Below are positions 1 to 64,000 of a DNA stretch of 64,000 bases, one piece after another. This DNA is from Candidatus Eremiobacteria bacterium (GTDB lineage: Bacteria; Vulcanimicrobiota; Vulcanimicrobiia; Vulcanimicrobiales; Vulcanimicrobiaceae). The stretch is from the NCBI GenBank assembly GCA_963758295.1, contig CAVWUU010000003.1:32001-96000 (forward strand), read 5' to 3'. The first letter of the stretch is position 1. Each line of letters begins with the position of its first letter. The translations under genes were made by a program, and so were the position numbers. The notes under the pieces were generated by a model. The model saw nothing but the letters and a program-made list of their open reading frames with translations. It had not been told where the DNA came from and did no database searches.

Positions 1-1047
1 TTGTTCTAAATACGATTGCGTTGCGTCGACGACCACGATGTCGCGCTCGACTTTGGTATTTACGAGTTTCGCGGCAAACTTGCCGTTCGGAACGGCAACC
101 ATGGAAGCACGGAGCGCATTGAAGTCCACGCGCTGCGGGTCCTCGGCGGGAAGCAAATCGGCGTTATGTGTCGACGCCAAAATCTTCAGGCTCGCCAAAT
201 CGCACGCCGAAGCCGGCAGCACTTCGAGCGCGAGATCGAACGCCGCGGCGACCGGCGCACTGCGTGTAAGAAAGACCGGCGCATCGACGTCGGGTGTCAC
301 GATCGCCACTGCCGTCGACGTGCTGGCGGCCGAAACGATCGGGATCGTCAAATCGTCGATCGTTCGCAGCAGCAGTTCGCGCAGCATGGTGAGCGTCGAC
401 TCTTTGAAGATGCCGTTGCCTGCGCGCTCGATGTCTGCGTCGGGTACGACCTTGCCTTGGTGGAGGCGTTCGAGCAGCAGCTCGGGAGAAGCATCGAGGG
501 CGATGACGTCGTCGGCGCCCTTGAGGAACGACATCGGCACGACTTCGCGTACGGGAAACCCCGTCAGCGTCTCGGCAGTCGCAGAGACCGTTTCTAAATG
601 CTGAATGTTGAAGGCGCCGAGCACCGAAATCCCCGCCTGGCGGAGCGCCATCGCATCCTGCCATCGCTTTCCGTTCAGCGAATCTGCGAGATTGCCGTGC
701 GCCAATTCGTCGAGAATGACGACATCGGGTTTCGCGGCAATCGCCCCCTGCAAATCAAACTCTTCGAACGTCTGGCCGCCGGTGTTTACTTGCCGGGATG
801 GAATGCGCGGAAACTCTTGCGCCAAACGCTCGAGATCCGGACGCCCTTTCGTCTCGATCCAGCCGATTGCGACGCGCCGTCCCGAGATCTGCAAGCGGCG
901 TCCGTCGGTAAGAAGCCTCCGCGTCTTTCCGGCGCCGGGCGCAGCGGCGATATACACCGTCAGACGGGCCCGTTCGCCGAACTCGCGCAGCAGTTGGGTA
1001 GTCGAACTGCGACGGCGTTCTTCGAGTTCGTCCGGGGAGAGATCCAT
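1..1047 (-). CDS. KdpD N-terminal sensor domain protein (partial; runs off left edge)
   Basis: Manual minus-strand translation from ATG at 1047: MDLSPDELEERRRSSTTQLLREFGERARLTVYIAAAPGAGKTRRLL, resembling the KdpD-N Walker A-like motif; no stop before base 1, so absent from the ORF track. Confidence 0.75.
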   Translation of the reverse strand, partial: MDLSPDELEERRRSSTTQLLREFGERARLTVYIAAAPGAGKTRRLLTDGRRLQISGRRVAIGWIETKGRPDLERLAQEFPRIPSRQVNTGGQTFEEFDLQGAIAAKPDVVILDELAHGNLADSLNGKRWQDAMALRQAGISVLGAFNIQHLETVSATAETLTGFPVREVVPMSFLKGADDVIALDASPELLLERLHQGKVVPDADIERAGNGIFKESTLTMLRELLLRTIDDLTIPIVSAASTSTAVAIVTPDVDAPVFLTRSAPVAAAFDLALEVLPASACDLASLKILASTHNADLLPAEDPQRVDFNALRASMVAVPNGKFAAKLVNTKVERDIVVVDATQSYLEQ

Positions 1048-1124
1048 GGGCCTGCACGATTCGCCGCGGCCTGTCGCACATACCCGCCGCAGGCGGGCCC
1101 TTCAAGGGCGCGAAGCGAGTTCTA

Positions 1125-2660
1125 GTGATCGCGCCGCTGTGCTACGCGCTCCTGATCCTTGCTTGGATCGTGGACCTTCTTACGCCGCAATCGTTCGTCG
1201 CGGCAATCTTCCTGAACGGACCGATCGCGCTTTCGGCGCTCGCTTTGCGAACGCGCTTGACGCTGCAGCTAACCGTGCTTGCGGAGCTGGCAAACGTCGT
1301 GGCCGGCTATGTCAACGGCATGCAGGCCGGCGGCCATTGGGACGCGATTGCGCTCGGCGATCGGGGGATTTCCGCCGCGACGTTCCTGTTGGTAGGCGCC
1401 TTGACGATGCGGGCGCAGGAAAGCGCGCGGCGCGCAGGAGAGAGCGAAGAACGGCGGCGTGGAATCGAACGTGAACGATCGTTGCGCCACGCAATGGAAA
1501 ACGTGCGGGCGACGCTCAATTTGGAGCTGGTGATGCGTGCCGCCGTGCGTGAAGCACAACGGCTTACCGGCGCGGAACATGTCGCTCTTATCGTGAAAAA
1601 GTCCGCACTCGACGTTCCCGATACGTACGAGATCCGTTCGGACAGCGATGAAATCGAATTGCGGCGGGCGCCCTTGACGCCGGAAGTAGCTTCGCTGGTA
1701 GAGCGTGCCCGAGGGGAAGAAACGTTCGTTCGGGTCAGTGCCAAGGACCCGCTCGGACGGCTCCTAGGCGAGAATGCGTTCGTTGCGGCGCTTAATCTGG
1801 ACGAAGCGGGGATTGCTTTGCTGATCGGGTGGGGCGAACGCGTTCCAACCGAAGACGATAGAAGCAGCGTTCTCGCTTTCGTAGCAAATCTCGGCATTGC
1901 GTTGCGTCAAGCACGCCTATTCATCCGCTTGGCGGAGCAGAACGAACAGATCGCGCAGCAGAAGGACGAACTCCAAGGCCGCAACGACGTGATTCGCGAC
2001 ATCGTTTATGCACTAGCGCACGACCTGCGCACGCCGCTTGCCGCGGCCGATTTGACGATGACGCAAGCGCTAGAAGGCGCGTACGGGGAGCTGCCGCCGC
2101 GTTATCGCGAAATTCTTCGTACGGCGATCTCTTCAAACGTCGACGTCCGCCGTTTGGTGGAAACGCTATTGCTCGTGGCAAGGTACGAAGCCGGCGAAGA
2201 TTCGCAATTGAGAATGGCCGAGTCGGTTCTGCCTCTCGTTATGCGCGTTACGGAGGAGTTGCGGCCAATGGCCGACGTGAAGCGCATTTCCCTGACCGTG
2301 ACGCCGCAGAGCCGCCCTACTTTCGTCCTCGTGGATCCGAACGAGCTTCGCCGGGCAATCACAAATTTGGTTGCAAACGCCATTGAAGCGACGCCGGCGA
2401 ACGGCCATGTGAGCGTCGGCGCTTTCGAACGCGAGGGAAGCGTAGTTGTAGAGGTGATCGACGACGGCTACGGCGTGCCGCCGGCGAAACGGCCGGCGCT
2501 GTTTCAGCGCTTCAGCGGCGTACGCACCGGCGGCGGAACGGGGCTAGGGCTCTACATCGTCCGCAGAATCGCGGAAAAATACGGCGGTGCGGCAGGCTAC
2601 ATGCCGCGGGAGCCCGGAAGCCGATTTTTCTTGGAGCTGCCGAAGGTAACGTCGGTATGA
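1125..2660 (+). CDS. membrane sensor histidine kinase (TM + GAF-like + HisKA + HATPase)
   Basis: H-box AHDLRTPL, N-box NLVANAI, G-boxes DDGYGV and GTGLGLYI. Confidence 0.9.
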   Translation: MIAPLCYALLILAWIVDLLTPQSFVAAIFLNGPIALSALALRTRLTLQLTVLAELANVVAGYVNGMQAGGHWDAIALGDRGISAATFLLVGALTMRAQESARRAGESEERRRGIERERSLRHAMENVRATLNLELVMRAAVREAQRLTGAEHVALIVKKSALDVPDTYEIRSDSDEIELRRAPLTPEVASLVERARGEETFVRVSAKDPLGRLLGENAFVAALNLDEAGIALLIGWGERVPTEDDRSSVLAFVANLGIALRQARLFIRLAEQNEQIAQQKDELQGRNDVIRDIVYALAHDLRTPLAAADLTMTQALEGAYGELPPRYREILRTAISSNVDVRRLVETLLLVARYEAGEDSQLRMAESVLPLVMRVTEELRPMADVKRISLTVTPQSRPTFVLVDPNELRRAITNLVANAIEATPANGHVSVGAFEREGSVVVEVIDDGYGVPPAKRPALFQRFSGVRTGGGTGLGLYIVRRIAEKYGGAAGYMPREPGSRFFLELPKVTSV

Positions 2661-3289
2661 GCCCGTTGCGCCCGCGCGTCGTCATTATCGAAGATCACGC
2701 GCTTACGCGTGAAGGGATGAAGACGGCGCTTTCCGCCGGGTTCGACATCGTCGGCGAAGCGCCGGACGGCATTTCCGGTCTGAGCCTAGTCGAAACTTCG
2801 CGGCCCGACGTCGCAATCGTCGATTTGGGGCTTCCGGGGCTGGACGGCGTCGAACTCACGCGGCGCATTCGCGAACGCGTTTCCGGAACGCATGTGGTCA
2901 TTGTCACGATGGTCGACGTGGAAGAAGAAGTGATTGCCGCATTGGCGGCCGGCGCCGATGCATATTCTTTGAAGTCGGCGCCCGCTCAAGCGTTAGCGGA
3001 TGCGGTTCGCATTGCCGGCGAAGGCGGCGCATACTTCGATCCCCGCATTGCGCACGTGGTACTCTCGCGGTTCGCTCCGCGTCGCGAAATTTCGCCGGGG
3101 CCGCTGACGCCTCGCGAACGGGACGTGCTGGCGCTCATTTCCGAAGGACACGGCAACACGGAAATCGCGAGCGAATTACACATTGGGCTCGGGACGGTGA
3201 AAGGTCACATCCGCGATATTCTGGAGAAGCTTTCCGCGGCCGATCGCACGCAGGCGGCGGTGACGGCACTCCGGCGCGGTTTGATTTAA
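2657..3289 (+). CDS. NarL/LuxR-family response regulator
   Basis: REC domain (IIEDH, VDLGLPG) and LTPRERDVL...TVKGH HTH; overlaps kinase stop. Confidence 0.92.
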   Translation: MSPLRPRVVIIEDHALTREGMKTALSAGFDIVGEAPDGISGLSLVETSRPDVAIVDLGLPGLDGVELTRRIRERVSGTHVVIVTMVDVEEEVIAALAAGADAYSLKSAPAQALADAVRIAGEGGAYFDPRIAHVVLSRFAPRREISPGPLTPRERDVLALISEGHGNTEIASELHIGLGTVKGHIRDILEKLSAADRTQAAVTALRRGLI

Positions 3290-3984
3290 CGGACCGGCTG
3301 CGCGCAGCCGAAGATCGCTTGCAGTTTCTCGGCGGCGCCGTTCTTCACGACGGCGACGATCTTGTCGTTCAGGCGCAACTGGGTGTCGCCGGTCGGAATA
3401 ACCATTTCCGCCTCGCTCTCGCGTTCAATCGCAACGATCACGCTATTGCGCGGCAACGAAAGTTCTGCGAGGTGTTTGTTCAGAACGGGCGATTCTTGGC
3501 GGACGGTCATGCGAACGAGGCTCAAGTTTCCGGTACCGAACAAATGCATCGTCTCCAGCGCCGCGCGATAACTGGCGGCGTTCACGTGTTCGTTCAGCAC
3601 GTCGAGGATGATTTCAGTCGAAGAAATGACCGTAATCGGATCCTCGGGATCCAAGGAGAGAAAAATCTCTTTGTTGCGCGGGTTGTTCACGCGGGCGATG
3701 CAGCGCGCTTGCGATTTCTTCTTCGTAAGCAGGACGACGACCAGGTTGTCCTCATCGTCGCCCGTGTCGGCCACCACTACGTCGGCGCGGTTCACCCCGG
3801 CCGCTTCGAGGACTGTTGGGTCGCAGCCGTCGCCGACGACGGTGATTTGGCGGTCGATCAGCGTTTCGAGGGCCTTGGCTTTCTTCTCGACCTTCTCGAC
3901 TACCACGACTTCATGGCCTTGGTTGATGAGCGCGCGGGTTAGGTACGAGCCCACTTTGCCGCCGCCGACGATTAGAATGAACAT
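3286..3984 (-). CDS. trkA: TrkA/KtrA-family potassium uptake regulatory subunit (RCK_N + RCK_C)
   Basis: IVGGGKVG Rossmann motif, TGDDEDNL, C-terminal IPTGDTQL. Confidence 0.9.
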   Translation of the reverse strand: MFILIVGGGKVGSYLTRALINQGHEVVVVEKVEKKAKALETLIDRQITVVGDGCDPTVLEAAGVNRADVVVADTGDDEDNLVVVLLTKKKSQARCIARVNNPRNKEIFLSLDPEDPITVISSTEIILDVLNEHVNAASYRAALETMHLFGTGNLSLVRMTVRQESPVLNKHLAELSLPRNSVIVAIERESEAEMVIPTGDTQLRLNDKIVAVVKNGAAEKLQAIFGCAQPVR

Positions 3985-4659
3985 TTATGCCGTTTTCGCC
4001 TGAGGCGTTACGCCTTGGAACATCTGCGCGAATTCGCTGATTGCTTCCGGCGCGACGATTGCGTTGACTTCGTCTCCTACCTCTAAGACGAGATCGTTGT
4101 ATGCCACCATGACGCCGCTCGAGCCGCGACGGATGGCGGCGATGCGAATGCGCCCGGGGGCTTCGATGTCGCCGACTCGTTTGCCGGCGTCCGCTTCGGT
4201 TACCGTCGCTGCGAGCGACGTGACCTTTCCAAAGTCGAAGGAGTGCACGGGATCCCACGGCGCTTCCATGAGCGTGTCGCGGATCAACTTTGCACCGACG
4301 GTGGTCGGTACGACGGTTTGAATGCCTAGCTCGCGATACATCTGCCCGCGGGGCGGATCGTAAATGCGCGCTACGATGCGTTTGATCTTGAACATTCGCT
4401 GCGCGATGAGCGCCGCCATAATGTTGCGGTTGTCGCCGTCGGTGCAGGCAACGAAGCCGTCTGCCGACGCTGCGCCGGCGCGCTTGAGAACATCGTAGTC
4501 TATACCGGTGCCTACTACGACGTGTCCTTTGAACTTTTGACCGAGCCGTTTGAATGCCGCGGGGTTTTCATCTACGACGATGATCTCGTTGCCGTCGGCA
4601 TCGAGAAGTTTTGCGAGTAAAGAGCCGACGCGTCCGCAGCCGACAATGAGATATCTCAT
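3985..4659 (-). CDS. trkA: TrkA/KtrA-family potassium uptake regulatory subunit
   Basis: IVGCGRVG, TDGDNRNI, ARIYDP motifs. Confidence 0.9.
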   Translation of the reverse strand: MRYLIVGCGRVGSLLAKLLDADGNEIIVVDENPAAFKRLGQKFKGHVVVGTGIDYDVLKRAGAASADGFVACTDGDNRNIMAALIAQRMFKIKRIVARIYDPPRGQMYRELGIQTVVPTTVGAKLIRDTLMEAPWDPVHSFDFGKVTSLAATVTEADAGKRVGDIEAPGRIRIAAIRRGSSGVMVAYNDLVLEVGDEVNAIVAPEAISEFAQMFQGVTPQAKTA

Positions 4660-4744
4660 GGGCAGAACGTAGGGTTCAAGCGCCCCGGTTTTTCCCCTGG
4701 CGGCAGGAGCTGAACCTAAACTTCAGAATAAGCGGGAGTTTTGT

Positions 4745-4818
<74 letters not shown>

Positions 4819-4830
4819 TATTCTCTAGCC

Positions 4831-4860
4831 CGGGGCTTGCGATATCCATCGCGAGCCCCG
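4831..4860 (+). terminator. GC-rich hairpin after tRNA-Pro
   Basis: CGGGGCTTGCGAT-atcc-ATCGCGAGCCCCG; no clear U-tract. Confidence 0.5.
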
Positions 4861-4889
4861 GAACATTCCTAGGGTAATGACGCTCAAGC

Positions 4890-5297
4890 GTGTTCTCGCA
4901 ATTTAGCCCGGCCTCATGGCGCGTTCTGCGCGCAGCAGAACAAGAGTGCCGAAATCACAACCATTATTACGTCGGTGCCGAGCACCTAATGGTTGCATTG
5001 CTCGAAGAGCGCGATCCGCAGATCATGGACGAACTGTCCGCATCGGGAGTCGACGTGCGCGATGTCCATGCCGAAGTGCGGCGCAGCTTGGGTACGGGCG
5101 AAGAGCGGCTCTGGGAAGGCATCCTCGTAACGCCGCGCGTACGGAAGATCATTGCGCTAGCGGAAGACTCCGCAGGCGAGCATCCGGTCGATCCGGTGCA
5201 TCTGTTTCGCGCGTTACGCGCCGAGGGCGGAAGTCTAGCGGCGGAAGTTTTGCGGCGCACGGCTGCTTCTCGAAACACCGCCGGCCTGGCCGAGTAA
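4890..5297 (+). CDS. stand-alone Clp N-terminal (repeat) domain protein
   Basis: MFSQFS...AEQEC...HYYVGAEHLMVALL and TPRVRKII, as in ClpC N-domains; no AAA+ module. Confidence 0.8.
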   Translation: MFSQFSPASWRVLRAAEQECRNHNHYYVGAEHLMVALLEERDPQIMDELSASGVDVRDVHAEVRRSLGTGEERLWEGILVTPRVRKIIALAEDSAGEHPVDPVHLFRALRAEGGSLAAEVLRRTAASRNTAGLAE

Positions 5298-5307
5298 GCA
5301 CGCAAGC

Positions 5308-5925
5308 GTGGAACATCTTCAAAGCAGCATCATTGCGCTCGTCGATCACTTTGGATACGCCGGGCTTTTCATCGGCATGGCGCTCGGAAACATCGGCGCA
5401 CCTATCGGCAGCGAAATCGTTCTGCCGGTCGCCGGAGGCCTAACGGCCACGGGTCATCTACCGTTTCTGTGGCTCACCATCGTCACGGCCGTCGCCGGCG
5501 AACTCGTCGGCGGGACGATCGGATACGCGGTCGGGCGCTTCGGCGGACGTCCACTGGTTGACAACTACGGCAAGTACGTTCACTTGACGCACGAAAACCT
5601 CAACCGCGTTCACGCGTTCTTCGAGAAGTACGGAAACTTCGCGATCTTCATTTGCCGCTTCGTTCCGGTGATTCGCGGAATCGTTTCGATCCCTGCCGGA
5701 CTCGCCGAGATGGATCTCGGACCCTTTTACTTTTGGTACTTCCTCGGTTCGCTGGGCTTTTGCGGCGGCTTGATCTTGGCAGGCAGTGCTTTTGGCGGAC
5801 ATCTCGACGAAATGCTGCCGCTCATTCACAAGTCGGGGCTAGTCGTACTCGCCGTTGCGGTCGCGGTCGTTATCGCGGCCCTACTTATCGTTCGCGCTCG
5901 CGCTAAAACGCCGCAAGTCCGTTAG
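5308..5925 (+). CDS. DedA family membrane protein
   Basis: PIGSEIVLP...GYAVGRFGGR...ICRFVPVIRGIVSIPAG. Confidence 0.92.
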   Translation: MEHLQSSIIALVDHFGYAGLFIGMALGNIGAPIGSEIVLPVAGGLTATGHLPFLWLTIVTAVAGELVGGTIGYAVGRFGGRPLVDNYGKYVHLTHENLNRVHAFFEKYGNFAIFICRFVPVIRGIVSIPAGLAEMDLGPFYFWYFLGSLGFCGGLILAGSAFGGHLDEMLPLIHKSGLVVLAVAVAVVIAALLIVRARAKTPQVR

Positions 5926-7189
5926 GCGCGCCGCGGCCGGTGGGCCCGTCGTACCCGGTGCCCGCTTCGCAAGCGACGCTGGGCGTGCAATAGCCGTTGT
6001 TTCCTTGCGTGATATCGTAGAACGCGCTTTGCGGCGCGGTCCAAAGGCTGCGCCCGGCGTTAGCCGCTAACGTCCCGGCATTGTTCGCGAGCGCGTAGAT
6101 CGATGCCACGAGCGGCGATGCCGCGCTCGTGCCGCCGTCGACGAACCAGCCGCCCGCGTTGCCTGCGCTTCCCGTGTAAGTGTTCCAAACCCAGAGGCCC
6201 GGATTGAACGGATCGGCAAACGCCGCGACGTCGGATTCCATGCGATTGATGCAGCCGGTGACGTTCGCGTTTTGCCACGACGGGCGCGCGACGTCTTTGC
6301 TGCAGCCGCTGCCGCCGTTGCTCCATGCGAACTCGTCCCAACCGCGGGCGCTCGAAGTGTCCTGGTACAACGACGTTCCGCCGACCGCGACGACGCTGCT
6401 GTAGCTCGCCGGTTGTTCGGGACCGCCGTAATAGCTGTCGTCGCCGGTGCTTGCCGTGATGAACGTATTCGGATGCGTGTAATGGGAACTTGCCGCTTGA
6501 TATTCGGGACCGCCGTAAGAGTTTGAAATCGCTGTTGGATTCAGCGCCGCGGCGGTGTCTTCGGCCGACGCGAGATCGCTCGCGCTGTTGCTGTTCGCTT
6601 CAACGAGCACAATGCGGCAGTTCGGGCAGGTCGCCGAAACGACGTCGAGATCCAGGGCGATTTCGCCGGCCCAGCCGGTATTGGTTTGCGGATAACTCGC
6701 TTGCGCGCCGCCTTGATTCAATTTCTTGAAACAGCCGTTCGCGCTGGTGCACGCCGCCAGGCCAAAATAGCTGCGGTAGTGCGCCATATCGCTCTCGGCA
6801 TTTGGATCGTCGTACGCATCAACGATAGCGACGACGGCGGCGCCGTTTCCGGCCGACGGCAGATTGTAAACGCGTGCAATGTCCGCTGGACGCAGAGGTC
6901 CCGAATACGAGCTGCCGTTATCCATCCGGTGAAGGCTCAGCGACTTGATCATCGGCTGAATCGACGATGCGTCGTTACGAATCAAGGCATAGCATGTCAT
7001 GAACCCCGCCGTAGCTGCGGGACAAGCGTGTTGCAGCGCCGTTGTCGACGACGGCGGTGTGATCGTGCCGCCGCCGCTTCCGGCCGTTCCGCCCCCGGTC
7101 CCGGGCAACGCGCTCGAACCGCCGCCGCCACCGCAGGCCGCGAGGCAAAAAGCGAATACAACGAGCGCAAAAGCTCGCAAATTTTTCAT
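5903..7189 (-). CDS. lipoprotein S8/S53 (sedolisin-like) serine peptidase
   Basis: Lipobox LAAC; VAIVDAY, GEIALDLD, ASTGD, GGTSAASP, GYDGPTGRG. Confidence 0.85.
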   Translation of the reverse strand: MKNLRAFALVVFAFCLAACGGGGGSSALPGTGGGTAGSGGGTITPPSSTTALQHACPAATAGFMTCYALIRNDASSIQPMIKSLSLHRMDNGSSYSGPLRPADIARVYNLPSAGNGAAVVAIVDAYDDPNAESDMAHYRSYFGLAACTSANGCFKKLNQGGAQASYPQTNTGWAGEIALDLDVVSATCPNCRIVLVEANSNSASDLASAEDTAAALNPTAISNSYGGPEYQAASSHYTHPNTFITASTGDDSYYGGPEQPASYSSVVAVGGTSLYQDTSSARGWDEFAWSNGGSGCSKDVARPSWQNANVTGCINRMESDVAAFADPFNPGLWVWNTYTGSAGNAGGWFVDGGTSAASPLVASIYALANNAGTLAANAGRSLWTAPQSAFYDITQGNNGYCTPSVACEAGTGYDGPTGRGAPNGLAAF

Positions 7190-7298
7190 GACACGCTCCA
7201 ACGAATCGGATGAACTCAAAGTTCTCTCCGTTTTTTCTTATCGGCGTAAAATCGGCAAATTGCAGGAGACCGACCGAAAGCGAAGGACGGCTCGCTTG

Positions 7299-8897
7299 TT
7301 AGGTCAGGCCGTCATAGCCTTTTTCCAACCAGCGGAGCGCCGCTGCACGACGCCGGCGTAAACTTTCGACGGTTGCTTGGGCGATAGGGCCGCCGAATCG
7401 TTGGTTCAGCGTTGTGTGGATCTTGCGATGCTCGATTCTGAAGCGCTGGGAGACCTGCGCGACCAGCGCCGAAAGCGACGCACGCAATAGCTCTTTTTCT
7501 TCAGCGATGCTGAGGACCGGTTCGGGCTCCGGCTCGGTTTCTTCGTGTGGTTCTAACGTTGCGACTCGCGCTGCGACGTGCAGGGCGTCTTCCAGGTAGG
7601 CGCTGGGATTGAAGAGCGGTCCGTAGTCCAAGACGCGTTCGCCGTCGACGTTGGCGGCAATCGCCTCAAAGTGATTGTCAGCTTCGCTCGCGTTCGGTCT
7701 GCAAGCGTTGCGCCAGCTCCAGCTCTTCCAGTTCGCGCTTGACGTGAAGCACGCCGCGGACGTCGGCGGTTACGCGAGCTGCAAGTTCGCGTAAGCGCTG
7801 ATCGTCGGGGAGATAGACGAACGCCTGTTGCATGCCGCCTTTTTGCGCACGAACGAAGCGGCCGCAAAACTGGCGAAAATACATTTCCGTCACGACGTTG
7901 CTGGCATAGACGCCGACGCGCAGACGCGGGATATCGACGCCTTCGGAAACCATATGCACCGCAACGATCCAGGGATCGTCGCTGCGCGCGAACGATGCAA
8001 TTCTTCGCGAGGCGTCATCTTCGTCGGAAAGGACGATCGCCGGCTTTGCGCCCGTACGCGCTTCCACAAAGCCGGCGAGAAAACGCGCGTGCTCTTGATT
8101 CATCGCAATTGCCAGTGCGCCCGCGTCGGGATGCTCGCCACGGCGCAATTGCATCAGCGCTAGCGTGCGCCTTTGTCGATGACGTCGCCGATCCAGGCTT
8201 CGTGCACGAGCACGGTGCGCAGCCGTTCGCTCATGCGGCTCTTCGAGCGCAGCGCTTGGTCGAACGAAGAGGCGTGCAATTCGCCATCCTTGCTGACCCA
8301 TTCGGCGTAACCGCCCTGCAACGGAAAAACGAGGGGCGGCAAACGCCGTCTCTGAGTGCGTCGGCGTAATCGTACGAGAAATCCGGCATGCATTCGCCAC
8401 GCTGATAGTGAACGAATGGAATGGCGCTTCCGTCCGAGCGGAACGGGCGTTCCGGAAAGGCTGATACGGTGAACGGCGCCGCCGAAGGCGTCCTTCAACG
8501 CGGCTCCCCAGCTCGCAGCGTCGCCCGCGTGGTGAATCTCGTCGAGCACGACGAGGGTTGGGACATTTGCAAGACGTTTGTATAGATGCGGCGCCGCAGC
8601 GATCTGTTGATAGGTGATCGCGGCGCCGTGTACGTCGCTCGCCAGCGCGCCCGCGGCATTCTCGAATCGGTGATCGATGCGAATGCCCGCCTGCGCCATA
8701 GCGGCCGCCGTTTGCGCTTTAAGGTGTTCGCGCGGAACGACCACGAAGATGCGGCGCGCGCGGCGTTCGGCAAGCACCGCGTGTGCCAAGCGCGCGGCAA
8801 AGCGGGTCTTGCCGGCACCCGGCGTCGCCACGATGAGCGCGTCGCGCGGCTGCTCGGACCACCAAGCGTCGAATGCTTCGCGCTGCCAACGCCGCAA
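7299..8897 (-). CDS. DEAD/DEAH-box (ResIII-like) helicase, frameshifted in this assembly
   Basis: Pieces 8160-8897 (ATPGAGKT, DEIHH, LSGTP), 7678-8400 (MVSEGVDIPRL, RQFCGRFVR), 7299-7631; TTG start after GGAGG. Confidence 0.8.
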
Positions 8898-8995
8898 CGC
8901 CAGCCTCCATCGCTGAACTGACCTTCCATCATGGGAAGCCGCTCTGATTCAAAGCCTTCGGGGCCGTCGCCTCGAAGGAATGTGATACCGACATC

Positions 8996-10995
8996 ATGAC
9001 GACGACCGGACAAGCACGCACCCTCGAGCAAACCCTCGCGCAGATTCCCGACTCGCCGGGCGTTTACCAAATGATTGCACGAGACGGGACGATCCTTGTA
9101 TATCGGGAAAGCGGTTTCGCTGCGCAATCGCGTGCGTTCGTACTTCCAGGACTCCGCCGCGCACCACATCCGCACGCAAGCAATGGTGGAGCGCGTCGCC
9201 GACGTTCGCACGATCGTCGTCAACAACGAAGTCGAAGCGCTGATTCTCGAAGCGAATCTGATCAAGCGGCATCAGCCGCCCTTCAACGTCCGCCTTCGCG
9301 ACGACAAGCGGTATCCGTATCTTGAAGGTGACGAACGAGCCGTTTCCCCGCGTCGTATTTACGCGCATGGTTAAGGACGACGGCGCGCGCTATTTCGGCC
9401 CGTACACGAACGCTCACGGCCTGCGGGAACTGATCGACCTCGTGCGTTTGGTCTTTCCGTTGCGCACCTGCCGCGAGCCCATCGACGGGCGCCGAAAACG
9501 GCCGTGCCTGCAGTATCACATCAAGCGTTGCCTCGCGCCTTGCGTCGGCTATCAAAGCGAAGCCGGAGTACGACGCGCTGATCAACGAAGTCGTGCTATT
9601 TCTGGAAGGCAAACAAGACTCGCTGCTTCGGCGCCTTCAGGCCGAAATGGTGGAGTCGGCCGAAGGATTCAATTTCGAAGCGGCCGCGCGCATTCGCGAT
9701 CGCATCATTCAAGTGCGCCGCGTACCGGAGTCGCAAAAGGTCGTCTGGACGTCGCGGCTCGATATGGACCTGATCGCAATCGCGCGTTCGCAAGGCCAGG
9801 CGTGCATGCAAGTCTTCATGGTGCGCGGCGGCAAGCTCATCGGCCAGGAGCATTTCATTCTCGACGGCGTGCACGATCAATCCGACGCGGAATTAATGGA
9901 TGAGTTTCTGAAGCAGTTCTATACGGCCGAACCGCGAGCGCTCCGGAGAACGGCGTGCTTTCTCCGGCGCCGGGACGCATTGCGCGCGACAATCAAGTTC
10001 CCGTCCCGGTAAAACAACGCGCCCGCGCATCGCGCCGGCAGCGCGGCCGCCGTGCCAAAGGAAGTGCTTGTGCAAGAGCTTCCGCGCGAACGCGGCGTGA
10101 TCGAAGCGTGGCTGACGACGCTGAAAGGCCAGCGCGTACGCATGCTGAACCGCAACGCGGTTCGCGCGCCGACTACATGCGGCTGGTGCAGAAGAACGCC
10201 GAACAGAACCTGAAGGCCTTCTTAGTGCATCAAGAAGTGCAGGAGACCGCGCAAGCCCTTTCGTTGACGGAGCTTGCCGATGCGTTGGAGCTTCCCGAGC
10301 CGCCGCATCGAATCGAGTGTTACGACATCTCGAACATTCAAGGCACGAACCCGGTATCTTCGATGGTCGTATTCGTCGAAGGGCGCGCGAAGAAGAGCGA
10401 GTACCGCAAGTTCAAAATTCAGTACGATAAGGGCCCAAACGACTTTGCGATGATGCAAGAGACCTTGCGACGGCGCTTACGCTATTTGCGCGCGCGAAAC
10501 GGATTCCGAAACAAACGGCCCCGAACGCGAGCTTGCGAAAAAAGAAAAGTTCAACAAGAAGCCGGACCTGTTGCTGATCGACGGCGGCAAAGGGCAGTTG
10601 AACGCCGTGGTCGAGGTTCTCGAAGAGCTGGACATGACGGGTATTCCGGTTGCGGGTTTGGCGAAAGAACACGAGTGGCTGTATCTGCCCGGACAGGGCG
10701 AATCCGATCGTGCTGCCGCCCAACTCCGCGGGCTTGCATTTGGTCATGCGCATTCGCGACGAAGCGCACCGTTTTGCCGATCACGTATCACCGGCAGCGT
10801 CGCGCCAAAGCGATGACGCAGTCCGCCCTGGACGCGCTCGCAGGCGTCGGGCCGGTTCGCAAGAAACGGTTGCTTGCCGCGTTCGGGTCGGTCGCGGCGA
10901 TCAAGCGTGCGACGATCGACGAGATCGCCGCCATCAAAGGCATGACTCCCGCACTGGCAGCGCAAGTGAAGAGCGCGCTCGAAGGAGGTTCCTGA
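8996..10995 (+). CDS. uvrC: excinuclease ABC subunit C, multiple frameshifts
   Basis: [64 protein letters not shown] and HhH across successive frames. Confidence 0.92.
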
Positions 10996-11366
10996 TGCAC
11001 TGGCTTTTACGCTTCATTATTACGGCCATCGCGATGTATGCGATCGCCGCCTACGTTCCCGGCTTCCATCTTACCGGCTGGGGCGCCGCCGTCATTGCCG
11101 CCCTCATCTTCGGCATCGTCAACGCGATCATCGGGCCGGTACTCCGGCTGATTTCGTTGCCGTTGACGATTCTAACCATCGGGCTCTTCTCGATCGTCGT
11201 AAATTGGATACTCTTCGCGCTTGCGGTTTGGCTTTCGCCGGGGTTCAAGACGACCGGATATCCCTGGCCTGCGTGGGAGTCGACGCTTGTCGGCGCCATC
11301 ATCATGATGCTCGTGAGCATGTTCGTAACGGCTCCGCTTGGCCGCCGGCCCCGCGAAGAAGTGTAA
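10995..11366 (+). CDS. phage holin family (superfamily IV / YvlD-like) membrane protein
   Basis: MHWLLRFII...ALIFGIVNAIIGPVLRLISLPLTILTIGLFSIVVN; GGAGG RBS; no phage context. Confidence 0.8.
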   Translation: MHWLLRFIITAIAMYAIAAYVPGFHLTGWGAAVIAALIFGIVNAIIGPVLRLISLPLTILTIGLFSIVVNWILFALAVWLSPGFKTTGYPWPAWESTLVGAIIMMLVSMFVTAPLGRRPREEV

Positions 11367-11475
11367 GACTTAACGCCAAGGAGCCGTTTCCTTGGAGTAA
11401 GGCTGTCCGCCGGGCCCGAACGATCCGATAACCGGGTGTGGCCCTTAGCTTTGGATTGCACGAGGAGAGTTTCGG

Positions 11476-13664
11476 ATGACGGACCGGGCGGTCCAGAAGC
11501 CGCGCGTTTTTTTGACGCGCGCGTACGCAATTCCAACGCGGTTTGGCATTGACCGGAGTTGCGGCGGTCGCCGCGACGACGCTAATCAGCGCCGTTCTTG
11601 GAACGTTCGAGAAGATAGAGTTGCTCTGGGTCGTTGTGCTGGCGGCGGTATTCGCTGCGGTGTTGCTTCCCTTAGCGCACTGCGTTCGATCGTCGGTGTT
11701 TGGCGTACGTTCGCGATCGCATGACCGTGGATTCGGGCCTTTCGTTTTCCGAGGCCGTTGCGCGCTTGAAACGGTTTCGGATGCAGATCGTCGTGCAGTT
11801 CGTGGCAGCCTACGGCATAGGTGCCGTCGTGGTTATCAGCCTGGCGAACGTGCTCGCCGGCTTGCCGATTACGATGAACGTCTCGTCCACATTGGTGGCC
11901 GGCCTCATTGGTGGCGCGATGGTGGAAGGCGCGCTCAACTACTTTAGCGCCGAAGCCTTGGTTGCCGAGTTGATCGCGATCGTCGCGAGCCTGCGCGGCG
12001 AGGCGGCACCCGTTTCGACGAAAGCTCGCGGCGGCATCGGCTTGCGCTTCATGACGGTGCTTGCGGTGGTTATTACCGTAACCGTTATTGCGATGGGCGG
12101 TGCTTCGATGCATCTGCTGCTGGGGCTCAATGCCGGGCGCATCAAACAAGACGAAATTCTGCGCCTCGGCGCAATCTACGCCGTCTGTTCCCTTGCCGTT
12201 GCACTGGTCATTGCGGTACTCGCCTCAAGGATTCTCTCGCGCAGCATCGCCAAACCGATTTTGCGCACCGTCGATTTGATGGAACGCTTGCGTCGCGGAG
12301 ACATCCTCCACGAAGACGAGCTCCACTCCGAGCCGCGCGCTTCGCATGAAGCGGGGTTGCTCGTAGCGGCCTTTGCGGAAGCAAATACAGGGCTGCGTCG
12401 CCTCGCGCGCAGCGGCGAACGCCTCGCTTCAGGCGATCTTTCCGTGAAGATCGTTCCGACGTCCGAACGCGATGTCGTAGCGATTGCCTTCAAACGCGTA
12501 GTAGAAGTGATTCAAACGGTCGTCGGCAACGTTCGCTCCACGGCGGAGTTGCTTGAGACTTCGGCGGCCTCTCTCGCGACGCGAGCCGACCAGTTCGTGA
12601 ACGACGCGCGCAGTAACTACGACGATCTTTCCGCCGTGTCGAAGAAGATGCGACCGCTGGACGGCGCCGTCAATGCGCTGGCGAGCGGCGCGCGGGAGCT
12701 ATCCGAGACAGCTTCGGGCGCGCGTGCGACAGCCGAACGCCTCGGCGCCGCCGCGCACAGCAACGCGGCCGGGCTCGATCAGCTTTCGCAAACGGCGAAT
12801 TCGACGATTGAGGCGGCCAACGAAGTGTTGCGCATCTCCGGATCCGCCGGAGCCAGCGCCGATGCAGCGAGCGCGGCAATCCTTCAAGCCGATCGGACCT
12901 CGGAAGAGGCGGCGAACGTGATGTCGGAACTCGTTAGAACCATCGAAACGCTGCGCATGAGTTCGCTGCAGATCGGTTCGATCACGGAAAAGATCGACGA
13001 AATCGCCGATCAAACGAATCTGCTTGCGCTTAACGCCGCCATCGAAGCGGCGCGTGCGGGCGAACACGGCCGCGGCTTTGCGGTGGTCGCCGATGAAATC
13101 CGCAAACTTGCCGACTCGTCGGCGAACGCGACGAAAGAGATCGCGTCGCTGATCCGCTCGGTCCAAGAAGAAACCGATCGCGCCGTTTCGGTTACGCGCC
13201 GCGGCAGCGATGCCGTTGAACAGGGTCGCACCAAGACCTCGCAAGTCGCTGACGCGCTCGAACGCATCGTCGACAGTGTAAACATCGTGCAACATCGTAT
13301 CGAAGCCGTTGTCCTGGCGCAGCGCGAACAAAAACATGCCACCGACGCGCTCATTGAATCGACCCTCCTGGTCGAACGGCTCACTGGCGACAATGCCGGC
13401 ATGGCGGCGTCGCTTTTGGTGCTCGCGGAGAAGCTGGAGCGTTCGGCCGGCGCAGGCGCAGGAGCCGTGGGCGGTGCGACCTCGCTTGTCGCTTCGGTCA
13501 CGCAACGCGGCGAACGCATCGCCGCCGCGTCGGACGAGATGCAGGCGCTTACGACGTCCTTACGCGACGAAGCCGAACGCATCCGAAGCGCGGTCGGCGA
13601 GTTCCGTCAAGATGCGACTTTGCTAGGCCCGGCGCAACGTGCGCTCCCCAGGCGAGAGGTCTAG
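11476..13664 (+). CDS. methyl-accepting chemotaxis protein (5' end frameshifted)
   Basis: [37 protein letters not shown]; likely start ATG 11476 after GAGGAG, joined via 11543 and 11700 frames. Confidence 0.88.
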
Positions 13665-13708
13665 CGGAAACCGCGGCTTGCACCCCCGGAAACCGCGGCT
13701 TGCACCCC
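13665..13708. repeat. perfect 22-bp tandem duplication
   Basis: CGGAAACCGCGGCTTGCACCCC x2. Confidence 0.95.
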
Positions 13709-13709
13709 G

Positions 13710-13718
13710 TGTTATAGT
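13710..13718 (+). promoter_or_regulatory. extended -10 promoter element for tmRNA
   Basis: TGtTATAGT 14 nt upstream of the mature tmRNA 5' end. Confidence 0.55.
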
Positions 13719-13732
13719 TGGTAGGCGTCCGC

Positions 13733-14086
13733 GGGGCTGAATTAGGCTCGACGAGGAGATCCGCGGTCGGCGTCAGCAAGCGGAGTTGCGAGCTCTCCTA
13801 AAACGATCGCAACGGCAATATCTGCCAACAACGAATACGCACTGGCTGCCTAATTTAGGTTAGTCACCGGACGCAGAGGGTCGGCCCGAACCGCTCTGCC
13901 TTCCGGCCAATAATTCGGGCTGGTACGGTCGCCTGATCTGACGATCGTACGAGATTAAGGGTCTGCTGCGCACGGTAAGTCCCGCTTTGAGACGTCCGTG
14001 CGAGTAAGCTAAAATCGAAGCTGAGCTTGGAGAACGCGTCGGCTAGGCTTTTCGGACTCGGGGGGCAGTACCCCGACAGCTCCACC
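13733..14086 (+). ncRNA. ssrA: tmRNA (one-piece), tag (A)ANNEYALAA
   Basis: 5' GGGGCTGAATTAGGCTCGAC, 3' CAGCTCCACCA; tag frame GCC AAC AAC GAA TAC GCA CTG GCT GCC TAA at 13824-13853. Confidence 0.96.
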
Positions 14087-14105
14087 AAATACGCGCTTTA
14101 GTCCA

Positions 14106-14315
14106 ATGAATGCATATTCGTTGGACTATTTCGTTTCGGACCCACGCGATGTATACGTCGAGACGGGCTTTTCGAACGCATGCTCGCGTCGGTGGTTCGT
14201 CGTGCAAGCTTGCACCGGCGATTTCCCGGAACGACGCATCCACGTCGAATGTGCGCGCGGTACGCCGGATGATCTACTGACCTATGAGGTTACCTTTTAC
14301 CAAGAGCGGGCGTGA
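14106..14315 (+). CDS. small hypothetical protein
   Basis: 69-aa ORF with protein-like composition; no family recognised. Confidence 0.45.
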   Translation: MNAYSLDYFVSDPRDVYVETGFSNACSRRWFVVQACTGDFPERRIHVECARGTPDDLLTYEVTFYQERA

Positions 14316-14387
14316 TGTCACTTTCTTGGGTTGTGGTTGGCGTACGCGGCGGCTGGGGGCTCTTCCGCGTTCATCTCTATCCAGCCG

Positions 14388-14717
14388 TTACGATCCCCGC
14401 ACGACGGTGATCGTTTCGTAGGTCTGAACTGAATAAGATTTTGCGGTTTCGACGATGTCCGTCACCACGCGTCCGATTTCCGCATCGTACTGCGCCGTGC
14501 TCCAGGCATCCGCGCTTTCCCAGACTGAAACGACGGATACGTCGGTTTTGCCTTCATTCAGCATCACCACGCATCCGATGAACCCTTTCCTGTCCGGAAC
14601 TAAGGTTTCAGCGGCGTTCCGAACCTCGCTCGAAATTCGCGTAACATCGCCCGAACCGAGATTAAAGGAAAGAACGCTAACGAATCTAGACGACTGATCG
14701 ATCGTAATTGCCGCCAT
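14388..14717 (-). CDS. antibiotic biosynthesis monooxygenase (ABM)-like protein
   Basis: MAAITID...KGFIGCVV...VSVVSVWESADAW; GGAG RBS. Confidence 0.7.
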   Translation of the reverse strand: MAAITIDQSSRFVSVLSFNLGSGDVTRISSEVRNAAETLVPDRKGFIGCVVMLNEGKTDVSVVSVWESADAWSTAQYDAEIGRVVTDIVETAKSYSVQTYETITVVRGS

Positions 14718-14817
14718 TCGATTTCTCCATACGAGAGCATAGAAGAGCTCCACGAAGGCAGGGCATTCGTCGGATATCGCGCTGGAACCGCCGCAAGCTG
14801 GAGCGGTACGGCGTTTT

Positions 14818-15003
14818 TTATTTTTCGCTGACGTCACTTATGCCCGGTGCGGGCCGCGTAGACGTCATTACGCTCAATATCTCTGCACGGGGCGGCAAAT
14901 AGTCGTGTTTCTTTTGGGCGTGCTCTTGTGTCGCGCGAACCACGTCCTCTTCCGTTTCACCGCTGAAAACGGTACCGCAGGGTGGGCAGAGTGCATATTT
15001 CAT
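14818..15003 (-). CDS. DUF1059-like small metal-binding protein
   Basis: CPPCGTVFSGETEEDVV...EHAQKKH. Confidence 0.7.
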   Translation of the reverse strand: MKYALCPPCGTVFSGETEEDVVRATQEHAQKKHDYLPPRAEILSVMTSTRPAPGISDVSEK

Positions 15004-15653
15004 CGACGTTTCCTTTCAGTAAGCTCGAGTAAGAATCCACGCACCATCGCGCGGGCGGCGAAGCGAATCGCCTCGACCGTTGCCTGCTCTTCGAGATCGC
15101 AGGCGTCGCGCAGCACATTAAGAGTCTCCACGCCTAAAAGAGTGCCGAGGGATCGGACCATAACGGCGTAGGTCGAGGGCGAAACTTTCGTTCGGAGAGG
15201 TTCGAGGACGCCATCCCACGCGAGGACCCATGGGCCGCTTAGCAACGGAATGTGCCGTTCGTGCGCCTCCGCCAGCGAGTGTTCGAACGAAATCTTCAAC
15301 AGCGTGCGCAACTCCGGCTCGTGCCGGATCAAGAGCGGCGCCAACTCCGTGAACACGGCATCCACGCGTTTGACGATCTCTGTTTGATCGCGTACGCGTG
15401 CGACGGCTTTCTTAACTGCGTCGATGAGCGGATCTGCACTGGCTTCGGCCAACAGCGTCTCTTGCGTGGGAAAGTAGCGGTAGGCCGTCGTGCGCGAAAT
15501 GCCGGCGGAATCCGCAACATCCGCTACGCTTGGGACCCTTCCCGATTCGCGTAGCGTTCGCGCCGCTTGCAACAGCTGCGTGCGGGTGCGCTGCTTTTGC
15601 GCAACTCGGCCGCCGTTCGAAGCTTTTCCCGCGGCGACTTGACGGAAAATCAT
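15000..15653 (-). CDS. TetR/AcrR-family transcriptional regulator
   Basis: RTRTQLLQAA...PSVADVADSAGISRTTAYRYFPT. Confidence 0.9.
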   Translation of the reverse strand: MIFRQVAAGKASNGGRVAQKQRTRTQLLQAARTLRESGRVPSVADVADSAGISRTTAYRYFPTQETLLAEASADPLIDAVKKAVARVRDQTEIVKRVDAVFTELAPLLIRHEPELRTLLKISFEHSLAEAHERHIPLLSGPWVLAWDGVLEPLRTKVSPSTYAVMVRSLGTLLGVETLNVLRDACDLEEQATVEAIRFAARAMVRGFLLELTERKRR

Positions 15654-15665
15654 GGCACCTTTATA

Positions 15666-15696
15666 GTACCAGAATACCGTTATGGGATTCAAGTAC
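15666..15696. promoter_or_regulatory. candidate TetR operator (imperfect palindrome)
   Basis: GTACcaGAATaCCgT-t-AtGGgATTCaaGTAC, 11/15 symmetric positions, between divergent tetR and cupin genes. Confidence 0.5.
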
Positions 15697-15731
15697 CATT
15701 ACGGTGCACCCCTAGCCGAACGGAGGCCTCA

Positions 15732-16172
15732 ATGCTACACGAGCGAGCCCTACATCACGTTGCGCCGGGTGACGGGCCCTGCATCCGTTACGGCGGACAA
15801 GAAATGCGCGTCAAACTGGATGCAGCCAAATCAAACGGCGAGTTGACGGTCATCGAAGACGTTATTCCGCCCGATTCAGGACCGCCGCTCCACGTCCATG
15901 AAAGAGAGAACGAAAGCTACTTCGTGCTCGAAGGCGACTTTGAATTTGTTTGCGGTGCTGATAAAGCGACCGGCGGCCCCGGGACCTTCGTGTTTGCTCC
16001 GCGAGGCATGCCTCATCGTTTCAAAAACGTCGGCAGTACGCCCGGTCGCGTGCTCTTTGGTTTTACGCCCGGCGGCGTTGAAGCATTCTTCGCCGAGCTG
16101 GGTGCGCGAACGGAACTTACTCCGCAAATCATGACCGAAATCGCGGCCAGCCACGGAATCACCATCTTGTAA
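15732..16172 (+). CDS. cupin domain protein
   Basis: GPPLHVHERENESYFVLEG...APRGMPHRFKN; GGAGG RBS. Confidence 0.88.
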   Translation: MLHERALHHVAPGDGPCIRYGGQEMRVKLDAAKSNGELTVIEDVIPPDSGPPLHVHERENESYFVLEGDFEFVCGADKATGGPGTFVFAPRGMPHRFKNVGSTPGRVLFGFTPGGVEAFFAELGARTELTPQIMTEIAASHGITIL

Positions 16173-16236
16173 CTTGAAAAAACGGGAATAAGCGGGCGCT
16201 TACGGGAGTTCCGCTTCGAGACAGGAGTCACGGCCG

Positions 16237-17256
16237 GTGCCGCCTCGGCGTTGTCGCTTCGTTGTGCGGTATTGCAAGATTTTTAGTCCGGCTGTCTTCG
16301 CGTGGCTTGCGCTTTGCGCAGCTGCGACGGTCGGGAACGCGCAAACTATGCCGAGCCCCTCACCGTCCCCGTCTGCGCGCCAGGCGCTCTCCGATGCGTG
16401 GTGGACGGGTCCGCTCCTGGCGCCCTCTGCGGGATCGTTGCCGCGCGGTCATATGTTAATCGAACCGTATGTTTACGACGTCGCGCAGTACGGAAATTTC
16501 AACGGTAACGGCGCGGTTAACGGGGTACCGCATTCGAACGGATTCGGGTCTCTTACCTATATCATCTACGGATTGGGAAACCGTTTAAGCGTCGGTGCTA
16601 TTCCGGTGTTCGCGTATAATACCGTGGCGAACGGGCCAAACAGCACGGGCCTGAAATTCGGTGATTTCGCCGTGCAAATGCAGTACCAGATCGTGCCTTA
16701 TCGACCGGGCAAGTGGATCCCCATGACGGCAATCAACGTTGGAGAAACGTTTCCAACCGGGAGGTACGATCGACTCGGCGATCGAGCTGCCGACGGAGTG
16801 GGAAGCGGAGCGAACGCGACCACCGTGTCGCTTTACACCCAAACGTATTTTTGGATGCCGAACGGGCGAATTTTGCGTTTCCGATTGAATGCTTCACAGT
16901 CGTTTTCCGGCACTGCCAATGTTACCGGCGTGAGCGTTTACGGCACTCCTGAAGACTTTCGCGGATACGCAAAGCCGGGTAACGGTTTTACCATTGACGT
17001 CGCGCAAGAATACAGCATCACGCGCAACTGGGTATTTGCGGTGGACGAGGTCTACCATCATAGCGGGAACACCCAGGTCGTCGGAACCAACGGCGTGACG
17101 AACAGCGGACAAAGCACCACGTATTATCTCGCCCCGGCGATCGAGTACAACTGGACGCCCAACGCCGGCGTGATTGCCGGCTTACGCCTCGTCCCGGCCG
17201 GCACGAATACCGCGGCGACCGTGACTCCGGTGATGGCAATTAATATCGTGCATTGA
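16237..17256 (+). CDS. exported transporter-like / putative outer-membrane beta-barrel protein
   Basis: Signal peptide, DAWWTGPLLA...IEPY, FGD, PTGRYD, APAIEYNW alternating beta pattern; true start may be downstream. Confidence 0.6.
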   Translation: MPPRRCRFVVRYCKIFSPAVFAWLALCAAATVGNAQTMPSPSPSPSARQALSDAWWTGPLLAPSAGSLPRGHMLIEPYVYDVAQYGNFNGNGAVNGVPHSNGFGSLTYIIYGLGNRLSVGAIPVFAYNTVANGPNSTGLKFGDFAVQMQYQIVPYRPGKWIPMTAINVGETFPTGRYDRLGDRAADGVGSGANATTVSLYTQTYFWMPNGRILRFRLNASQSFSGTANVTGVSVYGTPEDFRGYAKPGNGFTIDVAQEYSITRNWVFAVDEVYHHSGNTQVVGTNGVTNSGQSTTYYLAPAIEYNWTPNAGVIAGLRLVPAGTNTAATVTPVMAINIVH

Positions 17257-17993
17257 ACGCACAACTGCGCCTTTTACGATTCATGCGTTCGCAAAGATGC
17301 GCTGGTTGCCGTACGATACATCGCAATCGCGGGAGTGCCGCCGACCCATCCGGTTTCCGCACGAATCTCTTCACTCTTGAGAATCTCCAAAAGCTCCACG
17401 TAGTGCTGCAGATGGTCTTGCGCGGACGCCGCCGCCGCGAGCGGCGTCGTGGCTTTTGCGGACCGGCGAGCGACATTGGCCGCACTCGAAACAACGCAGC
17501 CTTCACCGCGCCGACCGATGTTCCGAGCGTCGATGCCGTTTCGTCCAAAGAGTTGCCGAGAACATCCTTCAGAATGAGCGCCCCGCGTTGCACGGGCGGA
17601 CGTTCAACGAACACGCTGGAGCGCGGCTTCAACCAGCGCGGGATCCACGCAATCGTCCTCGGGCTACGCGCGTTCCGGAACTTCGGGAACGACGTCGAGA
17701 TTGTTGCGCTCGTAACGCCTTAGAAAATCCATAGCGGTGTTGTGAACGATGGGAAAATCCAGGATTTTAAGTGGGCGGTTCGATCATCTGGGCGAGGGCG
17801 TAGTACGCTTTCGCAAGCGTATCTTGCACTACGTCCTCGCCGTCGAATACCGAACCGGTCATGCGAGCGCAACACCGATGGAGCTCGGGACGAGTGCGTC
17901 AACGAGATCCATGAAGCGGTCGCGCGCCTCGGCCATGGCCGGCAAGAAGGCGCGCGTTTCGTTGTCTATCTTGATTGCGCGGTACTCCGTCAA
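17240..17993 (-). pseudogene. decayed ECF sigma-70 factor
   Basis: Fragments [33 protein letters not shown] and QRGALILKDVLGNSLDETASTLGTSVGAVKAALFR; several frameshifts plus an in-frame TAG at 17664-17666. Confidence 0.8.
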
Positions 17994-18098
17994 TGTCTCC
18001 TACAACTCGCGTTCCGCGCAGGAGTTTCCGTTCCTCGAAATGCGAGCGCGTCCGGCACGGCATACTTCATCAGTCGCCGTGCCGGACGTAGTCTCGCG

Positions 18099-18494
18099 CT
18101 ACTTCGGAGTTGCGACGAACTGCAGTTGTCCGGCATCGGCGCCGTTTACCGACGAGCCGACGATTTTTTGGCCTTCCAGGTGACCGTTGATTTTTAACCG
18201 CGCGTTGGATCCGAAATCTATCCAGATCCGTGAACCGTCGACGCCGCCGGTAACCGGGACGAATTGCCCGTTGTCGTCAGGACGGTAATAGCCGTGCAAA
18301 ATGCCGTTGCCGTCGTCGATCAGTTGGAGCGAGCCCGTGACCGGATACGGTGATCCGTACGTCTGCGTGAGTGCGGTGCTATACGTTTGCGTGATCGGAC
18401 CGGACGATTGCACGGCAAGCGTCGCGGCCGGGGTGCCCAGCATGCAGGCGACCGCAAAGGCGATCGTGCGCGGGGCGAGCTTATTGAGAATCAT
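18099..18494 (-). CDS. small exported hypothetical protein
   Basis: MILNKLAPRTIAFAVACMLGTPAATLA signal peptide followed by beta-rich domain. Confidence 0.65.
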   Translation of the reverse strand: MILNKLAPRTIAFAVACMLGTPAATLAVQSSGPITQTYSTALTQTYGSPYPVTGSLQLIDDGNGILHGYYRPDDNGQFVPVTGGVDGSRIWIDFGSNARLKINGHLEGQKIVGSSVNGADAGQLQFVATPK

Positions 18495-18557
18495 GAGTCG
18501 ATTAAAACCCATTTCGCTGAGAATCGCATGCGCATGGAGCGGCGTCCGCTTGCTTGC

Positions 18558-18584
18558 GAACTTTCCAGCGAAATGGGTTCGTTG
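18558..18584 (+). promoter_or_regulatory. candidate ECF-sigma promoter for the 18620 gene
   Basis: GAACTT-N16-CGTTG upstream of GGAGG RBS. Confidence 0.35.
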
Positions 18585-18619
18585 TCTCTTCAGCAGATGC
18601 ATGTGGAGGGACAACAACC

Positions 18620-19993
18620 ATGCAAAGACTCGCAAGCGTGCTCGCGATCGTTCTCGCTGCGACAGCAGCGCCGGCCTTCGCTGTTGCACACGCGGAGCGC
18701 CCAACAGGCGGCGAACGGCCTCCCAGCGTGGAGCGCGCCGACCGGCCGGCAACGGAGCGGCCGGCTGTGGCCGAACGCGCCTTCGCAGAAAGGCCGGCAG
18801 CAGTCGAACGTCGCGCACCGGTGGGACGACCAGCGCCGATCGAACGGCCAGCGCCCATCGAACGAGCAGCGCCCATCGAACGCGCCGCCCCGATCGAGCG
18901 CTCCGCTCCGACCGAACGCGCCGCTCCGATTGAACGTCGAATTCGAATCGAACGTGCCGCGCCGGTGGAACGGGTTGCGCCGGTCGAACGCCCGCGCGTT
19001 ATGGAGCCGCGAGTCGAAGCCGCTCGTCCACAAATCATTGAAGTGCAACGGCCACGGATCGTCGCCCCGGTCCAACGTCCGCGCATAATCGAACGCGCGG
19101 CGCCCCGCATCGTGCGCGAGCCGCGCATGGTAACGGCACCGCGCATCGTGCGCGAGCCGCGAATGGTAGCGGCACCGCGCATCGTGCGCGAGCCGCGCAT
19201 CGTTCGTTCGGAACCGCGTGCGTCGTTCGTGCAAACCTATCCGCGATCGGTGGTATTCGGCAATCGTGCTCGCCAGTTCGTGCGTCCGCGCATCGAGTAC
19301 GTGCGCGAGGCCTTCGTGCGCCCGGTACGCCTCGTGCGTACGTATAACATCCGTCCCCACCGGTACGTTCGTTATTTCGCGCCCGTCCCGGTCGGATACG
19401 TGTATAGCGGCTATGCTCCGATCTATACGGCGCCCGTCTACACTACGTACCGCACGCAGTACGTCCCCGTAGTAGTAGGGTCGGCATATACGCCGTACGC
19501 GCCCTTCTACGGTTACGGCGCTCAGGGTACGCCCTGGCAAACCTACAACAACGGCGGCTACGACAATAACGGTGGCTACGACAATAACGGCTACGGCTGG
19601 AACGGCAATGGCTGGAGCGATAACGACGAAGACGATAATGTCGCGGCCTATCCGGTGCAAAACAATTACCCCGTGCAATATCCGTATCCCCAGCAGCCGT
19701 ACTACGGCTACGGCAACAACGGCTATCCGTACCCGCCAAGTTACAACGGGCCCGGTTACGCACGCTACGGGAGCTATTCGAATCCGTTCGGCAACGCGCA
19801 GTTGCAGGGCATCGTGCTTTCCAACAATGGATCGACGGTCGTGGTTCTTACGCCGAACCTCACGCCGGTTTTCGTAAACCTCGCGCCTGCGCAACAGCTG
19901 GGCTACGTCAACGGTTCGATGCAGCCCGGATCGGTGATTCAGGCTTTCGGCTACTCATCCGGAAGCGAGTTTATCGCAACGGCAATAGATTAG
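18620..19993 (+). CDS. exported repeat-rich low-complexity protein
   Basis: Signal peptide, (APIERA)n and (RIVREPRMVxAP)n repeats, Tyr/Asn/Gly-rich segment, small C-terminal beta domain. Confidence 0.75.
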   Translation: MQRLASVLAIVLAATAAPAFAVAHAERPTGGERPPSVERADRPATERPAVAERAFAERPAAVERRAPVGRPAPIERPAPIERAAPIERAAPIERSAPTERAAPIERRIRIERAAPVERVAPVERPRVMEPRVEAARPQIIEVQRPRIVAPVQRPRIIERAAPRIVREPRMVTAPRIVREPRMVAAPRIVREPRIVRSEPRASFVQTYPRSVVFGNRARQFVRPRIEYVREAFVRPVRLVRTYNIRPHRYVRYFAPVPVGYVYSGYAPIYTAPVYTTYRTQYVPVVVGSAYTPYAPFYGYGAQGTPWQTYNNGGYDNNGGYDNNGYGWNGNGWSDNDEDDNVAAYPVQNNYPVQYPYPQQPYYGYGNNGYPYPPSYNGPGYARYGSYSNPFGNAQLQGIVLSNNGSTVVVLTPNLTPVFVNLAPAQQLGYVNGSMQPGSVIQAFGYSSGSEFIATAID

Positions 19994-20042
19994 AAAATGT
20001 GTTCATCCAGCAATTTTCAGAAACGGCGGCTACGATAAAAGC

Positions 20043-20588
20043 ATGAACAGCAACATCATCCGCTCCGCCATCGCCGCGGCGGCGATGTGCGGAGTAATGG
20101 TCACCTCGATTCAGGCGCCCGCGCGCGCCGACGGTGCGGCAACTACGCGCACGATTATTGGTGCGGCAGCAGCGATCGCCGGCATAGCGACCGCAGTAAA
20201 CGTCGCACGCAAACATCAACAAGCGAATTCCGTGCAAGGGTATCTGCCCGACGGCAGCACCGTCTATGCGGACGGACACGTAGTCTCGACTAACGGCTAC
20301 TCCTGGTACCCGGGCAATCAAGGACAACAGGTCGCCTGTAACAACCAGCAGTGCTCGATCTACGGCAGCGGCCAATCCGGTTATAACAACGGCGGCTACA
20401 ATAATGGCGGCTACAACAACGGCGGCTACTACGGCAATAGCAACAGCGGCTATTACGGCAGTAACGGCGGCTACTACGGCAACAACAATAACAACAATAA
20501 CAACAACAGCGGCTATTATGGAAATGGCCAGTACGGAACCGGTTACTACCAACAGGGACATCGCAAGCGGCACGGTCCCGGCGCCTAA
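20043..20588 (+). CDS. exported Gly/Asn/Tyr-rich protein
   Basis: Signal ending PARA, hydrophobic segment, YNNGG repeats and poly-Asn. Confidence 0.75.
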   Translation: MNSNIIRSAIAAAAMCGVMVTSIQAPARADGAATTRTIIGAAAAIAGIATAVNVARKHQQANSVQGYLPDGSTVYADGHVVSTNGYSWYPGNQGQQVACNNQQCSIYGSGQSGYNNGGYNNGGYNNGGYYGNSNSGYYGSNGGYYGNNNNNNNNNSGYYGNGQYGTGYYQQGHRKRHGPGA

Positions 20589-20616
20589 AAAAACCAAAAC
20601 ATGCTAGAGTAGAGCG

Positions 20617-21867
20617 GTGCTCGATGAGATTCTTCGAGGACCGCTCTCTTTTCATACGGTCGCACCTCCCGCATTACACCCGTTCGACGGCCTAGACGCC
20701 GCCATGCGGGAACTTGCGATCGCGTTGCAAGCCCAGCCGCAACGTGCCGAAATTCATGCGGCGATAGGGAACGGCTTTATCCGCCAAACCCGATACCTGG
20801 AAGCGATCGAAGCTTATCGCACCGCAGCACGATTGGACGCCCAATCCGCCGCTGCCCGTCTCGCGCTCGCAGAATTGCTGTTTGTTGCGAAAGACCACCG
20901 AGCGACAGCGGCGCTCGGCGATGCGCTGGCATTGCAGCGAGCTTATCACGATCCGGAACCGCCGGCCAAGCGAACGCGCGTGGCGATGCTTTTGCGTGAT
21001 GCATCGTACAGCGTCAACACGCCGCTCGAGTTGATTGCGGATCGCTCCGAACTCGCGCTCGACAAGTACTACATTGAGGAGGCCTCGCCCGCGTTTCCAG
21101 CCGATGTGGTTTTTTGCGCCTTTGGCCACTCGCGCAACGGGACGGGAATCGTCGACCGGGCCCTGGAGTTTGCGCGCAGGCTGGATCGTCCGTTGATAAA
21201 TGATCCTCGAGCGCTGCCTTCGATCGCCCGCGAGCGGCTACGTGAAACGCTTGGGGGCATCCCGAGCGTCACCGTAGTCGATACGCGAATCGTCAAGCGG
21301 GAAGAGCTGCGGTTCACGGGAGCGCATCTGGTGCGGCCGCTCGACACCCACGCCGGTTCCGGCTTGCGGCTCATCGAGAGCGAAGAGGCCCTGAAGGAGC
21401 ATTTGGAACTTCATCGTGCCTGCGCATATCATGTCTCGCCGTTTGTTGAGTACGTATCGGGCGACGGGTTCTACCGCAAATACCGGATCTTGTTTGTAAA
21501 CAAAATGCCGCTTCCATACCACCTGGCGATCTCGCCGCGATGGATGGTGCACTATCGCGGTACGCCGATGGCGCGGTACGAGTGGATGCGATCCGAAGAA
21601 AGGGCGTTTCTAGCCGAGCCGCGCCGGGTTTTTCCGATGTGGGACGATGCATTGGCGGCGGTCCGAGATCGCATCGGTCTCGACTATTTCGGCATTGATT
21701 GCGCGATGCTCGGTGACGGAACGCTGCTGATTTTCGAAGCGGACGCCGCGATGCTCGTTCACGACGAAGAACCGGGCAGCGTTTTCCAATATAAGAGACC
21801 GGCGATCGATGCCATCCGCCGGTCTCTGACGCAGATGTTTCGTAACGCGGCTTACAGCACTTCGTAG
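20617..21867 (+). CDS. TPR + ATP-grasp (RimK/GSH-synthetase-like) protein
   Basis: N-terminal TPR-like helices; LIND, VRPLDTHAGSGL, DGFYRKYR, LDYFGIDC, LLIFEAD. Confidence 0.75.
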   Translation: MLDEILRGPLSFHTVAPPALHPFDGLDAAMRELAIALQAQPQRAEIHAAIGNGFIRQTRYLEAIEAYRTAARLDAQSAAARLALAELLFVAKDHRATAALGDALALQRAYHDPEPPAKRTRVAMLLRDASYSVNTPLELIADRSELALDKYYIEEASPAFPADVVFCAFGHSRNGTGIVDRALEFARRLDRPLINDPRALPSIARERLRETLGGIPSVTVVDTRIVKREELRFTGAHLVRPLDTHAGSGLRLIESEEALKEHLELHRACAYHVSPFVEYVSGDGFYRKYRILFVNKMPLPYHLAISPRWMVHYRGTPMARYEWMRSEERAFLAEPRRVFPMWDDALAAVRDRIGLDYFGIDCAMLGDGTLLIFEADAAMLVHDEEPGSVFQYKRPAIDAIRRSLTQMFRNAAYSTS

Positions 21868-22571
21868 ACGCGCAAAAACTCCTCGGTAAGTGCCCATGCT
21901 TGCCGCGCTGCGGCTTCGTTATAGCTTTGGCGTTGGTCGCAGAAAAAGCCGTGATCCGCGTGGGAAAACTCGACTTGTTCGTGCGTCTTTCCGGCAGCGC
22001 TGAGGGCGTCGGCGACGGAGCGCCGCTGCTCCGGAGGGATGTGTGCATCCAAGCCGCCCCAAAACATCAAGAGCGGTGCCCGCTGCCCCCCTGCGAGCGG
22101 AAGAAGGTCGGGCGCGATGCCGCCTCCATAAAACGAAATTGCGGCGGTCAGACTGACGCACGTATTCGCAATAAATGCGACCCGGCCACCCATGCAGAAG
22201 CCGACTGCCGCGATGCGCGTCGGCTCAACGCGCGGCTCTTGCCGCAGCCAGCGATGCGCAGCCTCGACGTCGGCAACGATGCCTTCGCGCTTAAGCGCTC
22301 CGATGTGCTCGCGAACGCCCGCGAAATCGGTGTACGAACCTTCGAATCCTGAAGGGGCGGTGCGATGGAAAAGTTCAGGAGCGATCGCCGTGAAACCCAG
22401 ATTGCCAAAACGATCGGCGACGTCGCGAATGTGCGCGTTGACTCCGAAAGCTTCTTGAAACACGAGAATTCCAGGTCCACTGATCACCGCGGATGGGCGT
22501 GAAACGTAGGCGTTCATCACCGAACCGTCGGAAACTTCGAGTGAAACGCGTTCGGTCGAAAGGGCCGACAA
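21852..22571 (-). CDS. dienelactone hydrolase family protein
   Basis: QEAFGVNAHI, GFCMGG, DAHIP, HGFFCD. Confidence 0.92.
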   Translation of the reverse strand: MSALSTERVSLEVSDGSVMNAYVSRPSAVISGPGILVFQEAFGVNAHIRDVADRFGNLGFTAIAPELFHRTAPSGFEGSYTDFAGVREHIGALKREGIVADVEAAHRWLRQEPRVEPTRIAAVGFCMGGRVAFIANTCVSLTAAISFYGGGIAPDLLPLAGGQRAPLLMFWGGLDAHIPPEQRRSVADALSAAGKTHEQVEFSHADHGFFCDQRQSYNEAAARQAWALTEEFLRVYEVL

Positions 22572-22644
22572 CGAAGTTCTCCTCTCTGAAATGCGCGTAC
22601 CCAGGAAGGACGCGCGGCATGCAAAGCCGCAGAATTATCCTTGT

Positions 22645-22995
22645 ATGGGCGCGCTTCTTGAGATTCACCTTGTAGTCGCATTTTTAGTCGTGCTTTGCGC
22701 ACTAGTTTTTAGCTGGAACGACCTGGGCCGCCGCGTGGTCAACGCCGTCGCGGCGCTGCAATTTTTACTCGGGCTCGTCCTCGCCGGGGTTATGGGCGCG
22801 AATCACGTACCGATGCCGCCGAATCTGTGGCTGCACGTGCTTTCGGCGTTGCTCGTGCTGGGCGCTTACGGGATGTCGATGCGTTACGGCAAACGCGCCG
22901 GCGGAGCGCGCACGGCGTTGATCCTTTCGATCGTAGGGTTCGTGCTCGTGTTCGTAACGTTCTGGCTCGGCTTGCACATGGCTGGAAAAGTCTAG
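22645..22995 (+). CDS. four-TM hypothetical membrane protein
   Basis: Four hydrophobic helices with intramembrane His residues. Confidence 0.7.
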   Translation: MGALLEIHLVVAFLVVLCALVFSWNDLGRRVVNAVAALQFLLGLVLAGVMGANHVPMPPNLWLHVLSALLVLGAYGMSMRYGKRAGGARTALILSIVGFVLVFVTFWLGLHMAGKV

Positions 22996-22998
22996 GCG

Positions 22999-23520
22999 AT
23001 GAAAGCCGGAAGAGTACTGCTTCTCGTCGTTCTCCTTATCGTCGTCGCCGGGGCATCATGGTTCTATTTCAGCCATCGCCAACCGGCGCCGGCAGCACAT
23101 CTCGTTGTCTACTACACGAAGGTCGACGGCCGTTCGCTCGGCACGTGGACGGTTTCCATGCGTCCGCAGCAGACCGGCGAGTCGGGGCCGGAGCACATTC
23201 ACAACGAGGCTACCATCGCGGCGGTTCAGGCTGTGGCCGGTCCGCCGTCGGACGTTCAAGCGGTCCGTTTCCCGGCGGGAACCCGGGTGAACGGCGTAAC
23301 CGTTAACGGAACGGTCGCAACGGTCGATTTATCTAATGAAGTAACTAATCAGGGCGGCGGGTCGTTCGGCGAAAACGGCGAGTTCAAGGGACTCGTCTAC
23401 ACGCTCACGGGCATCCCGGACGTCGACGCCGTGCAAGTTACGATTGCGGGCCATAAGCTCCAAACTCTCCCGGGGGGACACCTTGAACTGGACACGCCGC
23501 TTCGCCGCTCGGATTGGTAG
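22999..23520 (+). CDS. GerMN domain protein
   Basis: FPAGTRVNGVTV...ATVDLS...LVYTLT...VDAVQVTIAG; in an amidase/murI cluster. Confidence 0.85.
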   Translation: MKAGRVLLLVVLLIVVAGASWFYFSHRQPAPAAHLVVYYTKVDGRSLGTWTVSMRPQQTGESGPEHIHNEATIAAVQAVAGPPSDVQAVRFPAGTRVNGVTVNGTVATVDLSNEVTNQGGGSFGENGEFKGLVYTLTGIPDVDAVQVTIAGHKLQTLPGGHLELDTPLRRSDW

Positions 23521-25438
23521 CGCTCTAGCGCTCCTGGTCGCGCTCCAGCTCTCGCCGGTTCCGGCGCGCGCGGACGGCGCGACGTTCCTCTACCATAATC
23601 AGCCGCTCGCTTTCAGCCATCTCTCCCAGAGCGCCGGCTCGACGATGGTCGGCATCAACGATCCCGGCTTGCGCGCGCTTCTTCGTGAAATCGGAGCCGT
23701 CGTCACCTGGCACCCGGGCGAACGGTACGTATTGATCACTACCGCCGAGCCCATCGTCGTGAACTTCTCCGTTGGCGACACTCGCTACGACGTCGGGCCC
23801 CTTTCGGCGCAGGCAAGCCAAGCGCCGTACGTTGGGACGAACGACGAAGTTTTCTTACCCTTGAACGAGTTACTTGGAGCGCTTTATCTGGCGCCCAAGC
23901 GCGACGGCAATGCGACGGTTCTCCAACCGCAACTCGCATCGATCGACGTGCAAGGCGGCGGTTCCGAGGCCGTGCTTGTTGCGCGCGGCGGCGCGCCGCT
24001 GCATCCGCGCGTCGTGAGCGACGCGGGCGATAAGGTCGTGTACGAATTCGACGGCGTCGGCTCGACGCTCAACCGCAACCGTTCGGTGAACGCCGGCGGC
24101 ATTCGCGCGCTGGAAGTCAACGCCACCGGAAGCGCGCGCGATCCGAAGACCTTTGTGACGGTGCTGCTGGAGGCAGGCGCGCGTCACGACGCGCCGCGCA
24201 GCAACAACGGTGATTTCGAAGTCGCATTCGGCGGCAGCGGGGGTGCGCCGCCATTGGTTGCAGCCGCTCCGGCAACACAGCCGCAGCAACAGCAAACCGA
24301 GACGCCCGCGCCCGCGTCACCCGAAACGAGTCCCCAAGCCTCGCCGCTCGCGACCGACACGCCGGCGCAAAGCGGCGCGACGGTCACTAACGTCAGCGTC
24401 GCGCCTGCGAGCGACGGCGCAACGGTCACAATTGCCGTTAATGGAAACGCGACATTTGAATGGCACCGCTTGCGCGAACCGGATAACCGGTTCTGGATCG
24501 ACATCAAAGGTGCGTCGCTGCAAGGCCCGGCTCGCGATGAAACGGAGTCCGATCCACTCGTCTCCATGCGCGTACGTCAGAACGACGCGCAGACGGTTCG
24601 CATTGCGCTCTCCCTTTCGGGGACGAAAAACCTCACCGTTTCGCCGTCGGCTACGGGCCTTACGATTACCGTCGGCCGGGACGAAGTGGCAGACGTGCAA
24701 CGCTCCGGAAGCGGCAGCACGGGCAGCGTCGTCGCCGTCAACGAACCGCCGCAGACCCTCGTAACGCCGGTTCCGGCCGATCAGTACGGGCAAAATCAAT
24801 CGGAGGCGAGCGGCGATTGGAAATTCGCTCCGCGTAGTTCCTACGTGCCGACGAATCCAAAGCTCATCGTCATCGATCCGGGCCACGGCGGAAGCGATCG
24901 CGGCGCGATTCGCAACGGCACCGCTGAAGCCGATCTTACGCTCGACATGGCTAAGCGCTTGCGCGACATTCTCGTGGCGCGCGGTTGGCAAGTGCGGATG
25001 ACGCGCACGACCGACGTGGACGTGTATGCGCCCAACGATTCGGCACGTGACGAACTTCAAGCGCGCGTAAACGTTGCGGCGAATGCCGGCGCCCGAATGT
25101 TCGTGAGCATTCACGTAAACAGCTTCATCAACAGCGGGCCGAGCGGCACCACGACGTACTACTCCAAGCCGATGGACGTGCCGTTGGCGCAAACCGTCGA
25201 GCGGCAACTTCCGGGATTGCTCGGCACGAAAGACGACGGCACGGTAAAAAGCAAACTCTACGTTACTTTGCATTCGCCGATGCCGGCGATCCTGATCGAG
25301 ACGGCGTTTCTTTCCAATCCGTCGGACTACGATCGTCTCGTCACGTCGGATTGGCGCCAAAAGTTGGCCCAGGGTATCGCCGACGGTATCGACCGCTACG
25401 CGCAAAGCAATCCGGTTCCGAGCGGCGCCGGCCAATGA
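23483..25438 (+). CDS. N-acetylmuramoyl-L-alanine amidase (AMIN + Amidase_3)
   Basis: IVIDPGHGGSD, FVSIHVN, PAILIETAFLSN; AMIN-like PDNRFWIDI; start uncertain. Confidence 0.9.
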   Translation: MNWTRRFAARIGSALALLVALQLSPVPARADGATFLYHNQPLAFSHLSQSAGSTMVGINDPGLRALLREIGAVVTWHPGERYVLITTAEPIVVNFSVGDTRYDVGPLSAQASQAPYVGTNDEVFLPLNELLGALYLAPKRDGNATVLQPQLASIDVQGGGSEAVLVARGGAPLHPRVVSDAGDKVVYEFDGVGSTLNRNRSVNAGGIRALEVNATGSARDPKTFVTVLLEAGARHDAPRSNNGDFEVAFGGSGGAPPLVAAAPATQPQQQQTETPAPASPETSPQASPLATDTPAQSGATVTNVSVAPASDGATVTIAVNGNATFEWHRLREPDNRFWIDIKGASLQGPARDETESDPLVSMRVRQNDAQTVRIALSLSGTKNLTVSPSATGLTITVGRDEVADVQRSGSGSTGSVVAVNEPPQTLVTPVPADQYGQNQSEASGDWKFAPRSSYVPTNPKLIVIDPGHGGSDRGAIRNGTAEADLTLDMAKRLRDILVARGWQVRMTRTTDVDVYAPNDSARDELQARVNVAANAGARMFVSIHVNSFINSGPSGTTTYYSKPMDVPLAQTVERQLPGLLGTKDDGTVKSKLYVTLHSPMPAILIETAFLSNPSDYDRLVTSDWRQKLAQGIADGIDRYAQSNPVPSGAGQ

Positions 25439-26187
25439 TCGGGGTTTTTGATTCGGGCCTCGGCGGACTAAGCGTCGTCCGCCGGGTGCGCGAGCGTTTG
25501 CCGCTGGTAGACGTACTGTTCTTCGCGGATCAAGCGCACGTGCCGTACGGCGATCGCACGCCGGAAGATTTGCACCGGCTGTTGCACGCGAACCTCGAGT
25601 GGCTCGATGCGCGCCAGCCCCGCGCCATCGTCATGGGCTGCAATACTTCGTGTGCCATTGCGGATCTCTATGGCTGGCCCGATACGAAGGCCGTGGTGTT
25701 CGATCTCATCGAGTCGGCCACGCACGCCGTTCAGGCTTCGGGCGCGAGGCGCATCGGCGTAGTGGCAACGGCCGCCACCGTGCGGTCCGGCGTCTACGCC
25801 CGGCGTATCGGCGCGACCATCCCCGGAAGCGAAGTCACCGAAGTAGCCGCACCCGCGCTCGTTCCCCTCGTCGAAGCGGGGAAGAGCCGAGATGAAGAAG
25901 CGCGGATCGCCGTGGCGGACGCGTGCGCCGGCTTACCGGCAAACTTGGACGCCGTCGTCCTCGCCTGCACGCACTATCCGCTGCTCGACGAACATTTTGC
26001 GGCGGTACTCGGGCCGTCGGTCATTCGCATCGACCCGGCCTTCGTCCAAGCCGAGCGAGTGGCCGCGCTCTTTGAAGCCGCGGGAAAGACGGTCGAGACC
26101 GGCACCACCGAATACGTTACGAACGGCGATTCCGAACTCTTTCGCGAAAATGTGGCTAAGCTTACGGAAGTCCCCCTTTCGAGTTAA
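25435..26187 (+). CDS. murI: glutamate racemase
   Basis: MIGVFDSGLGGLSV, PYG, GCNTS, LACTHYP. Confidence 0.95.
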   Translation: MIGVFDSGLGGLSVVRRVRERLPLVDVLFFADQAHVPYGDRTPEDLHRLLHANLEWLDARQPRAIVMGCNTSCAIADLYGWPDTKAVVFDLIESATHAVQASGARRIGVVATAATVRSGVYARRIGATIPGSEVTEVAAPALVPLVEAGKSRDEEARIAVADACAGLPANLDAVVLACTHYPLLDEHFAAVLGPSVIRIDPAFVQAERVAALFEAAGKTVETGTTEYVTNGDSELFRENVAKLTEVPLSS

Positions 26188-26250
26188 GTCACCTCCAGTT
26201 CATGTAGGCGTGGTTAGCTCGAAGATATCCGTCATCATAGAGGAGATGCC

Positions 26251-27156
26251 GTGCCGATTCTTCCCGCCATGCCGCCCCAGACGCTCGAGTCGAAGGGCGG
26301 TTTCGATTACGTCAACGTCGACGCCGTAAACCGTCGAGTGTACGCCGCTCACGGAGGCGCGAGTTCGCTGCTAATCGTTAATGCCGACACCGGCAAGGTG
26401 CTTGGTGAAGTGAAGGTCGGCGCAATGGCCGGCAACGCCGTCAATCCCGCGAACGGCCACGTCTTCACCGGCGACGGCGACGACAAAGCAATTTCCGAAG
26501 TCGATCCCGTCGCCATGAAAGAAGTGCATCGTATTGCTGTCGACGGTCCGGTGGACGCGCTCATGTTCGATCCGTCCAACGGCCACATCTACGGCGACGA
26601 AGACGACGGCACGCGAATCTTCGTGGTAGACGCGAAAACGTTCAAGCTTATCAAAGCGATCAACATTCCGGGACACAAACCCGAGTATCTGCAGATCGAT
26701 CCCAAAACGCACGAAGTGTACCAGAACATCGCCTCGGATTCAGAAATCGCCGTGATCGATCCGGTGAAGCTCGACGTTACCCGAACGATCAAGACCCCGG
26801 AGCTCACGAACAACCATCCGCTACAACTGGATGCGGCAAGCAACTCGCTCTTCGCTGCCGGCGAAAACGGCAAAATGTCGGTGTATTCGACCGACGGAAA
26901 ACAACTCGCAACGGCGGCGTATCCCGGACGCGTCGATCAATGCGATTACGATCCGCAACATAGCATGCTTGCGTGTTTTGGCGGCGGAATCACGCTGTTT
27001 TCCTACGATGGAACGCACGCGCCGCAGATGTTAGCGCAGCTCGCCGTCTCCAAAGGCATGCATACCGGCGCAATCGATCCGAAGACTGGAAATATTTGGG
27101 CCGTTTGGAGCGATCCGTCGGGCGCGCACGTTCAAGCCTTTACATACCACAAGTAA
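26251..27156 (+). CDS. YncE/YVTN beta-propeller protein
   Basis: GGFDY start and repeated xDP blades. Confidence 0.75.
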   Translation: MPILPAMPPQTLESKGGFDYVNVDAVNRRVYAAHGGASSLLIVNADTGKVLGEVKVGAMAGNAVNPANGHVFTGDGDDKAISEVDPVAMKEVHRIAVDGPVDALMFDPSNGHIYGDEDDGTRIFVVDAKTFKLIKAINIPGHKPEYLQIDPKTHEVYQNIASDSEIAVIDPVKLDVTRTIKTPELTNNHPLQLDAASNSLFAAGENGKMSVYSTDGKQLATAAYPGRVDQCDYDPQHSMLACFGGGITLFSYDGTHAPQMLAQLAVSKGMHTGAIDPKTGNIWAVWSDPSGAHVQAFTYHK

Positions 27157-27182
27157 GTCATGACGCGCGTGGGGTCCGTCGT

Positions 27183-27857
27183 TTGCGAATTCTGATCGTT
27201 GAAGACGATGGTCCCCTGCGCGAGCTCATCCAACGAGGGCTCAGCGAAGAGGGCAACGTCGTGGATGCCTTGCCGGATGGTTCGCAGGCTGAAGCCTACG
27301 TGAGAATGACTCCGTACGACGCCTTGATTCTTGATTTGAATCTGCCCGGGGAAGACGGCCTTTCGATTTTGCAGCGTTTACGTGCCGGCGGCATAACGGT
27401 TCCGGCCCTGGTTCTTACGGCGCGCGATGCGGTGGAAGACGTGATCGCCGGACTGGATGCCGGTGCCGACGATTACCTCCGTAAACCGTTCGCGTTCGGA
27501 GAACTGGAAGCGCGTTTGCGTTCCATTGTTCGCCGGCCGCCGTCTTACACCGATAGCATTTTGCGTGTCGGAGATATCGAGTTCAATTCCGGAACGCGCA
27601 CGGCAATGCGCAACGGGCGTGTGCTGCCGCTGACCGCAAAGGAAAGCGAATTCCTCGAGATCCTCATGCGTAACGCGGGGCAGATCGTCACCCGGCGTGC
27701 GTTAGAAGACCGGTTGTGGGATCGCCAGTCCGAAATAGCATCGAACGTCTTGGACGTCTATGCACGCCGCTTGCGATTAAAGCTGGGCGAAGGCGGCGAA
27801 GCAGCGGTGTTGCAAACCGTGCGCGGTATCGGTTATCGCCTCGAGCCGGCGACGTGA
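27183..27857 (+). CDS. OmpR-family response regulator
   Basis: RILIVEDD, LDLNLP, GADDYLRKPF, TVRGIGY. Confidence 0.92.
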   Translation: MRILIVEDDGPLRELIQRGLSEEGNVVDALPDGSQAEAYVRMTPYDALILDLNLPGEDGLSILQRLRAGGITVPALVLTARDAVEDVIAGLDAGADDYLRKPFAFGELEARLRSIVRRPPSYTDSILRVGDIEFNSGTRTAMRNGRVLPLTAKESEFLEILMRNAGQIVTRRALEDRLWDRQSEIASNVLDVYARRLRLKLGEGGEAAVLQTVRGIGYRLEPAT

Positions 27858-29149
27858 GCATCCGGGCGCGCTTCATCATCGCGGTCGTCGGGACGCTTGC
27901 CGTCGCGCTGGCGCTCTTTGCGGCGCTTTCCATTATCGCCATCGACCGCACGTTACATTCGTCATTGGATTCGAATCTGAACACGACTGCGCGAGCAATT
28001 GCGGCCGCAATCGACGTGCGCCACAACGAGCCGCAGCCGGATGCCGGCGACTTGCAAGAGATCGCGACGCTACGCGCGTCGGCGCGCGCCGCTATCGTCG
28101 ATTCACGGGGGAAGACGCTCGCGGGCGATGCGCCGGTCGATTTTCATTCAGACAAAGATACGCGCATTGCCGTCGCGAGCATCGTACGCCACGGCCAATT
28201 TGCCGGACGAGTCCTCGCCTGGCGATCCGACGAGTGGATCGACCAGATGGACCGCATTGCCATGCTCATTTCGTTTGCCGTTGGAGCGCTGGTGCTCGCG
28301 ACGGGAGCGCTCGTCGCGTATCGCGTTGCCGACACGGTCGTTGCTCCCATCGATCGCGTCGCGTCCCTGATGGAACGGATCGAAGGACGCGATCTTTCGT
28401 TGCGAATCGGCGTCCTCGGCATTGCGGAACTCGCCCGTTTAGCGGCATCTTTCGATCGGATGCTTCACCGGCTGGAATCGGCGTTTACGCGCGAACGGCA
28501 GTTCACAGGCGACGCATCGCACGAACTACGCGCGCCGCTTGCCGTCGTTCGAGCGGAAGCGGAGCTCGCATTGCGCCGGGATCGCACCACGGAAGAGTAC
28601 CGGCGCGCCTTCCAAGGCGTGTTGCATGAAGTCCAACGACTGGAAACGCTCATCGACGATTTGCTCGCGGCTGCTCGGGCGGAAGCCGATGCGGTGGATC
28701 GCCGCCCGGTTGACATTGCCATGCTCGCACAAGACGTTGTGGACCGGTGCCGTGTCGCCGCAGAGGTGAAGCACGTTACGATCGTTTCCGAGGACGCCCA
28801 TGAGGAAGTCCTCGTGGATCCGCTCGGGGTTGAACGCGCGTTGCTTGCGGTAGTGCATAACGCAATCGCGTTCGCTCCGGCGAACGGCACCGTCCGCATT
28901 GGGATCGAGTCCGAAGCAGCGGGTACGTCGGTCGTTGTGCGCGATGATGGTCGCGGTTTTTCGGATGAGGCTCTATCGCAGGCAACGCAGCGCTTCTGGC
29001 GCGCAGACGGTGCCCGTCCTCGCGGAGGCACCGGCCTCGGCCTCGCCATCGCCCGCGCGATTGTCGAAGCGAACGGCGGCGAACTTCGCCTCGGAAACAA
29101 CACCACCGGCGGCGCTTGCGTGTCCTTGCATTTCCCTTCGCCGCCCTGA
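27854..29149 (+). CDS. HAMP sensor histidine kinase (CusS-like)
   Basis: FTGDASHELRAPL, HNA, DDGRGF, GTGLGLAI. Confidence 0.9.
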   Translation: MSIRARFIIAVVGTLAVALALFAALSIIAIDRTLHSSLDSNLNTTARAIAAAIDVRHNEPQPDAGDLQEIATLRASARAAIVDSRGKTLAGDAPVDFHSDKDTRIAVASIVRHGQFAGRVLAWRSDEWIDQMDRIAMLISFAVGALVLATGALVAYRVADTVVAPIDRVASLMERIEGRDLSLRIGVLGIAELARLAASFDRMLHRLESAFTRERQFTGDASHELRAPLAVVRAEAELALRRDRTTEEYRRAFQGVLHEVQRLETLIDDLLAAARAEADAVDRRPVDIAMLAQDVVDRCRVAAEVKHVTIVSEDAHEEVLVDPLGVERALLAVVHNAIAFAPANGTVRIGIESEAAGTSVVVRDDGRGFSDEALSQATQRFWRADGARPRGGTGLGLAIARAIVEANGGELRLGNNTTGGACVSLHFPSPP

Positions 29150-29264
29150 AGAGGCCGAGCGGGTTAGAGTTCATAGTGGCGTCATGCAGGCGTGCGAGAA
29201 TTGACCTCGTGAGCCGCTAGGCGACGGACGAAAGTAGAAAGGGCCGATCCTGCATCTCGAACGC

Positions 29265-32200
29265 GTGCCGCTGCGGCACGAGCGAAGCATAATTTTTCTC
29301 GTGGTCGTGTTGACCGTGCTGGGAGCATGGGCGTACACGGCTATTCCAGCTTCGATTTTCCCGACGATGAGCTTCGCCCGGGTGGACGTGGTTGCCGGTG
29401 CGGGTGATTTACCGCCGGACCGCGTTCGCATTGCGGTCGCCCAGCCGTTGGAGCGCGCATTCACCGGCTTGCCCTCGGTGACGCGCGTTCGCTCGACTTC
29501 CGCGCAAGGCAACGCGGAGCTGATCGTCGAGTTCGATCCGCATACCGACGTTAATACCGATCTTCAGCAAGTTTTCCAGGGCATCTCGAGCGCGCGCGCA
29601 GGGCTTCCGGCCGGCACTAACGTTGATGCCACGATCATCAATCCGAATAGCGAACCGATTCTGTCCTATGCGTTCGTTTCGAGCGAACTCTCCCAAACGG
29701 TTGTCCATGAAATGCTCGCGCAGAATCTCGTGCCGCAATTTTACGGCATCCCGGGCCTCGCGCGGATGCTTGTCGTTGGCGGACCGCAGCGTGAGTATGC
29801 CGTCCAACTCGACGCCGGCGCCTTGTCGACGCGCGGGTTGAGCGCGGCCGACGTAACGAAAGCTTTGGGCGAAGCCAACACCGTGGTATCGCCCGGCATC
29901 GTCAATTCCTATGCCCAGCGGAATATCATTGTCGTCGATTCGCGACTGACGTCGGCGCAGGCCCTAGGCGAAGTCGCGATTCCGCTCGGCGCACATGACT
30001 CGGTGCCGTTGCGCGCGCTCGGAAGCGTCAAGCTGGGCGTGGCGCCGCTTACGGACCAGATGTCGTTCGACGCCAACCACGCCGTTGCGATAAATTTCTT
30101 TGCGCTGCCGGGCGCGGATGCGGTGAAGATGGCCGACGCGGTTGACGCGCGCATGGCGCAATTTGCGCCGCGTCTCCCGGGTGGCATTGCCGTGCACAAG
30201 TATTGGGATCAAACGACGTTAGTGCGCGATTCGCAGAAGAGTCTTCGCGACGCAATCGGCATCGGCGCGGTTCTGGCCATCCTCGTCATCTTACTGTTCT
30301 TGCGCAATTTGCGCATGACGCTCATCGCCGCTCTGATCATCCCGATCGCCGTTGCGACGGTGATCTTCGCGATCGGCCGTTTCGGCCAAACTCTGAATTT
30401 GATGAGCGTCGGCGGCTTGGCGGTTGCCGTGGGTCTGATCATCGACGATGCGATTGTCGTGATAGAAAATGTCGCGCGTCACCTTCACGAGCGCCCGCGC
30501 GCGAGCGGTGAAAGCGCCCGGCAAGCTTCGCGGCGCGTCGTCCCGGAGGCTATGCGTGAGTTGATCGCGCCGATGACCGCCTCGACGATCACGACCGTTG
30601 TCGTGTTCGTTCCACTCGCTTTACTTTCAGGGGTGTCCGGTTTCTTCTTTCGAGCCTTAGCCATTACGCTAGCGGCGTCGCTCGTCGTGTCGTTGTTGCT
30701 GGCGATCTTCGTGACGCCAATCGTCGCTTCGGTCCTGGTTAAACCAGCGGCCGAGCCCCATGACAACGGCGGATTTACCGGCGCCATTCTCGCGCGGTAC
30801 GAGCCATTGTTGAGATGGGCATTGGCGCATCGCACGGCCGTTTACGTTGCATCCGCGGTCGTGCTTGTCGTTACGGTGTTGCTTCTCACGCATCTTCCAA
30901 GCGATTTTTTGCCTTCACTGGACGAAGGTCAATTCGAAATCGGCTATCGGATGCCGGTCGGCACGACGCTTGAAGAGAGCGACGCTGCCGGGACGCAATT
31001 GGAAAAAGTGGCGCTTTCCGACCCCGCCGTCGCGTCGGTTGGGCGCTTTACCGGGATCGACACCAACGGCTTCTCGCCGACGCCGCCGCGTACGGGGACC
31101 ATTCGCGTAACGCTCAAGCCTAAGAACCAGCGCGCCGGTTACGACGACGTAAGCGGTCGTATGCGTGACACCATGCAGGGCGCGGTTCCCGCTGCTGAGC
31201 TGGACTTCCATCAAATTTTGGAAGATATGATCAACGACATGTCCGGCGCACCTTCGCCGATCGAGCTTACGTTGAACGGGCCGGACCAATCGACGCTAAT
31301 CGCTTCGGCCAAAGACGTCGCCGATCGCCTTGGCAGACTGCAAGGCGTGACCGACGTATATTCCGGTGTGAACTATGACGATCCCGCGATACGAATTGCC
31401 CCGAACGGCTCGCGCCTCGCAGCGCTTGGAATGGGCGTTACCGACATTGCCGATGCGCTCGGAGCGGCGACGCTCGGAAACGTGGCAACGCAGGTCTCGG
31501 GTGGAACGCAGCTCGTTCCCGTTCGTGTGGTCGTGGGCGATGCATCCGCGCCGCTCGACCGGCGGCTTCTGCCGACGGGCGCCGGCGCAATGCCTCTAAA
31601 TTCGCTTGCGAGCACGTCGAACGATCGCGCGTCGTCCGACATTGTCGAGCAGAATGGCGCGCGAATCGACATCGTAACCGCAAACTATAGCGGGAAGAGT
31701 CTTTCCGCCGTCATCGACGAGATCCGTGGAGCGATGAACAGGCGCCACTGCCGCCCGGGTATACGTGGTCGATCGGCGGCCAGTACGAGGCGCAACAATC
31801 GTCGTTTCGTGAATTTGCAACGGTGATCGGCATCGCGATCGCTCTCGTGTTCTTTGTGATGGTTGCGACGTTCCGGTCGTACCGGCTGCCGCTGGTAATT
31901 CTTACGGCCATTCCGCTTGCGCTGATCGGGGTCGCGCTCGGACTGGTCCTGACACGGACGCCGTTTAACGTTTCGTCCTTCATGGGCTTGCTGTTGCTTG
32001 TCGGATTGATCGTCAAGAACGGCATCTTGTTGATCGACGTAGCAAACCGTCGACGCACCGAAGGCGCGAGCGTCGAGGAGGCTCTCGTTGCCGCGGGCCG
32101 CCTGCGTTTGCGCCCCATCGTGATGACCACGTTCGCCGCGATCGGCGGTCTGCTTCCGCTCGCACTCGGGCTCGGCTCCGGCGCCGAGATGGAGAAGCCG

Positions 32201-32305
32201 CTTGCAATCGCGGTCATCGGCGGCCTTTCTACCGCGACGGCCTTCACGCTTATCGCTATTCCCGTGTTATACGCCGGGTTCGCCGGACGGGAGAGCCGCG
32301 CGTGA
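29265..32305 (+). CDS. RND efflux permease (AcrB/CusA family), frameshift near 31740
   Basis: GLIIDDAIVVIEN, GLIVKNGILL, RLRPIVMTT across ORFs 29265-31826 and 31823-32305. Confidence 0.9.
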
Positions 32306-33492
32306 TCGCAATGATTCTAGCGTCGTTGTCGCTCTTCGATGCCGAAAGGGCAGCGGTCGCACACTCGCCGGCGGTCATCGAGGCTAGGGCCAAGGTTACG
32401 GAGATGCAAGCGTTGCTGGGCGTCGTCAAGAGCGGCGGCGCTCCCCACGCCATCGTGAACTACGCTCAGGTGCCCCAAGGCGGCGCGACCGGGACGATCA
32501 CGCAGCGGCTGACCACCGTCGGTGCGCAGATTGCACTAGGCGATATCGCGGCGCGCAACCCCCTTGTCGCGCAGGCAGCGTTCGACGTTCGAAACGCGGC
32601 GGCGCTGGCTTTCGACGCGGAACGCAGCGAGCGCGTGAAGACGATCGGCTTGTACGTCGACGTCCAGCGAACGAGTGAAGTGCGCCGGCTACGCGAAGCA
32701 ATCGTCGCATCAGCGCAAGCCGACGAATCGGCAGCCAAAGTGCGTTATAAAGCGGGCGACGCGCCCCGGCTGGACGTAGTACGCAGCGATGTCGCGCTTG
32801 CGCAAGCGCGCGCGGAGCTTTCGCAGGCTCGCGCTGACGAAATCAATGCCGCAACAACGCTTGGAAATGAACTCGGCGTCGCCGCAAACGACGTGTCGTT
32901 AGAACCGCTGGCGAACGGCGGCCGCTCCTATGCCGGAACCAAGCAAGACGCAATCAATGCAGCGATTGCAGCACGTCCGGAAGTTGCTGCCGCGCGGGCC
33001 GAAGTCCACGCGGAAGAAGCGGCGGTTCGCGCCGCGCACCGGGGCGCGCTGCCCGGAATTACCGCGCAGGCCGGCTACACGGCGGGCCAAGATTCCGGCA
33101 TAAACGTGAAGGGCCCAAGCGCGAACGTCACGCTTGACGTGCCCATCTCCGGCGCGAATGCCGATAAAGTTCGCGCCGAAGAAGCACGGCTCGAGCAGTC
33201 GCGTGCGCGCGTGGACGCCGTAACACGTACGGTGGTAAATGAGGTGGGCACAGCTTACGAAAACCTTCGCGCGAGCCGGGAGGCATTGCAAAGCGCCGGC
33301 GTCGCGCGTGCCGAGGCAGTGCAAGAAATCCAGGCTGCGGAAATCGGGTATCGCAACGGCGCGTCCTCGAGCCTCGATCTTGCGGATGCGCGCCGGACCT
33401 ACGCGCAGGCAGCCGTTCAAGAAGTGACGGCGCGGGCCGCGATGTATGAGGCATCGGAATCTTTTAATCTCGCCGTCGGAGCACAACCGTAG
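32302..33492 (+). CDS. TolC-family outer membrane efflux protein
   Basis: RYKAGDAPRLDV and GYRNGASSSLDL OEP repeats. Confidence 0.85.
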   Translation: MIAMILASLSLFDAERAAVAHSPAVIEARAKVTEMQALLGVVKSGGAPHAIVNYAQVPQGGATGTITQRLTTVGAQIALGDIAARNPLVAQAAFDVRNAAALAFDAERSERVKTIGLYVDVQRTSEVRRLREAIVASAQADESAAKVRYKAGDAPRLDVVRSDVALAQARAELSQARADEINAATTLGNELGVAANDVSLEPLANGGRSYAGTKQDAINAAIAARPEVAAARAEVHAEEAAVRAAHRGALPGITAQAGYTAGQDSGINVKGPSANVTLDVPISGANADKVRAEEARLEQSRARVDAVTRTVVNEVGTAYENLRASREALQSAGVARAEAVQEIQAAEIGYRNGASSSLDLADARRTYAQAAVQEVTARAAMYEASESFNLAVGAQP

Positions 33493-33494
33493 CA

Positions 33495-34646
33495 ATGAAC
33501 CTTCGCAGAGTTACAGCATGCGCCGCCGCCTTAGCGCTTTCAGCATGCGCGTCCAAGACTTCGGGCGATACCGCGCAAGCGCAGCCCCCGCAGGTTGCCA
33601 CCGCGCCGGTTACCTTCGGCGCGATTGCCGTCACAGTACCTGCGGTGGGACGCGTCGGATCTGCGGCCGCGTCGGAAACGAAGTTGGCGTTTGCAACGGC
33701 AGGCCGCATTGGAAACGTAAGCGTTCACATGGGCGACCGCGTCAGCGCCGGAGAGGCGCTGGCATCGCTTGACGCGCAGCCGTTGGCCTTGAATGCGCAA
33801 CAGGCGAACGCGGACGCGCAAGCAGCCGCGGCGCAGGCCAATGCCGCGGCGGTGGACCGGACGTCCACGAGGCTCGCGGTCGACGAAGCCGCCGTAGCTC
33901 GCGCGCAACGGCTCTATAGCGCCGGAGTCACGGCGCGCAAAGATATTGAAGCGGCAGAGGCGCAAGTCGCAGCTGACCGCGCCGATGCGCAAACGGCGAA
34001 AGCATCGCTTGAGGCCGCGCGCGCGTCGAGCACGAGCGCTCAAGCGAAATCCGCGCTTGCACAGCGCGATCTCTCAAATGCCACGTTGCGTTCGCCGATC
34101 GAGGGCGTCGTGACTGCGGTTTATCATCTCGCCGGCGAGTCGGTCGACCCCACCGTCGCCGTCGTTGCCATAGCTCCCGGCTCGAATTCGCAAGTGGCAT
34201 TGCAGGTCGCCGGCAGCGACGCCGCCCGCGTACATGCGGGCGACGACGTGCGCTTGAGCGTTCCAAACACCGGAGAGCGGATCGACGGACGCGTTGCGGG
34301 CGTTGCCGGCGCGGTCGATCCGACCACGCAAAGCGCGCAAGTTTTGGTCAATGCCGCCGTGCCGTCGGTCCTAGCGGGCAGCGCGCTCGACGCGCAGATC
34401 GTCGTGGCGCACGATCGGGGTTTGCTCGTACCGAAAAGTGCCGTGATCGCCGATCCTGCTACCGGCAAGACGCTGGTTTTTGTCGAGGGCAAAGATAAAG
34501 ACGGCAATGCGAAGTTCCAGGAACGAGACGTTCGCGTTACTTTCGAGAACGATAGAATGGCTGAAGTCACCGGCGTTCGGCGCGGCGAGAAAGTCGCGGC
34601 TACCGGCGCATTCGAACTGCTGCCCGCCGCGGGTGGCGGCGACTAA
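33495..34646 (+). CDS. RND periplasmic adaptor (MFP) lipoprotein
   Basis: Lipobox LSAC, GDRVSAGEALA, LRSPIEGVV, LLVPKSAV. Confidence 0.88.
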   Translation: MNLRRVTACAAALALSACASKTSGDTAQAQPPQVATAPVTFGAIAVTVPAVGRVGSAAASETKLAFATAGRIGNVSVHMGDRVSAGEALASLDAQPLALNAQQANADAQAAAAQANAAAVDRTSTRLAVDEAAVARAQRLYSAGVTARKDIEAAEAQVAADRADAQTAKASLEAARASSTSAQAKSALAQRDLSNATLRSPIEGVVTAVYHLAGESVDPTVAVVAIAPGSNSQVALQVAGSDAARVHAGDDVRLSVPNTGERIDGRVAGVAGAVDPTTQSAQVLVNAAVPSVLAGSALDAQIVVAHDRGLLVPKSAVIADPATGKTLVFVEGKDKDGNAKFQERDVRVTFENDRMAEVTGVRRGEKVAATGAFELLPAAGGGD

Positions 34647-34655
34647 GCAGCTTCG

Positions 34656-35282
34656 TTATTCGATCGGCCAAACGAGAAAAACGATGCCGACGACGGCAAT
34701 GAGCGCTCCGCTCAGAACTTCGCCGTAGCGTTCCAGCTTTCCAAACGACAGGCGCGAAAGTGCCTCGCTCGAGTACACGCAAAGGACGGCGTACGTTAAA
34801 ATCGTGCTTGCAGCGAAAAGCAACGCCATGACGGCAAGAACGCCCGCGCCGAGCTTCGATGCGGCGAAAAATGCCGGAATGCCTTCGACCATCGGAGACG
34901 ATCCAAGGATCAACAGCAACGCCGTGCGCTCTTGATTCACGGGCGGCGCGTCATGCGGATGGTCGTGTCCAGGTTGCATTTCGCGCCAAGACGAGATTGC
35001 AATCCATCCGCCGAAGCCGATGAGCGCAAAGCTCGAAGCAATGGAAACCGCGTGCCCGAATCGCGCCGCAAATGCAGCGCCTGCAATCCAAACCAGCACG
35101 CCGATCGCGAGGGTCGAAAGGGTGTGGCCGATGCCCGCACCTGCTGCAGCGCGCGCCGTTTGCACCTTGGTCCAGCCACGCTGACGCGCGATTAGAGCGA
35201 TAGGGACCCAGTGATCGGGGACCATGGTATGCAGCACGCCGACCGCCACGACGGCCGCGAAAAGAAGAAGTGCTTGGGACAT
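34656..35282 (-). CDS. putative Ni/Co transporter-like membrane protein
   Basis: LHTMVPDHW, GHTLST, HDHPHD loop, SPMVEGIP. Confidence 0.65.
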   Translation of the reverse strand: MSQALLLFAAVVAVGVLHTMVPDHWVPIALIARQRGWTKVQTARAAAGAGIGHTLSTLAIGVLVWIAGAAFAARFGHAVSIASSFALIGFGGWIAISSWREMQPGHDHPHDAPPVNQERTALLLILGSSPMVEGIPAFFAASKLGAGVLAVMALLFAASTILTYAVLCVYSSEALSRLSFGKLERYGEVLSGALIAVVGIVFLVWPIE

Positions 35283-35308
35283 CTACGCGGTGTTCGCCGT
35301 TCGATGCT

Positions 35309-36532
35309 TCAATGCCAGCGAATGAAGGCGATGGCCGAGAGGGTGACGATTCCGGTAACGACCCAGCCGGCCCATGTGAGAGCCGGACGGACGCGGTTGT
35401 CGCCCATCAGCGTTTTGTCCCGGCCGAGCATCAGCAAAAGTACGAGGGTGATCGGCGTGGCGAAGCCTGCCGCGATCGATGCCGAGAACAGCAGCGAAAT
35501 TGGTTCGATTCCAACGAACGTTATCGCCGTGCCGGTGGCCATGGCGATGAAAAGCGTCGCGTAATAACGCCGCGCTTTCAGCGGCTGTTTGTCGAGCGAG
35601 CCGCTCCAACGAAACGTCGAAGCAACGGCGTTTGCGGTGCCTGCCGCGATAACCGGCAGCGCGAGCAGTGCCGAGCCGAGCAGCCCGATTCCAAAAACGA
35701 TCGACGCCCACTTTCCCGCAACCGGTGTAAGGGCTTGCGCGGCATCTTGCGCGGTTTGCACCTGATGGTGATGCACGCCGAGGGTCGCAGCCGTACCGAT
35801 CATGATGAACCACAAGACGGCGCCCGTCAAAAGCGTTCCCGGGAGCGCGGAGACCTGCACCGCCGCGATTGCAATCTGTGGAGGCGCTTCGGCCGCTACT
35901 TCGATCGTTTGCCAATAGTAGGAATACACCGTCAGGGTGGTTCCGATGAGGGCGACGATGGTCGACACGTAGAGCTTGCTGCCGGAGAAATGCGGAACGA
36001 AGCCGGCCGCAACTTCATGCCAGTTCGGATGAGCCAGAAACGCCGTAGCTATGTAGGCGACGAACGCGAGCGGCAGAACGATCAGCACTCGCCGAATCTT
36101 GTCCATCGTTCCGAATGAAAGCAAGAGTCCGACGACAAGCGAGATCGGCACGAGCCACCATTTATAGTCGGTGCCCGTTACGAGATGCATGGCCGCGGCA
36201 CCGGCGCTCAAATCCGCGGAATACGTAATTAAATTGACGGCGCCGATGCATAAGAGCGAAATTGCGGCAACAAATGGACCGTAGCGCCGGCGGATCGACG
36301 ACTGCATGCCTTCGCGGGCCACCGCCGCGACTTTCGTGCCGATCGCTTGCACGATGGTGAACATCGGCACGATGAGCACCAGCAGCCATTCGAGTCCGTA
36401 GACGATGGAAGCGCCCGCGATGGCGAGCGTCGCGACTGTGGTTGGATCGTTATCCGCAGCGGCCGAGACGATGCCCGAAATGAAAGACTGCTTGGAGGCC
36501 TCGACGACCTCTTGCTCCTCTTCGGCGGTCAT
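35309..36532 (-). CDS. NRAMP-family divalent metal transporter
   Basis: AADNDPTTVAT, GTTLTVY; about 11 TM. Confidence 0.85.
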   Translation of the reverse strand: MTAEEEQEVVEASKQSFISGIVSAAADNDPTTVATLAIAGASIVYGLEWLLVLIVPMFTIVQAIGTKVAAVAREGMQSSIRRRYGPFVAAISLLCIGAVNLITYSADLSAGAAAMHLVTGTDYKWWLVPISLVVGLLLSFGTMDKIRRVLIVLPLAFVAYIATAFLAHPNWHEVAAGFVPHFSGSKLYVSTIVALIGTTLTVYSYYWQTIEVAAEAPPQIAIAAVQVSALPGTLLTGAVLWFIMIGTAATLGVHHHQVQTAQDAAQALTPVAGKWASIVFGIGLLGSALLALPVIAAGTANAVASTFRWSGSLDKQPLKARRYYATLFIAMATGTAITFVGIEPISLLFSASIAAGFATPITLVLLLMLGRDKTLMGDNRVRPALTWAGWVVTGIVTLSAIAFIRWH

Positions 36533-36542
36533 CGTGACGCCG

Positions 36543-37187
36543 CTAGAGCGACAGGATCTCCTTGACGTGGAACACGTGGAAGAAGAGAATCGTGGACCCG
36601 GTGCCAAGCAACGCGCCGGCAATAACCTGCATCACCGTGTGGGCTTTCAAGTAAACCCGCGCCCAGCCGACCATTGGAATCAACACGAGAAACGGCAGGG
36701 TCACGTTGCCGTAGAGCAGCGTCAGCACGACGAGCGGCGCCGTGATGCCGAGCGCATGCGTGCTTATTTTCCAATACCGCGTGATGTACTGAACGACGAG
36801 GGTGGAGACGGTGTACGCGGCGAGCGATGCGATCATCAACCGGGGAGCATGTGCAATCCACATCCCAATCGTTCCCAGTAAATAAAAGACGACAAACGCT
36901 CCGAAGACTGCCTCCCGTTCATGCCGCACCGACATATCGAGATCCGAGATGCGGTCGGTCCCGTAGAGCCAAAAGACGTAGAGCATCGGGCCGAGCGACG
37001 TGAAAAACGTCGAAAGGAGCAGCAGCCACCAAAAATCCACGGTATTTCGAGCCGTCGCATGTGCGAGAATGATGAAGAGCGCGAGTGCCGTCAGAAACGG
37101 ATTAAAGACCGTCGATAAGATGCGCGCCAGATCGCGCCATGCACGGCGGTTCTTGGTTGGCGCGATCTCGATGATTGGATCGTGCAT
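36543..37187 (-). CDS. PAP2-family membrane phosphatase
   Basis: WKISTH...WARVYLKAHTVMQVIAG. Confidence 0.8.
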   Translation of the reverse strand: MHDPIIEIAPTKNRRAWRDLARILSTVFNPFLTALALFIILAHATARNTVDFWWLLLLSTFFTSLGPMLYVFWLYGTDRISDLDMSVRHEREAVFGAFVVFYLLGTIGMWIAHAPRLMIASLAAYTVSTLVVQYITRYWKISTHALGITAPLVVLTLLYGNVTLPFLVLIPMVGWARVYLKAHTVMQVIAGALLGTGSTILFFHVFHVKEILSL

Positions 37188-37272
37188 GCAACGCGTATCT
37201 TGCCGTGGGGGACGCAACGCTTCCTTCCCCGATCCTTACATCCAAAATAACGAGCGCTTAACATGCGCCCGC

Positions 37273-38163
37273 TCAGTGGGGCGCGGCTGCGTACGAGCCG
37301 TGCTCCAGATCTTCGAGAGCCGACGGCGCCTTAGGCAGCCACTGGAGATCCACGCGTGCTTTCGCGGCCGTCGCCAACTGATCCAGCGCAAGCGCATCGG
37401 CGAAAATCCCCAGTGTTTTACGCGCTTCCTCAACCGGCACATGAGTTACGGCGCCGTGTTTTCCTGCGCCGCGGCTCGCTGCTTCCGCCATGGCTTGCAC
37501 GGTGAATTGCGAATCATCGACGGCAATATACGCGGATCCGGGGGCCGCGTGTTCGAGCGCCTGCGCGTAAAACGCCGCCAAATCCTCGACGTGAATCATC
37601 GGCCAGTGGTTTGCGCCGTCACCAATGATGCGGGCAGCGCCATCATCGCGCGCCGATTGAACCCACATAGCCGGCATTCCGCCGCCACGCCCGAAGACGT
37701 CGCCGGGACGTACGACGATTCCGTGCAACCCTTCACGAGTCGCATCGAAGACGATCTTTTCGAGCGCCGGCCGGTTTGCAACGATCGGCGGCGGCGCCTC
37801 GGGCGACGATTCATTTGCGACGTGCGGATAAGTGTTGCCGTAAAGCCAAACGCCGCTCGTGTAAAGCAGACGCGCTTGCCGGGGCGCGAGGACCTTTACA
37901 AGCGCATTCAATGCGGCCGATTCGGCGGCAAAAGCGTTTTCGCCGCTGAATGCTACCGCATAAACGACGGCGTCGGCCGCGGCGGCGGCGGATATCAGCG
38001 ATGCAGGATCGGAAACGTCTGCGTGAACGGGACGAACGGCCGAAGGCGGTTGACCGCTGCTCGCGCTTCGAACCGTTCCCGTAACGTCATGGCCGCGTCG
38101 CAAAAGCTCTTCGGAAACGGCGCGTCCGATATAGCCGGTAGAACCAATTACCAAAACCTTCAT
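37273..38163 (-). CDS. NAD-dependent epimerase/dehydratase
   Basis: GSTGYIG, YTSGVWLYG, HVEDLA. Confidence 0.88.
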   Translation of the reverse strand: MKVLVIGSTGYIGRAVSEELLRRGHDVTGTVRSASSGQPPSAVRPVHADVSDPASLISAAAAADAVVYAVAFSGENAFAAESAALNALVKVLAPRQARLLYTSGVWLYGNTYPHVANESSPEAPPPIVANRPALEKIVFDATREGLHGIVVRPGDVFGRGGGMPAMWVQSARDDGAARIIGDGANHWPMIHVEDLAAFYAQALEHAAPGSAYIAVDDSQFTVQAMAEAASRGAGKHGAVTHVPVEEARKTLGIFADALALDQLATAAKARVDLQWLPKAPSALEDLEHGSYAAAPH

Positions 38164-38279
38164 GGCGCCCAAAACAGCCGGAGCAGCGCGAGCGTTCCAC
38201 CCCGAACGGAAAGGGTTGCCCTTGCAAGCGCGCCCCCGAGCGGGCATGACGGACCAAGCAGCGAATAAGGTGCGCTTCC

Positions 38280-40219
38280 ATGGTCATCGAAAGAGTGAAC
38301 TCCCCCGCCGATGTGAAGGCCCTCTCGCGCGAAGAACTCGACGTTCTCGCTCGCGAGATTCGCGATATGCTGGTCGTCACGTGTTCGCGCAACGGCGGAC
38401 ACTTGGCTCCGAACTTGGGCGTTGTCGAGCTTACGATTGCGTTGCACCGTATCCTCGATCTACCGAGCGACAAGCTGGTGTGGGACGTGAGCCATCAGGC
38501 CTACGTCCATAAAATTTTGACGGGCCGGCGCGACCGCTTTCACACGTTGCGCAAAGGCGGCGGCATTTCGGGCTTCGCGATGCGGAGCGAGTCGGAATAC
38601 GACATGTTTGGGGCCGGACACGCTTCCACGAGCGTCTCTTCAGCGCTCGGCATGGCAATTGCACGCGATCTGGCCGGACGCGAGGAAACGGTCGTTGCCG
38701 TTCTCGGCGACGGCGCGCTCACAGGCGGGCTTGCATACGAGGCGCTCAATAACGCCGGACAGCTGCACAGCAACTTCATCGTCATTCTCAACGACAACGA
38801 AATGTCGATCGCGCCCAACGTCGGCTCCATTGCGTCGTATCTTTCGGTATTACGCAGTAAGCCGCTTGCGAATTTCGTCCGCGAACGCGCGAAAGACGTG
38901 TTCCATCACATGCCGCTCGGCGGCGCGGCGCGCAAGGCTTTTGCCAGCGCCGAGATGGCGGCAATGCGCTTTGTATCGCCAACCGAAAAGACGGCCGTCA
39001 TTTTCGAAGAGCTCGGATTCCGCTACATGGGTCCGTTCGACGGTCACAACCTCGACGTCATGATCGACGCGTTGGAAACGGCGAAGGCGCTGGACGGCCC
39101 CGTACTCTTACACGTTCGCACGAAGAAGGGCAAGGGTTATGAGCCGGCCGAGCGCGATTCCCGCACGTTCCACGGCGTGGCGGTGCTTTCGACGTCGAAA
39201 ACGGCAAGCTCGAGGTAAAGCCGGATGCGCGCCCGACGTACTCCGACGTTTTTGCTGAAGCGTTAAATACCGTCGCCGAAAAAGACAAGCGTGTGATCGG
39301 CATAACCGCGGCAATGCCGGACGGTACGAAACTCTCGAAATTCGCCAAGAAGTTCCCCGAGCGGTTTTTTGACGTCGGGATCGCCGAAGCGCACGCGGTA
39401 TGCTTTGCCGCCGGTGCCGCCGCAACCGGACTGAAGCCGGTTTGCGCCATCTACTCGACCTTCTTGCAACGCGCGTACGATCAAGTCGTGCACGACGTTT
39501 GCGTGCAAAATCTTCCCGTAGTGTTTTGCATGGACCGCGCGGGACTCGTTGGTGACGACGGTCCGACGCATATGGGCCTCTACGACATCGCCTACATGCG
39601 CACGCTTCCGAATATGACGGTCATGGCGCCGCGCAACGAAGAAGAGATGTTGCCGATGCTGGAGCATGCGCTCAGCTTGAATGCGCCGGCAGCGATTCGT
39701 TATCCGCGCGGATCTTCCGGCGGACGCCATCGCGATACCGTCGCGCCCATCGTGCAAGGGAAAGCAGAAGTGCTTCGTGGCGGAAGCGGCGTGGCGATCT
39801 TGGCCCTCGGGAGCACGGTCGACATCGCGCTCGATGCCTACGACTTGCTCGCGAGCGGCGAGTTCGGACGTTCGGACCGTTTGCCGACCGTCGTGAACGC
39901 CCGTTTTGCCAAGCCGGTCGACGCGGCGTTAATCGAAGCGCTGAGCCGGGATCATTCGTTGATCTTGACGCTGGAAGAACATTCTCTCGCAGGCGGCTTC
40001 GGATCGGCGGTGGTAGAGGCCGCGTCGGACGCGCAATGGCCGGTCAAGATCGAGCGGGTGGGTATCGGCGACGTGCTCGTGCAGCACGATTCGCAGCCCG
40101 GCCAACGGGCGCTCTTCGGCCTTACGCCCCAAAAGATTGCCGAACGCGTCGCCGGCGTGCTTGGCGAGAACGACACCCCCGTGATACAATCCCGGGCGAT
40201 TTTTAGACAGGAGAACTAG
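38280..40219 (+). CDS. dxs: 1-deoxy-D-xylulose-5-phosphate synthase, frameshift near 39180
   Basis: GGHLAPNLGVVELT, GDGALTGGLAYEALNN, DVGIAEAHAV, DRAGLVGDDGPTH. Confidence 0.95.
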
Positions 40220-40223
40220 CTCG

Positions 40224-40607
40224 TTGAACCCCATCCAAGTGGCCGCCGCGGCGACTCAGGCACCCGCGGTGCAAGTTACCACTGTGCCGAATCCGCATCC
40301 AACTCCTATCGTTATCCAAGCACCTGCCCCGGTTCAGCCGGCGACGCAGTTGACGTGGTTCCAGGCACACGCGGGCTGGCTGACCCATAGCATCGCGGCG
40401 ATTTTCATTCTCGCAGCGATCGCGCTAGTCGTTCTGCTGGCCTTCCAAACGACCAAACAAGAGGGGCTCTCGGGCTCGATCGGCGGCCGGGTTGAATCGG
40501 CTTACCGCGGACGGCTCGGAGCGGAAGAACAACTCAAGCGGCTAACGGGAATCATTGCCGTTACGTTTGTTGTAACAGCGTTCATTCTCTCCATAACCGG
40601 AATCTAA
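40224..40607 (+). CDS. secG: preprotein translocase subunit SecG with N-terminal extension
   Basis: LVVLLAFQTTKQEGLSGSIGG...GAEEQLKRLTGIIAVTF. Confidence 0.8.
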   Translation: MNPIQVAAAATQAPAVQVTTVPNPHPTPIVIQAPAPVQPATQLTWFQAHAGWLTHSIAAIFILAAIALVVLLAFQTTKQEGLSGSIGGRVESAYRGRLGAEEQLKRLTGIIAVTFVVTAFILSITGI

Positions 40608-40610
40608 AGG

Positions 40611-41640
40611 TTGGCACCACTTCTCGAGGTCAAAAATCTCCGTACGTCGTTTCGTACGGAAGATGGTCTCGTAACCGCGGTAAGCGGTTTGTCCTTCGCG
40701 CTCGGAGCCGGCGAAACGCTCGGCATCGTCGGTGAATCCGGCTCCGGCAAATCCGTCACGTCGCTTTCGATAATGCGCCTCCTGGCGCGTAACGCCGCCG
40801 TTTCGGCCGACGGCATTTACTTCAACGGCGAGGACCTCTTGAAGAAGAGCGAAGCCGAGATGCGAAAGATTCGCGGTCATAAGATCGCGATGATCTTTCA
40901 AGATCCGATGACGAGTTTGAACCCGGTGCTAACCGTGGGGCAGCAGATCTCGGAAGCAGTACGGCTTCACCTGGGTTACAACAAAAAGGACGCGCGCGAC
41001 AAGGCGATCGAGATGCTGAAGAAGGTTCGCATCCCGTCGCCGGAGGGCCGCCTTAACGACTATCCGCACCAGTTCTCGGGTGGTATGCGCCAGCGCGTAA
41101 TGATCGCGATGGCGCTTTCTTGTAATCCGCAGCTGCTGATCGCCGACGAACCCACCACGGCCCTCGACGTGACGATTCAGGCGCAAATTCTCGAGCTGAT
41201 GAACGAAATGCAGCGCGAAACGGGCGCCGCCATCGTGCTGATTACGCACGACCTCGGTGTGGTTGCCGAAGTGTGCAAGAACGTGCTCGTGATGTACGGC
41301 GGAAACATGGTAGAGTACGGCAGCGCTAAACAAATCTTCAAAGATCCGCGCATGCCGTACACGCAAGGATTGCTCTCTTCGCTGCCGCGTCTAGACGATG
41401 CGCATAGGCGCGCTCGAGCCGATCAAAGGCCAGCCGCCGAACTTGCTCAACATGCCGCCGGGCTGCGCATTCGCGCCGCGTTGCGCGTACCGCATGCCGA
41501 TCTGCTCCGAGCCGGTCCCGTTGTATGATTTTGGTGCCGGTCACGTGGCGCGTTGCTTTCTTTACGACGACCGCGCGAAGGAGCAGCGCCCGGTCGACGC
41601 GCCGGTCGCGCCCATCATCGCGCCGGGAGCGTCCGAATGA
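40611..41640 (+). CDS. oppD: oligopeptide ABC transporter ATPase, frameshift near 41405
   Basis: [21 protein letters not shown]-terminal GCAFAPRC in second frame. Confidence 0.9.
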
Positions 41641-42683
41641 CGAACGTCCCAACGGATGGCGCACTGGTCGAGGTTCGCAACCTCTACAAGTATTTTCCGA
41701 TTCATGCCGGACTGTTTTCGCGCCACATCGGCGACGTGCGCGCGGTGGACGGCGTCGACTTTCACATTTCGCAGGGCGAAACGCTCGGGCTCGTAGGTGA
41801 ATCCGGTTCCGGAAAGACGACCATTGGGCGGCTGATCTTACGGCTCCTCAAGGAGACGCAGGGCGAAATTTTCTTCGGTGGCCAAGAAATCACGAAGCTA
41901 TCGAACGCTGAAGTCCGCAAGCTGCGCCGGGAAATTCAGATCATTTTTCAAGATCCGTTCGCAAGTTTGAATCCGCGTATGACCGTCGGCGACATCGTCG
42001 GCGAGCCGCTGCAGATTCACGGCATCGCGCGGGGCAAAGCCGCAAGCGATCGCGTTCGCGAACTGCTGCGCCTTGTCGGGTTACAGCCGTACCACGCCAA
42101 CCGCTATCCGCACGAGTTTTCCGGCGGCCAGCGCCAGCGCATCGGTATCGCGCGCGCCCTGGCGGTCGATCCGAAATTCATCGTTTGTGACGAACCGGTC
42201 TCGGCGCTCGACGTGTCGATTCAAGCGCAGGTGATCAATCTGCTCGAGGATTTGCAGTCACAGCTCGGACTGACGTACTTGTTCATCGCGCACGACCTCT
42301 CGGTCGTTCGACACATCTCGACCCGCGTAGCCGTGATGTACGTCGGCAAAATCGTCGAGCTCGCCGATCGCGACGCGCTCTACGAAAATCCGCTGCACCC
42401 GTATACCCAGGCGCTCCTTTCGGCGATTCCGATTCCCGATCCCAGCGTGGAAGAGCGTCGCGAACGCATCGTCCTGACAGGCGACATCCCGTCGCCGGTG
42501 GCACCGCCGCCGGGCTGCCGCTTCCACACGCGTTGCCCGGTCGCGTTCGAGCGTTGCAAGGTCGAAGTGCCGGCGTTCAACGATTACGGCAGCGGACATT
42601 TCGCCGCGTGCCACTGGGTGGAAGAACATGGCGGAAGAGCGCCGGACATTACGAAGGGCCCGGCCGTCATCCCGATATCCTAA
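41637..42683 (+). CDS. oppF: oligopeptide ABC transporter ATPase
   Basis: [30 protein letters not shown]. Confidence 0.9.
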
Positions 42684-43119
42684 TACCGGGAAGTGAAAAC
42701 CGCCTCGTTATCGAGACGGCTTTCGTCGTTTACTCCCCAGATGGAACATCATGTGGGAGATCGCCGAAGGGTGTAGTTTCTTCGTTCTCCATGACTCCAT
42801 CGTATCCAAATGAGCGTTAACGAAACCTCATTAGGACTTTAAGCCCCACGTGACGGAGCCTTGCTACGAGTGGCTCACGATCGTCGCGCTTGGATGCGAT
42901 GAAGCCGCGGCATCGTCATAACGACCGGCGATCTCACCAAATGCGCGTCAACGGCATCGAAGCAGCGGGTCTGCTTGCCTTTGTCGACCGTAAAACGGAA
43001 AGAGCCATAGCTCCAGTGTTTGTCCGCAATCGGACTGCGAACGTGCAATGCCGTTTTGCTGTATCGGGCGTCGGGTATTGCCGTAGCGCATCCCAAGCCG
43101 ATGTAGAGGTCTCCACGAA

Positions 43120-43677
43120 ATGCAAAACGACATGAATTCATTGCCCACTCGCGGCAACGATGCCGTTGAAATTCTAGTAAACGATCACCAGACCATCAAG
43201 AGCCTGCTCAGTGCGCTCACTTCGGATTCGTTTCAACAGCAACAAGCGACGTTGGAAAGCTTGAAAGCTGCCCTGACGATCCACAACGCGACCGAAGAGA
43301 ACCTTGTCTATCCCGCATTACGCGAGGTCGCCGGAAAGAAATCAGAGTCGCAACACCTTTATCAGGAGACGGCCGAAGCCGACGTACTGGTCTTCCAGCT
43401 CGACACGATGATCAAAACCGGGAATATCGACGAATTCCAAACCACGGCGAAAAAACTGCAGAAGGCCGTGCTCGAACACATTGAAGATGAAGAGCAGAAA
43501 GCTTTTCCGGCGCTGCAACAACGCGCCGATGGAAGCCAAGCCCGGATGCTCACCGACGCGGTTCGGCAATTCCGCGGCTCGCTTCACATGAAGGGCCAAA
43601 TGCCCTCCACGCAGGGCCGCATGGAAACCGGAGAAATCGCCGACACGAAGACGCAGCAAGGCTCAAGGATGAAGTGA
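43120..43677 (+). CDS. hemerythrin/HHE cation-binding domain protein
   Basis: DH...HNATEENLVYP...HIEDEEQKAFP. Confidence 0.8.
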   Translation: MQNDMNSLPTRGNDAVEILVNDHQTIKSLLSALTSDSFQQQQATLESLKAALTIHNATEENLVYPALREVAGKKSESQHLYQETAEADVLVFQLDTMIKTGNIDEFQTTAKKLQKAVLEHIEDEEQKAFPALQQRADGSQARMLTDAVRQFRGSLHMKGQMPSTQGRMETGEIADTKTQQGSRMK

Positions 43678-43713
43678 CCGATTCTTAGTCGGATGCTCTT
43701 TAACCGAAAAATG

Positions 43714-43744
43714 GCTCTCCGGTTTTTCGACCGGGGAGCTTTTT
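43714..43744 (+). terminator. intrinsic terminator
   Basis: GCTCTCCGGT...ACCGGGGAGC followed by TTTTT. Confidence 0.75.
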
Positions 43745-43824
43745 ATCTCCAAACGCCGTTCGTGGAAGCATCCAAGTCCCACTTCGCCCGTCCCTAAAAG
43801 CCCAACGTCGCTTTACACGTTGCT

Positions 43825-43851
43825 AAATCCATACGAAGTCCCGCGCCGTTG
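43825..43851 (+). promoter_or_regulatory. ECF-type promoter copy 1
   Basis: AAATCC-N16-CGTTG upstream of first DUF4331 gene. Confidence 0.65.
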
Positions 43852-43928
43852 GCGCAGTATCGGAATGGCGGATCGCCGGGTGTCGCGTCCAGCCGTATTC
43901 CGCGCAAGTCGTCTTTGGAGCAGCATCT

Positions 43929-44687
43929 ATGAAAACGCGAATACTTGGCGGTGTCGCGATGCTCGCATCTCTTGTTTTTGCCTTTGCGCTATATTCGAAC
44001 CATGCGGCAAAAGCTTCCGATCATCAGGACTCCCCAGTAACGCTGGGACGTCCCGGAGCAGACATCACCGACCCGTATATTTTTCCGGCACCCGATAATC
44101 CCAACAACGTCGTCCTCGTAATGAACGTTCATCCCCTCATTCCGAGCGGTCAAGGGCTTTCGACGTCTTTTGATCCCGGCGTTATCTATCAAATGAACTT
44201 CGACGGCGAATCAGAGAATACGAACGTCCCCGCGCAAGACGTCAACCAATCGTTCGTCATTCAGTTGGTGGCCGGCGCGCCCGGTGCCAATCAACCGATC
44301 TACATCAACGGTCCGGCACATCCCGCATCGCTGGGAAATGAGGCGACGCTGTTGCCGATGACCGGGCAAGGAACGATCAATAAATCGTTCACTGCCGGGC
44401 ACATGCAGATCTTTGCGGGTGCTCGAGAAGATCCGTTCTTCTTCGATCTCGCCCAATTTTTCAAGATTTTGCCCGATCGCATGGGCGGAAATCCCGCGCC
44501 GAGCTGTCTCCCCAAACTCGGCACGGGCTCTTGTTCCCAAGGTTTCAACAATCCCGGACAAGATTTTCTGGGCGGTTTCAACGTGCTTTCGATTGTCATC
44601 GAGATGCCGCGCGCCGACCTGATAGCGGGCTGCAATGGCCCCAAGATTGCATACTGGGTCACGACGTACACGTCGTCGGGAAGCTAG
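43929..44687 (+). CDS. exported DUF4331-family protein (N-terminal half)
   Basis: Signal AKA|SDHQDSP, ADITD, GAREDPFFFDL, DFLGGFNVLSIVIEMPR. Confidence 0.85.
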   Translation: MKTRILGGVAMLASLVFAFALYSNHAAKASDHQDSPVTLGRPGADITDPYIFPAPDNPNNVVLVMNVHPLIPSGQGLSTSFDPGVIYQMNFDGESENTNVPAQDVNQSFVIQLVAGAPGANQPIYINGPAHPASLGNEATLLPMTGQGTINKSFTAGHMQIFAGAREDPFFFDLAQFFKILPDRMGGNPAPSCLPKLGTGSCSQGFNNPGQDFLGGFNVLSIVIEMPRADLIAGCNGPKIAYWVTTYTSSGS

Positions 44688-44694
44688 GTGAATC

Positions 44695-45418
44695 GTGAAA
44701 TACGAATGGAACGCACGCGTATTAGTAATCCTAGGTGCATTACTGCTCGCCTCGTGCGGCGGCGGAGCCGGCGGACCCGCAAACAATAACGGCACGGGCC
44801 TCCCGGCTCCCGGCACGCCGTCGAATGCTAACCCCGAAATTTCCTCGGTCGGTGCGGGGCCGTACAAACAGCTGGATCGTTTGAATCGTCCGGCCGTAAA
44901 CGAAGTGTTTGCAACGTTTGCGGAGCATCAGGGGAACAATACCGATACGCCAAACGATGATGCGAAGATGCTTGGCCCGCAAATCATGGCGTTCATGACG
45001 AACGTCGGCGGCCGCAGCACCTCAATCGCATCGGTCGAGCGAGCCGTACTCACGCCTGACGTGCAAATAGCCGACTTGTCGGGAACGCAGCAACGCTTGC
45101 ATCGGCAAAGCCCCGGGGACGTGCAACAATTATCTTGGCGTCGAGACGAAGGGCGCAACCCAAATGCCGGCTGGATTGAAACCATTCGGTGGCCGTGCTC
45201 TTACCGACGATATCGTTTCCATCTCTCTCGGAACGATCTTCGGAAATACCATTCCGGCTCTGAAACTCGCGCCTGACGACAACAAGGAATCGGACGGACG
45301 CGCCGATGCGTCGTTTCCGTCCGGACATCGTCCCAACCTCACAACCGATAACGTCACCTGGCAAACGGCCCCGAAGCACTTCACCACGACGTTCCCCTAC
45401 CTTGGAGCACCGCGGTAA
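44695..45418 (+). CDS. DUF4331-family lipoprotein (C-terminal half), frameshift near 45090
   Basis: Lipobox LASC; QLDRLNRPAVNE, GGRALTDDIV, DNV...FPYLGAPR. Confidence 0.8.
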
Positions 45419-45420
45419 CA

Positions 45421-46776
45421 GTGCCCTTTCCGTTTCGCGGACGGTTAGCCGTAGCGGCGATTGCAGTTGGAGCAATCGCCGCATGGCCTCTCGTGAACGC
45501 CCATCGGCCCGCTGCTCCGGGAGCCTACGTTGCGCCCGTAGTTGCGGATTACGCGCAGCGGGACAAGACGATCGCCTTTTATGAGGCACGCGTTCGCGAA
45601 CATCCGCAAGACCAGATCAGCGCGAAGCTGCTCGCAGCGCAGTACATGCAGCGGTATCGGGAAGATCTAGACGTAGGCGATATCTTACGCGCCCTTCGCG
45701 AGGCTCAACTCTCCTTGAAGTTGCAGCCTCAAAACAATGCGGCGGCAAGCGAAATCGCTGCATCGGGCTATACGGCTCTCCATGAATTTAGAACGGCGTT
45801 GCGCTATGAAAAAGCGGCGCTTGCAGATCAGCCCGACGACTCCAACGCTCCCGCTCAAATGGCATCTCTCGAAATGGAGTTGGGGAATTATCAAGCCGCG
45901 TCGCGCGATTTGCGCCTCGCCTCGCACATTCGGAACACGTCGACCGTTATGGCCGTCCAAGCCCGTTACGATGAACTAACGGGGCGGCTTCCGGAAGCGC
46001 GCCGTTTAATTGCCGGAGCCTCCGCGCAGGTAGATGCGGTCGTCGACAACTCCGCTCAAGGGCGAGCTTGGTACCATTTTCGCGCGGGCGAACTGGCCTT
46101 CTCGGATGGCGACATAGACGAGGCGAAGGCGCAAGAGCGAACCGCACTTGCAGAGTTTCCCAATTTTGAAATGGCGTACCGGGCGCTGGCGCGCTTCTGC
46201 TGGGCGACAAAGGATTGGCCGTGCGCCTTGGATGCGGGATCGAAGGCTGCGGCGATCGTTCCCGAACCCGAAGCTCTAGGCTATGAAGCCGATGCGCAAG
46301 CCGCGCTTGGGCAGAGCGCCGAAGCCGACCGTACGCGCTCGCTGATTTTTGCCGTAGAAAAAATCGGCAACGCTTATCATCTGAACGATCGTCTTCTCGC
46401 CGTTTATTACTCAGAACATAAACTGCGCCAAGAAGACGCCTTACATATCGCCGAGCGGGAAGTGCGCGTTCGCGGAAACGAGATCTACGCTCAAGACACC
46501 CTTGCATGGGCGGCGGCGGCCGACGGAAAGTGGGGTCTAGCACGCCGCGCTGCTCGCAGCGCCACGCGATTCAACACGCAAGACCCGCGAATCGACTATC
46601 ACGCCGCGATTATCGCCCTGCATTTCGGCCACTCCGCCCAAGCACGGAGTCTCCTGAACGCGGCGCTGGCTAGAAATTCAGCCTTCGACCCGTTCTACGC
46701 AGACAGCGCGCGACTCACGCTGGCATCATTGCGTAGAAGCGAGCACGATCGTGTGCTTTTAACCGCTTGGCCGTAA
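45421..46776 (+). CDS. membrane-anchored/exported TPR protein
   Basis: N-terminal hydrophobic segment and repeated Ala-rich TPR helices (DTLAWA, YHAAII). Confidence 0.8.
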   Translation: MPFPFRGRLAVAAIAVGAIAAWPLVNAHRPAAPGAYVAPVVADYAQRDKTIAFYEARVREHPQDQISAKLLAAQYMQRYREDLDVGDILRALREAQLSLKLQPQNNAAASEIAASGYTALHEFRTALRYEKAALADQPDDSNAPAQMASLEMELGNYQAASRDLRLASHIRNTSTVMAVQARYDELTGRLPEARRLIAGASAQVDAVVDNSAQGRAWYHFRAGELAFSDGDIDEAKAQERTALAEFPNFEMAYRALARFCWATKDWPCALDAGSKAAAIVPEPEALGYEADAQAALGQSAEADRTRSLIFAVEKIGNAYHLNDRLLAVYYSEHKLRQEDALHIAEREVRVRGNEIYAQDTLAWAAAADGKWGLARRAARSATRFNTQDPRIDYHAAIIALHFGHSAQARSLLNAALARNSAFDPFYADSARLTLASLRRSEHDRVLLTAWP

Positions 46777-46802
46777 GGAAGCAGAAGGTTCTTTGAAACA
46801 TA

Positions 46803-46829
46803 AAATCCATTGGCCCCAGTTCGCCGTTG
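46803..46829 (+). promoter_or_regulatory. ECF-type promoter copy 2
   Basis: AAATCC-N16-CGTTG upstream of GGAGGAG RBS and TTG at 46871. Confidence 0.65.
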
Positions 46830-46870
46830 AAGCGTTAAAAGCTGAAGTAAGAAACGAACGGAGGAGCGGT

Positions 46871-48400
46871 TTGCGCGGACGGATTGCACGTTGGCTTTTC
46901 GGTATCGCGTTTGCGGTTGCGAATGCGACCGGCGTTGCCGCGGCACATCCGCTAGGAAACTTCACGATCAATCACCTCGTAAAAGTTCAGCCGTCCCAAA
47001 AGGCCCTAAAGCTGCGTTACGTGCTCGACATCGCGGAAATTCCAACTTTTCAGATTATGCGCGGGACCTCGGCCGGTGCGCTTTGGAATGCGGCGCAACT
47101 CGATGCGTGGGGGAGCTCTGAAGTTCCGGCGGTCACGAGTGGACTCCATGTTCAGGTAGACGGTTCTCCGGTGGTCCTGAGCCTTTTGAGGCGGAACGAG
47201 AAGCTGCGCCCGGGCGCGGGAGGCCTGCCGATTCTTTATTGGACCGCGGATTTCACGGCGCCTTTGGCACCCGGAACGCATCGCGTGAACATCGATGACG
47301 GCGTATACAACGACCACCGGATCGGGTGGAAAGATATCGTGGTTTCGCCCCAAACGGAACCCACGCACGAACTGCTTCGATATCCGAGCGCGCTGATCGG
47401 TTCGCCGCGCCACGTAACGAGCGTTTCATTCGACATTTCGGCCGGCGGGGCGGCGCAGTCGATCGTCGCTTCGACAGACGGCCTTCCCGACGTGAACGGA
47501 TCGGCCTCAATCGTTCGTTCCAACGCGCTTTCCGATATGTTTTCCAACGGAAATCGTACGCCGGTCTTCGTGCTGCTAACCGTTCTCGTCGCCTTTGGCT
47601 TAGGCGCGTTGCACGCGATAGAACCGGGTCATGGAAAAGCGCTCCTGGCGTTCACGCTCGTTGGATCGCGCGCTACCGTGAAGCAGGCAACAATCCTCGC
47701 AGCGTCCTTGACGTTCGCGCATACGGCCGGCGTATTGGTCTTGGGAATCGTGCTGTTCTTCGCTGCCGGCTTCGTTTCGGAATCGATCTATCCGTGGATT
47801 ACGTTGCTTTCGGGCGTTGCGGTGGCTATCATCGGAGCGCGAAATCTTTCGCGTTATTTGAGAGCGTGTAGCCTGCACGCTCACGCGGCCGGGCACCTTC
47901 ACTCTCACGGTTTTACCGACGACCACCATCATGGTGAAGAAGACCACGGACATTCGCACGCCGTTCCGGGAACGGGGCCGATTGATTTTAGAGGCGCAGT
48001 CGTGGCGGCGATGAGCGGCGGCGTTGCGCCTTGTCCGGCTGCAATCGTCGTGATGTTGGCAGCGTTGCGTCTGCACCAACTGGGATACGGCCTGTTGCTG
48101 ATCGTCGTCTTTAGCCTTGGTCTTGCCTCGGTACTCACGGCGCTTGGGATCGCCGTGGTGCACGGGTCGGCGTTCGTAACGAAAAGCGGGAAATTCGATC
48201 GCCTCGTTTCGGCGGGACCGTTGCTTTCGGCGGCCCTGATCTCGATAGTCGGCGCCGTTATGGTCGGCCAAGGATTCGTCGCTCAGGGCGTTCGAGCTCC
48301 TGTGTGGATTCTCGCCGGACTGGTCGCTTTGGCAATCGCCGGATACGGCCTTGCGCCGCAACACAATCACTCGCACGCGCCGGAGCAGCAGCCCGTATGA
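46871..48400 (+). CDS. RcnA-like Ni/Co transporter with exported N-terminal domain
   Basis: AAA|HPLGNFTINH, GALHAIEPGHGK, His-rich loop, PCPAA. Confidence 0.85.
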   Translation: MRGRIARWLFGIAFAVANATGVAAAHPLGNFTINHLVKVQPSQKALKLRYVLDIAEIPTFQIMRGTSAGALWNAAQLDAWGSSEVPAVTSGLHVQVDGSPVVLSLLRRNEKLRPGAGGLPILYWTADFTAPLAPGTHRVNIDDGVYNDHRIGWKDIVVSPQTEPTHELLRYPSALIGSPRHVTSVSFDISAGGAAQSIVASTDGLPDVNGSASIVRSNALSDMFSNGNRTPVFVLLTVLVAFGLGALHAIEPGHGKALLAFTLVGSRATVKQATILAASLTFAHTAGVLVLGIVLFFAAGFVSESIYPWITLLSGVAVAIIGARNLSRYLRACSLHAHAAGHLHSHGFTDDHHHGEEDHGHSHAVPGTGPIDFRGAVVAAMSGGVAPCPAAIVVMLAALRLHQLGYGLLLIVVFSLGLASVLTALGIAVVHGSAFVTKSGKFDRLVSAGPLLSAALISIVGAVMVGQGFVAQGVRAPVWILAGLVALAIAGYGLAPQHNHSHAPEQQPV

Positions 48401-49195
48401 TTTTTACGAATGCTTTTACGGTTTACGCTCTTGGGCTGCGGCATGGCGCTGATCCCGACCATTTGGCGGCGATCGATAACTTGACTCGTAACTCTCTGAC
48501 GCGCGCGCCGAAGATCTCGCGGTTCATAGGGGCGCTTTTTGCGGGCGGCCATAGCGTCATGGTTCTTGCCATTGCAGCGCTTGTGGGCTACCTTGGCACT
48601 CGGTTCGTCGCGCAAGGCGCTGCAATCGAGAAAGCCGGCACGTGGATTTCCATTGTCGTACTTATCGCCATTGCCGCTAATCAATATCCGGCAATTGCGG
48701 AAGGGGCAAAACGATCGCGTATTCGGCCTCAAAACGCGGCTAATGCCGCGCGCGTTACGCAACGGAACATCGCCCTGGCTGGCGGTGCCGGTCGGACTGC
48801 TTTTTGGATTCGGATTCGAAACCTCCAGTCAAATCGCGACTTATGCAGTGGCGTTTGCGGCTGACGCGGGCGTTGCGGGCGCGCTTGTCGTCGGCTCGAT
48901 GTTTTGCGCGGGGATGGTATGCACCGATACCCTGGATTCACTCTTCATCCATCGTATCGTCTCGTATCGGGCCGGGGACTTGCCGCGTCTTATGCGGGTT
49001 TGGATCTGGTCCGTAACGCTTTTCGCCATCGCGGTTGCGGCGTATGAGCTTGCGCAAGTTCTCGGTTGGAAGCCGCCCGTATCCGATCTAACCGTTAGCA
49101 TTGTCTTAGTCTCATCGCTGGCGGCCGTTTTTGCGTGGATTTTTATGGCAACGCGATCTTCCGCCGGTACCGAACCGCAATTGGAGCATACGTAA
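48397..49195 (+). CDS. NiCoT (HoxN/NixA) high-affinity nickel permease, frameshift near 48680
   Basis: LGLRHGADPDHLAAIDNLTR, GHS, GLLFGFGFETSSQ, GMVCTDTLD. Confidence 0.88.
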
Positions 49196-49216
49196 AGCAA
49201 ATGGCGATAGGCGAGG

Positions 49217-49243
49217 AAATCCGCTGACGTCGCCTCCGCGTTG
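49217..49243 (+). promoter_or_regulatory. ECF-type promoter copy 3
   Basis: AAATCC-N16-CGTTG ending 9 nt before ATG 49253. Confidence 0.65.
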
Positions 49244-49252
49244 AACGACATC

Positions 49253-50530
49253 ATGAAAAAATACTACTCGGCAATTTTAGGCGCCGCGGTAATGATGCTC
49301 CTCGGCGTCGTTGCGGCACTTTACGGCGCAACTTTCACCCGTGCTTCCGATCATCAGGATTCACCGCTCACGGTGGGGCGGCCGGGAGCCGATATCACCG
49401 ACGTTTTCCTTTTCCCGGCTGCAAATCCGAAAAACGTGGTGCTTGCGATGGACGTGCACCCGTTGATCCCTGCCGGACTGAGCGATTCCGCGGCCTTCGA
49501 TCCTTCGGTAATGTATCAATTCAAAATCGATACGGCGGGAAGCTACCGGGAAAATAAAGTTATTCAGTTTCGCGCGGTCGGCGCAGGGGCCGCGCAGTAC
49601 CTTCAAATGTACGGACCGGCGGCGCCTGTTATGGCCGGAACAGCATCGCGCTGGGTAGGCTCGCCGCAAACGATCGCATTGAACCGTGTAACGCGATTGC
49701 CCGGCGGCATCAGCGTTTTTGCCGGTCCTCGACGGGAACCGTTTTATTTCGATTTGGCGCAGTTCTTCAAGATCGTGCCGGATAGAAACTTCAAAAGTCA
49801 GCCGCATCCGCCGATTGCTACGGCCAATTGTTTTCGAAAGCCGGATGTCGATTTCTTCCGAAATTACAACGTCCTTGCGCTGGCAGTGGAATTGCCGCGG
49901 ACCATGTTGGCTGCGCCGAGCGGCAAACTTGGGGTAATTCACCTGTATACTACGACCTCGCTTTCGCAGGGCTCGGGCGAATACGAACAGGTGGAACGTT
50001 TAGGGCGTCCGGCCATCAAAGAAACCTTCGAAACGTTCTCTGATCACGATGCCAGCAATCGCCGTTCGCCGTGGAATGACTCGGAGTTATCGCATTCGAT
50101 CGTCGCGTTTATGACGGCGCCTTCGCCGAATGGCGCGGGACGATCGCGTGAACTTGCCTCTGCGGTAGAAAAAGTGCTGATACCGGACGAACTCACGGCC
50201 GACCTTAGCGCACCCGGGCCGGCTGCCTATTTGGCTGTCGAAACGAAGGGCAAAAGCGCGCTCCCGACCGGCATCGTTCGTGTCGTACCGGAGGCCGGGC
50301 TTAAAGGCCTCAAAAAGTCGATTGCCAACAGGTCGCGCGATTTCGGCGGTCGAGATCTTTCGAGCCCCGTGATCGATCTTTCGCTCGGCGTAATTTTTGG
50401 TTCGCTCGGTCAAAAAGTTGGACTGGCAAAAGATGACGGGAAAGAAACCGCCTGTCTCACGAGCGACAACGTCGATGCAGGCTCTCGAGGCATTACTACC
50501 TCATTTCCGTATTACGGAGCGCCGATCTAA
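49253..50530 (+). CDS. exported full-length DUF4331-family protein
   Basis: TRA|SDHQDSP, ADITD, GPRREPFYFDL, QVERLGRPAIKE, GGRDL, FPYYGAP. Confidence 0.85.
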   Translation: MKKYYSAILGAAVMMLLGVVAALYGATFTRASDHQDSPLTVGRPGADITDVFLFPAANPKNVVLAMDVHPLIPAGLSDSAAFDPSVMYQFKIDTAGSYRENKVIQFRAVGAGAAQYLQMYGPAAPVMAGTASRWVGSPQTIALNRVTRLPGGISVFAGPRREPFYFDLAQFFKIVPDRNFKSQPHPPIATANCFRKPDVDFFRNYNVLALAVELPRTMLAAPSGKLGVIHLYTTTSLSQGSGEYEQVERLGRPAIKETFETFSDHDASNRRSPWNDSELSHSIVAFMTAPSPNGAGRSRELASAVEKVLIPDELTADLSAPGPAAYLAVETKGKSALPTGIVRVVPEAGLKGLKKSIANRSRDFGGRDLSSPVIDLSLGVIFGSLGQKVGLAKDDGKETACLTSDNVDAGSRGITTSFPYYGAPI

Positions 50531-50539
50531 GCGCGCATT

Positions 50540-50746
50540 TTAGCGGCTGCGCCGCAGTGCGCTCCCTTGCGATCGCAGCCGCCGCGCGATTTCGTCGTCG
50601 TCGAAGCGCTCGAGAAAGTCCTCGATGGCTGCTTCGGCGAGCGCCGACACGGAAACGGCATGCGTTGCTTTGAACGCGGTAAGCCGGCCGGCAAGGCGAT
50701 GTGGGATCGTGATCGTTAGACGTTTGAGGGACACCCGGGCTCTCAT
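50540..50746 (-). CDS. small ribbon-helix-helix-like regulator
   Basis: KRLTITIP beta strand followed by two helices (SVSALAEAAIEDFL). Confidence 0.6.
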   Translation of the reverse strand: MRARVSLKRLTITIPHRLAGRLTAFKATHAVSVSALAEAAIEDFLERFDDDEIARRLRSQGSALRRSR

Positions 50747-50755
50747 TACGAGTCT

Positions 50756-50782
50756 TAACGAACGGCGTCGTCTTTCAGATTT
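50756..50782 (-). promoter_or_regulatory. ECF-type promoter copy 4 (variant)
   Basis: Minus strand AAATCT-N16-CGTTA ending 9 nt before the RHH ATG. Confidence 0.55.
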
Positions 50783-50819
50783 ACTTGCTAATCATACGAA
50801 ACCCGGGTATTAAAACTCG

Positions 50820-51362
50820 GTGAGCGCCGTTGCGGAGATCAAAGACGACTTCGAGCTTTTCTACCGGCAATATCGGCCGCTCGTTTATGCCGTCGCTTTC
50901 AAAATCGTCCGAAACGCGCTTGACGCTGAAGACACCGTGCAAACGGTCTTCCTTAAAGTATGGAGCCGGCCCGGCGCATATCGCGGAGGAAACATCGAGA
51001 GCTGGCTCACTACGGTTACGAAGAACGCTTCGCTCGATTGCGTGCGACAATCGTGGCGTGTGAGCCCGTTCGCCTCTGCCGATGGGTATGCTGGCCGCCT
51101 TTCGCCGGGCGAAGACCTCCGGACCCGCGACTGCCGGGCGGCGGAAGATGAGGCCGTGCATCGCATCTCGGTCGCCGCGGTAATGAATGCCCTTGCGGAC
51201 CTCTGTCCCGAACAACGCGCCGCGATTGTAGCGGCCTTTGTGAAACAACAAACCCACCGGGGCATAGCCGACGGATCTTGTTTACCGCTCGGAACCGTGA
51301 AGACGCGCATTCGTTCGGGACTCGCGAAGCTGCGCCGTCGCTTCTCCGAAGAAGCGCCATAA
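50820..51362 (+). CDS. ECF sigma factor (SigK-like)
   Basis: DAEDTVQTVFLKVW, WLTTVTKNASLD, PLGTVKTRIRSGLAKLR. Confidence 0.9.
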   Translation: MSAVAEIKDDFELFYRQYRPLVYAVAFKIVRNALDAEDTVQTVFLKVWSRPGAYRGGNIESWLTTVTKNASLDCVRQSWRVSPFASADGYAGRLSPGEDLRTRDCRAAEDEAVHRISVAAVMNALADLCPEQRAAIVAAFVKQQTHRGIADGSCLPLGTVKTRIRSGLAKLRRRFSEEAP

Positions 51363-51368
51363 AAAGCG

Positions 51369-51393
51369 AAGGCGATCGCTCTGCGATCGCCTT
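51369..51393. terminator. bidirectional terminator hairpin
   Basis: AAGGCGATCGC-tct-GCGATCGCCTT between convergent genes, with an A-run upstream. Confidence 0.7.
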
Positions 51394-51418
51394 TCACTAT
51401 CCCGACGGTGTTGTGGCG

Positions 51419-51901
51419 TTAGGCCTTCTTGCGACGGCCGCCGCGCGCGGCTTTTTTACGGCCTCCTGCGGCTTTACGCGTCGTTGCCTTTTTGCGTCCG
51501 CCGGTTGCCTTACGCGTCGTCTTCTTGCGTCCGCCGGTGGACTTTTTACGTCCGCCTGCCGCTTTTTTGCGTCCTGCGGTTTTCTTGCGTCCGCCGGTCG
51601 CCTTTTTGCGGCCGCCCGTCGACTTCTTGCGTCCTGCGGTCTTCTTTCTTCCGCCGGCTGCCTTTTTGCGTCCGCCGGTCGACTTCTTGCGTCCTGCGGT
51701 TTTTTTGCGTCCGCCGGTCGCCTTTTTCCGTCCGCCGGCGGCTTTCTTACGTCCGCCTGCGGCTTTACGTCCAGCGGTTTTCTTGCGTGCGCCGGTGGCT
51801 TTTTTACGGCCGCCCGTCGATTTGCGTCCTGCGGTTTTCTTACGTCCGCCGGCTGATTTGCGGCGGCTCGATTTGCGGCGCGTTCCGGATTCTTCGGCCA
51901 T
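51419..51901 (-). CDS. histone H1-like Lys/Arg-rich repeat protein
   Basis: MAEESGTRRKSS then tandem (G)GRKK(T/A/S)(A/T) units to the stop. Confidence 0.75.
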   Translation of the reverse strand: MAEESGTRRKSSRRKSAGGRKKTAGRKSTGGRKKATGARKKTAGRKAAGGRKKAAGGRKKATGGRKKTAGRKKSTGGRKKAAGGRKKTAGRKKSTGGRKKATGGRKKTAGRKKAAGGRKKSTGGRKKTTRKATGGRKKATTRKAAGGRKKAARGGRRKKA

Positions 51902-52036
51902 CGTGCCACCGTTCATCATGGTATCGGAGTCCATTCATTCCTCCTCGTCCCCCGGGGGACGAACAGCATTAATTATTGGACAGCGCAAAATGCGCTTTAA
52001 GCGCACTATAAAGGATTTTTGCAAATCATGCAAATC

Positions 52037-52114
52037 TGCGCGCGCGTCACACGCGTACGCGACGCACGCGCGCGTGTCGCATGCGTGCGCGTCACGCGTA
52101 CGCATACGCGCACG
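52037..52114. other. alternating purine-pyrimidine (Z-DNA-prone) tract
   Basis: Five abutting alternating blocks of 11, 14, 16, 15 and 22 bp, mostly CG/CA/TG steps. Confidence 0.8.
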
Positions 52115-52196
52115 AGACGACGACACGACAAGACGAAATCACAACGATCAAAAGGTTTTCAGCGGTTCGAGTAGTCCATTGGTAGGGCCCGGGGGT

Positions 52197-52226
52197 TTGC
52201 CCGGGATTGACGGCCGGGAGTATACT
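52197..52226 (+). promoter_or_regulatory. sigma70-type topA promoter, probably leaderless
   Basis: TTGCCC-N18-TATACT; GTG start 7 nt downstream; no SD. Confidence 0.55.
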
Positions 52227-52233
52227 AAGCCCC

Positions 52234-54367
52234 GTGAAAAAGCCCCTGATCATCGTCGAGTCGCCGACCAAGGCTCGGACGATCAAGAAGTTTCTCCCCG
52301 CGCGGTACGTCGTGAAGGCGTCCGTCGGTCACGTCCGCGATCTGCCGAAGAGTACGCTGGGTGTCGACGTGGAGCACGACTTCACGCCGAAGTATCTAAC
52401 GATCAAAGGCAAAGGCGACATTATCAAGGAGCTCAAGAGCGCGGTCAAAGGCGCGAGCGAAGTGTACCTCGCCACCGACCCCGATCGCGAAGGCGAAGCG
52501 ATTGCGTGGCACCTAGCCGAGCTGCTCAAGCTCGAGAACCCCAAGCGCATCGAGCTCCACGAGATTACTAAGGATGCCGCGCTCGCCGCTTTGAAGGACG
52601 CGCACCACATCGACATGGATCGCGTGAACGCGCAACAGGCGCGCCGCATCCTGGACCGTCTTGTTGGATACAAGATCTCGCCGCTGCTGTGGGCTAAGGT
52701 TCGCGGCGGCTTGTCGGCCGGTCGCGTGCAGTCGGTGGCGGTGCGGCTCATCGTGGATCGGGAACGCGAAATCGGCGCCTTCGTTCCAAAAGAGTATTGG
52801 ACCGTTACGGCTCAGTTGGCGAGAGACACGAAGAGCGATCTGGTGTTCCTTGCCGACCTGGTGGCCTTCAAGGGCGAGAAATACGAGATCCGTACAAAGG
52901 AAGAAACGGATCGGGTTCTAGAGGCGATCGATGGTGCACCCTTTACAATCGACTCGATCAAACGCCGAGAAGTAAAGCGAAATGCGCCGGCGCCCTTCAC
53001 GACTTCGACGCTCCAGCAAGAGGCCTCGCGCAAACTGCGAATCCGCGTGCGGCGCGCCATGCAAATCGCACAGGCGCTGTACGAAGGCGTAGATCTCGGC
53101 GGCTCCGAGGGCACCGTCGGTTTGATTACGTACATGCGTACCGACTCGACGCGCATCAGCGATCAGGCGCGGGAAGCGGCTCGCGAATTCATCGTCGACA
53201 CGTACGGCGAAGCGTTTCACGGCGGACGCCAACATAAGGTAAAAGAAGGCGCACAGGACGCGCACGAAGCGATCCGGCCTACCTCGGTTTTGCACACTCC
53301 GGAAAAAGTCGCGCACGTCCTCAAGCGCGACGAACTGCGTCTCTACACGATGATTTGGGAGCGGTTCGTCTCCTCGCAGATGGCCCCGGCGGTCTTCGAT
53401 CAGACGACTGTGGAAATCAAGGTCGCGCGATTACGGTTTCCGCGCGACCGGTAGCGTCATGAAGTTCGCGGGTTTCACCAAGGTGTACGAAGAGGGCCGC
53501 GATGAGGACGGCAAACAGCGCGGACGCGTACGGCTGCCGGAACTCACCGAGGGCGAAGTGCTCGACGTCCGTGCGATCGACCCGAAGCAGCACTTCACCG
53601 AACCCCCGCCGCGCTTCACCGAAGCCACGCTCGTCAAAGCGCTTGAAGAGAACGGCATCGGCCGGCCGTCGACGTACTCGACGATCGTCGATACGATCCA
53701 AGCTCGCGGCTACGTAACGCAAGAAGAACGGCGCTTCAAACCCACCGACATCGGCATCGCCGTGAACGATTTGCTGGCCGAGCATTTCAAAGACATCGTC
53801 GATCTCAAGTTCACGGCGGGCATGGAAGGCGACCTCGATAAAGTAGCCGAGGGCCACGAAGACTGGGTCGGGATTCTGCGCAGCTTCTACGGACCGTTTG
53901 CGACCGAACTCGAAGAAGCCGAGAAGAAACTTCCCAAGCTCGAAGTCAAAGACGAGCCGACCGACGAGATCTGCCAGAATTGCGCACGGCCCATGGTCAT
54001 CAAGACCGGACGTTTCGGCAAATTCATCTCGTGCACGGGCTATCCCGAATGCAAGACGACCAAACCGATCGTCAAAGACACGGGAGCGAAATGCCCCAAA
54101 GACGGCGGCATGATCGTGGAACGCCGGTCCAAGAAGGGACGCACGTTCTACGGCTGCGCAAATTATCCGAACTGCGACTTCGTGTCGTGGGATCGCGTAA
54201 TCCCCGAGCCCTGTCCGGTGTGCGGAAGCTACGTCGTCGCAAAGACGCGGCGCGGCGGCAACGTGCATCTGGAGTGTGCGGCGGATAAGGAACACGACGT
54301 GTCGTCGCTCGTGAAGCCCGCGCCGGGCGAAGAACCGACGGACGACCGGGAACTCGCCGAAGTTTGA
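52234..54367 (+). CDS. topA: DNA topoisomerase I, frameshift near 53425
   Basis: IVESPTKA, ATDPDREGEAIAWH, SAGRVQS, ITYMRTDS, GIGRPSTY, C4 zinc ribbons. Confidence 0.96.
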
Positions 54368-55719
54368 GACTCACCGTAATCGGAGGCGGCCTCGCGGGAT
54401 GCGAGGCAGCATGGCAAGCGGCGCAACGCGGCGTCGACGTAGATCTGTACGAGATGCGGCCGCATCGGAGCGGCCCGGCGCACAAGACCAGCCGTCTCGC
54501 GGAACTCGTGTGCAGCAACTCATTGCGCGGCGCGGCGATGGAGAATGCCGTCGGCCTGCTCAAAGAAGAGCTTGCGCGATTAGACTCCTTGATCGTCACG
54601 TCGGCGCGTGAAGCCGCGGTTCCGGCCGGCGGCGCGCTTGCGGTCGACCGTGACCGCTTTGCGGATCGCGTTGAATCGCGCATTGAAGGCCATCCGCGAA
54701 TTATGCTGCATCGCGAGGAAGTGGAATCGATCCCACTCGACCGGCCCGCAATCGTCGCGTGCGGTCCGCTGCCCGGCAGCGCGCTGCTTGCGGACATCGA
54801 CCGGGTGATCGCCCGCGTTTGCGCTGGGGGCGGACGGCTGCATTACTATGATGCCGCATCGCCCATCGTGGCGGCAGACTCCATCGACGAATCGCAGATG
54901 TACCGGAAGTCGCGCTACGAAAAAGGCGACGGCGACGATTACGTAAACATCCCGCTCGATAAAGAGCAGTATCTGCAGTTTTTGCACGACCTGCGCACGC
55001 TCGAACGCCACGCGCCCAAAGAGTTTGAAGCGGACTCCGCAGCGGGCACTCCATACTTCGAGGGCTGTTTGCCGATCGAAGAAATGGCCGATCGCGGCGA
55101 CGACGTCTTACGCTTCGGCCCGATGAAGCCGGTCGGGCTGCGCGATCCGCGCACGGGGAAGACGCCGTACGCCGTGGTGCAGCTACGCAAAGAGAACGTC
55201 GAGGGCACGGCGTTCAACCTCGTCGGTTTTCAGACGCGCCTCGCTTGGGGCGCACAGAAAGAGACGTTTGGGAAATTTCCGGGCCTCGCGAATGCTGAAT
55301 GGCTGCGCTTGGGCGTGATGCATCGGAACACGTTCATCGACTCGCCGCGCCTGCTCGACGGATATCTGAAATTGCGCGGAACCGGCGCGCTCTATTTTGC
55401 GGGGCAGATTACGGGCGCCGAAGGTTACGTCGAAGCTGCGGCGTGCGGCGCGATGACGGGCATTCACGCAAGCCGGGAGATGCTGGGCTTAGCGCCGGTC
55501 GACGTTCCGCGCGCGAGCGCGCTCGGCGCGGTGGTCGCACACTTGCAAAACACCGAAACGCACGACTTCCAACCGGCGAACGTCACATGGGCACCGTTCC
55601 CGGCGCTCGAACAACCCATTCGCGATAAAAAAGAGCGGCGCCGGCAGATGGCCGAGCGCGCGCTCTTGGAGCTGGAAGCGTTTAGCGCAGCGATTGCCGC
55701 AACGCCTGCTGCCGTTTAA
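54364..55719 (+). CDS. trmFO: methylenetetrahydrofolate-tRNA-(uracil-5)-methyltransferase
   Basis: GGGLAGCEAA, AELVCSNS, YFEGCLPIE, GVMHRNTF, FAGQITGAEGY. Confidence 0.95.
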   Translation: MRLTVIGGGLAGCEAAWQAAQRGVDVDLYEMRPHRSGPAHKTSRLAELVCSNSLRGAAMENAVGLLKEELARLDSLIVTSAREAAVPAGGALAVDRDRFADRVESRIEGHPRIMLHREEVESIPLDRPAIVACGPLPGSALLADIDRVIARVCAGGGRLHYYDAASPIVAADSIDESQMYRKSRYEKGDGDDYVNIPLDKEQYLQFLHDLRTLERHAPKEFEADSAAGTPYFEGCLPIEEMADRGDDVLRFGPMKPVGLRDPRTGKTPYAVVQLRKENVEGTAFNLVGFQTRLAWGAQKETFGKFPGLANAEWLRLGVMHRNTFIDSPRLLDGYLKLRGTGALYFAGQITGAEGYVEAAACGAMTGIHASREMLGLAPVDVPRASALGAVVAHLQNTETHDFQPANVTWAPFPALEQPIRDKKERRRQMAERALLELEAFSAAIAATPAAV

Positions 55720-56429
55720 CGAATCGCGTAGGTAATCGACACGCTCGAGTGCACGGGTATCATTAGATAGTCTTTGTGTTCGACGGCATTGCCAAAGGGC
55801 GAAATGGCGTAGGTCGTAGTGCAGGTACCGTCCGGCGCACTCCGATCGTTCGCGGTTATGGAAAGCACGCCGCCGAGGTTTGCGCCGATTTGCTTCGCAA
55901 TGCTCGCCGCTTTGTCGTGAGCTTGGGCGATGGCCGCGTCGCGCGCCTGCGTTTCAGCCGGAGCGCAATTCGGCGCTTGCAGCATAATCTGCGCGTCTTG
56001 CAACGCCGCGCCCGGGATATTGGCAATGGCTGCGCCGACCGAACTTACGCCCTTGTCGATCGATTCCGGAATCGGATGCGGTACAGTACCGGAGATCGAC
56101 GCAAATGGCGCGTTCCCGGGCGCGCTGAAATTCGGCGGAAGCTCGATGGAGCTACGCTCAACGCCCGAGGCAATCAACGCGTCTATCACCGGTTGCAAAA
56201 CCGTGCGGTTGAAGAGCGGCGCCGTCGTGCGACTCCCGAGCCGCAGGGTGATCCGGGCCGACGCAGCGGTCACTTTCCCCGTGGCGCTCGCGTTGACTGT
56301 GATGCCTTGCCGCTGCGTTTCATACGGCTGGTTCCCGCGGGCGGGCGGAGGCGGAATGAATTGCGCTTGCGCGCCTGCGGCCGCCGGCATTAATAAGGCA
56401 GCAGCCAAGAAACCCCACACTCTTTTCAT
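55716..56429 (-). CDS. exported SIMPL (DUF541)-like protein
   Basis: Signal peptide, [43 protein letters not shown]. Confidence 0.7.
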
Positions 56430-56507
56430 AAAGCGCTGTCTTGTAGGGCGGGCAGACCAAGCCTTCTGAAACTCTCGACCCGGGGCGTGGGTAGAAGTGG
56501 AGCGACT

Positions 56508-57041
56508 ATGAAGATTCGTTCAACGACGATCCTTGCCGTTCGCCGCGACGGCATGCTGGCGATTGCCGGCGACGGCCAGGTGACGTTCGACAAGACCATC
56601 ATGAAGCACAGCGCGCGTAAAGTGCGCAAGATCGCGGGGGGCAAGGTCGTTGCGGGCTTTGCGGGATCCGCGGCCGACGGCATTACTCTGCTCGAGAAGT
56701 TCGAAAAGAAGTACAACGAGTTCAAAGACGTGACGCGCGCGGCCGTTGAGCTCGCGAAAGACTGGCGGCAAGACCGCGCGTTGCGCCGTTTGGAAGCCTT
56801 ACTCATCGTGGGGACGCCCGAGCATCTTTTCGTCCTCTCAGGAACCGGTGATGTAATCGAACCGGACGAAGGCATTGCGGCAATCGGCAGCGGCGGTCCG
56901 TACGCTCAAGCGGCCGCGGCAGCGCTGATTCGCAACAGCGATCTTCCCGCGGACCAAGTTGCGCGCAAAGGTCTGGAAATCGCGGGCGAGATTTGCATTT
57001 ACACCAACGACGACATTACGCTCGAGAGTCTGTCCGCATGA
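56508..57041 (+). CDS. hslV: ATP-dependent protease subunit HslV
   Basis: [32 protein letters not shown]. Confidence 0.96.
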
Positions 57042-58486
57042 CCGCGACTCCCAAGGAAGTCAATGCGCTTACGCCGCGACAGATCGTGGCGGAGCTCGAC
57101 AAGTACATCGTGGGCCAAGCCAAAGCCAAGCGCGCCGTAGCGATCGCATTGCGCAACCGCTACCGGCGCGCGCGCGTTCGCGAAGACCTGCGTAACGAAA
57201 TCACGCCGAAAAATATTCTCATGATCGGGCCGACCGGTGTCGGCAAAACGGAAATCGCCCGGCGCCTTGCCGGGCTCGTCGGTGCGCCCTTCGTGAAAGT
57301 TGAAGCGACGAAGTATACCGAAGTCGGCTACGTAGGACGCGACGTCGAATCGATGGTGCGGGATCTTGTCGAGGCGGCAATCCGCATGCTCAGCGACGAA
57401 CGCCGCTCCGAGGTGGCCGAACTCGCGGAGAAACACGCCGTCGAGCGAATCATCGATGTACTCAATCCGGAAACCGCTCCGCGCCAGCAGCAACAAAATG
57501 CCAACCCGTTTGCGCAGACGTTGGGATCGATTTTCGGCAACAACTACAATGCTCCGCAGCCTCCGCCCCCGCAGCCGCCTCAAGCGCCGGCATCGGAAGT
57601 GTCGCGCATTCGCGAACAGACTCGTTCCGAAATCGAGCGCGGCTTCTACGATGTCCGCCTGATCGAAATCGACGTCGAAGAACAAGCGAGTTTGCCCATC
57701 GGCGTAATCGGCGGTGGAATGGATCAAGGCGGCATGGGCGGTAACGACATCGGCGAGATGCTCGGCGGATTGATGCCTAAGCGCCGCAGTAAGAAGCGTG
57801 TTACCGTCTCCGAAGCCCGCCGCGTCTTTGCGCAAGAAGAAGCGAACAAGTTGATCGACATGGACGCGGTGAAGCGCGAGGCACTACGGCGCGCTGCCGA
57901 AGACGGCATCATCTTTATCGACGAGATCGACAAAGTCGCCGGCCGCGAAGGCTCTCGCGGAGGCCCTGACGTTTCACGCGAAGGCGTACAGCGCGATATT
58001 CTGCCGATCGTCGAAGGATCGACCGTAACCACGAAACATGGCGCGATAAAGACCGATCACGTGCTGTTCATCGCAGCCGGAGCTTTCCACATCAGCAAGC
58101 CGTCGGATCTGATTCCGGAGCTGCAAGGGCGTTTTCCGATTCGCGTAGAGCTGGACTCGCTCACCGCGGAAGACTTCAAAACCATTTTGACGCAACCGAA
58201 GAACGCGCTGATCGAGCAGTACAAGGCGTTGCTTGAAACCGAAGACGTGGCGCTTGACTTCAAGGACGAAGCTATCGACCAAGTGGCGCGTTTCGCAATG
58301 CAGGTGAACGAGCAAAGTGAGAACATCGGCGCGCGCCGCCTTCACACGGTGCTGGAGCGGCTTCTAGAAGATGTGAGTTATGGAGCGCCGGACGAAACTG
58401 GAGCGGTCACGATCGATGCCGCCTACGTGCGCGAACGCTTGCAGGACGTCGTCGAAAACGCGGATCTCTCCGGGTACATTCTTTAG
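57038..58486 (+). CDS. hslU: ATP-dependent protease ATPase HslU
   Basis: [44 protein letters not shown]. Confidence 0.96.
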
Positions 58487-58501
58487 GGGGACGTCTCGTC
58501 T

Positions 58502-58978
58502 ATGAATATCCGAACCCTTTTCCTAGGACTGGCACTCGGAAGCGGAGTGCTCCTCGCCGCATGTGGCGGCGGAACGACCGTAACGGGTCCGACACCTGGT
58601 CCGACGTGCGGACCGGCCAACATTCAATCGGAGCTGATTTATCCGCAGCCCAGTGCAACCGGGGTTACGGACAATCTTGCGCAGATTGTGATTGCCGTAA
58701 GCTCCCCGTTGCCGATCAATACGTTCAACCTTGCGTTGACCGCCTTGAACAACGGCGGTGGAACGGCTCTAACGGCGAACCCGCTCGCCCAGATTTCGGC
58801 GAGCCAGCTTCCGGCCGGGTCTGCAACGGCGACCATTCCGAACCCGACGTACGAAGCAGTGAATCTCATCGCGAATCTTCCGTCGGCTACTCAGATCCAA
58901 ACCGCCATCAACGATCCCGGCAACCCTAACAACTGCACGCCCCAAAATATTCCAAACGGCACTTTCACTACCCAGTAG
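58502..58978 (+). CDS. hypothetical lipoprotein
   Basis: Lipobox LAAC; Ig-like beta content ending GTFTTQ. Confidence 0.75.
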   Translation: MNIRTLFLGLALGSGVLLAACGGGTTVTGPTPGPTCGPANIQSELIYPQPSATGVTDNLAQIVIAVSSPLPINTFNLALTALNNGGGTALTANPLAQISASQLPAGSATATIPNPTYEAVNLIANLPSATQIQTAINDPGNPNNCTPQNIPNGTFTTQ

Positions 58979-59104
58979 GCTCGGTGAGGTGGCCAAGCTT
59001 TGGCATCGCGGACGGCGGCTTTGGACCGCTGCTCGCGATGGCCCGTGGGGCAGGCAAGGGAGCCTGCCGCTAGAGTTTGGTCGCATGCGTAGAATAGAGA
59101 GGCC

Positions 59105-59629
59105 ATGCCCTACATCCGCGAGATCATTACCGACGGTCATCCCACGCTTCGGAAAGTAGCGAAGAAAGTCGATCCTAAAGAGATCGCCGATCCGCTTTTT
59201 CAGCAGCTGATCGACGATATGTTCGAAACGATGTATGCCGCGCCCGGCGTCGGGCTTGCCGCGCCGCAGGTCAACGTCTCCAAGCGCATGTTCGTAATGG
59301 ACGTTCAGGAAGACGAGCACGAACCCGCCGTCGTTATCAACCCGAAGTTCGAACTGACCGAGCAGGAAGAAGAGATGACCGAGGGCTGTCTCTCCGTCCC
59401 CGGCTTCGTAGGCGAGATCACGCGCTTCCATCGCGTAGCCGTTACGGGCCTCGACCGCTATGGCGACAAGATCCGTTTGGAAGGCGAAGGTCTCTTCGCG
59501 CAGTGCTTGCAGCATGAGATCGATCATCTCAACGGCGTGCTGTACGTTGATAAAGCCAAGAACGTTCGCAAAGCGCAGACCGACGAAGAAGTCGCGGTCG
59601 CTGAAGCCGCGGCAGTCGAAGCTTACTAA
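59105..59629 (+). CDS. def: peptide deformylase
   Basis: GVGLAAPQ, EGCLS, QHEIDHLNG. Confidence 0.97.
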   Translation: MPYIREIITDGHPTLRKVAKKVDPKEIADPLFQQLIDDMFETMYAAPGVGLAAPQVNVSKRMFVMDVQEDEHEPAVVINPKFELTEQEEEMTEGCLSVPGFVGEITRFHRVAVTGLDRYGDKIRLEGEGLFAQCLQHEIDHLNGVLYVDKAKNVRKAQTDEEVAVAEAAAVEAY

Positions 59630-59640
59630 ACCCGCCGCTA

Positions 59641-60477
59641 GTGAAGACGCTTTTTTTTGGCACCAGCGACTTTGCCGTGCCGAGCTTGCACGTGCTCGCT
59701 GCGCGCACGTCGCTCTTTGGCGTCGTAACGCAACCCGACCGGCCTGCCGGCCGAGGGCACAAGCTCATGCCGACGCCCGTGAAAGCGGCGGCGCGCGATT
59801 TGGGCGTTCGCGTCTTCGAGCCGCTAAAACTCAAAGTGTTGGCCGAAGAGCTTGCCGGTGAATCGTTCGATCTCTTCGCACTGGCGTCGTACGGCCGGAT
59901 CTTACCGCAAGCCCTATTGGATCTTCCGCGTCTTGGAGCGTTAAACGTGCACCCGTCGCTGTTGCCGAAGTATCGCGGGGCGACGCCGATTCAAAGCGCC
60001 TTGCGTAACGGCGATGCGGAAACCGGCGTGAGCATCATGTTTATGGATGCCGGCATGGACACCGGGCCGCTGCTGATTCAGGAGCGGGTGGGCATCGAAG
60101 CATCGGACGACTACGGCACGTTGCACGACCGTCTCGCGTTTTACGGCGGCGAGCTGCTCGGCGAAGCACTGGATCGGGCGGCCGCCGGTGAATTGAAATC
60201 CCAGCCGCAACTTGGGGAACCCTCGATCACGCGCCCCATTGGAAAGGACGATTTGAACATCGATTGGACGTGGCCGCCGCACAAAGTGCTGGACACGATT
60301 CGCGCATTTGCGCCGCAGCCGGGAGCCCGCGCGACGATCGACGGCGAGACGGTGAAGGTGTTGCGCGCGCATCTCGACGGCGAGCGCGTCGTAATCGACG
60401 AGTTGATCGCGCCGAATCGCGGACGCATGACCGGTGAAGCCTACGAGCAATCGCGCCGCGCGCGTGAACGCGCATGA
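59641..60477 (+). CDS. fmt: methionyl-tRNA formyltransferase
   Basis: FFGTSDFA, TQPDRPAGRG, NVHPSLLPKYRGATP, MDAGMDTG. Confidence 0.95.
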   Translation: MKTLFFGTSDFAVPSLHVLAARTSLFGVVTQPDRPAGRGHKLMPTPVKAAARDLGVRVFEPLKLKVLAEELAGESFDLFALASYGRILPQALLDLPRLGALNVHPSLLPKYRGATPIQSALRNGDAETGVSIMFMDAGMDTGPLLIQERVGIEASDDYGTLHDRLAFYGGELLGEALDRAAAGELKSQPQLGEPSITRPIGKDDLNIDWTWPPHKVLDTIRAFAPQPGARATIDGETVKVLRAHLDGERVVIDELIAPNRGRMTGEAYEQSRRARERA

Positions 60478-61809
60478 CCGGCGCACGCGACGTAGCCCTC
60501 CAAACGGTGCGCGATGTATTTCCGGCGCCACCGCAAAGCGTCGAGCGCGGCGCTCAAGAAGCGCTCGATTATCGCGCGCAAAAAGTAAGTCTCGAGCCGC
60601 GCGATCGTGCGTTTGCCACCGAACTTGCCTACGGCGCCATCAAGATGCGTCGCACGCTAGATTGGTATTTGCAACCTTTTATCGGCGGACGCGAACAGCC
60701 GCTGCCGCCCGTGATTCGTGAAGTCTTGCGTCTGGCGGTTTACGAACTCGTTTACACGCGTCCGGACGTGCACGCCACGGTCTTTGAATGGGTCAACGTG
60801 GCGAAACGTTACGGGCACCGCGGCGTCGCAAATCTCGTAAACGCCGTGTTACGTTCGTTCTTGCGCGATACGCCGCTGGAACCGTCACGCGAAAGTTTCG
60901 AAAGTGAAGAAGAGTACCTAGGAACGCGCTATTCGCTTCCCACGTGGCTGGTTCGCCAATGGCAAACCGTCTTCGGTGAACGCGCAGAGACGATTTGCGA
61001 AGCCGTGAACGCGCCGGCCGCAACCGCCATCACCGTAAACGGTTGTAAGACCACCGCGTTCGACCTGCTCGAGCGCTTGCGCAGCGATAAAGTGGAAGTC
61101 GAGCCGTCGACGTGGGTAGGTGAATCGCTGCTGGTCGGTGACGGCGGCTACGTCCGCCGCAAAGAGCCCTGCGGCAAAAGGCGAATGGTGGATTCAATCC
61201 GAGAGTTCGGCCATGCCGGTCGACATCATGAATCCGCAACCCGGTGAGGCCGTCCTCGACGTCTGCAGCGGGCGCGGCAATAAGGCGATGCAAACCGCTT
61301 CGCGCATGCAGGCCGAGGGCACGCTGACGTGTATCGAACGCGAAGAAAAGAAGGCCTCCGTCCTCCAAACGCGGATGCAAGAAGCCGGCTTATCCGCGGC
61401 GGTCATCGTCGGCGACGCCGCACAACCGGTGCTGCCCGAAGGCAAACGCTTCGACCGCGTCCTCATCGACGCGCCGTGTTCCGGCATCGGAGTCATCGGA
61501 CGGCACCCCGAAGCGCGCTGGAAGAAGCAGCCGGGCGACGGCGAACGTCTCGCCGGGACGCAGCGCGCAATTCTGGAAAGCATTGCCTCTGCGGTCTTCG
61601 AGGGCGGTGCGCTAATTTATGCGGTGTGCTCCACCGACCCGAGAGAAACGGTCGAAGTGGTCGACGCGTTTTTGGCAGGGCAGCAGTTCGAACGCGGGCT
61701 CATCCCCGCGTCTTACGAAGCGTTCCTCACCGAAAGCGGCGACGTTTTGATTCCCCCGGGGATCGAAGGACGGGACGGATTCTACATCGCGAGGCTGGAG
61801 CGCCGCTAA
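60474..61809 (+). CDS. rsmB: 16S rRNA m5C967 methyltransferase (NusB-like N-terminus), frameshift near 61170
   Basis: ELAYG, NAVLR; LDVCSGRGNK, DAPCSGIG, YAVCS, DGFYIARL. Confidence 0.9.
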
Positions 61810-61828
61810 TCCAAAGGCGAAGGCAACG

Positions 61829-62530
61829 ATGAGCTGGTTTGCGCGAATCGAACAGGCGTGTGCGGCGTTTATCGAGCGCACTTTCGCCAAAACATTTCCG
61901 AGCGATCTGGAACCGGCCCAGGTTGCGCGCAAGCTCGTTGCGACCATGGAAGCGCGCACGCGTGGAGACGACGGCCATCTTCTGGCCCCGGGATCGTATA
62001 TCGTGTACGTCAATCCCGAAGACGACGCGCGCCTGCGCGAGCACCGCGCCTATCTGGAACGCGAGTGGGCCGAGTTGCTGCGAGACATGGCGGGCCGCGT
62101 CGGCGTCTACTTCTTCGACGGTGGGCCGAAAGTGCAGATGCAAGCCCGTGACAGCGTTCCGCTCGGCGCCGTTGACGTCATGGTCGCTAGCGACGTGACG
62201 ATTCAAATTCCCGATGCGGTCGCAAAAACGCCGCCGCAGCGTTTCCACCTTAGAATGATCAAAGGCGTGCCTGCATACGGCGTTTATTTCATCGAAGGCA
62301 AAGTGACGGTCGGACGAAGCGAAGAGAGCGACATCTTCCTCGTCGATCCGAGCGTTTCGCGCAATCACGCGGAAATGGAACTGGATAGAGAAGGCCCGCT
62401 GGTGCGAGATCTCGCCTCGACCAACGGCACGTTCGTCAACGGCGATCGCATCGAAGGCGCGCGCCATGTTTTTTCCGGCGACGTCTTGACGTTCGGCAAC
62501 ACGCAACTTCGCGTGGAGTCGCGTGAATGA
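61829..62530 (+). CDS. fhaA: FhaA-like protein (DUF3662 + FHA)
   Basis: [11 protein letters not shown]-domain; VGRS...VSRNHA...[12 protein letters not shown]. Confidence 0.85.
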
Positions 62531-62949
62531 GTTTCGACGCGCACATGCGAGTTGGCTCGCTAGAGATGGTCGCGGTGCTTTTTGCAGTCGCGGCGATTGC
62601 AGCGCGGCCACGCTTGGGCGCTTCGCAGGAGCTGGGACAGCTACGGCCGGTCCGCGTGGCGCTGAAGATCGTAGCGTTCGGCGGCGAGCGTCCGTTCGAG
62701 AGCCTCTCGCCGCTCACCATCGGCCGTGCGCCGGACCTCGAGCTGACGCTTCCGGACGCGGAAGTGAGCCGCCGCCACGCCCGCCTGGAAACCCATGGCA
62801 AAGTCGTCTACCTGCGCGACCTCGAGAGCAGCAATGGGACGTTTTTGAACGGTCGCCGGATCTCGAGCGCCATAGAAATCCGCCCAGGAGACGCCATAGA
62901 TATTGGAACGACGCGCCTGATTGTGGAACAATTGAAACCGTGGACGTAG
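62527..62949 (+). CDS. membrane-anchored FHA domain protein (FhaB-like)
   Basis: IGRAP...VSRRHA...[12 protein letters not shown]. Confidence 0.85.
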
Positions 62950-63692
62950 CCATCCGTGGTGATCGCGCCTCTTGCCTGACGCTCCAGCTCGGTGCTCAGA
63001 CGTGGCTCTTTGCGGTCGCGCGCGGGTTCGGCGCCATCGACGGATCGGGGACGGCCCCTGCGGCGCTTGGACGCATTCGCTCCGAATTCGACCGCCGCTC
63101 GAAGAGCGAACGGTTCCGGCGCGCGCTGGACCGGCCGCAGCCGGCGGCTACCGCGATGCTTGGCGTCCTGTCGCGGGTCAACGCCGATTTGTTCTCTCGT
63201 AGCGCCGCGCACGACGATTACATCACCGCGGGCTGCTCGTTCTCCGCCGCGCTCATCGTCCGGGGCCGCGCCTACATCATTCACTCGGGCGGCACGGCCG
63301 CGTACTTGGCACACGGCGGCGAGCTTCGCCCGCTGACGCGGGACGACGCGCTGGAGGCCGCGGGATTTCCCGTTTTAGCTCGTGCTCTCGGTACTTCGAG
63401 TTCTCTCGACGTCTCGGTTTCGAGCATCGGCGTGGAAGCCGGCGACATGGTCATTTTGATGGCGCATCGGGTCGCCGGCGACTTGGATCGGCAAGCACTG
63501 ATCGCGCACGTAGAAGGCGCAGGTCCGGGCGAGCACGTGCTGGTCATCCGGTTCGACGCGAGCGATCGCGCATTGGAAGACGCACTTTTCGTTGATCTCA
63601 AACCCAAACACAATCCATCCTGGGCGCGCATCGCGATGAGCGCGGGCGCGGCGCTATTGGCGATACTTTCCGCGGTCGCGTGGGCGCAGTAG
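62940..63692 (+). CDS. degenerate PP2C-like protein with C-terminal TM
   Basis: [50 protein letters not shown]; occupies the pstP position. Confidence 0.7.
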
Positions 63693-64000
63693 CCGTCTTC
63701 GCGCGCCGCCTTGTCCCCATGGTCGCCGCACTTGCCGTGTCCGCGCTGTTGCTTTCGTTTGCGCCTCCGCACACGCTCGGTCCGGCGTGGCTGTTGGGAT
63801 TACTCGCGGTCTTGTCTCTGGGATGGGTGGCATGGCAGCCGTCGGCGACGACGCGCGACGACATTTTGCCGGCGCTTGCCGTCGTGCTGGGTTCGCTAGG
63901 ACTGGTACTGGTCGCGCGACTCTCGCCCGATCTCGCGCAAAAGCAACAGTGGTGGCTGATGATTTCGCTCGTGCTCGCCATCGGCGCAACGCCGGCGTTC
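63680..64000 (+). CDS. FtsW/RodA/SpoVE family protein (partial; runs off right edge)
   Basis: Manual translation ...DDILPALAVVLGSLGLVLVARLSPDLAQKQQWWL; fhaA-fhaB-pstP-rodA synteny. Confidence 0.75.
   Translation, partial: MGAVAVFARRLVPMVAALAVSALLLSFAPPHTLGPAWLLGLLAVLSLGWVAWQPSATTRDDILPALAVVLGSLGLVLVARLSPDLAQKQQWWLMISLVLAIGATPAF

Follow-up and report, generated by a model that had tools for sequence, protein, structure and literature searches.

Predicted SigK-type promoters upstream of a DUF4331 and NicO-family permease module in a Candidatus Eremiobacteria genome

Overview

Four bipartite sites in a 64 000-nucleotide stretch of DNA from a Candidatus Eremiobacteria bacterium (the window) are probably promoters that are read mainly by a conserved SigK-type sigma factor, encoded beside its RskA anti-sigma factor on contig C1, and that would switch on an exported, probably metal-handling module; this reading is drawn from sequence comparison. 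In the proposed mechanism, an envelope signal would free SigK from RskA, SigK would recognize a -35 element, ATC(C/T), together with a -10 element, CGTT, and six units, its own operon included, would be transcribed. The exported products would bind a transition metal via their histidine-bearing mature N-termini and pass it to two NicO-family permeases. The sites and the surrounding genes are as follows.

43825..43851, + strand: promoter site 1, predicted SigK-type, AAATCC-N16-CGTTG, upstream of DUF4331a-DUF4331b-TPR
43929..44687, + strand: DUF4331 N-terminal half gene (Pfam PF14224; predicted mature end S-D-H after A-K-A)
44695..45418, + strand: DUF4331 C-terminal half gene with a lipoprotein-like start (PF14224 on both pieces)
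45421..46776, + strand: TPR-repeat exported protein, internal gene (profile matches below curated cut-offs)
46803..46829, + strand: promoter site 2, predicted SigK-type, AAATCC-N16-CGTTG, upstream of the two NicO-family permease genes
46871..48400, + strand: RcnA/NicO-family permease with an exported N-terminal domain (PF03824; PRK10019 below cut-off)
48397..49195, + strand: HoxN/NixA/NicT-type permease (PF03824; TIGR00802 below cut-off)
49217..49243, + strand: promoter site 3, predicted SigK-type, AAATCC-N16-CGTTG
49253..50530, + strand: single-chain DUF4331 protein, DUF4331c (PF14224; predicted mature end S-D-H after T-R-A)
50540..50746, - strand: small ribbon-helix-helix (RHH) protein, predicted regulon member (RHH_1 over cut-off in four homologs, weak here)
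50756..50782, - strand: promoter site 4, predicted SigK-type, AAATCT-N16-CGTTA
50787..50810, + strand: SigB/SigF-like element GCTAA-N13-GGGTAT before the orphan sigma gene, putative function
50820..51362, + strand: orphan SigK paralog (no anti-sigma, no promoter of its own type, PLGT(V/I)KTRIR helix kept)

The four sites and the module genes

All four sites are present at the coordinates and on the strands given in an earlier note on this DNA, and sites 3 and 4 indeed end 9 nt before an ATG (49253 and 50746, respectively). Site 1 is separated from its ATG (43929) by 77 nt and site 2 from the TTG at 46871 by 41 nt; a terminator-like hairpin (43713-43740) precedes site 1, and a sigma-70 scan upstream of the module genes found no candidate. 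The proposal in the same note that the transporter start be moved from 46793 to 46871 is supported by a GGAGGAG directly upstream of the TTG, by a TTG at the equivalent position in G003 (an ATG in the unpublished G004) and by in-frame stops upstream of that position in G002 and G003. The two-gene DUF4331 split recurs in many relatives. In the present genome (G000) the C-terminal half spans two reading frames (44695-45276 and 45164-45418), a break that is probably an assembly indel, and the NicT-type permease is frameshifted, with a single frame in G002.

Motif counts and conservation before orthologs

The pattern AAATCY-N16-CGTT has six matches in the window compared with 0.41 expected, and none of 100 shuffles reached six, a significance that is overstated since the pattern was picked after the data had been seen. 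The two additional matches, at 58771 (antisense, within a lipoprotein ORF) and at 60830 (unranked by the matrix), are less well supported than the four sites. Across the whole genome the motif shows hardly any excess, with 27 occurrences at N16 against 9-22 for spacers of another length. The same holds for a matrix built from 47 sites in relatives, sites that were themselves selected with the window-derived pattern (37 matches versus 24-40), and these totals were set aside as sole support. Only the matrix matches that are intergenic and correctly oriented stand out (six versus 0-3), which points to a small regulon.

An independent test comes from orthologs, before which the motif is strongly conserved; weight is given to the position-filtered and ortholog counts alone. 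Conservation, suggested as a check in the earlier note, was found in three families with unrelated spacer sequences, and the motif generalizes across relatives to (A/C)ATC(C/T)-N16-CGTT. Of 28 loci with an ortholog of the RcnA-like transporter, 25 have the site upstream in sense orientation (24 of 27 when the unpublished G004 is excluded) and one has it in antisense; other spacers give 0-3. These counts come from relatives that are kin to one another. Operon-head DUF4331 genes in relatives are likewise preceded by the motif in sense orientation, and internal genes rarely are (TPR, 1/34 loci; NicT-like, 0/29). The equivalent of site 1 lies upstream of its ortholog in G003, and orthologs of site 3 in G017 and G021 lie 51-53 nt upstream. 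Before the RHH gene, an N16 site was found in 11 of the best 18 public loci and an N17 variant in two more. Locus L084 (identical to L064) and the truncated L175 were left out, as were unpublished genomes from the RHH count.

These counts effectively refute chance matches, a reading to which we assign a negligible probability in spite of the post hoc pattern and the small genome-wide enrichment. Binding sites of a transcription factor, with no promoter function, are very improbable. The module does include a candidate in the RHH gene, itself preceded by a site, but the motif is bipartite, non-palindromic and strictly directional (25 sense versus one antisense) with a fixed 16-nt spacer, matches known ECF18/ECF19 promoters, and is kept in G002, where a search for RHH gave no match. 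The earlier note's identification of the sites as ECF promoters is very likely correct.

The core sigK-rskA pair and the predicted regulon

The core SigK-type gene (G000:C1:547124-547660) lies on a different contig from the module and adjoins an RskA anti-sigma gene, which is frameshifted into two frames in the G000 assembly; the orthologs of this neighbour in G002, G021 and G049 match RskA_C over the cut-off. The best sequence match of the core sigma in the PDB is Mycobacterium tuberculosis SigK (4NQW). Families f1 and f2 have the same site before core sigK in 29 of 29 loci, in 26 of them inside a 100-nt search interval. In family f3 the promoter of sigK often reads AGCC (10/17) and the module keeps ATCC, and a co-variation of module promoters with that of sigK was rejected. 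In every one of the 28 genomes with both the module and core sigK, a module gene is preceded by the site (in 27 within the search interval, in G052 just beyond it). In five genomes in which core sigK was not detected (91-97% completeness), no module gene is preceded by the site and AGGCTTT-N12/13-GCGTA is found there instead; these five may go back to one loss, and G015, which is among them, retains the site before its 208-residue ortholog (see below).

The six intergenic upstream matrix matches in G000 include core sigK and the gene of this 208-residue protein, and the predicted regulon comprises six units: the four in the window, sigK-rskA and the 208-residue protein (C1:607272-607898). The latter is exported and helical; 27 of the 29 ortholog loci that could be used retain the site before it, one truncated locus having been left out. 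Searches with this protein gave no Pfam family, only unnamed Atlas clusters below 0.8 and no fold match above Z 3.5. The proposal that the module genes form one system is borne out insofar as the sites tie them into one regulon, which extends outside the window.

A third SigK-like ECF sigma factor, linked to RskA_N (G000:C2:189312), is preceded in 14 of 20 orthologs by a related motif, TCATCC-N16/17-GGCGT(T/A), and its conservation rules out a mere terminator artefact. It is quite unlikely that this sigma factor reads the module sites, alone or by cross-talk: 11 of its 14 sites carry TCATC and GG compared with none of 19 module sites, each of the four sites in the window fits the core matrix better, by 10-18 bits, and a search at E<=1e-35 detected it in none of five f2 and one of 19 f3 genomes, families in which the module motif persists.

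The adjacent orphan sigma

The earlier note attributed the four promoters to the adjacent sigma at 50820. We consider it improbable that this protein is their dedicated or dominant reader. This SigK paralog is patchily distributed and evolves fast; it is SigK-like by descent but not a canonical member of ECF18/ECF19, with at least ten copies in the 348 family genomes searched, a search that scored nine candidates per genome and may have missed some. None of ten copies has an RskA-like anti-sigma beside it or a module-type site upstream. The two closest relatives, G002 and G003, lack the orphan at this locus and both keep the module and the sites, and in 24 of the 28 genomes described above the module and motif are present and no orphan was found. 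In its favour, most of the genomes that carry it have it next to the module or to the module's RHH gene, it is under purifying selection (dN/dS of about 0.1-0.2, with dS near-saturated), and its region-4.2 recognition helix is the same as that of the core in 8/8 copies, with the region-2 Asp in 7/8. These are residues linked to promoter bases; a literature search for residue-base recognition rules found none. Since the core recognition residues are kept, sequence cannot tell which sigma works harder in G000, and the chances that the orphan can read the same four promoters appear roughly even.

The element before the orphan resembles the SigB/SigF consensus, a GTTTAA-like -35 and a GGG(A/T)A(A/T) -10 separated by 12-14 nt (PMC8346170). 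GGGTA(T/C) lies 9-14 nt before the orphan start in 6/8 copies and GTTTAA-N14-GGGAA in two more; several copies also read as a housekeeping TANNNT, and a group-3 sigma is present in the genome. With its DNA-reading residues kept and a different, SigB/SigF-like element upstream, the orphan may be an optional second input rather than the core driver. A candidate RHH site, TAATCATAC (50789-50797), lies inside this element, and the RHH protein is a tentative candidate for a feedback repressor. A TCATAC-N9-GTAT palindrome as its operator was weakened, as its right half coincides with GGGTAY and as G149 and G099 lack that half.

A fuller scheme, which we regard as doubtful, is a two-input regulon in which SigK-RskA would respond to an envelope or metal signal and the anti-sigma-less copy, of the same specificity, would be under SigB/SigF control; the SigK-induced RHH protein would repress the copy through TAATCAYAC in the copy's promoter, and the output would be an undescribed system for nickel or copper capture, composed of a NicO permease with a His1 domain and of DUF4331 proteins whose tips are ATCUN-like.

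Module products and metal

Under the preferred reading, with core SigK as the main reader, the module probably handles nickel or copper, as judged from neighbouring genes and N-terminal motifs alone. The predicted mature N-terminus of the RcnA/NicO permease is histidine (A-x-A followed by HPLGNF, with the cleavage site assigned by eye), and the mature-end SDH is found in 111 of 114 aligned DUF4331 homologs. The structure model of the single-chain DUF4331 protein is confident and displays an Ig-like sandwich with no clear match in the PDB; the best hit of the fold search had Z 7.5 (Sas6; r.m.s.d. 5.4, 200 aligned) and the rest were generic Ig-like or CBM9/DOMON-like folds. Fold searches of the DUF4331 and 208-residue proteins gave no functional match. 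Literature searches found no main-text treatment of DUF4331, with or without a sigma factor, and no text containing the word Eremiobacterota.

The analysis provides a concrete predicted regulon, with six promoters and one sigma/anti-sigma pair, for the widespread DUF4331 family in a little-studied soil phylum, and adds to it a 208-residue protein for which neither a family nor a fold match was found. The combination of Ni/Cu-type permeases and histidine-tipped exported cargo suggests metal as a candidate for the RskA signal. The module is also a clear example of genes whose best candidate driver is not the sigma encoded closest to them. Should the orphan work as proposed, the regulon would have gained a second input by sigma duplication and loss of the anti-sigma.

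Comparison with known systems

The promoter type is known, the regulon is undescribed and the two-input wiring is speculative. In SigK-RskA of Mycobacterium and in ECF18/ECF19, as here, the sigma gene is followed by an RskA-like anti-sigma at +1 with a zinc-finger-type N-terminus (PMC7826278, PMC7509140, PMC4105308), and a small regulon of exported proteins at few loci is read from ATC(C) -35 and CG(T) -10 elements. The ECF18 promoter is given as TGCATCTT/CGTA and that of ECF19 as ATC/CG, and the sequences of the sites here agree (ATC in the -35, CG(T) in the -10). ECF18 has two conserved sigma-4 cysteines and is found in Proteobacteria only; the core sigma contains no cysteine, and thus no sigma-4 disulfide, and is not filed under ECF18; the cysteine pair is not defining for ECF19 (PMC7826278, PMC7509140, PMC4105308). 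DUF4331, part of the cargo here, appears among the neighbours listed for subgroups ECF18s13 and ECF214s1. In place of the fasciclins of the SigK-RskA systems, the cargo here consists of DUF4331, TPR, two NicO permeases, RHH and the helical 208-residue protein, and a second, anti-sigma-less paralog lies at the cargo locus. The signal sensed by RskA is described as unknown in PMC7509140.

RpoP of Cupriavidus metallidurans, a proteobacterial ECF18 with the promoter GCATCC/CGTAT (PMC13492112, PMC7826278), differs from the core sigma in its conserved cysteines; no start site was found behind its predicted promoter (PMC13492112). The sigma pair resembles the EcfG1/EcfG2 pairs of alphaproteobacteria, in which a canonical ECF beside its anti-sigma and a non-canonical copy without one share target promoters and act in series or in parallel (PMC3892343, PMC7083833). 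The ECF group and motif are different, and the additional sigma in the present genome is preceded by a SigB/SigF-like element instead of the promoter type of its own family, with an RHH gene as its partner.

The closest parallel for the RcnA/NicO gene is provided by the anglerase-permease fusions Ang-1 and Ang-2, in which an exported domain with a predicted His1 after the signal peptide is fused to a nickel-type permease and metal capture and uptake are proposed (PMC12537917). Their permease is HupE/UreJ-2, whereas that here is of the NicO/RcnA family, and the N-terminal domain here has no sequence match to solved structures; the predicted His1 itself is shared, with HPLGNF following Ala in 28/28 loci.

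The predicted promoter sites and the genes they precede

The earlier note had placed four copies of a bipartite ECF-type promoter in the window, three AAATCC-N16-CGTTG sites and one minus-strand AAATCT-N16-CGTTA site, and all four are present:

43825-43851, plus strand, AAATCC-N16-CGTTG (site 1)
46803-46829, plus strand, AAATCC-N16-CGTTG
49217-49243, plus strand, AAATCC-N16-CGTTG
50782-50756, minus strand, AAATCT-N16-CGTTA

The window encodes two DUF4331 loci, a TPR protein, RcnA-like and NicT-like NicO permeases, and a small RHH protein; next to these lies the gene of a SigK-like ECF sigma (the orphan sigma, 50820-51362). One DUF4331 locus has a two-gene form, a split that recurs in relatives, and close homologs carry the source name Ca. 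Eremiobacterota. Comparison with relatives backs the transporter start at 46871 that the note had proposed. The pattern AAATCY-N16-CGTT, which was chosen post hoc, has six matches in the window versus 0.41 expected. Across the source genome G000 (3.03 Mb) the excess at N16 is present but small (27 matches versus 9-22 at other spacers). Segments 43819-43851 (site 1) and 50785-50810 (upstream of the orphan sigma) share a similar run, TTGCTAA..ATC..ATACGAA..CCCG, a likeness that may be due to chance or to an old duplication.

Conservation upstream of orthologs

We compared 49 regions surrounding DUF4331 genes, taken from 33 of the 39 relatives with a match. In 25/28 loci (24/27 without the unpublished genome G004) the RcnA-like gene has the site, in the form ATC(C/T)-N16-CGT, no more than 100 nt upstream; other spacers give 0-3 matches and the antisense orientation 1/28. 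It precedes 17 of the 44 DUF4331 genes that stand first or follow a gap of 60 nt or more, 1/13 internal DUF4331 genes, 1/34 TPR genes and 0/29 NicT-like genes; in the controls, topA and an ABC-ATPase, it occurs in 2/19 upstream regions of 230 nt. The 16-nt spacer sequences vary freely among loci. Favouring first genes over internal ones, with divergent spacers, the distribution of the site is that of a predicted promoter at operon heads, and the conservation before orthologs raised in the note holds in the sense orientation. The relatives are kin rather than independent samples, and we therefore quote no cross-genome p-value. Loci L064 (G017:C39) and L084 (G046:C2), from genomes assigned to different families, contain the same module DNA, which suggests mis-binning or recent transfer; they were counted once. 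The start-codon check, one orphan copy, the G000-G004 dN/dS pair and the RHH-absent case rest on G004, and another orphan copy rests on the unpublished G224; the main counts stand without both genomes.

For the RHH gene, 11 of the best 18 public loci show the site 9-16 nt ahead of its start and two more an N17 variant, whereas none of the seven weakest loci carries it. It is often found near core sigK-rskA without the orphan, and is therefore a predicted member of the regulon, not of the orphan cassette alone. The sequence TAATCAYAC follows the -35 element in six orphan promoters, each with an RHH gene nearby, and is absent in G004, where RHH is also absent; elsewhere it turns up only twice in loci that total 1.8 Mb and overlap in part, and at two other places in G000. 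This suggests that RHH may feed back on the orphan promoter through this candidate site.

The core sigma factor and the size of the predicted regulon

Three further genes of the source genome, which has 18 sigma-2 matches, bear on the choice of sigma factor or on the size of the regulon:

C1:547124-547660, core sigK, with rskA directly after it and ACAATCT-N16-CGTTA upstream
C1:607272-607898 (L146:3272-3898), predicted sixth regulon gene, 208 aa, likely signal peptide, likely exported, all-helical
C2:189312-189923 (L012), RskA_N-linked third ECF, with its own conserved TCATCC-N16/17-GGCGT(T/A)

Core sigK has close matches in most relatives, and its best PDB match is SigK (4NQW). The site precedes it in all 29 loci of families f1 and f2 (28/28 without G004); in family f3, 6/17 loci have ATC(C/T), 10/17 AGCC and 1/17 neither. 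In f3, whose core sigK loci include L113, L114, L120, L129 and L134, the module promoters still read ATCC. The AGCC form may tune autoregulation down. Wherever the module and core sigK occur together, in 28 genomes, at least one module gene is preceded by the site, and no orphan was found in 24 of these. The note had assigned the sites to the adjacent sigma at 50820; these genomes, together with the rarity of the orphan and its lack of an own site, argue against that sigma as the main driver.

The third ECF has its related motif in 14/20 orthologs and is barely found outside f1; the window sites score 10-18 bits better with the core matrix than with the matrix of this ECF. In genus g1 the spacer of its element forms a terminator-like hairpin with a T run behind it. 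For a scan of G000 a matrix was built from 47 sites in relatives, leaving aside G000 and G004; these sites were picked with the window-derived pattern. On G000 the matrix gives six intergenic, correctly oriented matches at N16 versus 0-3 at other spacers, using our own gene calls. Of these six predicted units, four belong to the window sites and the others are core sigK and C1:607272-607898; the four promoters that the note joined into one regulon do fall in one predicted set, which reaches beyond the window. Of the 29 ortholog loci that could be used, 27 retain the site before the 208-aa gene; unpublished genomes contribute two of the full set of 30. The product of this gene, with matches in 53/61 genomes, has invariant H162, H165 and H185, and neither a family nor a fold match was found. 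A further small exported Met-rich ORF with a SigK-type site, divergent from the RcnA-like gene, lies at L148:11057-11600 (G208).

Genomes with no core sigK found

No core sigK ortholog was found in five genomes of 91-97% completeness (G007, G009, G015, G019 and G035), the best matches being 33-40% identical and from other clades. The site is missing in front of the DUF4331 genes of all five, where AGGCTTT-N12/13-GCGTA stands instead, 11-12 nt from the DUF4331 ATG:

L053:5331
L054:9343
L061:16033
L065:10635
L076:11042

Four of the five have a ZnuABC-type operon opposite the DUF4331 gene; ZnuA was confirmed in three of them, and two include a Fur-family gene. These four also carry a Fur-box-like GCAAATC(A)TT further upstream. 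In the DUF4331 copies of the five genomes the SDH histidine is absent from the N-terminus. The five may be one lineage, and G015 still has the site before the 208-aa ortholog; they thus provide one supporting event and one counter-example.

The orphan sigma

The orphan sigma forms a separate long-branch clade (support 99/94 with eight rows and 0.988 with ten), although long branches can group falsely. A protein search found it in 8/348 family genomes, the other three of 11 matches being core sigK, and an RHH search located two further copies; none of the ten is accompanied by RskA or preceded by the site. G002 (92% complete) and G003 (61%) carry the module and sites between the same flanking genes without the orphan. 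Its dN/dS of about 0.1-0.2 versus 0.05 for core sigK, at dS near saturation, rules out a decaying gene. The PLGT(V/I)KTRIR helix and the region-2 Asp, which would read the -35 element and the C of CGT, are retained in 8/8 and 7/8 orphans, respectively; a literature search found no source for these residue-to-base roles.

Six of eight orphan copies have GGGTA(T/C) 9-14 nt before the start. The upstream element of the G149 and G099 orphans, GTTTAA-N14-GGGAA, fits the SigB consensus GTTTAA-N12-14-GGG(A/T)A(A/T) (PMC8346170), and a housekeeping -10 is another possible reading of several orphan elements. A group-3 sigma is among the genes of G000, and 10/100 of its intergenic GGGTA(T/C) sites have the form (C/T)TA-N14-GGGTA(T/C), while other spacings give 0-4. 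These sites, whose genes include one for a KGG-type stress protein and an RsbW-like one (both labelled by eye), suggest a putative SigB/SigF general-stress regulon. The window hemerythrin gene (43120-43677) has GGGTAT 41 nt upstream. A histone-like protein with Lys/Arg-rich repeats (51419-51934, minus strand) converges on the orphan sigma, and the two genes share a hairpin at 51369-51393.

Split reading frames

Five genes of G000 each occupy two reading frames:

C1:546344-547127, rskA, two frames
44695-45418, DUF4331 C-half, two frames
48397-49195, nicT, two frames
52234-54367, topA
38280-40219, dxs-like

Comparison with ten G002 proteins flagged two as frameshifted in G000, with rskA as a third, so the split frames are probably assembly indels. 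A genuine break in rskA would make the regulon constitutive in this strain.

Cargo and comparison with known systems

The RcnA-like protein has Ala followed by HPLGNF in 28/28 loci, and DUF4331 proteins have small-x-small followed by SDH (SDH in 111/114 homologs), with both cleavage sites placed by eye. The HPLGNF start looks like a His1 site and the SDH start like an ATCUN-type tip, the X-X-His N-terminal pattern. The DUF4331 model is confident (pLDDT 91.7), but the folds it resembles are generic ones alone, Ig-like and CBM9/DOMON-like. The best reading of the cargo, if a narrowly probable one, is metal capture and uptake; efflux or delivery to an exported metalloprotein may be its role instead. 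PMC12537917 describes fusions of a His1 domain to a nickel permease in which the His1 domain binds Cu or Ni; the permease part of those fusions is HupE/UreJ-2, whereas here it is NicO/RcnA-like.

Neither the promoter type nor the SigK-RskA switch is new. The supplement of PMC7826278 gives TGCATCTT/CGTA for ECF18 and ATC/CG for ECF19, and the RpoP promoter is listed as GCATCC/CGTAT (PMC13492112). For DUF4331 we found in print only a neighbourhood remark in that supplement; main-text searches with or without 'sigma factor' returned nothing, most subscription journals lying outside the search. The locus adds a corrected candidate driver and a predicted regulon of six units, one of which has no known family, along with a natural loss-and-swap case and the orphan-sigma/RHH cassette. 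EcfG1/EcfG2 are an earlier case of a canonical ECF joined by a copy that lacks an anti-sigma (PMC3892343, PMC7083833), and here, likewise, core sigK with rskA is accompanied by an orphan copy without one.

What the first reader, a model, noticed from the sequence alone, without database searches (positions are those of the whole stretch)
52037..52114. 78-bp Z-DNA-prone tract between divergent histone-like gene and topA: possible built-in supercoiling sensor
Seen: TGCGCGCGCGT|CACACGCGTACGCG|ACGCACGCGCGCGTGT|CGCATGCGTGCGCGT|CACGCGTACGCATACGCGCACG is strictly alternating purine/pyrimidine apart from four phase breaks. It is non-coding, is not a simple microsatellite, and I saw nothing comparable elsewhere in the window. 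It ends about 80 bp upstream of the topA -35. Known: such tracts flip to Z-DNA under negative supercoiling, divergent transcription generates negative supercoils between promoters, and TopA removes them. Inference: a B-Z (or cruciform) switch tuning topA and nucleoid-protein expression.
Basis: partly seen in the sequence, partly recalled or inferred. Interest (0 to 1): 0.72.

Follow-up and report, generated by a model that had tools for sequence, protein, structure and literature searches.

The report
Selected Z-DNA-prone tract beside topA
A 78-base stretch of alternating pyrimidine and purine sits between the promoters of a histone-like gene and the topoisomerase I gene; related soil bacteria keep the alternation while the letters change, and unrelated bacteria have similar stretches at their topoisomerase promoters, so it is a good but untested candidate for a natural left-handed-DNA sensor of DNA twisting.

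Summary
The tract is real: 78 bp, four phase breaks, the strongest purine/pyrimidine alternation in its genome (score 57, next 22). It is under selection. Against a congener it shows 16 transitions and 0 transversions, while the adjacent spacer shows 28 transversions. In 29 of 36 family genomes with a perfect run of 30 bp or more, that run lies upstream of topA. The tract is anchored 0-4 bp from the histone-like gene's -35 (41 of 43 long tracts), not to topA's. Similar tracts sit at topA in Dormibacterota, a sphingomonad family and one actinobacterium, and at gyrA in two alphaproteobacterial families. A cruciform, an RNA family or a sequence motif is not supported. Best reading (0.62): a B-to-Z threshold element that absorbs negative supercoils and dampens the histone-like promoter. 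Against: no physical or expression data; many relatives have short or no tracts; in my model this broken version is not its genome's first Z site below sigma -0.045. This scan found the same element before in relatives, and the same class at gyrase and topA promoters elsewhere. My paper searches found no report of it.

The parts
52037..52114 (.). Alternating pyrimidine/purine tract, five phase-shifted segments (11, 14, 16, 15, 22 bp), CG-rich with CA, TG and TA steps
51419..51934 (-). Very basic histone-H1-like gene, 171 aa, 42 K + 28 R + 37 G, GGRKK repeats; 'histone-like' rests on composition only
   Evidence: no Pfam match at E<=0.01; Atlas: unnamed Vulcanimicrobiota clusters, third hit carries PF07382 HC2 in 28% of members
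52005..52033 (-). Predicted sigma70-type promoter of the histone-like gene (TTGCAT, 17 bp, TATAGT); the tract starts 3 bp upstream of its -35
   Evidence: scan reports the 18-bp TTTGCA register; 17-bp spacer in 110 of 112 loci with both anchors; no transcript data
51945..51962 (-). Perfect 18-bp palindrome in the predicted 5' UTR of the histone-like gene, next to its ribosome-binding site
   Evidence: I10; similar hairpins seen by eye in relatives
52115..52196 (.). Freely diverging spacer between tract and topA promoter; internal neutral control
   Evidence: 8 transitions / 28 transversions vs G003; replaced by 80 unalignable letters in contigs of runs X1 and X3
52197..52226 (+). Predicted topA promoter (TTGCCC, 18 bp, TATACT) with a conserved TTGAC inside the spacer; start codon 7 nt after the -10, so probably leaderless
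52234..54367 (+). topA (type IA topoisomerase), in two frames in this assembly (52234-53454 and 53459-54367); probably a sequencing indel
   Evidence: PF01751, PF01131, PF01396; most relatives have one open frame of about 700-950 aa

Best explanation
The tract is a cis-acting supercoiling-threshold element kept by selection on its purine/pyrimidine phase, and it works by flipping from B- to Z-DNA. SHOWN: selection on phase, genome-wide uniqueness, fixed position against the histone-like -35, recurrence at topA and gyrA promoters in unrelated lineages. MODELLED: segments start to flip at sigma about -0.036 to -0.043; the whole 78 bp becomes the genome's most favourable Z run at about -0.045 and would absorb about 14-15 turns. 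INFERRED: divergent transcription supplies the local negative supercoiling. The flipped tract then dampens the histone-like promoter, by occupying the DNA just upstream of its -35 and by taking up the torsion needed to open its AT-rich -10. The topA promoter, with an 18-bp spacer, favours high negative supercoiling and would respond once the buffer fills. The phase breaks set a later, more graded threshold than the perfect 44-61-bp tracts of sister genera. The sign of the effect on topA is not resolved.
For: Selection: G000 vs G003 16 transitions / 0 transversions in 78 bp, against 8/28 in the flank and 8/14 at 113 fourfold topA sites; vs G002 20/2, both transversions beside an indel. Genus g30, fixed 44-bp window: about 11 transitions per pair, 4 off-phase positions in the 15 of 16 genomes without a phase shift. 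Contigs: 12 of 12 (X1, X3) and 9 of 9 (X5) listed differences in the tract are transitions; 39 rows were not shown. Specificity: 36 of 348 family genomes have a perfect 30-bp run; in 27 of 27 checked by count all hits are the topA tract, 2 more by tblastn. Anchor: 41 of 43 long tracts start 0-4 bp from the histone-like -35. Convergence: in 5 of 5 unrelated genomes picked for such a hit, it is the only perfect 26-bp run; Dormibacterota family 30 of 30 loci at the dprA end, 29 with topA in the locus; sphingomonad family 15 of 30 loci at topA and 2 at gyrA; Phenylobacterium family 5 of 13 at gyrA. Model. Engineered precedent: a (CG)13AATT(CG)22 insert delays ilvPG activation by 13 turns (PMC10783518, section read).
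Against: No physical, reporter or transcript evidence. At constant sigma the window's tract ranks only 80th at -0.035 and 29th at -0.04 among Z sites of its genome, 1st at -0.045, 3rd at -0.05. Without it, other CG-rich sites in the same 2 kb flip by -0.045, so it lowers the clamp by only about 0.005. It is dispensable: long in 44 of 146 loci, short in 73, absent in genus g82, decayed in congener G004 (unpublished) and g19, 13 changes on the tree. TA steps, the costliest alternating step, are over-represented (119 vs 53 expected) and breaks are mostly GA/TC (24 of 52), the costlier Z-Z junctions (Table 1 of PMC3024258). Sphingomonad topA tracts are weak Z formers in the model. In the actinobacterial family only 1 of 8 runs is at topA. 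The model omits protein constraints and real in vivo sigma, and its helical repeat, junction twist and melting constants are partly recalled.
Confidence: 0.62

Rival explanations
1. A B-form shape element: alternating YR steps form a flexible or twistable stretch read by a protein (RNA polymerase alpha-CTD, the histone-like protein, or the topoisomerase itself), giving supercoiling-linked autoregulation without Z-DNA.
For: Fixed position against a -35; TA excess is better for flexibility than for Z; sphingomonad tracts are TA-rich, 26 bp in all 15, and cover the predicted start site; no Zalpha protein found, though that search was uninformative.
Against: CG is 684 of 1038 YR steps and runs reach 44-64 bp without a break, longer than a usual protein footprint; cross-genus identity is barely above composition (0.64-0.65 vs 0.59-0.61), so there is no base-specific motif; the protein lacks the KxKxK motif reported to bind Z-DNA (1 of 42 long-tract loci; PMC1635270 abstract).
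Confidence: 0.2
2. Neutral by-product: a (CG)n microsatellite that expands by slippage and decays by C-to-T changes, which keep the R/Y phase automatically.
For: Degenerate 15-bp period here and 6-bp period in g30; length is labile across the family; transitions in the tract (16 of 78) exceed those at fourfold sites (8 of 113).
Against: Transversions are missing where about 10-20 are expected (P 3e-5 to 2e-8 on the fourfold rate, three non-independent pairs); length is held at 43-46 bp in 12 of 16 g30 genomes; CpG is over-represented (1.56) and no C5 methyltransferase was found in the 82%-complete genome; neutral slippage does not explain the choice of topA and gyrA in unrelated lineages; such patterns are generally suppressed in prokaryotes (PMC4060949, passages).
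Confidence: 0.07
3. Cruciform or RNA hairpin: the self-complementary tract extrudes under supercoiling or folds in a transcript.
For: Many overlapping inverted repeats; mean folding z -0.51 over 43 tracts, 4 below -2, arms of 13-15 bp in 5; the sphingomonad tract is probably transcribed.
Against: Window tract: z -0.77 vs dinucleotide shuffles, -1.2 vs phase-keeping shuffles; longest perfect arm 6 vs 8.2 in shuffles; no Rfam match near a gathering score; it lies upstream of both predicted promoters.
Confidence: 0.06

Closest known systems
Engineered (CG)13AATT(CG)22 insert upstream of E. coli ilvPG (Sheridan, Benham, Hatfield 1999; original not held, described in the review PMC10783518, section read)
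   Same: A Z-prone tract near a promoter absorbs about 13 turns and delays supercoiling-dependent opening; similar capacity to this tract.
   Different: Artificial, 449 bp away, pure CG; here natural, mixed-sequence, abutting a -35 and kept by selection.
Supercoiling-sensitive topA promoters of mycobacteria (PMC4770202, abstract and passages) and Streptomyces (PMC5055605, passages)
   Same: topA under supercoiling feedback through promoter geometry and neighbouring transcription; here a non-optimal 18-bp spacer (90 of 149 loci), which PMC9303308 (passages) links to activation at high negative supercoiling.
   Different: Those use short spacers (13-16 bp); the word Z-DNA does not occur in either paper.
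Halobacterium bop promoter non-B-DNA element (Yang et al. 1996; title seen in a reference list only, paper not held; lead from earlier scan notes)
   Same: By its title, a natural prokaryotic promoter stimulated by supercoiling and a non-B structure.
   Different: Archaeal, not a topoisomerase gene; its length and position could not be checked here.
Lysine-rich histone H1-like proteins such as Hc2 (family name from the Atlas hit; function recalled)
   Same: Low-complexity K/R-rich repeat protein.
   Different: No Pfam match; membership not established.

Membership tests
Z-DNA-forming sequence | Alternating purine/pyrimidine run rich in CG and CA/TG | tested here: met
   73 of 77 steps alternate; 23 CG steps
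Z-DNA-forming sequence | Predicted to flip at attainable negative supercoiling, ahead of competing sites | tested here: inconclusive
   Onset -0.036 to -0.043 and dominant in its 2-kb neighbourhood; genome rank 80, 29, 1, 3 at -0.035, -0.04, -0.045, -0.05; perfect tracts of g30, g69, g81 far exceed every site of G000
Z-DNA-forming sequence | Left-handed helix demonstrated physically | not testable with these tools
   needs 2D gels, chemical probing or Z-specific binders
ilvPG-type structural-transmission promoter | A transition at one site changes opening of a promoter in the same domain | tested here: inconclusive
   Model only: opening of the histone-like -10 falls from 0.0032 to under 0.0001 at -0.06 and from 0.021 to 0.0001 at -0.07 when the tract may flip; melting constants recalled
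ilvPG-type structural-transmission promoter | Effect on transcription shown; a protein clamps the competing site | not testable with these tools
   no expression or binding data
Cruciform-forming inverted repeat | Long near-perfect inverted repeat above compositional expectation | tested here: not met
   longest perfect arm 6 bp vs 8.2 in shuffles
Simple sequence repeat / phase-variation tract | Perfect unit repeats with hypervariable copy number | tested here: not met
   mixed units, 70-77% identity between 15-bp periods; 77-78 bp in three congeners
Rfam RNA family | Match at gathering score | tested here: not met
   best 21.8 bits against thresholds of 50-100
Hc2-type histone H1-like protein (neighbour gene) | Match to the family model | tested here: inconclusive
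   no Pfam or NCBIfam match; Atlas third hit 0.90 with HC2 in 28% of members, low recognition score

The most novel reading that the evidence does not exclude
Prokaryotes have repeatedly evolved protein-free Z-DNA switches at topoisomerase promoters as the sensor for supercoiling homeostasis, and placement sets the sign: against the upstream edge of the -35 where high negative supercoiling should repress (gyrA in Alphaproteobacteria, the histone-like gene here), and just downstream of the -10 where it should activate (sphingomonad topA). Tract length and phase breaks tune each lineage's set point. Here one switch couples a DNA-compacting protein to TopA.
Probability: 0.4. Interest if true: 0.93.

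Novelty: new variant of a known kind. Interest (0 to 1): 0.8.

Why it matters
[quoted passage not shown] A natural element with a selection signature on helical phase, at the genes that control supercoiling, makes that old question directly testable with a plasmid, a 2D gel and a reporter. The natural series (none, 20, 44-46, 58-61, broken 78 bp) is a ready-made allelic panel, and the alphaproteobacterial cases offer hosts that are likely easier to work with.

Tried and rejected
Cruciform and RNA family: rejected. Coding use: a 380-aa and two short ORFs cross the tract, but tract and spacer lengths vary freely in relatives. Zalpha (PF02295): none in G000, but the control rang nowhere, so uninformative. 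CpG-methylation decay: no PF00145 match, control rang in 9 of 14, genome 82% complete. KxKxK-mediated Z binding by the neighbour protein: motif absent here, in 1 of 42 long-tract and 3 of 63 other loci. Idea that GAC/GTC breaks are the cheapest Z-Z junctions: the energy table says otherwise. The internal TTGAC as a genome-wide promoter element: 5 cases at gap 9 against 0-4 at most other gaps and 8-9 at the normal -35 distance; not convincing. A tract at G000's own gyrase genes: no run of 12 bp or more in the 4.5 kb upstream of gyrA. First Z model was limited to two runs and pruned runs across breaks; replaced by an exact calculation. Alignment used the wrong strand of L002 and is disregarded. 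Sequencing runs: no RNA holder listed. Not readable: Yang 1996 and Sheridan 1999. Supplements were not opened; gene lists in Z-DNA surveys could mention such tracts. A recollection that Streptomyces topA has an 18-bp spacer was wrong (13 bp).

Full report
OBSERVATION. The stretch 52037-52114 is as described: 78 bp, alternating at 73 of 77 steps, breaks after 52047, 52061, 52077 and 52092. In the 3.03-Mb genome (82% complete) it scores 57 on an alternation score where the next segment scores 22; chance is about 5e-9 per genome. It has a degenerate 15-bp period. It lies between a 171-aa K/R/G-rich gene on the minus strand (51934-51419) and topA (52234 onward; Toprim, Topoisom_bac and zinc-ribbon domains). 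The lineage is Eremiobacterota/Vulcanimicrobiota, from titles of named records whose topA is 83-85% identical and from Atlas taxa.

PROMOTER GEOMETRY. Both promoters are predictions. The histone-like gene has TTGCAT-17-TATAGT on the minus strand, with a 17-bp spacer in 110 of the 112 loci (of 150) where both anchors were found. Of those 112, 43 have a long tract (score 25 or more); 41 start 0-4 bp from that -35, while their distance to the topA -10 runs from 34 to 183 bp. So the element is tied to the histone-like promoter. topA has TTGCCC-18-TATACT; the spacer is 18 bp in 90 and 17 bp in 25 of 149 loci, and the start codon follows the -10 by 7 nt in 121 of 149. An 18-bp spacer goes with 40 of 43 long tracts and 37 of 69 others; kinship confounds this.

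SELECTION. I fetched 150 topA upstream regions: 30 and 120 of the 150 best matches listed, so close relatives are over-represented. Congeners G002 and G003 carry 77- and 78-bp tracts. G000 vs G003 differ by 16 transitions and no transversion, against 8 and 28 in the adjacent spacer and 8 and 14 at 113 fourfold sites; G000 vs G002 by 20 and 2. Genus g30 (16 of 16 fetched) has 39-62-bp tracts, g69 (7 of 7) 48-61 bp, g81 (3 of 3) 51-61 bp, each with a different sequence. In a fixed 44-bp window of g30, pairs differ by about 11 transitions, with 4 off-phase positions in 15 genomes; the 16th has a phase shift. Identity between genera is close to composition, so phase rather than a motif is conserved. 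Contigs from public soil and unlabelled runs show the same: all listed differences in the tract are transitions (12 in X1 and X3, one study; 9 in X5), with 39 rows not shown and no piece of this exact organism.

SPECIFICITY. A perfect 30-bp YR run occurs in 36 of 348 family genomes. In 27 the whole-genome count equals the count at topA; G157 and G214 are at topA by tblastn; G055 was not checked; six lie elsewhere and are mostly simple repeats. The window's own tract does not match this pattern because of its breaks. On a topA tree of 146 loci (4 dropped as short or frameshifted) g1, g30, g69, g81 and g19 form a clade (support 0.97) with decay in g19 and in G004; long tracts also occur in g10, g49, g51, g57, g76 and parts of g84 and g44; 44 long, 29 medium, 73 short, 13 changes. 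The element is common but not essential.

CONVERGENCE. Many are simple repeats, a large share from one assembly; I left 30 loci of that assembly out. Of 20 non-Eremiobacterota hits that I picked by eye as aperiodic and that had long flanks, 3 lie before topA and 2 before gyrA; the other 15 flank other genes. In five genomes followed up, the topoisomerase-adjacent tract is the only perfect 26-bp run. Family searches: Dormibacterota family, 33 of 43 genomes with a 30-bp run, 30 of 30 fetched loci in the 3' part of dprA, 29 with topA in the locus; sphingomonad family, 37 of 151 with a 24-bp run, 15 of 30 fetched loci at topA (all 26 bp, directly after a predicted -10) and 2 at gyrA; Phenylobacterium family, 13 of 151, 5 of them directly upstream of a predicted gyrA -35; actinobacterial family, 8 of 61, only the seed genome at topA. 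Kin are not independent, but these are at least four separate topA lineages and two gyrA families.

ENERGETICS. I used the dinucleotide and junction energies of PMC3024258 Table 1 (section read); q = 2200RT, nucleation 10 kcal/mol and 12 bp/turn agree with PMC10783518; 10.4 bp/turn, 0.4 turn per junction and the melting constants are recalled. An exact calculation on 2 kb of real sequence gives half-onset near -0.043, -0.038 and -0.036 for 2-, 5- and 10-kb domains, segment by segment, with residual sigma held near -0.034 to -0.038. With the tract forbidden, other sites flip by -0.045, so the gain is about 0.005. Half-onset is -0.037 to -0.039 for the three long g1 tracts, -0.033 to -0.036 for g30, g69 and g81, and -0.061 to -0.071 for tract-free g82. 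At constant sigma the window's tract ranks 80th (-0.035), 29th (-0.04), 1st as one 78-bp run (-0.045) and 3rd (-0.05) in its genome. It is a late, high-capacity version, weaker at onset than its perfect relatives. With melting added, the flip lowers opening of the histone-like -10 by about two orders of magnitude at -0.06 to -0.07, from low values, and the topA -10 does not open either way.

MECHANISM. Most likely (0.62) a B-to-Z threshold switch and torsional buffer between two divergent promoters, acting first on the histone-like promoter. Rivals: a B-form shape element read by a protein (0.2), neutral slippage (0.07), cruciform or hairpin (0.06). Unexplained under the Z model: the TA excess, the GA/TC breaks, and the weak sphingomonad tracts. 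A supercoiling-related function of some kind is more secure (about 0.85) than the Z mechanism.

KNOWN AND NEW. It works like the engineered Z insert at ilvPG (review section) and sits in the known setting of supercoiling-sensitive topA promoters. Six searches aimed at such elements listed no paper whose title or abstract opening describes natural Z-prone tracts at topoisomerase promoters; I read passages of only some, the library lacks most subscription journals, and no supplements were opened. Earlier notes of this scan report the same element in relatives and the same class at gyrase and topA promoters of other bacteria and archaea; these are unchecked leads except the Dormibacterota case, which I tested. 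Claims touching unpublished genomes: decay in G004; G024 and G036 in the 150-locus counts and tree; G687 and G703 among the 30 Dormibacterota loci; ten unpublished genomes as zero rows.

VERDICT. Observation confirmed, interpretation partly supported, new variant of a known kind, interest 0.8.

Noticed in passing
window 52208-52212: A TTGAC sits 8-9 bp before the topA -10 in 147 of 149 loci, more conserved than the presumed -35 itself. Role unknown.
   Followed up: partly
window 52221-52236: topA start codon 7 nt after the -10 in 121 of 149 loci: probably a leaderless mRNA.
   Followed up: partly
window 53440-53460: topA is split over two frames; similar apparent frameshifts near 45270 and 48860 suggest indel errors in this assembly.
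   Followed up: partly
window 51945-51999: Two inverted repeats in the predicted 5' region of the histone-like gene (an 18-bp palindrome by the ribosome-binding site; AGCGC..GCGCT with a variable loop), visible in many relatives.
   Followed up: no
L314, L317-L321, L329, L330, L333, L335-L340 at 1501-1526: Sphingomonad-family topA promoters carry a 26-bp alternating tract directly after the predicted -10, covering the start site.
   Followed up: partly
L303, L304, L306-L308, L316, L323 from 1501: Alternating tracts of 24-38 bp just upstream of the predicted gyrA promoter in two alphaproteobacterial families.
   Followed up: partly
L344-L373: Dormibacterota-family tracts, mostly 60-70 bp, inside the 3' part of dprA, about 200 bp before topA.
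   Followed up: yes
L181, L197, L232; L165, L216, L219: Other aperiodic alternating tracts lie beside integrase or D5-like primase genes, and beside M20 peptidase genes in three unrelated genomes.
   Followed up: no
window 50540-51362: An ECF-type sigma factor gene converges on the histone-like gene; a 68-aa ORF without Pfam match is divergent from it.
   Followed up: no
window 54364-58486: topA is followed by a GidA-family gene and, after an opposite-strand ORF, by genes that look like hslV and hslU (names recalled from the translations, not tested).
   Followed up: no
43 long tracts: TA steps are twice as frequent as independence predicts (119 vs 53), AT steps are not (50 vs 57). Unexplained.
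   Followed up: partly
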